A DNA stretch of 63,069 bases, filler included, from Octopus bimaculoides (lineage: Eukaryota), in NCBI RefSeq assembly GCF_001194135.2. It is 5 parts of 5 records of this genome, joined end to end, with 100 filler letters (N's around TTAATTAATTAA, not from the genome) between each part and the next. Parts side by side here need not be neighbours in the genome. Positions count along the whole stretch, not along the records: positions 25,784 to 51,819 come from NC_068987.1; 4 more parts are not named here. One strand, given 5' to 3'. Below are positions 1-63,069 of the stretch, piece after piece (positions within the stretch are counted from its first letter, which is position 1; each line of letters begins with the position of its first letter). The position numbers were made by a program, and so were the translations under genes. The notes beneath the pieces were generated by a model, which saw only the letters and a program-made list of their open reading frames with translations, did no database searches and was not told where the DNA came from.

Positions 1-26905: not shown

Positions 26906-28166
26906 TTATGGTTATGTGTGTGTATACATACATACAAACACACACACATCTTTTGCTAAACCTTTATCATGCAAAAATATTGAGGACTAACTGCCAAACA
27001 ATCAGGAATACTTTTGGTAATATGTTAGAAATCTGACACAGTCACCAATCTTGACCAAATTCCAACAGGAATGATGTAAAGAACTAACTATCTTCATGTG
27101 TCTCCTATTTCACCTTTGTTTTAATTATGCTGTATTTCCAAACCAGTAGAAAACTATATCTGCAACACCTGTTCTCTCAAATTACCAACATAATTATGAA
27201 CTATATATAATTAGCAAAATAGTAGAGTCAGTGATTTGTAAACAATGGTTAGGATAACTGCTGCTATTTCTAAAAGACAATCTAGTGCAAAGCTATTTTA
27301 ACAATACCCATCAAGGCCAAATGTTTCACATCCACATTCTGTTTTGTGACCTGTGTTATATTTGTCCCACTAGATTCAATATTCATTCTAGTTGTGATCG
27401 AAGTTTATAGAGATGACATTGAAAGCTTAGAAAACAAATTGTAAATCATGGATGACATCTGCAATGAAATCACTAGGTGAAAGTGACCTTTATACATACA
27501 TATATGTGTGCTTGTGTGTGTGTGTGTCTGTGTGTGTGTATACATACATATATATATATATATATAGTTAATTTTTTTAGAAATAGAAAAAAGACAAAGA
27601 AAAAAACAACAATGTGAGGACATATTACATGCAAAGTATTAATAAGACACTCAGAGAATGAAAGAAAGAGTGGTTGTTTTATATTTCAATCAAAGCTCAT
27701 CTTCAAAAACAAGAGACATAGGAAAGTCCAAAAGAAAAGGAAGGAGGAAAAAAATTGTCAACAGTCTACTTAATCATATGTGTACATACACACACACATA
27801 AATATATATATATATACATTTCAGTATAAGTGCATGCATGTTTACACCTTTAATTTTATCAAATGTATTTTTATCTTTTTGTAAGTGCTTTCTAGAGTGT
27901 ATAGGTATGTATGGATATCATAAATATATGTACACACACACATTAAGTAGTAGAAGATTTTTAGGCCATCACTGTTGTGTAATTTAAAGACACTTGTACA
28001 AATTGTAAACAAATATTCTTTTTGTCTCTACAGACAAAACATGTTGGGGCTGACCTGACTGCTCAGGTTAGTCAAATCTCTCCTTATAGGTATGTATATT
28101 TATAAGTTTATCCATACATACCTATATATGTATATTTAGAAATTCATATATATATATATATATATA

Positions 28167-29240
28167 CAGGGACTGGGCAAAATAATGGAAACACTTTGTT
28201 AAATGACAGTTTTATTATTTAATAGAGAGTTGGTCTATTTTAGCATTAATCACAGTTTTATACATTGAGTAATTGATTTTTGCAAGTTCTGAAATGTTGT
28301 TAGGGGAATTTCAAGCCATTATTCTTATAAAACGTGCTTTAGCTCTTTCAGCAATGATAATGGAGTGAAGTGGCTGCTTGCTTACTACTTCAAAACACAC
28401 CATAAATGTTCGATTGTATTAAGATCTGGTGATTATGGGAGCAATGCTAGAAGTTTTCTTCATTTTCAGGCTCATTGTACCAATAGTGAATAACATTAGC
28501 CTCATGAGTCAGTGCACTATTGTCCCTGAAAATTGTGCTACCTTCAAGGAGCAACGCCTGTACTATAGGATAGATATGATCAGTCAAAATACCCAGAAAG
28601 TCCTTGGTGTTAACTCTGCAATAACTAAAGAACCAAAAGAATTCTATGATATGGCTACTCACATCATCACAAAACCACCTCCATGTTTTTACAACAGAGG
28701 TCAAAACAGTTTGAGTTGACCGCTTTTTTTACTGTATCCAGACGTAAATTCAACTGAAGTAGGGAAAATGGTGAATGATGATTCATCAAATTAGATGACA
28801 TTGTTCTATTGGTAGTAGTCTAGACACCATTTTGGTGGGACAGGAGACGTTTACCAATTTCAGCCCTCCTTTGATAGCCAGTTTTATGGAGCTCATGACA
28901 AATGGTTTTGGATGACACAGGCTTGGCTAGGTGGTGATTGAATTCTGCTACCACTTTTGCTGAGTAGTCGTATGGTTTTTTTTAGACACAATATGTTTTA
29001 CTATTCTGTAATCCCTCTCTGTGAGCTTTGTCTTCTTTTCATCCAGAATTATGCTTGCCAGAGTTGGTATTACCTTGGTTAGGAAATGCCAACGTGCTTT
29101 TAGAGACTGCACCTCTTGAAACATAAGCAATTTAACTGTTTTATTGACTGAAGCTCCAGCCATCCATGCTCCAATAATTTGTCTTGTTTGGCAATCACAT
29201 GAGTTGTGCATTTTAACTCATTTAAATATAAATACTTAAA
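28167..29240 (-). mobile_element. Tc1-like DNA transposon remnant
   Basis: Seen: TA then TIR-like CAGGGACTGGGCAAAATAATGGAAACAC at 28167; transposase pieces QIIGAWMAGASVNKT, LGILTDHIYPIVQ...IFRDNSA..H, and SPDLNTIEHLWCVL; many lesions. Confidence 0.85.
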
Positions 29241-29547
29241 TATATATATATATATATATANNNNNNNNNNNNNNNNNNNNNNNNNNNNNNNNNNNNNNNN
29301 NNNNNNNNNNNNNNNNNNNNNNNNNNNNNNNNNNNNNNNNNNNNNNNNNNNNNNNNNNNNNNNNNNNNNNNNNNNNNNNNNNNNNNNNNNNNNNNNNNNN
29401 NNNNNNNNNNNNNNNNNNNNNNNNNNNNNNNNNNNNNNNNNNNNNNNNNNNNNNNNNNNNNNNNNNNNNNNNNNNNNNNNNNNNNNNNNNNNNNNNNNNN
29501 NNNNNNNNNNNNNNNNNNNNNNNNNNNNNNNNNNNNNNNNNNNNNNA

Positions 29548-30200
29548 TCATCATCATCATCATCATTTAACATCCACTTTCCATGCTAGCATGGGTTGGA
29601 CGATTTGACTGAGGACTGGCAGACCAGATGGCTACACCAGACTCCAATCTGATTTGGCAGGGTTTCTACAGCTGGATGCCCTTCCTAACGCCAACCACTG
29701 AGAGTGTAGTGGGTGCTTTTACTTGCCACCAGCACGAAGGCCAGTCAGGTGGTACTGGCAACAGCCATGCTCAAAATGGTGTATTTTAGGTGCCACCTGC
29801 ACAGGAGCTAGTCCAGCGGCACTGGCAATGACCTCGCTCAATTGTCTTTTCATGTGCCACTGGCACAAGTGCCAGTAAGGCGGCACTGGTAATGATCACG
29901 CTCAAATGGTGCTATTTATGTGCCACTGGCACGGAAGCCAGACAGCTGCTCTGGCAACGATCACGCTCGGATGCTACTCTTAGCACTCCACTGGTACAGG
30001 TGCCATCATGATTTCGCTTTCACGTGCCCCAACAGGTCTTCACAAGCCGAGTTTAGTGGCCAATGAAGGAGACGTTGGCATGGGTGCCAGTCATCGAATT
30101 TGGTTCGATTTCAATTTCACTTGCCTCAACAGGTCTTCGCAAGTGGAGTTTAGTGTCCAATGAAGGAAAGGTACGCATAAATGGGCTGGCTACACCCAAC
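29548..30200 (-). mobile_element. 3' UTR of the same RTE LINE family, with ~60-bp subrepeats; upstream of the visible macroH2A exons (presumed intron)
   Basis: Seen: (CAT)n followed by ttaacatccactttccatgctagcatgggttggac...cagctggatgcccttcctaacgccaaccac, shared with 39890-40200 and 49905-50156. Confidence 0.85.
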
Positions 30201-30551
30201 NNNNNNNNNNNNNNNNNNNNNNNNNNNNNNNNNNNNNNNNNNNNNNNNNNNNNNNNNNNNNNNNNNNNNNNNNNNNNNNNNNNNNNNNNNNNNNNNNNNN
30301 NNNNNNNNNNNNNNNNNNNNNNNNNNNNNNNNNNNNNNNNNNNNNNNNNNNNNNNNNNNNNNNNNNNNNNNNNNNNNNNNNNNNNNNNNNNNNNNNNNNN
30401 NNNNNNNNNNNNNNNNNNNNNNNNNNNNNNNNNNNNNNNNNNNNNNNNNNNNNNNNNNNNNNNNNNNNNNNNNNNNNNNNNNNNNNNNNNNNNNNNNNNN
30501 NNNNNNNNNNNNNNNNNNNNNNNNNNNNNNNNNNNNNNNNNNNNNNNNNNN

Positions 30552-30718
<167 letters not shown>

Positions 30719-30771
30719 TAAGTATTTTATTATCTTGCCTTTCTTTCATATGCTATTAGTTTTATGATAAT

Positions 30772-30804
<33 letters not shown>

Positions 30805-31202
30805 TGCATTTTGTGCATTTATGAGGGTATGTTTGAATTTGGTTGTATATATGCATGCATGTGTGTGTGTAGCAGTTCCATTGTTTCAAGAGAAGAATTA
30901 ACCATTATTGACAACAATGGCGACACTACTGCTATTGCTAAACATATATTGAACAGTTTATCACTTCAAAACAAATGCCCGACTACCACTCTAGTTATTT
31001 TACATAAGGATAAAATAATGCAAAATTATAAGTTTCTCTACATCCCAGTGAGTGCTTGACTCTATCATGGCTGTTTATTTATGTGTCTGATGGTTGTTAT
31101 CTGTTTGTATAATGTATGGGTGTATATATGTCTATATATATATATATATATATCTTTGTTGTCTGTACATAGATATATATGAGTATCTATCTGTGTTCTC
31201 TG

Positions 31203-31234
<32 letters not shown>

Positions 31235-31840
31235 GATGTATGTTATCTGTATGTAATGTATGTGTGTGTAATATGTATATATGTAGATATCTATGTGTGT
31301 TTTGTTTGTGTCTGTAATATGTGTAGAATATGGTTGTATTTTAGTATCAAGTATATGTAATGTGTGTGTGTTTTGTACATAACAAAATTAGCACTTCACA
31401 GTGGTATTAAGAATTATTCTATGACACGAAAACAAATTAGCAACAATTTTCAATAAACATGAAAATTATGTTTAGAACAACCAATTAACTAAAACAGAGA
31501 GACACTCTTAAAAAACAAAAATATTTGGTTCCATAGAAATAAGATATCTACAATCAATAACCAATCCCTGGACAATATAATTGTTTCAAACCAGTCAAGT
31601 ACACTATAATGTGAAACAATGGTTTTATAAGAAGTTCTGAAAGGCTGTGTGAGGTTGTCTATACACAGCCCAAATAGTCAATATTGTATGGGAATAGCCA
31701 GATATATTCACTATGGATTTATGAGCACTAAAGCATTCAAAGTAGGGCAGCCAATAATGAACATATAAGTCATATTGATGGTGGATATCATAGTTCTAAC
31801 AAGATGATTTTTGTGTATCTGTTTTAGCTAATATGTGTGC

Positions 31841-31882
<42 letters not shown>

Positions 31883-32334
31883 AATTAAACAACCAAATGA
31901 GCTACTAACAGTATCATGCTATTATGATACTTGAACAGGCATATTTATAAAATATGCCATACATTTTAAAGCAATCTTTCAGGCTCTGTTTACACACACA
32001 CACACACATTTATATGATATCTTATATGGTTATATTTTTACTTATATATTACTGTTTGTTTTTATGTTAAGTTATATAAAAAAAAATAGTTTAACTTTAA
32101 ACTGAAGAAATACTCAATAATTTTTGGTAGCATATCATGTTTATTAAACTTTTACAAGGGTAAGTTTGAGGATACCTTTGAAATTTCAGCTTTCTTGTTG
32201 TCGTCAGATATTCTGATGAAAGTAAGCAAGCCAAAACTTCAAACTCACTGTCAACATTTTCCTCATGAAAGTTTAATGAATATATATGAGTTCACATTTG
32301 TATGCATTTATATGTATAGGTTTATATGTCACAT

Positions 32335-32612
32335 GATTGGTCATGTGATCACATGACCAACACAACTATCAGATGTTGTTACACATCGCCGGTCACAATG
32401 CACATTTGCATCGTTTTGGCCTTTGAATGATGCCACCATGCTGGCTTGGCGAGCAGGCCAACATTTTCCCCCTGATTGAAAGGGAGGAATGGAGCAACGT
32501 GAAAGGAAGTGTTTTGCTCAAGAATACAATGTGCTACCCAGTCAGGGAAACGAACCCATGATCTAGCGATTATAAGCGTGACACCTTAACCACTAGGCCA
32601 CATGCCTTCACA
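32335..32612 (-). mobile_element. Third tRNA-derived SINE family, in the last macroH2A intron
   Basis: Seen on minus: tgaaggcatgtggcctagtggttaagg (A box)...gggttcgtttccc (B box)...ttcttgagcaaaacact. Related fragments at 3500-3640 (-) and 38705-38830 (-). Confidence 0.75.
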
Positions 32613-32857
32613 TGTCTATATGTATATATATCTACATGTATGTTTTTCTATATATGTATGTGTATGTCTGCACACACATACACAAGCATATGTTCATATA
32701 TACAAATATGTATGCACACATGTTTACACACACACCCAGTACACACATACAATGCTTGAAAAAAAATGCAGGAATAGTCACAGTTGGATACCTTTGACCC
32801 TGGATCTGTTCCTTGATTGAACAAACCCATAATCAAAGGTGAACAACTGTAAAATAA

Positions 32858-33073
<216 letters not shown>

Positions 33074-33950
33074 AACCTTCAGCTGACCTGTTGCCTGCTG
33101 AACTTGCTCCTTATACTTCATTGAACTCCTTTGTTGTTGTTGTTGTTGTTGACGATGATTTTGTTATTTTGTTTTTTGTTTTTCTGTTTTCTTTTCTTGT
33201 TATCTTGATGCGGAAACAGGTCTTGAGAGCAGGTGTTGACTATAAACCTACCTTCCCCCACTCCAAGCTACAGCTGTGGGAACATACGAGAATGTACACA
33301 TAAATACACACACATACACAGAGATCTACCATGTGTATACATAAGTGTGGTGTGTGTGTAATTAACGATCAAGGAGATCAGAAATCCAAAGAGCTCTGTT
33401 TAGGAGTTAAAGATAACTATAAATTAAATAGTTATATTTGTATGTGTGTAAGTATGTGTGTGTGTATGTTTATATATATATTATATATACATACACACAT
33501 ACATACATACACATGCACACACATATATGTGTGTATTTATATGAATGTATATAGTAGATGAATAGATGTACATACATACACATACACACAGTCAACAATA
33601 CTTGCATATCCAGATTCACCCACATATGTAAATGTTTGAAATACTGACCATAATATATTATTTATCTTTCTTGTTGTTGTTACTTTTGTTGTTATCATTA
33701 TCATCATCACCACCACCACTGACATCATCCTCAACAGCAGCAGAATTACCATTCAATAGGCACAAGTCAACATTGCCAGCTAGTCTTTGATTCTTAGTCA
33801 AAATGTTGATTCACTTTTACTAGTGCTGTTTATAATTTTGAAAAAAAGTCATGAATGTCATATAATCTGCATTTGTAGTTCTGAATCTAACAATGAATTT
33901 AGCATCATCATCATTATCATCTTCATCAAAGCATTATTATTATTGTTGTT

Positions 33951-35309
33951 TAAGGTGGTGAGCTGGCAGAACTGTTAACACACTTGATGATATGCTTAGC
34001 AGTATTTTGCCCATCGCTACATTCTGAGTTCAAATTCCACCAAGGTCAACTATGCCTTTCATTCTTTTGGGGTCAATAAATTAAATACCAGTCAAGTACT
34101 GGGGGTTGATGTTATCAGCTTTTCCCCTCCCCCAAAATGGCTGCCCTTGTGGAAAAATTTGAAACCATTATTACTATTATTATTAAGGCAGCAAGCTGGC
34201 AGAATCATTAGCATGCCAGGTGAAATGCTTAGCGATATTTCATGTCAATACGTTCTTCTGAGTTCAAATTCCAGCGAGGTCACTTTGCCTTTCATCCTTT
34301 CGAGGTCAATTAATTACGTACCAGTTGTGTACTGGGATTGATCTAATCAACTGACCCTCTCACCCAAATTTCAGACCTTGTGCCTATAGTAGAAAGGATT
34401 ATAATAATAATAATAATTATTATTATTATTATTATTATTATTAAGGCAATGAGCTGACAGCATCATTAGAGCATCAAACAAAATGCTCAGTTGCATTTCT
34501 TCAAAAGTATTGAGTTCAAATACTGCCAAGGTCAGTTTTGCTTTTCATCCTTCTGAGGTCACTATGATAAAGTATCAATCAAGTACTGGGGTTGTTGTAA
34601 TGGACTAATCTCCTTCCCTTAAAATTGCTGACCTTGTGCTAAAATTTGAAGCCATTATCATTAAAGAAATCATTAAAAAATAAAGAAATTATTATCATTA
34701 TTATTATTATTATTATCATTATTATTATCATTATTATTATTATTATTATTATTAGGCATCGAGCTGGCAGAATCGTTAGCACACCGGGCAAAATGCTTAA
34801 CAGCATTTCATCTGTCCTTACGTTCTGAGTTTAAATTCCGCCGAGATCACCTTTACTTTACATCCTTTTGGGGTCGATGAAATAAGTACTAGTTACACAC
34901 TGCGGTCAATGTAATCAATTAGTCCCCTCGCCCAAAATTTCAAGCCTTGTGCTTATAGTAGAAAGGATTATTATTGTTGTTGTTGTTTTTGTTGATGTTA
35001 AGGTGGTAAACTGGCAGAATCGTTAGCACACCTGACAAAATGCTGAGTAACATTTCATCTAGCTTTACATTCTGAGTTCAAATTAAGATGTCAAGCTAGC
35101 AGAATTGTTAGCATGCCATGGAAAATGCTTCACAGCATTTCATCTTTTTTAGGTTCTGAGTTCAAATTCCACTAAGTTTGACTTTGTCTTTCAACCTTCC
35201 AAGGTCAATAAAATAAGTAACAGTTGTGCACTAGGGTCAATATAATTGACTTACCTTCTCCCACGAAATTGCTGGCTTTGTGCCAAAATTTGAAACCATT
35301 ATTATTATT

Positions 35310-35340
<31 letters not shown>

Positions 35341-36601
35341 TCTTCTAGCTTTACATTCTGAGTTCAAATGTCTCTGAGGTCAACTTTGTCTTACATCCTT
35401 TTGAAGGTCGATGAAATAAGTACCAATCAAGTACTGAGGTCAATGTAATTGACTAAGCCCCTCTCAAAAGATTTCAGACCTTGTGCCTGTAGTAGAAAGG
35501 ATTATTTCAATTATTCGGCAAGCTGGCAGAATTGTTAGCATGCCAGGCAAAATGCTTAGTGGCATTTTGTCCATCCTTNNNNNNNNNNNNNNNNNNNNNN
35601 NNNNNNNNNNNNNNNNNNNNNNNNNNNNNNNNNNNNNNNNNNNNNNNNNNNNNNNNNNNNNNNNNNNNNNNNNNNNNNNNNNNNNNNNNNNNNNNNNNNN
35701 NNNNNNNNNNNNNNNNNNNNNNNNNNNNNNNNNNNNNNNNNNNNNNNNNNNNNNNNNNNNNNNNNNNNNNNNNNNNNNNNNNNNNNNNNNNNNNNNNNNN
35801 NNNNNNNNNNNNNNNNNNNNNNNNNNNNNNNNNNNNNNNNNNNNNNNNNNNNNNNNNNNNNNNNNNNNNNNNNNNNNNNNNNNNNNNNNNNNNNNNNNNN
35901 NNNNNNNNNNNNNNNNNNNNNNNNNNNNNNNNNNNNNNNNNNNNNNNNNNNNNNNNNNNNNNNNNNNNNNNNNNNNNNNNNNNNNNNNNNNNNNNNNNNN
36001 NNNNNNNNNNNNNNNNNNNNNNNNNNNNNNNNNNNNNNNNNNNNNNNNNNNNNNNNNNNNNNNNNNNNNNNNNNNNNNNNNNNNNNNNNNNNNNNNNNNN
36101 NNNNNNNNNNNNNNNNNNNNNNNNNNNNNNNNNNNNNNNNNNNNNNNNNNNNNNNNNNNNNNNNNNNNNNNNNNNNNNNNNNNNNNNNNNNNNNNNNNNN
36201 NNNNNNNNNNNNNNNNNNNNNNNNNNNNNNNNNNNNNNNNNNNNNNNNNNNNNNNNNNNNNNNNNNNNNNNNNNNNNNNNNNNNNNNNNNNNNNNNNNNN
36301 NNNNNNNNNNNNNNNNNNNNNNNNNNNNNNNNNNNNNNNNNNNNNNNNNNNNNNNNNNNNNNNNNNNNNNNNNNNNNNNNNNNNNNNNNNNNNNNNNNNN
36401 NNNNNNNNNNNNNNNNNNNNNNNNNNNNNNNNNNNNNNNNNNNNNNNNNNNNNNNNNNNNNNNNNNNNNNNNNNNNNNNNNNNNNNNNNNNNNNNNNNNN
36501 NNNNNNNNNNNNNNNNNNNNNNNNNNNNNNNNNNNNNNNTTAATAGTATCAATTAACACTGCATTCCTACAAAATTTGCTGGCCTTGTGCCTAAATTAGA
36601 A

Positions 36602-36645
<44 letters not shown>

Positions 36646-37785
36646 TACTACTATTATTATTATTATTATTATAAGTATTGAGCTGGCAGAATCATTAGCA
36701 AGCTGGACAAAATGCTCAAAAAGCTTAGCAATATTTTTTCCAGCTTTACATTCTGAGTTCAAATTCCACCAATGTCAACTTTGCCTTTCATCCTTTTGAG
36801 GGTTGATAAAATGAGTACCAGTTGAGTACTGGGGTTGATGTAACTGACTAGCCACCTCCCTCAAAAACTTCAGGCCTTGTGCCAATAGTAGAAAGAATTA
36901 TTATTACTATTATAGCATTGAATAAAATGCTTAATGGTATTCCTTCCAGTTCTTTACATTCTGAGTTCAAATTCCATCAAGGTTGATTTTTACCTTTCAT
37001 GCTTCTGTAGTTGAATAAATGCCAATCACATACTAGAGTTGATAGAATTGACTTATAAAATCCCCTTCTTCAAGCTAATGGCTTCATGCCTATGTTTGAA
37101 ATAGTTATTATTAGGGCAGCAAGCTGGCAAATTCAGTATCATGTCAAACAAAATGCTTAGTGGCATTGCTTCTAGTTCTTAACGTTCTGAATACAAATCA
37201 GACTTTGCCTTTCATCCTTTCAAGGTTGATTAAATAAGAACCACTTGAGCACAGGAAATGATGTAATTAACCCCTCCTCCTAAAATTGCTGGCCTTGTGC
37301 CAAAATCTGAAAAGAACTGTTATTATTATTAGTAGTAGTACTAAGGTGATGAGCTGGTAGAATTGTTAGCCTGCCAGGCAAAATGCCTAGAAGCATTTCA
37401 TCCACCTTTCTGTTCTGAGTTCAAATTCAGCTGAGGTCAACTTTGCTTTCCATCCTTTCAGGGTCAATAAAACAAGTGCCAGTTGAGCACTGGGATTGAT
37501 GTAATCGACTTACCCCCTCCTTCCCAATTTCAGGCCTTAATAGTATTATTTAAGAGTGGCAGATTGGCAAATTCATTAAAGTTTTGAAAAAATGCTGTGT
37601 GGCATTTGTTCCAGCCTTTAACATTCTGAGTTCAAATCCTGCCATGGTCAACTTTACAAATTCATCTTTTCAAGGTCAGAAAATATGGTACCAGTCAACT
37701 ACAGAGATCAAATGAATTGACTAACTCCCTCCCTCACTCTGCCCAAAACTGATGGCCTTAGTGCCTAAATTATAAACCATTATTA

Positions 37786-37831
<46 letters not shown>

Positions 37832-38060
37832 CATTATTAAGGCAGTGAGCTGATAGAATTGTTTCTGCACCAGACAAAATGCTTAACAGCATTTCTTCCA
37901 TCTTTACATTCTGAGTTCAAATTCAACTGAAATATTTTTGCCTTTCATCCTTCTGAGGTTGATAAAGTAAAAATGCCAGTCAAATACTGAGATTGATGTA
38001 ATTGACTTAGCCCTCTCCCCAAAAATGTTGGGCCTTGTGCCTATAGTAGAAAGAATTATA
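33951..38060 (+). mobile_element. Head-to-tail array of at least 15 tRNA-derived Meta/Nin-core-type SINE copies separated by (ATT)n
   Basis: Seen: repeated AAGG..GAGCTGGCAGAA (A box), CTGAGTTCAAATTCC (B box) and core TTTGCCTTTCATCCTTT..GGTC.ATAAA..AAGTACCAG; all on +; one 960-N gap. Naming the core Meta/Nin is recall-based. Confidence 0.92.
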
Positions 38061-38095
38061 ATTATTATTATTATTATTATTATTCAATATATACA

Positions 38096-38146
<51 letters not shown>

Positions 38147-38860
38147 NNNNNNNNNNNNNNNNNNNNNNNNNNNNNNNNNNNNNNNNNNNNNNNNNNNNNN
38201 NNNNNNNNNNNNNNNNNNNNNNNNNNNNNNNNNNNNNNNNNNNNNNNNNNNNNNNNNNNNNNNNNNNNNNNNAAAATTATGCAAAAGTTTTAATTTTTAC
38301 AGAAATAATCTGTAAATAATGACATGGAAAAAAAAAGAAACATAAAAATGTTAAAAAATGAAAATTACAGAAAGAAAAGAGACAAAAAAAAAGAAAAAAT
38401 GGATAAAATGTATAAAACAATAGCATGTTCACCGAATACAGTAAAGATATATCTAAACAATGACTTTTGTTATTGTTGTCTGTTTGATGAATCAATTCAT
38501 GTGAGGTTGTTTCTTCACTTCTTTCTCTCTCTCTTAGAATCAGTTGTGAGCTAATGAATGAGAGGTGCTGCTCTAGGTATTCTGATACCAAAACTTCGGT
38601 TTTTATCCAACCAGGCTTTTTGACAGAATCTGTGAAAGTGAGTATTAACAGCCCAAACAATAACTCTTGACGTTTACATATATATATATATACACACACA
38701 CATCAGACATCAAAGCCATCTCAGAGCAACACAAGATGATGTGTTTTGCTCAAGAACACAATGCACCACCTGGTCCAGCAGTTGAAGCCATGATCATGAG
38801 TACAACACTTCAAATATTATGCTATATGCCCTCACTATATATACTTATATATATATATAC

Positions 38861-41380
38861 TTTTTAAAAAATTACTAATATTTCTTAAAAGTATCTCTTT
38901 AAAAAATATACTAAAACGAATTTTGTTGCACTTCTTTTAAATTTGTCACTTTTAGTTTACAATGTATCTACATACTATGCTACACACTACTATATTCCTT
39001 AAAATTAAAGAGACTGAATTCGGTCAAGAAATTGCCAGTAGATTGAGGTCATTGCCAATAGTCAATCGCTAATATCAAATTACATTGAATATAATGAAAA
39101 AAATTTGCGGAATAGATATACAGTATATAGGTTGAATTCATCTAAGTTTAACCACTTAAATAGTCATTTCAGCTAAGTCATCATTTATTATTACTTTTCT
39201 TTGAATAATTATTTTTACTATTTTTATTTATGTTTAATTAAGCAAATTCTACTGTTTACATCAAGATTAGATAAACTTTTTTTTTGTAATGATTATGATT
39301 GTAAATGTATATTTTGAAATAAGGAGTAGAAGAGTGAAGTGAGTTCATATGAAGACTTGCACTATTCACCTTTGAGCGGGCTGCTTCCTTTTCAAACTGA
39401 TTTGATCTACATATATATGCATATAAAAAATAGCAATATGTACACTTATTTTTATGCAATTAAATTATACAGGCTTCTTTTATTTTATTAACTTTTAGTT
39501 TACTCTATGTAATATATGCTATATAAATTGAACTCAAAATGGACAGCCCACTCATTTTGGGTAAATTTTAGTCATTTTAGACTGTTTAACTTTACCTTTC
39601 TGCCCAATTTATGTTGTATGTATATTATTACTGATACTTTATTACTACTTTATAATTTTAATTATATTTTTAAATTAATTATTATTTTAATTATAATGCT
39701 CTAGTTTTTTTGATAACAATAATATTGCGCTGCAACTTTCAAAATTGAAATAATAAATTGAAATAGTTACAAAGATTTAAATGAATTAATTATAATATAA
39801 ATGAAATAAAAAATAATAAATATTTTTATCACTGTTAATAATTTGCAAGTAAAAATCTTTTTTCTGCTTGATAATTTCTATACATCATCATCATCGTTTA
39901 ATGCCTGTTTTCCATGCTGGCATGGGTTAGACAGTTCAACTGGGATCTGGGAAGCCAGGAGGCTGCATGAGGCCCCAATCTGATCTGGCACTGTTTTTAC
40001 AGCTGGATGCCCTTCCTAACACTAACCATTCCGAGAGTGTAGTGGGTGCTTTTTACATGCCACCGGCACGAGGGGCCAGAGGAGCTGGCATTGACCACAA
40101 TCGGATAGTGCTTTTTATGTGCCATCAGCACGGAAGCCAGTCAAGGCGGCACTGGCATCAGCCACGTTCGGATGGTGCTTTTCACATGTTACTGGCATGA
40201 GGCTCACAACTACAATTTCCATTTGATTTGATTTTGATATTGCTGATGCTGATGTACTTGGCTCAATAGGTCTCCTCAAGCATTGTATGTCGCTCCACGA
40301 TCCAAGGTACTTTTGAGTGGGCTGGTTATGCGACACTGGTGTAGGTTACAGCTGTGGACTCACTTTATTTGCCGGGTCTTCTCAGTCACAGCATACTTCC
40401 AGAGGTCTTGGTCTTTTGTCATTGCCTCTGTGAGGCCCAATGTTCAATGGTCATGCTTCACCACCTCATCCCATGTGTTCCTGAGTCTCTACCCTGGATT
40501 CCTTCCACTGTTTGGGAATGGCACTTCTTCACACAGCTCTCTTCGTCCATCCACAGTACATGACCATACCAATGCAAACGTCTCTCTTGTATGCCACATC
40601 CAATGCTTCTTATGGCTAACATTTCTCTCAGGGTGCTTACACTCTGTCATGTGTGCACACTGACATTACACATCCAGCGGATCATGCTAGTTTCATTTCT
40701 TTCAAGCCTACGCATGTCTCCAGCAGTCACAGCCCATGTTTCACTGTCGTGAAGCATGGCAGTTCACACACATGCATCATACAATCTACCTTTCACTCTG
40801 ATCAGGAGGCCCTTCGTCACCAGTAGGGGTAGAAGCTTTCTGAACTTTGCCCAGGCTATTCTTATTCTAGTGGTAACACTCTCTGAGCATCCACCCCCAC
40901 TACAGACTTGGTCACCTAGGTAGCAGAAGCTATCAACTACTTCTAGTTTCTCCCCCGGGCATGTGATGGAGTCTGTTTTCTGAGCATCTGTGGTGTTTAT
41001 TGCCCCTGTGCATCTGCTGCATGTGAAAGCTATCTTCCCGGTTAATCTTCCTTTGATGTTGCTGCACCTCTTATGTGTCCATAGCTTACACTGGGAATAT
41101 CTTATGGAATTTCTACCTACACCTTTTCTACAGATCAAGCAGGGCCACCTACCTGAAGGGGTGTTGCAATTCTTAATCTTTGATCAAATGGTTTTTGTCG
41201 TTTTGTTGTAACAGTAGTTACTTACCATCTTTTTTCTGCCTTAAAATATTCATTAGTTTTGTATGGATTTAAGATTAAAATTATAAACGATTTTAAATTT
41301 TAAAAAAAGTGCAACAAAATGCGTTTTAGAAAAATTTTTTTAAGAAATACTTTCAAGAAATATTAGTAATTTTTTTAAAG
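38861..41380. repeat. ~85-bp inverted repeat pair (38861-38944 and 41295-41380)
   Basis: Seen: ttttaaaaaattactaatatttcttaaaagtatctctttaaaaaatatactaaaacgaattttgttgcacttctttta versus the minus strand of 41295-41380, tttaaaaaaattactaatatttcttgaaagtatttcttaaaaaaatttttctaaaacgcattttgttgcactttttt. Confidence 0.85.
39885..41157 (-). mobile_element. RTE-clade LINE, 5'-truncated: end of ORF with Zn-finger-like insert, long 3' UTR, (ATG)n tail
   Basis: Seen: PCLICRKGVGRNSIRYSQCKLWTHKRC...FTCSRC...LEVVDSFCYLGD...RIRIAWAKFR...RLYDACV, then SETWAVT..MRRLERNE, RRLHWYGHV, and a (CAT)n tail on + at 39883-39895. Known: RTE RT thumb/C-terminal motifs. Confidence 0.9.
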
Positions 41381-41700
41381 AAATACCTACTTGTTTCTTT
41401 CTTTTTAAAGTTTAATATTGGTTGATATTTTTTCAATAGAGCATTTTGTTGAATTCTTTTTTTGTTTTTCAAGAAATATTTTTCCCATAAAATTTCTTCC
41501 TTTTTGAGATTATATTTTTTAAGCATTAAATTTTCATCAAGAAAATGCATCGTTAGCCCATTATCATATGCTTTACACCCACATACCGTGGTGAGGTGAT
41601 GGTTGGATTTAATGGGGGAAAGGCCACCAAATATTTAGTTTATCAGATAAAGAAATGCAATTTCATATCTTTTAATTCATTCAATTTTTTTTTAATTTGA

Positions 41701-42066
41701 TTAAATACGTTCAAAAAATAAGGCAACAATATTATTCATTTTAGAAACGAAATTGACATTATATGCAGTAAATTGAATGTCACTAATAATATTCCATTTG
41801 TCATTATTTTTAACTATGCAAGTATAATGACCGCTATTGACTTGATTCAATGTATGCATTATGCAAGTTTTTAATTTGAAATTAGTGCCAAAAATATTTT
41901 GCTCTTTGGTATTAAAATATGTGATTTCTACATTAATTTTTCTGACAATAACATTATCATTATCATATGAAAATCTATTCAGAGAAACACATAAATATGA
42001 TGTATTGCTACCACTGCCTCCTCCTCTGTTGCTGCTTTTAGCAACCCTTGAATATGTTAGTGTCAT
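41701..42066 (-). pseudogene. C-terminal half of a ubiquitin-specific protease (peptidase C19/UCH)-like domain; intronless, 5'-truncated
   Basis: Seen: YLCVSLNRFSY...RKIN...FKLKTCIMHTLNQVNSGHYTCIVKNNDKWNIISD...IVALFFERI*. Known: USP box 4 (LxxxLKRF), His box (H..SGHY....W...D) and terminal YxLFYER. No Cys box and no good splice acceptor are visible upstream. Confidence 0.7.
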
Positions 42067-42339
42067 TTAATTTCTGAACTGTTTCGCTGCCGTTTGTTTA
42101 TGTAGTTTAATCCCTTTACGCATCAGTTTGTATAAGATATAAGATATGAGATAGATACGCAAGTGAAATTACTAATAGAGAAAGGGAAATAAAACTTTTG
42201 AAACAACAACGCCACCATATGTTACTTGGAAACCATGTGTTTTCAAGGGAGATAATCAGAGAAAGACTTGGAATGACCTAGCATCATAGTACTTCATGTA
42301 AAGTAAATATAACAAATGAAAAATCCTTCAAGAATCAAT

Positions 42340-42515
42340 TAACATTCCTGCATCACTACCAAAATTTCATCATCTGTTACTTGTGTCATTACCAACTTTT
42401 TCTGCAAGTTTCATCAAATGCCATTCACAATGTTTCGAGTTATTTTGCACACAGAGGGACAGACAAACCAATGGCAATGGAAACAGAACCTCCTTTGTTG
42501 GCAGAGGTAATAATT
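42340..42515 (+). mobile_element. Possible Helentron-associated (HINE/DINE-like) 3' fragment
   Basis: Seen: aaaatttcatca...aagtttcatcaaatgccattcacaatgtttcgagttattttgcacacagagggacagacaaac...aacctcctttgttggcagaggtaa. The resemblance to HINE ends is recall-based. Confidence 0.35.
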
Positions 42516-43089
42516 TATTATCATTGCAAGAAAAGAGAGGAAAATGAACGAATGGGAAAATTGAAAAGTTGCTGACGTGTCAGTTTCAGCCATTCCAAGT
42601 TGATGTGAAACACTTCTGTCTTGATTGGAAAAGGATGAGCTGATTACAGTATGTAGCGGGTCACTACATGGCTTAAAAAATATTATTATTTGGCACTTAT
42701 GGAAAAATGTTGGGGGCTGGAGTATTTGCAAGCATTCTTTCAAATATCGATCAGCACATGGCAAATGTCTTGAATTTGCAAAAATATTTTTGTCTTTAAA
42801 AAATATTATGTTTGAATGAAATTGCGATTCATTTGCAAAGATCTAAAAAAAATCAATGAAAGTAAAAATCGCCAATTTTTCGCCATTCTATAAAAAATTT
42901 TATAAATGAAATAATTTTAAATGCAAATTCTAAAAGAAACAATATAATTTTGAAAAAAAATACATTTAGAATTATTAAAAGTAAAAATCACCTGATATTT
43001 AATCCAATATAAATTTTATTTTTTATTTTATGTTTTGCTAAAATTACTGTTTCTTTTCAGATATCAGAAAAAGGTAATTAAAATTCATT

Positions 43090-43180
43090 AAAATGACAGA
43101 TTTATAGGACTTTCAAAGAGGTCAAATTGTTGGTGCTTGTATGGCAGGTGCTTGCATAACAAAAACAGCCGAAATGTTTG
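43090..43180 (+). mobile_element. Tc1-like transposase N-terminal fragment (same family as the 28-29 kb element)
   Basis: Seen: MTDL*DFQRGQIVGACMAGACITKTAEMFGV. Confidence 0.7.
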
Positions 43181-43711
43181 GTGTATAGTGTATGCCAACT
43201 ATATATCAAGTGCTTAAATGATTTTATTATTGTAAACAGAGTTTGGTGTGTTACAGCAGACAATAATGAAGCACAGCAAGAATTGAATCAAGAGACGCAG
43301 ATAACATACAGGGAAAGAGCAAAGACAGAAATGAAATTAATGCTAAAAATGGAACAAGCAAAGCTGAAACTAATAGGGAAAAAAGAGAATTGTTAATCAA
43401 GAAAGAGGGCAAAATATGAACAATGATGATAGGCAAGAATATTTTGAGTAAGTAGAGAGAGAAAACAACCTAAAAAAGAAAACATGACCAAAGAGAACAG
43501 ACAAGGTTTCTGAGAAATTAATTAAAGAATTATGAAAGAAATGACAGGATATTATTACTATGTGGAGAGATGCATATGCCTGACACTATTATCACAAAAT
43601 AGGATGCAGAATTTCCATGGGTATTGCTAGTTAAATATGTATTACCGTTTTAATCAACAGTTACATAGAGCACTTCAAAGATAATTTATAAAAGATCAAA
43701 GTAAACTACCA

Positions 43712-44290
43712 TATAAGGTGTGTTCAAAACTAATGCCATATGGACAAAATCCTTTGGTTGGGAAGTGATGCCACTCTTCCTGCACATGTGTAAAAACGTT
43801 CATACTGGTAGGCCATGTCAGTTCCCAGCTGTTATGTTTAGAGTACAGATGTGTAGTGCATGCTTGTTGGATTTTCGTTTTTCATGCAAGATGAAGTCTG
43901 GGTCATGGTTTGCACATTCCAGCATGTCCTGAGTGAATTCTATGCGGAGTTGCCAGCACCTTTGGCACAAATTTCACCAACACTCTCTGCATGCACAAAT
44001 CCTCTGTTAAAATGGAATGCACTGGTCCTGTGCTCATTCCTACTTCATGAGAAATTTCCTGAGTTGTTACACAATGGTCCACCATGACTATTTGCCAAAC
44101 CTTCTCAATTGGCTCCTCATCTCAGCTTGTGGATGACCTGCCTGAGCATGTTTCACTCTCCACTGAAATGTGGCAATGTTTAAAGCATTTGTTCTCCTTG
44201 GTCAGAGTTTTACCCATAGAGTTTTATCATTACCAAAGCATGCTGAATCTTCTGAATAGTTTGTACTTGAGTATCACAAAGTTTTTGGCA
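43712..44290 (-). mobile_element. mariner-like transposon remnant
   Basis: Seen: DHCVTTQEISHEVGMSTGPVHSILTEDLCMQRVLVKFVPKVL, a decayed GRSSTS upstream, and TIR-like TATAAGGTGTGTTCAAAA at ~43712. Confidence 0.8.
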
Positions 44291-44771
44291 AAATAAATTA
44301 AAGACATAGACATGTGAAAAAACATTTGCAAATCATGGAAGTACAGAGGTACTCACAAAGATATGGATAGAATAATCTGATACAAAGAAAGGAAACAGAT
44401 TCTTTTATTTCATTTGCATCTGAAATTTTTTTTTATTAATCGAATAAACAGAATATGCTTGCTATATACAATCAGGTGAGTGTATATACATCCATTGATG
44501 GCATTTATAACAGCTGAATATCATCTTTCACTGAAAAAAGACTGACAGACACTGATCCTTCCCTCAAACATCTATTTAGAAAAAAAAACTGTTTTAATGG
44601 GGGAGTAAGTACTTTATCCTAAAATGAGATTGTTGAAAGAACCCCATTATTATGATTGAATCAAGGAGGTTTAATTGACCACCTTTAGTGTGGCCAAGAC
44701 TTCTCTGTATTGAAGTATTTGTCTTTGTTGCATACATGCATACGTGTTATATGTATATATGTATGTGTATG

Positions 44772-44806
<35 letters not shown>

Positions 44807-45448
44807 NNNNNNNNNNNNNNNNNNNNNNNNNNNNNNNNNNNNNNNNNNNNNNNNNNNNNNNNNNNNNNNNNNNNNNNNNNNNNNNNNNNNNNNNNNNNNN
44901 NNNNNNNNNNNNNNNNNNNNNNNNNNNNNNNNNNNNNNNNNNNNNNNNNNNNNNNNNNNNNNNNNNNNNNNNNNNNNNNNNNNNNNNNNNNNNNNNNNNN
45001 NNNNNNNNNNNNNNNNNNNNNNNNNNNNNNNNNNNNNNNNNNNNNNNNNNNNNNNNNNNNNNNNNNNNNNNNNNNNNNNNNNNNNNNNNNNNNNNNNNNN
45101 NNNNNNNNNNNNNNNNNNNNNNNNNNNNNNNNNNNNNNNNNNNNNNNNNNNNNNNNNNNNNNNNNNNNNNNNNNNNNNNNNNNNNNNNNNNNNNNNNNNN
45201 NNNNNNNNNNNNNNNNNNNNNNNNNNNNNNNNNNNNNNNNNNNNNNNNNNNNNNNNNNNNNNNNNNNNNNNNNNNNNNNNNNNNNNNNNNNNNNNNNNNN
45301 NNNNNNNNNNNNNNNNNNNNNNNNNNNNNNNNNNNNNNNNNNNNNNNNNNNNNNNNNNNNNNNNNNNNNNNNNNNNNNNNNNNNNNNNNNNNNNNNNNNN
45401 NNNNNNNNNNNNNNNNNNNNNNNNNNNNNNNNNNNNNNNNNNNNNNNN

Positions 45449-45580
45449 CCACTCACAAAGCTTTGGTCAGCCCAAGGCTATAGTAGAAGACACTTGCCCA
45501 AGGTGCCATGCAGTGGGACTGAACCTGGAACCATGTGGTTCATAAGCAAGCTACTTACCACACAGCCACTCCTATGCCTA
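45449..45580 (-). mobile_element. CORE-type SINE 5' half, CpG-depleted
   Basis: Seen: ccactcacaaagctttggtcagcccaaggct...gccatgcagtgggactgaacctggaacc. Confidence 0.85.
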
Positions 45581-45768
45581 CTACATTAGTATAATTTTAC
45601 CTAAAATCTCCAAGAAGGTAAGGAGATAGACAGAGAACATGCTGCCTTCACTTCAGCTTAGAAGCTACTAAGGTATCAGGAAGAAAGACTTGTTACAGAT
45701 TTTGCTTGTCACTGTTTTATGGGGTCAGTTTTAATTTATAGACTAGTTTATCAAATCTTTGTATATAT

Positions 45769-48540
45769 ATGTGGCTACTAATCCATAGAACAAATGAGTT
45801 TGTTCGAAAGATGAGGTGGATTGCTTACCATCATAAGACTAAGAAGAAAAATGGAACTCTAGAAACATATGAGAAAAGTTATTATAAGAAGATATTCAAA
45901 AGTAGAAAAAATCCTCCACCTAGTCCCCTACTGGAAAATTTTGAAAAAGACTTATTTGATCTAATAGCTAATGTAAAATTCAAGGAACACCCTCTCAGAA
46001 AAAACTTACATCTGAGGAAACTAAAGGAATTTATTAAGTTATTGCATAACAAACCAGGCATTCTGATCCCAGCAGATAAAACCGGAAACTTATATAGACT
46101 TGACTATACCACCTATAGGAAACTTGTAATGAAGGAACTTAATGCTAAATATAAAATAACATCTAAAAAGAATCTATTAGACATCAATTTGAAAATCAAG
46201 GAAGTTATGTTAGAATACGACTTGGCAGACAGAACAGAACCCTTAAAACCAAGTGAAGCTAGGATTAACCTAAAGGACCATAAGAAGAACTTCCATGATA
46301 ATCATACTGCAAGGCTAATTTGTCCGACTAAGTCTGATATTGGTTGGCTTAGCAAGTCTATTCCAGACAATATCCTACTCCTTATAATTCCCAACCTAAC
46401 ACTAAAATTATGGATTGATACAGATGAGGTAATACATTGGTTTAAATCTATTGATAACATAAGTAATTATTCTTTTATCCAATTTGATATTAATAGTTAT
46501 TATTCCAGTATATCTCTTATTCTTCTGAACAAGTCTCTTATTTTTGCAAAAAACCTCTCTCATATAACTAGGGATAAAATTGACATTATTCTTTTTGCTA
46601 CAAGAACTATTATAGAATTTGAGGGTAAACTTTGGACTAGGGCTGACACCCTCGAAAACTTTGATATAGCTATGGGCTCAAGTGACTCGGCCAAAATCAC
46701 AAATCTAGTGGATGCATACCTTTTAAGGTGCCAAAATAGAGAAATCCCTGAATTACAGGGAGGTTTCTATTGGGATGATGCTCTGTTCATTATCCCTAGC
46801 AACAATAAACAATCATAGAAAGAATGAGGAAAAGAATTAGAAAATTTTCCAAAAACTTTAAGTATTACGTATGAATATGGCACAAAGGTAGTAAATTTTT
46901 TGGATACTACTTTAGGCGTTAACTCTAGATTATACTCCCCTATAGGAAACAAGGTGAGGTTACAAGATATGTGAACAAATTATCAAATCACTCCCGTAAT
47001 GTATTAAAATCGGTAGTTAAAAGTATTTCTAGGAGAATTACGAAATTATCATCAAACATTGATATTTTTAATTCCCATTCATACTACTACAATGTTGCCT
47101 TGTCTAAGGCAGGATATGACCAGGGAATTACTTTTCTTAGTCCTGTAAGTTCAGCACCATTTAATAGAGGAAAAAATGATAGCTTCAGTAATAGAAAGTC
47201 TACTAACTTACTTAGTTGTAAAAAAATACCAAATGATAAAACTTCCTACAAACCTAACATTTTAAATAATAATAGAGTTTGCTTCAATAGGAGACAGAAT
47301 ACTAAAAAGAGTATGAAGCTTAGGTTAGATAAAAAAAAAGATGACAATGTGAAAGAAATGGTTACTCCTCCAGATATGGAATCTACTAGAAATATAATCA
47401 AAACTATTAATCAAGGCACGATTCTAAGGAGCAGGGATAGTACAAATATATCCCGCCCTTACTTACACCATAAATTTAAAGGTAAGAATTTCATCTGGTT
47501 CAATATCCCATCCAACCGTGCATTATCCACAAACACATATAGAAAATTTATGGCTATTTTAGAAAAAAACTTCTCTACTTCCCATAGATGTAATAGAATC
47601 TTTTCATGTAAGACAGTTAGAATCTCATACACTACTCTTCCCAATATGGGTACCATTATAGCTAGATTAAATAAGAAGAATATAGAATTAGCCAGAATTG
47701 TTAATAATAATAATTATTATTATTATTATTATAATATTAGTAACAATGGCAATAATAACAATAATAATAATAATAAAAATAAATATAATAATAATATTAA
47801 TAATAATAATAATAATAATAGTACTGTGAACTATAACGTAAACCCCCAACGTGAGAATAGTAGTATTGATGATGATGTGATAGTGGTAGAACTTCAAATA
47901 TAAACAGTATGGATTTTAGTTCCGGTGCCCATACGGACATGGAAATTATTGATATGCCTGCTGATGTAGAGGTGGTTTTAAATGATACTACAATTAAAGT
48001 GGGGTTAGAAAATAACAGACATGAACATAACATACTTGATAACAGTAATATTAATAGCGAAAATATTAATAATAATAATAATAATAATAATTTGAATCTT
48101 AATAATAATAATATTAATAATAATAATATTAATGATAATAGTTGCAATTGTAGAGTTAAATCTCACTATCCGTTATTAGGCCATTGTCTTACCCAGAACG
48201 TAATATATAAATGTTCAATAAAAACTACAACTAATAATTTTATATATATCGTTGTTCGATAAATATGAAACAGCATCTAACCAACCACATGTCGTCCTTT
48301 AAACTTAAACATAAAGTGAATTGTACGTCATTATCCAGTAAGATTTGGAAATTAAAGGAAAGTGGAATTGGGTTTAGCCTCAAATGGGAAATAATAAGAA
48401 AAGCACAGCCTTATAGAAATAGCAGATATGGGTGTGAGCTGTGCTCTATGGAAACATGAAATTTTTAAGCAAAAAGATAAAGGCAACCGGATTAATAATC
48501 GATTAGACCTTAGGATATCATATGTACATAGTGTCACCCA
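45769..48540 (+). mobile_element. Penelope-like retroelement (RT plus C-terminal GIY-YIG endonuclease; Neptune/Nematis-type order), near full-length, frameshifted
   Basis: Seen: RKMRWIAY, IPADKTGNLY, FDINSYYSSIS, MGSSDSAKITNLV, GGFYWDD, VNFLDTTL, SNHSRN, IWFN..., SYTTLPN, then CNC...PLLGHCLTQNVIYK...NHMSSFK...TSLSSKIWKLK...WEII...CELC. These lie in three ORF pieces in different frames. Known: these are PLE RT and GIY-YIG motifs; the clade assignment is tentative. Confidence 0.9.
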
Positions 48541-48609
48541 TACTTTTAAATATTTTAGAAAGTAACACTTTATTGATCTTGTGATTCAAAACCTATAAGA
48601 AACCTCTTA

Positions 48610-49670
48610 GCTTAAAATTAGTATACATTTAGCATGTCCCATAACATCAATATTCCTTTAGTTAATACAGAGTATCAGTTTTTATAGATACAAGCTAAAT
48701 AAGTAAATAAACAAATTTTAGTTTAAAATACTTGAATTAGTATACATTTTCTATAAATCTTCTTTATTGATGTTACTAAGTTGTATATATACTTCATCAT
48801 GGTTTTTAGTGATTAAGCTATTTTATATCCTTTTTTTATAGTGTTCTACCCTACCTGATCATTTTATTACTTTTTAATACTTTATAATTGCCTTTAGATA
48901 AACTTAAATTTTGTACCCCCATAAATTCATACTTAGCATATATATAAAACAATATGGGTATCTTCACAACTTAAAATTAAATTGCTTAGATTATAATTAA
49001 ATTAATATATAGTTAATTTTGTTCTTTCACCGCAATACTAAATCTTCTTGATAACCCTAAATTTTAACTTTATACATATGGCTATATTGTTTAAAATAGT
49101 TTTAGTAATTACTTTATTTATCCCTTTCTTAAAGTGTTCCACCCTCCTGATCTTAATATTTATATTGACCTTTATACAAGTAGCCTTTCCAATTAAGTAC
49201 CCCTAAGAAAATGTAGTATCATGTACTGATTAACACTAATAACTTTTAAAACCTATATTATACCTTTAATTTAAAATTAGTATATAATTAGCATGTCCTA
49301 TAACATCAATATTCTTTTAACTAATACCGGGTATCAGTCTTGATTGAAATAAGCTAAATAAGTTAATAAACTTTTAGTTCATAATACTTAAATTATTATA
49401 CATTTTCTATAAATCTTTTCTATTGATGTTAATACAGTATATATACTTTATTATGGATTTAGTAATTAGGCTATCTTTATTCCTTTTCTATGGTGCTCTA
49501 CCCTACCTGATCATTTTATTATTTTATAATAGCCTTTAATAAATCTAATTTTTGTACCCCTATAAATTCATACTTAGCTTATATAAAACAATACCAGTAT
49601 CTCCACAACTTAAAATAATTTAATTTAATTAAATTAGTATATAGTTAACATGTTCTTTAGCCTCAGTGCT
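48610..49670 (+). repeat. Diverged direct repeat (~430 bp x2, period ~660 bp, with a partial third copy) downstream of the PLE ORF
   Basis: Seen: 48610-49040 resembles 49270-49665 (e.g. ttagcatgtcc-ataacatcaatattc; ctaccctacctgatcatttt; tttgtacccc-ataaattcatacttagc). Partial copy at 49080-49170. Confidence 0.8.
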
Positions 49671-49904
49671 CCTTTATTAAATATCAGTAAAATCCAATTG
49701 ATCAATCTCCATAGATAGCATCTAATAAGTTAATATATGGGTAAATAATTTGTATAAATATGAAACTATTTCTATGTAATTTCTTTTCCTTCCTCTATTG
49801 TGGTAAAATTTGGTATATACTCAATAGTATTCGAATGAAATTTTATCCTTCTGTTATAATATCATTCTTAATAATACATGTATATACATATATGTATATA
49901 TATG

Positions 49905-50156
49905 CCAGTGCCGCTTGACCAGCTCCTGTGCAGGTGGCACATAAAAAAACACCATTTGAGCGTGGCTGTTGCCAGTACCACCTGACTGGCCCTCATGTTG
50001 GTGGCATGTAAAAGCACCCACTACACTCTCGGAGTGGTTGGCATTAGGAAGGGCATCCAGCTGTAGAAACTCTGCCAGATCAGATTGGAACCTAGTGCAG
50101 CCATCTGGTTCGCCAGTCCTCAGTCAAATTGTCCAACCCATGCCAGCATGGGAAGC
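49905..50156 (+). mobile_element. RTE LINE 3' UTR fragment (same family)
   Basis: Seen: reverse complement of the 29548-29800 sequence; ends ccaacccatgccagcatggg at a gap. Confidence 0.85.

Positions 50157-63069: not shown

What the first reader, a model, noticed from the sequence alone, without database searches (positions are those of the whole stretch)
33951..38060. 4-kb head-to-tail SINE array in which two different 3' tails alternate
Seen: at least 15 co-oriented copies, each starting right after the previous (ATT)n tail. Tail 1 is AAATTGCTGGCCTTGTGCCAAAATTTGAAACC and tail 2 is AATTTCAGGCCTTGTGCCTATAGTAGAAAGG. By my reading the order is 1,2,1,2,1,2,[gap],1,2,1?,1,2,1,2, so 10 of 11 contiguous pairs alternate (tails near 34150, 34385, 34640, 34950, 35285, 35485, 36590, 36880, 37090, 37300, 37535, 37765, 38040). 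Copies differ in decay (the 34753 copy keeps many CpGs), arguing against one recent tandem duplication. Inference: a dimeric or multimeric SINE transcript, or reciprocal targeting of each subfamily to the other's tail.
Basis: partly seen in the sequence, partly recalled or inferred. Interest (0 to 1): 0.72.

Follow-up and report, generated by a model that had tools for sequence, protein, structure and literature searches.

The report
Octopus SINE pile-up in ATT tails
A 4-kb stretch of an octopus genome holds at least 14 copies of one short mobile element, all pointing the same way; they most likely accumulated one by one because new copies land in the ATT-repeat tails of older ones, and the near-perfect alternation of two tail types does not need a special mechanism.

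Summary
The array is real. There are 14 distinct SINE-like units (15 fragments), all on the + strand, at 33950-38084. They are joined only by (ATT)n-type repeats, and the rest of the 26-kb piece has none.

One "alternating" T1 unit (35086-35298) is nested inside a T2 unit, flanked by a 31-bp target-site duplication. By element order, T2-T2 and T1-T1 neighbours therefore exist (8 of 10 pairs alternate, P=0.10). The two tails are ends of a graded series that shares one small hairpin.

On the body tree the units scatter among copies from O. sinensis and O. vulgaris. There is no odd/even clade and no single array clade. Unit ages differ sharply: intact CpGs are 7/15 in one unit and 0-3/15 in the others. 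This rules out duplication of a dimer and retroposition of dimeric transcripts.

The best explanation is serial, independent retroposition into resident (ATT)n tails, with orientation fixed by pairing between the RNA tail and the nicked DNA. Older T1 units were later interleaved by younger T2 units; simulations of this give the observed order with P=0.07-0.25. An O. vulgaris locus has a T2-T2-T2 mini-array.

This is a new instance of a known kind of structure, of modest interest. The genome-wide neighbour test could not be run.

The parts
33950..34184 (+). U1, full-length unit with T1 tail (GGCTGCCCTTGTGGAAAAATTTGAAACC), then a short ATT/ACT linker. An ATC/ATT/GTT microsatellite remnant (33890-33949) precedes it.
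   Evidence: nhmmer hit 33952-34167; tail match; 0/15 CpG intact
34185..34442 (+). U2, full-length unit with T2 tail, then an (ATA)n(ATT)n tail. Its body belongs to the younger subfamily seen in O. sinensis.
   Evidence: 3/15 CpG; groups with S757/S15437/S17904
34443..34753 (+). U3, T1 unit of the old body subfamily B, then a ~100-bp degenerate ATT/ATC/A-rich linker
34754..34999 (+). U4, T2 unit and the youngest in the array (7/15 CpG intact), then an ATT/GTT linker
35000..35084 (+). U5a, the 5' part (consensus positions 2-86) of a T2 unit interrupted by U6. Its last 31 bp are the upstream copy of the TSD.
35086..35339 (+). U6, full-length T1 unit plus (ATT)n tail, inserted inside U5
   Evidence: 31-bp TSD with 2 mismatches, sharing the private CTAGC variant
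35340..35516 (+). U5b, the 3' part (positions 56-217) of the interrupted T2 unit with its T2 tail, then a short ATT linker
35517..35578 (+). U7, head only (positions 7-68), cut by the assembly gap; tail type unknown; little diverged
35579..36539 (.). Assembly gap (961 N). It must hold the rest of U7 and the head of U8, and probably further units.
36540..36672 (+). U8, the 3' part only of an old T1b unit (GCCTAAATTAGAAAC), with an (ACT)17(ATT)6 tail
36673..36907 (+). U9, full-length T2 unit with a 9-bp internal insertion, then a short ATT linker
36908..37112 (+). U10, 5'-truncated old unit (starts at position 23) with an intermediate tail (GCCTATGTTTGAAATAG)
37113..37342 (+). U11, T1 unit with an internal deletion, then an ATT/AGT linker. 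It forms a T1-T1 neighbour pair with U10.
37343..37553 (+). U12, T2 unit with a deletion inside the tail hairpin (…CAGGCCTTAATAGTA)
37554..37838 (+). U13, the most diverged unit (30% non-CpG), T1b-like tail, then an (ATT)20 tail
   Evidence: groups with the O. sinensis copy S15669
37839..38084 (+). U14, T2 unit carrying body subfamily B, then an (ATT)10 tail. The array ends here, followed by a (TA)n run and a second gap.

Best explanation
The array is a pile-up of independent retroposition events of one octopus SINE-like family: a body of about 215 bp, a short 3' hairpin domain and an (ATT)n tail.

Inferred mechanism. A SINE transcript ending in (AUU)n is copied by a partner LINE's reverse transcriptase at a nick in the chromosome. 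Priming works best where the nicked strand can pair with (AUU)n. That strand is the (AAT)n bottom strand of an existing (ATT)n tract. The tails of resident copies are almost the only such tracts in the region, so new copies land in old tails. Only one strand can pair, so new copies take the same orientation as the resident copy. Repeated over tens of millions of years, this gives a head-to-tail array whose units differ in age and source subfamily.

T1 and T2 are two lineages of the same 3' hairpin domain. The T1 units are on average older. Younger T2 units later dropped into the T1 tails, which produces a mostly alternating order as a by-product.

Shown: co-orientation, junctions made only of microsatellite, a TSD around a single unit, mixed ages, mixed subfamilies, and absence of copies from the flanks.

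Inferred: the pairing mechanism, the identity of the enzyme, and the two-wave history.
For: - 14 units are all on the + strand and there are none elsewhere in 26 kb; orientation P=1.2e-4.
- Every inter-unit junction is (ATT)n-like sequence, and 9 of the 10 perfect (ATT)>=4 runs in the piece lie in the array.
- Single units retropose. U6 has a 31-bp TSD. External copies have TSDs of 19, about 16 and 14 bp, and the T1 TSDs start with ATT/TATT.
- U10 and the external copy V8155 are 5'-truncated and sit directly on ATT repeats.
- Ages differ. Intact CpGs are 7/15 in U4 versus 6/74 in the other T2 units (P=0.0009). T2 has 13/89 versus T1 1/87 (P=0.0012). Non-CpG divergence ranges from 0.09 to 0.30.
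- Body phylogeny: array units interleave with O. sinensis and O. vulgaris copies, with no clade by tail type (Fitch 4 changes, P=0.59).
- Sharing of derived sites is the same for same-type pairs (2.18) and different-type pairs (2.11). Subfamily B variants are also carried by an unlinked O. sinensis copy.
- The same architecture occurs elsewhere. L002 8136-8767 in O. vulgaris reads (ATT)6, three co-oriented T2 units, (ATT)4, between unique flanks.
- Two-wave simulations give an order this alternating at P=0.07-0.25.
- Literature: 3' microsatellite-like ends of RTE-related SINEs and LINEs correlate with the choice of insertion site, with base pairing proposed as the cause (PMC6007223). Microsatellite-specific LINEs (Dong, (TAA)n) occur in molluscs (PMC7998251). 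Dong-R4, RTE and CR1 LINEs are recently active in O. vulgaris, where SINEs make up 11.6% of the genome (PMC13282606).
Against: - No partner LINE with this 3' domain was found in the 68 kb available, so the enzyme and its specificity are unknown.
- (AAT)n tracts at 47703-48127 have received no copy, so not every ATT-type tract is hit.
- By tail order the alternation is nominally unlikely (P=0.012; P=0.008 if the gap edges were a single unit).
- The T1 unit U6 is younger than the T2 unit it interrupts, so the two waves overlapped.
- Array-array pairs share more derived sites than array-external pairs (2.14 versus 1.37). I attribute this to subfamily sampling, but it does not exclude a few local duplications.
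- External sampling is tiny: 10 copies in 42 kb.
Confidence: 0.7

Rival explanations
1. Heterotypic (reciprocal) targeting. T2 copies prefer the neighbourhood of a T1 3' end and the reverse, for example because the machinery recognises the resident element's 3' domain as well as the ATT tract. The alternation would then be a real insertion bias.
For: 10 of 11 tail pairs alternate (P=0.012). The figure is 9 of 9 if the ambiguous U10 is dropped (P=0.005). The two tails keep one hairpin through a compensatory pair, so they are functionally related.
Against: U4-U5 (T2-T2) and U10-U11 (T1-T1) are neighbours. U6 (T1) landed inside a T2 body, not behind a tail. The O. vulgaris mini-array is T2-T2-T2. 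A two-wave model without any such bias is not rejected (P=0.07-0.25). The distances from a T1 end to the next T2 start range from 12 to about 97 bp with no pattern.
Confidence: 0.07
2. Tandem amplification of a T1-T2 dimer by unequal crossing-over or replication slippage, followed by long divergence.
For: The order is regular. SINE tandem arrays attributed to unequal recombination are described in the blood clam (PMC11481361). Array-array pairs share somewhat more derived sites than array-external pairs.
Against: There is no odd/even clustering. T1-T1 distances are 35% versus 26% for T2-T2, whereas a shared duplication history predicts equal values. CpG retention differs sharply between units of the same type. 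The multi-site body variants GTCAAGTACT and GTTGAGCACT are mixed within both tail types and also occur in other species. Truncations, linkers and indels are all private to single units.
Confidence: 0.05
3. Retroposition of read-through dimeric or multimeric Pol III transcripts. The consensus unit and the ATT tail contain no TTTT terminator, so transcription could run from one unit into the next.
For: The consensus has no T4 run and (ATT)n has none, so read-through is plausible (consensus, by inspection).
Against: Monomers carry their own TSDs. Putative dimer partners differ in age: U3 0/15 versus U4 7/15 CpG, P=0.006. The T1 halves are the most diverged from each other, so they do not derive from one master dimer. 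Linker lengths range from 12 to about 100 bp.
Confidence: 0.04
4. Some neighbouring units were laid down in a single event. The reverse transcriptase jumped from the 5' end of one SINE RNA to the (AUU)n end of another, giving concatemers. This would complement serial insertion rather than replace it.
For: Most units are full-length at the 5' end and abut the preceding ATT run directly. Units from different subfamilies sit side by side. End-to-end template jumping is known for non-LTR reverse transcriptases (my own knowledge of work on R2; no paper was checked here).
Against: Ages differ between neighbours: U3/U4, and U13/U14 at 0.30 versus 0.185 non-CpG divergence. The nested U6 needs a separate event. 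Nothing here can show co-insertion.
Confidence: 0.1
5. Assembly artefact: unlinked SINE copies were chained together through their shared ATT tails in a short-read scaffold.
For: The piece has many N gaps, including one inside the array and one just after it. Microsatellite junctions are where short-read assemblies mis-join.
Against: The units are 22-43% different from each other, so they are not collapsible repeats. A gap-free chromosome-level O. vulgaris assembly shows the same architecture on a smaller scale. The nested unit with its TSD is a coherent structure.
Confidence: 0.03

Closest known systems
Tandem-like SINE arrays in other molluscs and plants (for example Scapharca broughtonii, arrays of 4-15 units; PMC11481361)
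   Same: Co-oriented SINE units lie head to tail, up to about 15 per array, and sometimes mix families.
   Different: The clam arrays consist of highly similar units sharing the same truncation and the same TSD, and are attributed to unequal recombination. Here the units differ in age, subfamily, truncation and linker, which points to serial independent insertion.
Microsatellite-targeting non-LTR retrotransposons (Dong/R4 in (TAA)n; PMC7998251, PMC3774820)
   Same: Insertion is confined to an ATT/TAA trinucleotide repeat. Dong-R4 LINEs are recently active in Octopus vulgaris (PMC13282606).
   Different: Bombyx Dong is preceded by (TAA)n on its sense strand (primer in PMC3774820). These units carry (ATT)n on the sense strand, which is the opposite polarity. 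No Dong-like partner sharing the 3' domain was found.
RTE-, CR1- and L2-type 'stringent' SINE-LINE pairs with a 3' stem-loop and a terminal short tandem repeat (PMC6007223; UnaL2/UnaSINE1 from my own knowledge)
   Same: There is a short conserved 3' hairpin followed by a simple-repeat tail. TSDs begin with bases that match the tail repeat. Modular tails sit on one body ('mosaic' evolution, PMC11481361).
   Different: The partner LINE is not identified. The microhomology reported for RTE is 1-2 bases, whereas here whole tails serve as targets.
Octopus tRNA-derived SINEs OK/OR1/OR2 (Ohshima and Okada 1994, cited in PMC4824008 and PMC4758252) and the octopus-specific SINE of the genome papers
   Same: Same host genus, similar size, and a box A/B-like head. 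To my eye the body resembles the CORE domain (from memory, not tested).
   Different: No reference sequence was available, so family identity is untested. ARAGORN and Rfam do not recognise a tRNA in the head.

Membership tests
SINE (LINE-dependent short retroposon) | Short, non-coding and interspersed in many copies | tested here: met
   Units are about 215 bp. There are 14 in the window and 10 more in 42 kb of O. sinensis and O. vulgaris.
SINE (LINE-dependent short retroposon) | Variable-length target-site duplications around single copies | tested here: met
   TSDs of 31, 19, about 16 and 14 bp.
SINE (LINE-dependent short retroposon) | Head derived from a Pol III RNA (tRNA) with internal A and B boxes | tested here: inconclusive
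   By eye there are box-like motifs (TGGCAGAATCG; GAGTTCAAATTCC). ARAGORN and Rfam give no tRNA hit, even for CpG-intact copies.
SINE (LINE-dependent short retroposon) | 3' domain shared with a partner LINE | tested here: inconclusive
   No LINE 3' end with the T1 or T2 motif was found in the window, L001 or L002. The sample is too small to exclude one.
SINE (LINE-dependent short retroposon) | Simple-repeat tail | tested here: met
   (ATT)n of 10-22 repeats, and one (ACT)17.
SINE-derived satellite / tandem duplication of a dimer | Units in the same register (odd or even) form clades and share private mutations | tested here: not met
   Fitch 4 changes, P=0.59. Sharing ratios are 2.18 (same type) versus 2.11 (different type).
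SINE-derived satellite / tandem duplication of a dimer | Units of equal age with shared truncations, junctions or TSDs | tested here: not met
   CpG retention ranges from 0/15 to 7/15. All truncations and linkers are private.
Dimeric (complex) SINE | The TSD flanks the dimer rather than the monomers, the linker is constant, and the halves are of equal age | tested here: not met
   There is a monomer TSD (U6) and isolated monomers exist. Linkers range from 12 to about 100 bp. U3 versus U4 CpG retention differs at P=0.006.
Dong/R4-type (TAA)n-specific retroposition | Insertions confined to TAA/ATT trinucleotide repeats | tested here: met
   For 12 of 13 visible units the 5' end abuts ATT-type repeats. 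But isolated copies also occur in unique DNA, so the preference is not absolute.
Dong/R4-type (TAA)n-specific retroposition | (TAA)n on the element's sense strand, as in Bombyx Dong | tested here: not met
   The sense strand carries (ATT)n. The Dong primer shows (TAA)7 upstream in the sense orientation (PMC3774820).
CORE-SINE (OR1/OR2 of octopus) | Presence of the ~60-bp CORE domain | not tested
   No reference sequence was held. The resemblance is recalled from memory only.

The most novel reading that the evidence does not exclude
The alternation is a true insertion bias. Each tail lineage would home preferentially to the 3' end of the other, or T1-T2 read-through heterodimers would be a mobile unit. 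Octopus SINE arrays would then grow by a rule-based, two-partner process rather than at random.
Probability: 0.07. Interest if true: 0.6.

Novelty: new member of a known kind. Interest (0 to 1): 0.3.

Why it matters
SINEs make up 4-12% of octopus genomes and have been linked to genome reshuffling (PMC12988792, PMC13282606). If copies home to each other's ATT tails, three things would follow. It would explain why these elements cluster. It would explain where most (ATT)n microsatellites in these genomes come from. And counts of "insertions near genes" would not be independent events. Such arrays also record successive subfamily waves at a single locus. The case is also a warning that a regular-looking order can arise from two overlapping waves of insertion.

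Tried and rejected
- Genome-wide neighbour test: not possible. No octopus genome is searchable by DNA here. Pattern scans for the SINE found nothing in viral contigs or metagenome contigs.
- I reached octopus DNA only indirectly, through transposon-encoded proteins. The third search returned a LINE family spread across many marine invertebrates and no further octopus proteins.
- An exact look-up of a window ORF found no record, so the source scaffold and the orthologous locus could not be fetched.
- tRNA origin: ARAGORN and Rfam at permissive thresholds found no tRNA. The Rfam hits were microsatellite palindromes matching miRNA models, which are spurious.
- Partner LINE: no T1/T2-like 3' end outside SINE copies.
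- Whole-tail RNA folds are no more stable than shuffled sequence (z=-0.9 to +0.2). Only the 4-bp inner stem is supported by covariation.
- Literature: I found no paper describing these octopus arrays. SINEBase supplements and Albertin et al. 2015 were not held.
- Dong as the partner is doubtful because the repeat polarity is reversed.
Full report
**What is there**

Region 33950-38084 is a chain of short retroposon units. A profile HMM built from ten copies finds 15 fragments. All are on the + strand and all lie inside 33950-38055. Nothing above noise is found on either strand in the rest of the piece, 25784-51819. The fragments make up 14 distinct units, U1 to U14. The hits at 35000-35084 and 35340-35501 are two halves of one unit, U5.

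Units are joined only by (ATT)n-type microsatellite. TRF finds runs of 10-22 repeats and one (ACT)17 run. Nine of the ten perfect (ATT)>=4 runs in the piece lie in the array. Same-strand orientation of 14 units has two-sided P=1.2e-4.

The host is an octopus:
- Transposon ORFs elsewhere in the window have their closest named relatives in O. bimaculoides, O. sinensis and O. vulgaris.
- The same retroposon occurs five times in a 21-kb O. sinensis locus (L001) and five times in a 21-kb O. vulgaris locus (L002).

**The two tails**

The quoted T2 motif occurs with at most 3 mismatches at 34372, 34941, 35475, 36871 and 38029. The T1 motif occurs at 34141, 34628, 35272, 36579 and 37289. Shuffled sequence gives no matches. 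U12 is a T2 unit with a deletion in the tail.

The tails are not two clean classes. U8 and U13 read GCCTAAATTAGAAAC, and U10 reads GCCTATGTTTGAAATAG. These are intermediate between T1a (GCCAAAATTTGAAACC) and T2 (GCCTATAGTAGAAAGG). O. sinensis also has a third, unrelated tail type.

All T1 and T2 forms can form one small hairpin, GGC-CUUGU-GCC. Its closing pair is U-A in T1a, A-U in T2 and U.U in the intermediates. Across 20 copies, 81% of cells pair, against 27-51% when the partner column is slid. No shuffle out of 500 reaches the observed covariation score. This is essentially one compensated change inherited by many copies, and the whole-tail folds are no more stable than shuffles. I therefore read it as a hint of an element recognised by a LINE reverse transcriptase, not as proof.

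**The gap**

- The left edge, U7, covers consensus positions 1-67 and has 2/48 non-CpG mismatches. That is the lowest in the array.
- The right edge, U8, covers positions 154-213 and has 13/28. That is the highest.
- They are therefore different units.
- The gap must hold at least the remaining ~150 bp of U7, a tail, and ~150 bp of U8. If 961 N is about right, it also holds roughly 2-3 whole units.
- The order across the gap is unknown, so I scored the two sides separately.

**The alternation**

By tail order the series is 1,2,1,2,1,2 | 1,2,1?,1,2,1,2. That is 10 of 11 alternating pairs, with permutation P=0.012.

The third T1, U6 (35086-35298), is not behind a tail. It lies inside the T2 unit U5. 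It is flanked by a 31-bp duplication of U5 positions 56-86 that is 29/31 identical and shares a private CTAGC variant. By element order, U4 (T2) is therefore followed directly by U5 (T2). With the nested unit removed, 8 of 10 pairs alternate (P=0.10). U10-U11 is a T1-T1 neighbour pair.

**Duplication versus insertion**

I built a CpG-restored consensus from the 12 near-complete array units plus the 10 external copies.

1. Ages differ.
   - U4 keeps 7/15 CpGs, while the other T2 units together keep 6/74 (Fisher P=0.0009).
   - T2 units keep 13/89 and T1 units 1/87 (P=0.0012).
   - Non-CpG divergence ranges from 0.09 to 0.30 and is higher in T1 (Mann-Whitney P=0.03).
   - T1-T1 distances average 35% and T2-T2 distances 26%. 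A shared dimer-duplication history predicts equal values.
2. Tail type does not structure the body.
   - The permutation test of between-type versus within-type distance gives P=0.21.
   - Sharing of derived non-CpG sites is 2.18 times expectation for same-type pairs and 2.11 times for different-type pairs.
3. On a neighbour-joining tree of non-CpG body sites, array units interleave with copies from other species.
   - U13 groups with an O. sinensis T1 copy.
   - U2 groups with the young O. sinensis T2 clade.
   - U6 and U9 group with O. vulgaris copies.
   - Tail type needs 4 changes on the tree (P=0.59).
4. A multi-site body haplotype (positions 29, 32, 35, 58 and 142-143, GTCAAGTACT) is carried by U3, U10 and U13 (T1) and by U14 (T2). 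An unlinked O. sinensis copy carries it too. It is therefore a genome-wide subfamily, not a local duplicate.
5. Truncations (U10 from position 23), indels and linker sequences are all private to single units.

**Single units move, and they prefer ATT**

Besides U6, isolated copies have clean TSDs:
- 19 bp (O. vulgaris T1, GATATTTCWGTTAATTAGT)
- about 16 bp (O. vulgaris T1, RTATTAAAAG…)
- 14 bp (O. sinensis, third tail type)

The T1 TSDs, including that of U6 (ATTTCATC…), begin with ATT or TATT. With n=3 this is only suggestive.

In O. vulgaris, L002 8136-8767 reads: unique DNA, (ATT)6, a 5'-truncated T2, (ATT)5, T2, ATTATT, T2, (ATT)4, unique DNA. Head-to-tail arrays on ATT tracts are therefore a general habit of this family. 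Same-type neighbours occur. The seed can be a plain ATT tract. All three perfect (ATT)>=4 runs in that locus belong to this mini-array.

**Mechanism (inferred)**

In target-primed reverse transcription, the nicked DNA strand primes on the 3' end of the RNA. An RNA ending in (AUU)n can pair only with the (AAT)n strand. That strand is the bottom strand of a resident (ATT)n tail. A copy primed there takes the orientation of the resident copy. This accounts for the clustering and the uniform orientation together.

Published work on RTE-related SINEs and LINEs reports that 3' microsatellite-like ends correlate with the choice of insertion site, and proposes such pairing (PMC6007223). LINEs specific for (TAA)n (Dong/R4) are reported in molluscs (PMC7998251). 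Dong-R4, RTE and CR1 are recently active in O. vulgaris (PMC13282606).

I could not identify the partner. No LINE 3' end with this domain occurs in the 68 kb available. The repeat polarity is also opposite to that of Bombyx Dong, which has (TAA)n upstream on its sense strand (PMC3774820).

**Why the order alternates**

The T1 units are older on average. If a T1 chain came first and T2 copies later fell into tails, an order with at most 2 same-type neighbours among 11 pairs arises in 7% of simulations when all tails are equal targets. It arises in 12% when T2 tails count half, and in 25% when only T1 tails are hit. T1 tails are in fact the longer ones. The waves overlapped, because U6 (T1) interrupts U5 (T2).

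The alternation therefore needs no special rule. But the sample is one array, and a heterotypic bias is not excluded. Adding the two same-type pairs from O. vulgaris gives 10 of 13 alternating pairs (binomial P=0.046).

**Comparison with what is known**

Tandem-like SINE arrays of 4-15 units, sometimes mixing families, are described in the clam Scapharca broughtonii. There they are attributed to unequal recombination, because the units are nearly identical and share TSDs and truncations (PMC11481361). The octopus array looks similar but has the opposite signature: unequal ages, mixed subfamilies and private junctions. That fits repeated homing.

I found no paper describing these arrays in octopus. 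The literature held here is incomplete, and the SINE family itself is long known.

Family membership as a tRNA-derived SINE is only partly testable. TSDs, size, tail and copy number fit. ARAGORN and Rfam see no tRNA in the head, even in CpG-intact copies.

**Verdict**

- The dimer readings are contradicted.
- Reciprocal targeting is unnecessary and not obligatory.
- The most likely account is serial tail-directed retroposition with two overlapping subfamily waves.
- This is a new instance of a known kind of structure. Interest is modest (0.3).
- The genome-wide neighbour table and an orthologous-locus comparison would settle the remaining doubt.

Noticed in passing
window 35000-35501: A T1 unit (35086-35339, tail included) is nested inside a T2 unit. 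It is flanked by an unusually long 31-bp target-site duplication made of SINE body sequence. This shows that insertion is not strictly limited to tails.
   Followed up: yes
window tails, e.g. 35274-35284, 36873-36883; alignment A1: The T1 and T2 3' domains share a 4-bp-stem hairpin (GGC-CUUGU-GCC). Its closing pair is U-A in T1, A-U in T2 and U.U in the intermediate tails, which is a compensatory change.
   Followed up: partly
L002 8136-8767 (O. vulgaris OX597814.1): A mini-array of three co-oriented T2 units sits on ATT repeats between unique flanks. The first unit is 5'-truncated and is preceded by a plain (ATT)6 with no SINE upstream.
   Followed up: yes
window 45449-45580, 51330-51461, 51534-51607: A second short repeat family is present (80-86% identical copies). 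Its reverse complement looks tRNA-like (…GGTTCCAGGTTCAGTCCCACTGC). Each copy lies next to (TA)n/(TG)n repeats, and two copies are 146 bp apart.
   Followed up: no
window 48607-49700: An AT-rich stretch is duplicated in tandem with a period of about 656 bp (two to three copies, 75-89% identical).
   Followed up: no
window 45769-48262 (+): Three consecutive long ORFs (349, 310 and 117 aa) have no Pfam hit. They are 73% identical over a quarter of their length to an O. sinensis 'uncharacterized protein', and 32-41% identical to unnamed (ENA) proteins, one with a reverse-transcriptase domain. The second and third ORFs contain Asn-rich runs encoded by (AAT)n. This is probably a retroelement. To my eye it is Penelope-like, with a GIY-YIG-like motif (not tested).
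   Followed up: partly
window ~40000-41200 (-); also 39909-40053 vs 50010-50154: A degraded LINE 3' half (reverse-transcriptase C-terminus plus a PHD-like finger) is present. Relatives are 50-58% identical in a hydrozoan (Hydractinia), amphioxus and many marine metagenome contigs. A 145-nt inverted copy of its end lies 10 kb away.
   Followed up: partly
window 41701-42066 (-): A 121-aa ORF matches the ubiquitin carboxyl-terminal hydrolase family (Pfam UCH, E=2.5e-7). It lies just upstream of the LINE fragment on the same strand. It may be a captured gene fragment or a pseudogene.
   Followed up: no
window 28447-29211 (-): By eye, two ORF fragments look like the N- and C-terminal parts of a Tc1-like transposase. 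They have no Pfam hit at E<=0.01.
   Followed up: no
window 36602-36653: One unit carries an (ACT)17 run before its (ATT)6. This is a tail whose repeat unit mutated and then expanded.
   Followed up: no
L001 16619-16781: A (GTA)n/(TAC)n palindromic microsatellite scores E=1e-13 against plant miRNA models in Rfam, below their gathering scores. This is a low-complexity artefact, not a gene.
   Followed up: yes

What the first reader, a model, noticed from the sequence alone, without database searches (positions are those of the whole stretch)
41701..42066. Orphan, intronless deubiquitinase (USP/C19) half-domain in a very AT-rich island
Seen: ~100 stop-free codons on minus carry USP box 4 (LCVSLNRFSY), a compact His box (IMHTLNQVNSGHYTCIVKNNDKWNIISD) and a natural end (VALFFERI*). 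Third positions are nearly all A/T, unlike the nearby macroH2A exons. Similarity stops abruptly at a degenerate trinucleotide run (~42005-42040), and there is no polypyrimidine acceptor. Known: host USPs usually have large insertions and HxG in the His box, whereas large DNA viruses and some transposons carry minimal ubiquitin/SUMO proteases. Inference: cargo of an undescribed mobile element or endogenous virus, or a 5'-truncated retrocopy.
Basis: partly seen in the sequence, partly recalled or inferred. Interest (0 to 1): 0.78.

Follow-up and report, generated by a model that had tools for sequence, protein, structure and literature searches.

The report
Dead Helitron-type transposon deubiquitinase fragment
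The orphan half of a deubiquitinase gene is real, but it is a dead, 5'-truncated tail of a rolling-circle (Helitron-like) transposon gene that ends in a ubiquitin-protease domain, a kind of cargo already described in 2024, so it is ordinary genome debris and not a new virus or host gene.

Summary
Window 41701-42066 (-) is a 121-codon ORF. Its last ~100 codons (42003-41704) are the C-terminal half of a USP/UCH (C19) domain, with the His box and Asp present and no Cys box (Pfam UCH 31 bits, above the 23.9 cut-off). No other part of a USP, helicase or Rep gene lies in the piece.

An exhaustive HMMER search places it in a family of compact (~285 aa) USP domains. On four independent contigs, one from Octopus bimaculoides, this domain is fused in frame behind the C-terminal Pif1-type helicase domains. 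On three of them a Helitron Rep gene (Helitron_like_N, twice with DUF6570) lies upstream. A profile of that family built without the window scores the fragment at 88.6 bits. The same segments of cellular-type USPs score 25-50 bits.

A second truncated copy (L007/L008) is ~71% identical in DNA through the coding part, and weaker similarity continues through ~400 nt of 3' non-coding sequence. That excludes a retrocopy poly(A).

UCH domains in group-2 Helitron-like elements (HLE2) were reported by HELIANO (NAR 2024). Verdict: a non-functional 3' fragment of such an element, lying about 8.6 kb downstream of a macro-domain host gene. It is a new (cephalopod) member of a known kind, of low interest. 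One loose end remains: several copies are 5'-truncated at nearly the same place.

The parts
41704..42003 (-). C-terminal half of a USP/UCH (C19) domain, about 100 codons. It keeps the His box (…SGHYTC…) and the Asp (…ISD…) and ends two residues after the family's terminal …LF.E.. motif. This is the only part homologous to the Helitron-linked USP family.
   Evidence: Pfam UCH 31 bits. Family HMM built without the window: 88.6 bits, HMM positions 209-305. tblastn with 33 relatives always starts at 41994-42003 and ends at 41704. It is the only hit in a six-frame hmmsearch --max of the piece.
41701..42066 (-). The mechanical ORF (121 aa plus stop). Its first ~20 codons (42004-42066) have no homologue. 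They include the purine-rich triplet-like run and an ATG that is probably fortuitous.
   Evidence: the HMM alignment starts at ORF residue 20; TRF negative
41293..41700 (-). 3' non-coding part of the element, conserved with the copy on L007/L008. Its probable 3' end is a T-run after …GTTGCAC, at about 41293-41300, where three copies lose similarity together.
   Evidence: blastn and local alignment with L007; alignment with the second window copy. No terminal hairpin was found, so the end point is inferred, not shown.
38862..38944 (+). A second, isolated copy of the last ~85 nt of that 3' non-coding part, 88% identical, in the opposite orientation and 2.4 kb away.
   Evidence: self-blastn, alignment A3

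Best explanation
The ORF is a dead, 5'-truncated 3' fragment of an autonomous Helitron-like rolling-circle transposon of the HLE2 group (Helitron2/Helentron). Its Rep/helicase protein ends in a compact USP-type deubiquitinase domain. About 0.7 kb of the element survives here: the last ~100 codons of the USP domain, the stop codon and ~400 nt of 3' non-coding sequence.

The fragment lacks the Cys-box half of the protease, the helicase and the Rep nuclease. It can therefore neither cleave ubiquitin nor move.

Shown:
- USP homology limited to the C-terminal half.
- Membership of the helicase-fused USP family.
- Absence of every other part of the element from the piece.
- Existence of other truncated copies that share the 3' non-coding sequence.

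Inferred:
- Intact elements use the domain as an active deubiquitinase. The catalytic Cys, His and Asp are kept in 9, 10 and 10 of 10 full-length relatives.
- By analogy with the OTU and VTD domains of other Helitron-like elements, it may protect transposition proteins from ubiquitin-dependent turnover or alter host ubiquitin signalling.
- The exact 3' end of the fragment.
- How the 5' part was lost.
For: 1. Pfam UCH above its cut-off, C-terminal half only.

2. Exhaustive HMMER over 1.84 billion representatives gave 33 hits. The best full-context one is P0004, Octopus bimaculoides LOC128249111, 49% identical.

3. In O. bimaculoides (L001) one ORF carries UvrD_C_2 (E=6.4e-7) followed by UCH (E=5.8e-7).

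4. P0035, P0036 and P0037 carry Pif1_2B + UvrD_C_2 + UCH in one ORF. They lie downstream of ORFs with DUF6570 + Helitron_like_N (L002, L003) or Helitron_like_N + PIF1 (L010).

5. An HMM of ten family members built without the window scores the fragment at 88.6 bits. With every sequence cut to the same C-terminal segment, the fragment scores 85.6 bits, other family fragments not in the model mostly 64-107, and cellular-type USPs 25-50. An NJ tree puts the fragment beside the compact, helicase-linked clade.

6. The copy on L007/L008 is 71% identical in DNA over 41907-41685. Similarity continues through the non-coding sequence to about 41300. An 88%-identical 84-nt copy of the tail lies at 38862-38944.

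7. dN/dS between the window and L007 is 0.28 over 64 codons. Most of the divergence therefore arose while the gene was under selection, as expected for copies from different lineages of an active element.

8. UCH is listed among the domains stably carried by HLE2 elements, and DUF6570 is described as an HLE2 marker (PMC11417382).

9. The fragment lies ~8.6 kb downstream of the stop codon of the nearest host gene (macro domain), on the other strand, among other transposon debris.
Against: - No Rep or helicase sequence is physically linked to the fragment in the window. The Helitron assignment rests on relatives that are 26-49% identical in protein.
- The hallmark HLE2 ends could not be shown. 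The 3' stretch does not fold better than shuffles (z=+1.6).
- Three copies (window, L009, L007/8) lack everything 5' of the last ~70-100 codons, and two begin at almost the same codon. Rolling-circle transposition starting from the 5' end does not predict this.
- One cellular-type USP (P0003) scores as high as P0004 in the pairwise search.
- The NJ tree has no support values.
Confidence: 0.8

Rival explanations
1. It is the last coding exon of a host USP gene, possibly one domesticated from a transposon. The Cys-box exons would lie beyond a long intron, outside the piece.
For: The ORF is intact and longer than chance allows (5 of 2000 shuffles). It keeps the His and Asp residues. AG dinucleotides and a CTAAC lie just upstream of the start of homology. 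The L009 copy has …TTTTCAG|G at the equivalent junction, and its homology starts at the same domain position. Cephalopod introns can be long (own knowledge).
Against: No USP-like exon was found in the 9.8 kb upstream, even with hmmsearch --max. That stretch holds other transposon debris, including an element on the opposite strand. The O. bimaculoides relative has no intron at that position and is fused to a helicase tail. The closest DNA-level relative (L007) is itself truncated further, has one frameshift and lies next to a retroelement-type gene. The family profile fits the fragment far better than it fits the same segment of cellular-type USPs.
Confidence: 0.07
2. It is a 5'-truncated processed retrocopy of a USP mRNA, made by LINE machinery, with the A-run after the stop as its poly(A) tail.
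For: A run of nine A lies 12 nt after the stop, preceded by an AATTAAA-like motif. The copies are 5'-truncated with a shared 3' part, which is the pattern LINE-mediated copying gives. A LINE-like tail lies next to it.
Against: Similarity to L007/L008 continues for ~400 nt past the A-run at about the same identity as in the coding part, and L007 has no A-run there. No target-site duplication was seen. The nearest relatives are helicase-fused, not cellular USP mRNAs.
Confidence: 0.03
3. It is a remnant of an endogenous large DNA virus, or of another undescribed element that carries a minimal deubiquitinase as cargo.
For: The composition is very AT-rich and the USP is compact and insertion-free. 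Another AT-rich, Asn-rich multi-ORF element lies 3.7 kb away.
Against: No relative was found in 50,697 phage records or 2.9 million viral contigs, with either the protein or a family alignment. No capsid, polB, integrase or packaging gene lies nearby. All relatives with genomic context are linked to Helitron Rep/helicase genes. The neighbouring AT-rich element is on the other strand, is separated by other debris and shares no sequence with the fragment.
Confidence: 0.03

Closest known systems
UCH-carrying HLE2 Helitron-like elements (Li, Gilbert, Peng & Pollet, HELIANO, NAR 2024; PMC11417382)
   Same: The association is the same: Helitron_like_N Rep + DUF6570 (their HLE2 marker) + Pif1 helicase + a Pfam UCH domain downstream of RepHel.
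   Different: That paper found UCH enriched in HLE2 subgroups c and d, mostly from lungfish and axolotl, and counts UCH among the domains 'encoded in different ORFs'. In four contigs here, including an octopus one, the UCH domain is in frame with the helicase C-terminus. The window holds only a dead tail of such a gene.
Deubiquitinase domains of Helentrons/Helitrons: OTU and herpesvirus-tegument-like VTD domains (Erven et al., Nat Commun 2022, PMC9741609; Thomas et al., Mob DNA 2014, PMC4067079)
   Same: Rolling-circle transposons repeatedly carry a cysteine-protease deubiquitinase. VTD domains of zebrafish elements cleave ubiquitin and NEDD8 conjugates in vitro. The likely role is the same.
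   Different: The protease fold family differs (USP/C19, not OTU or VTD). No activity has been measured for the USP type. The domain sits at the C-terminus, where Helentrons carry an AP endonuclease.
Cellular USP12/USP46 and other compact USP catalytic domains
   Same: These are the best solved-structure matches of the family profile: USP12 and USP46 at E about 4e-16 to 2e-15, then USP15, a SAGA-type Ubp8 chain, USP8 and USP21. The Cys/His/Asp catalytic residues and the His-box motif are shared.
   Different: The transposon family is shorter (~285 aa), ends immediately after the last strand, is fused to a helicase, and forms its own cluster. The window fragment has only the half with His and Asp.

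Membership tests
USP/UCH deubiquitinase domain (peptidase C19, Pfam PF00443) | Profile match above the curated threshold | tested here: met
   31.0 bits against a cut-off of 23.9, E=2.5e-7, but only profile positions 150-240 of 254.
USP/UCH deubiquitinase domain (peptidase C19, Pfam PF00443) | His box with the catalytic His, and the downstream Asp/Asn | tested here: met
   The window's His (…SGHYTC…) and Asp (…ISD…) fall in columns that are invariant or nearly invariant in alignment A1. These columns are 10/10 in full-length relatives.
USP/UCH deubiquitinase domain (peptidase C19, Pfam PF00443) | Cys box with the catalytic Cys (N-terminal half of the domain) | tested here: not met
   There is no match to HMM positions 1-208 anywhere in the piece (hmmsearch --max on the six frames; tblastn). 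The fragment cannot be an active enzyme.
Helitron-like element, HLE2 group (Helitron2/Helentron) | Rep (HUH nuclease, Helitron_like_N) and Pif1-type helicase in the element | tested here: not met
   Both are absent from the window. They are present next to or fused with the USP domain in relatives L001, L002, L003-5 and L010. The window is filed as a fragment derived from such an element, not as an element.
Helitron-like element, HLE2 group (Helitron2/Helentron) | DUF6570 in the Rep protein (the HLE2 marker according to PMC11417382) | tested here: inconclusive
   Present in the Rep ORFs of L002 and L003. Not testable for the window or for the octopus copy, which lack Rep.
Helitron-like element, HLE2 group (Helitron2/Helentron) | Terminal structure: subterminal inverted repeats, 3' palindrome, T-run at the boundary, insertion at TT (PMC4067079) | tested here: inconclusive
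   Three copies lose similarity together after a T-run at about 41293-41300. No palindrome was found (DNA fold -5.8 kcal/mol against -8.7±1.8 for shuffles; only A/T-only inverted repeats). The 5' end is missing, so subterminal repeats cannot be tested.
Helitron-like element, HLE2 group (Helitron2/Helentron) | Multiple dispersed copies | tested here: inconclusive
   Related copies exist on L001 (octopus), L007/L008 and L009, and an 84-nt tail copy lies within the window. No cephalopod genome could be searched, so the copy number is unknown.
Processed retrocopy | Poly(A) tail at the end of the copied unit | tested here: not met
   Homology with L007 runs ~400 nt past the A-run.

The most novel reading that the evidence does not exclude
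The last ~100 codons of the USP domain plus the 3' non-coding tail may form a unit of their own. This could be a tail-only, non-autonomous derivative, or the product of an internal start site of rolling-circle copying. It would explain why the window and L009 copies begin at almost the same codon and why only tails were recovered. More broadly, the in-frame helicase-USP fusion could define an uncharacterised, catalytically intact deubiquitinase clade of Helitron-like elements that extends to cephalopods.
Probability: 0.12. Interest if true: 0.4.

Novelty: new member of a known kind. Interest (0 to 1): 0.15.

Why it matters
As a locus it matters little. It is a dead transposon fragment and should be masked, not annotated as a host deubiquitinase or a viral gene.

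It adds three minor points:
- UCH/USP-carrying Helitron-like elements, so far reported mainly from lungfish and axolotl, have left copies in octopus-type genomes.
- In the relatives retrieved here the USP domain is fused in frame to the helicase, not encoded by a separate ORF.
- This gives a third deubiquitinase fold (USP, besides OTU and VTD) recruited by rolling-circle transposons. That supports the idea that these elements benefit from removing ubiquitin from some target.

Tried and rejected
- The word-indexed protein search with the ORF found nothing. Only the exhaustive HMMER search found relatives. Three of its 33 hits (P0008, P0021, P0025) are Ig or repeat proteins, i.e. chance matches.
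- Phage tblastn and viral-contig scans with the protein and with a family alignment gave no relatives.
- Two metagenome-contig scans gave no confirmed relatives. One alignment was too diverse to use.
- Other element parts in the window were sought by tblastn with 38 proteins and with the Rep and Hel-USP ORFs of L002/L003, and by hmmsearch --max on six frames. Nothing was found.
- A Helitron 3' hairpin was sought with an inverted-repeat scan and a DNA fold. Neither was convincing.
- No DNA similarity was found between the window's 3' region and L001 or L009.
- Exact look-ups of the window's ORFs in the protein collection did not find them, so the source assembly was not identified directly.
- The run accessions behind L007-L009 were not found in the literature, and the HELIANO supplements are not held. 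The host species of those copies is therefore unknown.
- An 'OTU-like' reading of the ORF next to the octopus copy is only sub-threshold (E=0.025) and is not claimed.
- The neighbouring AT-rich element (45769-48470) gave no Pfam or PDB match. A link to the USP fragment was considered and dropped: it is on the opposite strand, shares no sequence with the fragment, and other debris lies between them.

Full report
**1. The observation**

On the minus strand, 41701-42066 is an ORF of 121 codons plus a stop.

Pfam UCH (PF00443) matches at E=2.5e-7, 31.0 bits, against a gathering cut-off of 23.9. Only ORF residues 24-104 match, and they cover profile positions 150-240 of 254. A PDB sequence search gives weak hits that are all USPs. 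The ORF is longer than local composition predicts: 5 of 2000 shuffles reach it.

The coding part has GC 0.24 (GC3 0.20). The piece as a whole has 0.334, so it is AT-rich within an already AT-rich region.

The purine-rich triplet-like run upstream of the homology is visible by eye but is not called by Tandem Repeats Finder. Several AG dinucleotides and a CTAAC lie there, so the absence of an acceptor site cannot be asserted from sequence.

**2. What is, and is not, around it**

The family profile was run against all six frames of 25784-51819 with filters off. tblastn was run with 38 relatives and with complete Rep and helicase-USP ORFs. Both find only this one segment. There is no Cys-box half, no helicase and no Rep.

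- Upstream in the gene's orientation lie a helix-turn-helix remnant (43906-44121, -) and an unrelated AT-rich multi-ORF element on the other strand (45769-48470).
- Downstream lies a retroelement-like tail with a weak PHD match (40764-41180, -).
- The nearest host gene is on the + strand. It has macro-domain exons at 30554-30718 and about 32900-33070, the latter ending in a stop (Pfam Macro E=1.8e-16).

The fragment therefore lies ~8.6 kb beyond that gene's stop codon, on the opposite strand, among transposon debris.

**3. Relatives**

The word-indexed search found nothing. Exhaustive HMMER against 1.84 billion representatives gave 33 hits with E≤1e-3. Three of them are chance matches to Ig or repeat proteins.

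The best hits are short fragments: P0001 (51% identity), P0002 (42%) and P0005 (57%). Next is P0004 (49%), which is Octopus bimaculoides LOC128249111 on chromosome record CM046601.1.

Many other hits are proteins of 280-400 aa in which the match is the extreme C-terminus. They end two or three residues after the same …LF.E.. motif as the window ORF.

**4. The family belongs to Helitron-type transposases**

P0004 and P0006 begin with a Pif1-helicase tail directly in front of the USP domain.

| Contig | Source | What it carries |
|---|---|---|
| L001 | O. bimaculoides | One ORF (9791-11041) with UvrD_C_2 (E=6.4e-7) followed by UCH (E=5.8e-7) |
| L002 (P0036) | Metagenome/run assembly | Pif1_2B + UvrD_C_2 + UCH in one ORF, just downstream of an ORF with DUF6570 + Helitron_like_N |
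| L003-5 (P0035) | Metagenome/run assemblies | Pif1_2B + UvrD_C_2 + UCH in one ORF, just downstream of an ORF with DUF6570 + Helitron_like_N |
| L010 (P0037) | Run assembly | Pif1_2B + UvrD_C_2 + UCH in one ORF, downstream of Helitron_like_N (2.1e-23) and PIF1 (4.6e-30) |

The helicase tail of the octopus ORF is 55% identical to that of L003. The octopus ORF aligns with the L002 ORF across helicase tail and USP together (E=1e-26).

**5. Does the window fragment belong to that family and not to a cellular USP?**

I built an HMM from ten full-length members, leaving out the window and its closest fragments. It scores the window ORF at 88.6 bits over HMM positions 209-305, three times the Pfam score.

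With every sequence cut to the same C-terminal segment:
- the window scores 85.6 bits;
- other family fragments not in the model mostly score 64-107 bits;
- cellular-type USPs score 25-50 bits.

A neighbour-joining tree of these segments puts the window with P0005 beside the compact, helicase-linked clade and apart from the cellular-type sequences. The tree has no support values.

In the ten full-length members the catalytic Cys, His and Asp are present in 9, 10 and 10 sequences. The domain is therefore probably active in intact elements. The family profile's best solved relatives are USP12 and USP46 (E about 4e-16 to 2e-15).

**6. Other copies and the extent of the fragment**

L007/L008 are two run assemblies of unknown species. 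They carry a copy 71% identical in DNA to 41907-41685. Similarity continues through the non-coding sequence to about 41300. This rules out the A-run 12 nt after the stop as a retrocopy poly(A).

That copy is truncated further at its 5' side, has one frameshift, has lost one His-box residue, and lies next to a retroelement-type gene (DUF7083).

The last ~85 nt of the window's tail recur at 38862-38944 (+) at 88% identity. All three copies lose similarity after …GTTGCAC plus a T-run, at about 41293-41300. I take this as the probable 3' end.

A T-run at the boundary fits what is described for Helentron-type elements (PMC4067079). The expected 3' palindrome is not there: the DNA fold is -5.8 kcal/mol against -8.7±1.8 for shuffles.

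dN/dS between the window and L007 is 0.28 over 64 codons, with dS near saturation. This suggests that most of the divergence arose in functional lineages before the copies died.

**7. Comparison with what is known**

HELIANO (PMC11417382) lists UCH among 20 domains stably carried by Helitron-like elements. It finds UCH almost exclusively in HLE2, enriched in subgroups c and d (mostly lungfish and axolotl). It treats DUF6570 as an HLE2 marker.

The architecture I recovered matches this. There is one difference: that paper counts UCH among the domains in separate ORFs, whereas here it is in frame with the helicase in four contigs.

Helentrons and Helitrons are also known to carry OTU and VTD deubiquitinase domains. 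The VTD domains are active on ubiquitin and NEDD8 in vitro, and the authors suggest they protect proteins needed for transposition (PMC9741609). Helitrons are annotated in octopus genomes (PMC13282606). No paper held in the library linked UCH-bearing elements to cephalopods.

**8. Mechanism and verdict**

In an intact element the RepHel-USP protein would nick and unwind the element for rolling-circle transposition. The C-terminal USP would remove ubiquitin from some target. The first function is established knowledge for the family. The second is inferred from the conserved catalytic residues and from the OTU/VTD analogy.

The window copy keeps only the His/Asp half and the 3' tail. It is inert.

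But the element is of a described type, it is not viral, and it is not a retrocopy.

**9. What remains unexplained**

The window, L009 and L007/8 all lack everything 5' of the last ~70-100 codons, although their contigs extend 0.5-10 kb further. The window and L009 begin within a few codons of each other.

Rolling-circle transposition from the 5' end does not predict this. The possibilities are independent deletions, a tail-only derivative, or an intron in some lineages. The octopus copy L001 has no intron there. A genome-wide census would decide.

Noticed in passing
window 30554-30718 (+) and ~32900-33070 (+): Two exons of a macro-domain host gene (macroH2A-like). The second ends in a stop codon. 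The joined exons give Pfam Macro E=1.8e-16. This is the nearest host gene, on the strand opposite to the USP fragment.
   Followed up: partly
window 45769-48470 (+): An AT-rich, Asn-rich element with reading frames of 349, 310 and 117 aa plus a further segment, interrupted at least three times. By eye it has reverse-transcriptase-like (…DD…) and CxC/GIY-YIG-like motifs, suggesting a Penelope-like retroelement. There is no Pfam or PDB match, so this is a lead only. It shares no sequence with the USP fragment.
   Followed up: partly
window 40764-41180 (-): A GC-richer ORF (124 aa) resembling the tail of a retroelement polyprotein, with a weak PHD-finger match (E=0.002-0.003). It abuts the 3' side of the Helitron-like fragment.
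   Followed up: no
window 43906-44121 (-): A stop-interrupted helix-turn-helix remnant that looks like the N-terminus of a mariner-type transposase. Pfam gives only HTH_24 at E=0.02.
   Followed up: no
window 40000-40197; 49902-50063; 29669-29981: A short interspersed repeat, 70-80% identical between copies in both orientations. Similar peptide-like strings recur near 45450-45590 and 51252-51524, next to assembly gaps.
   Followed up: no
L001 9377-9691 (+) (O. bimaculoides CM046601.1): The ORF just upstream of the helicase-USP ORF has a sub-threshold OTU match (E=0.025, 15.5 bits, C-terminal part of the profile). The octopus helicase-USP copy itself is truncated at both ends and lacks the catalytic Cys.
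   Followed up: partly
window ~42003; L009 ~475-499; L007 ~1245-1253: The truncated USP tails begin at nearly the same domain position in the window and L009, and ~32 codons later in L007. L009 has a duplicated TG/TA-rich stretch and …TTTTCAG|G at the junction.
   Followed up: partly
L002, L003-L005, L010: In these contigs the UCH domain is in the same ORF as the helicase C-terminus. The HELIANO paper lists UCH among domains encoded in separate ORFs.
   Followed up: partly
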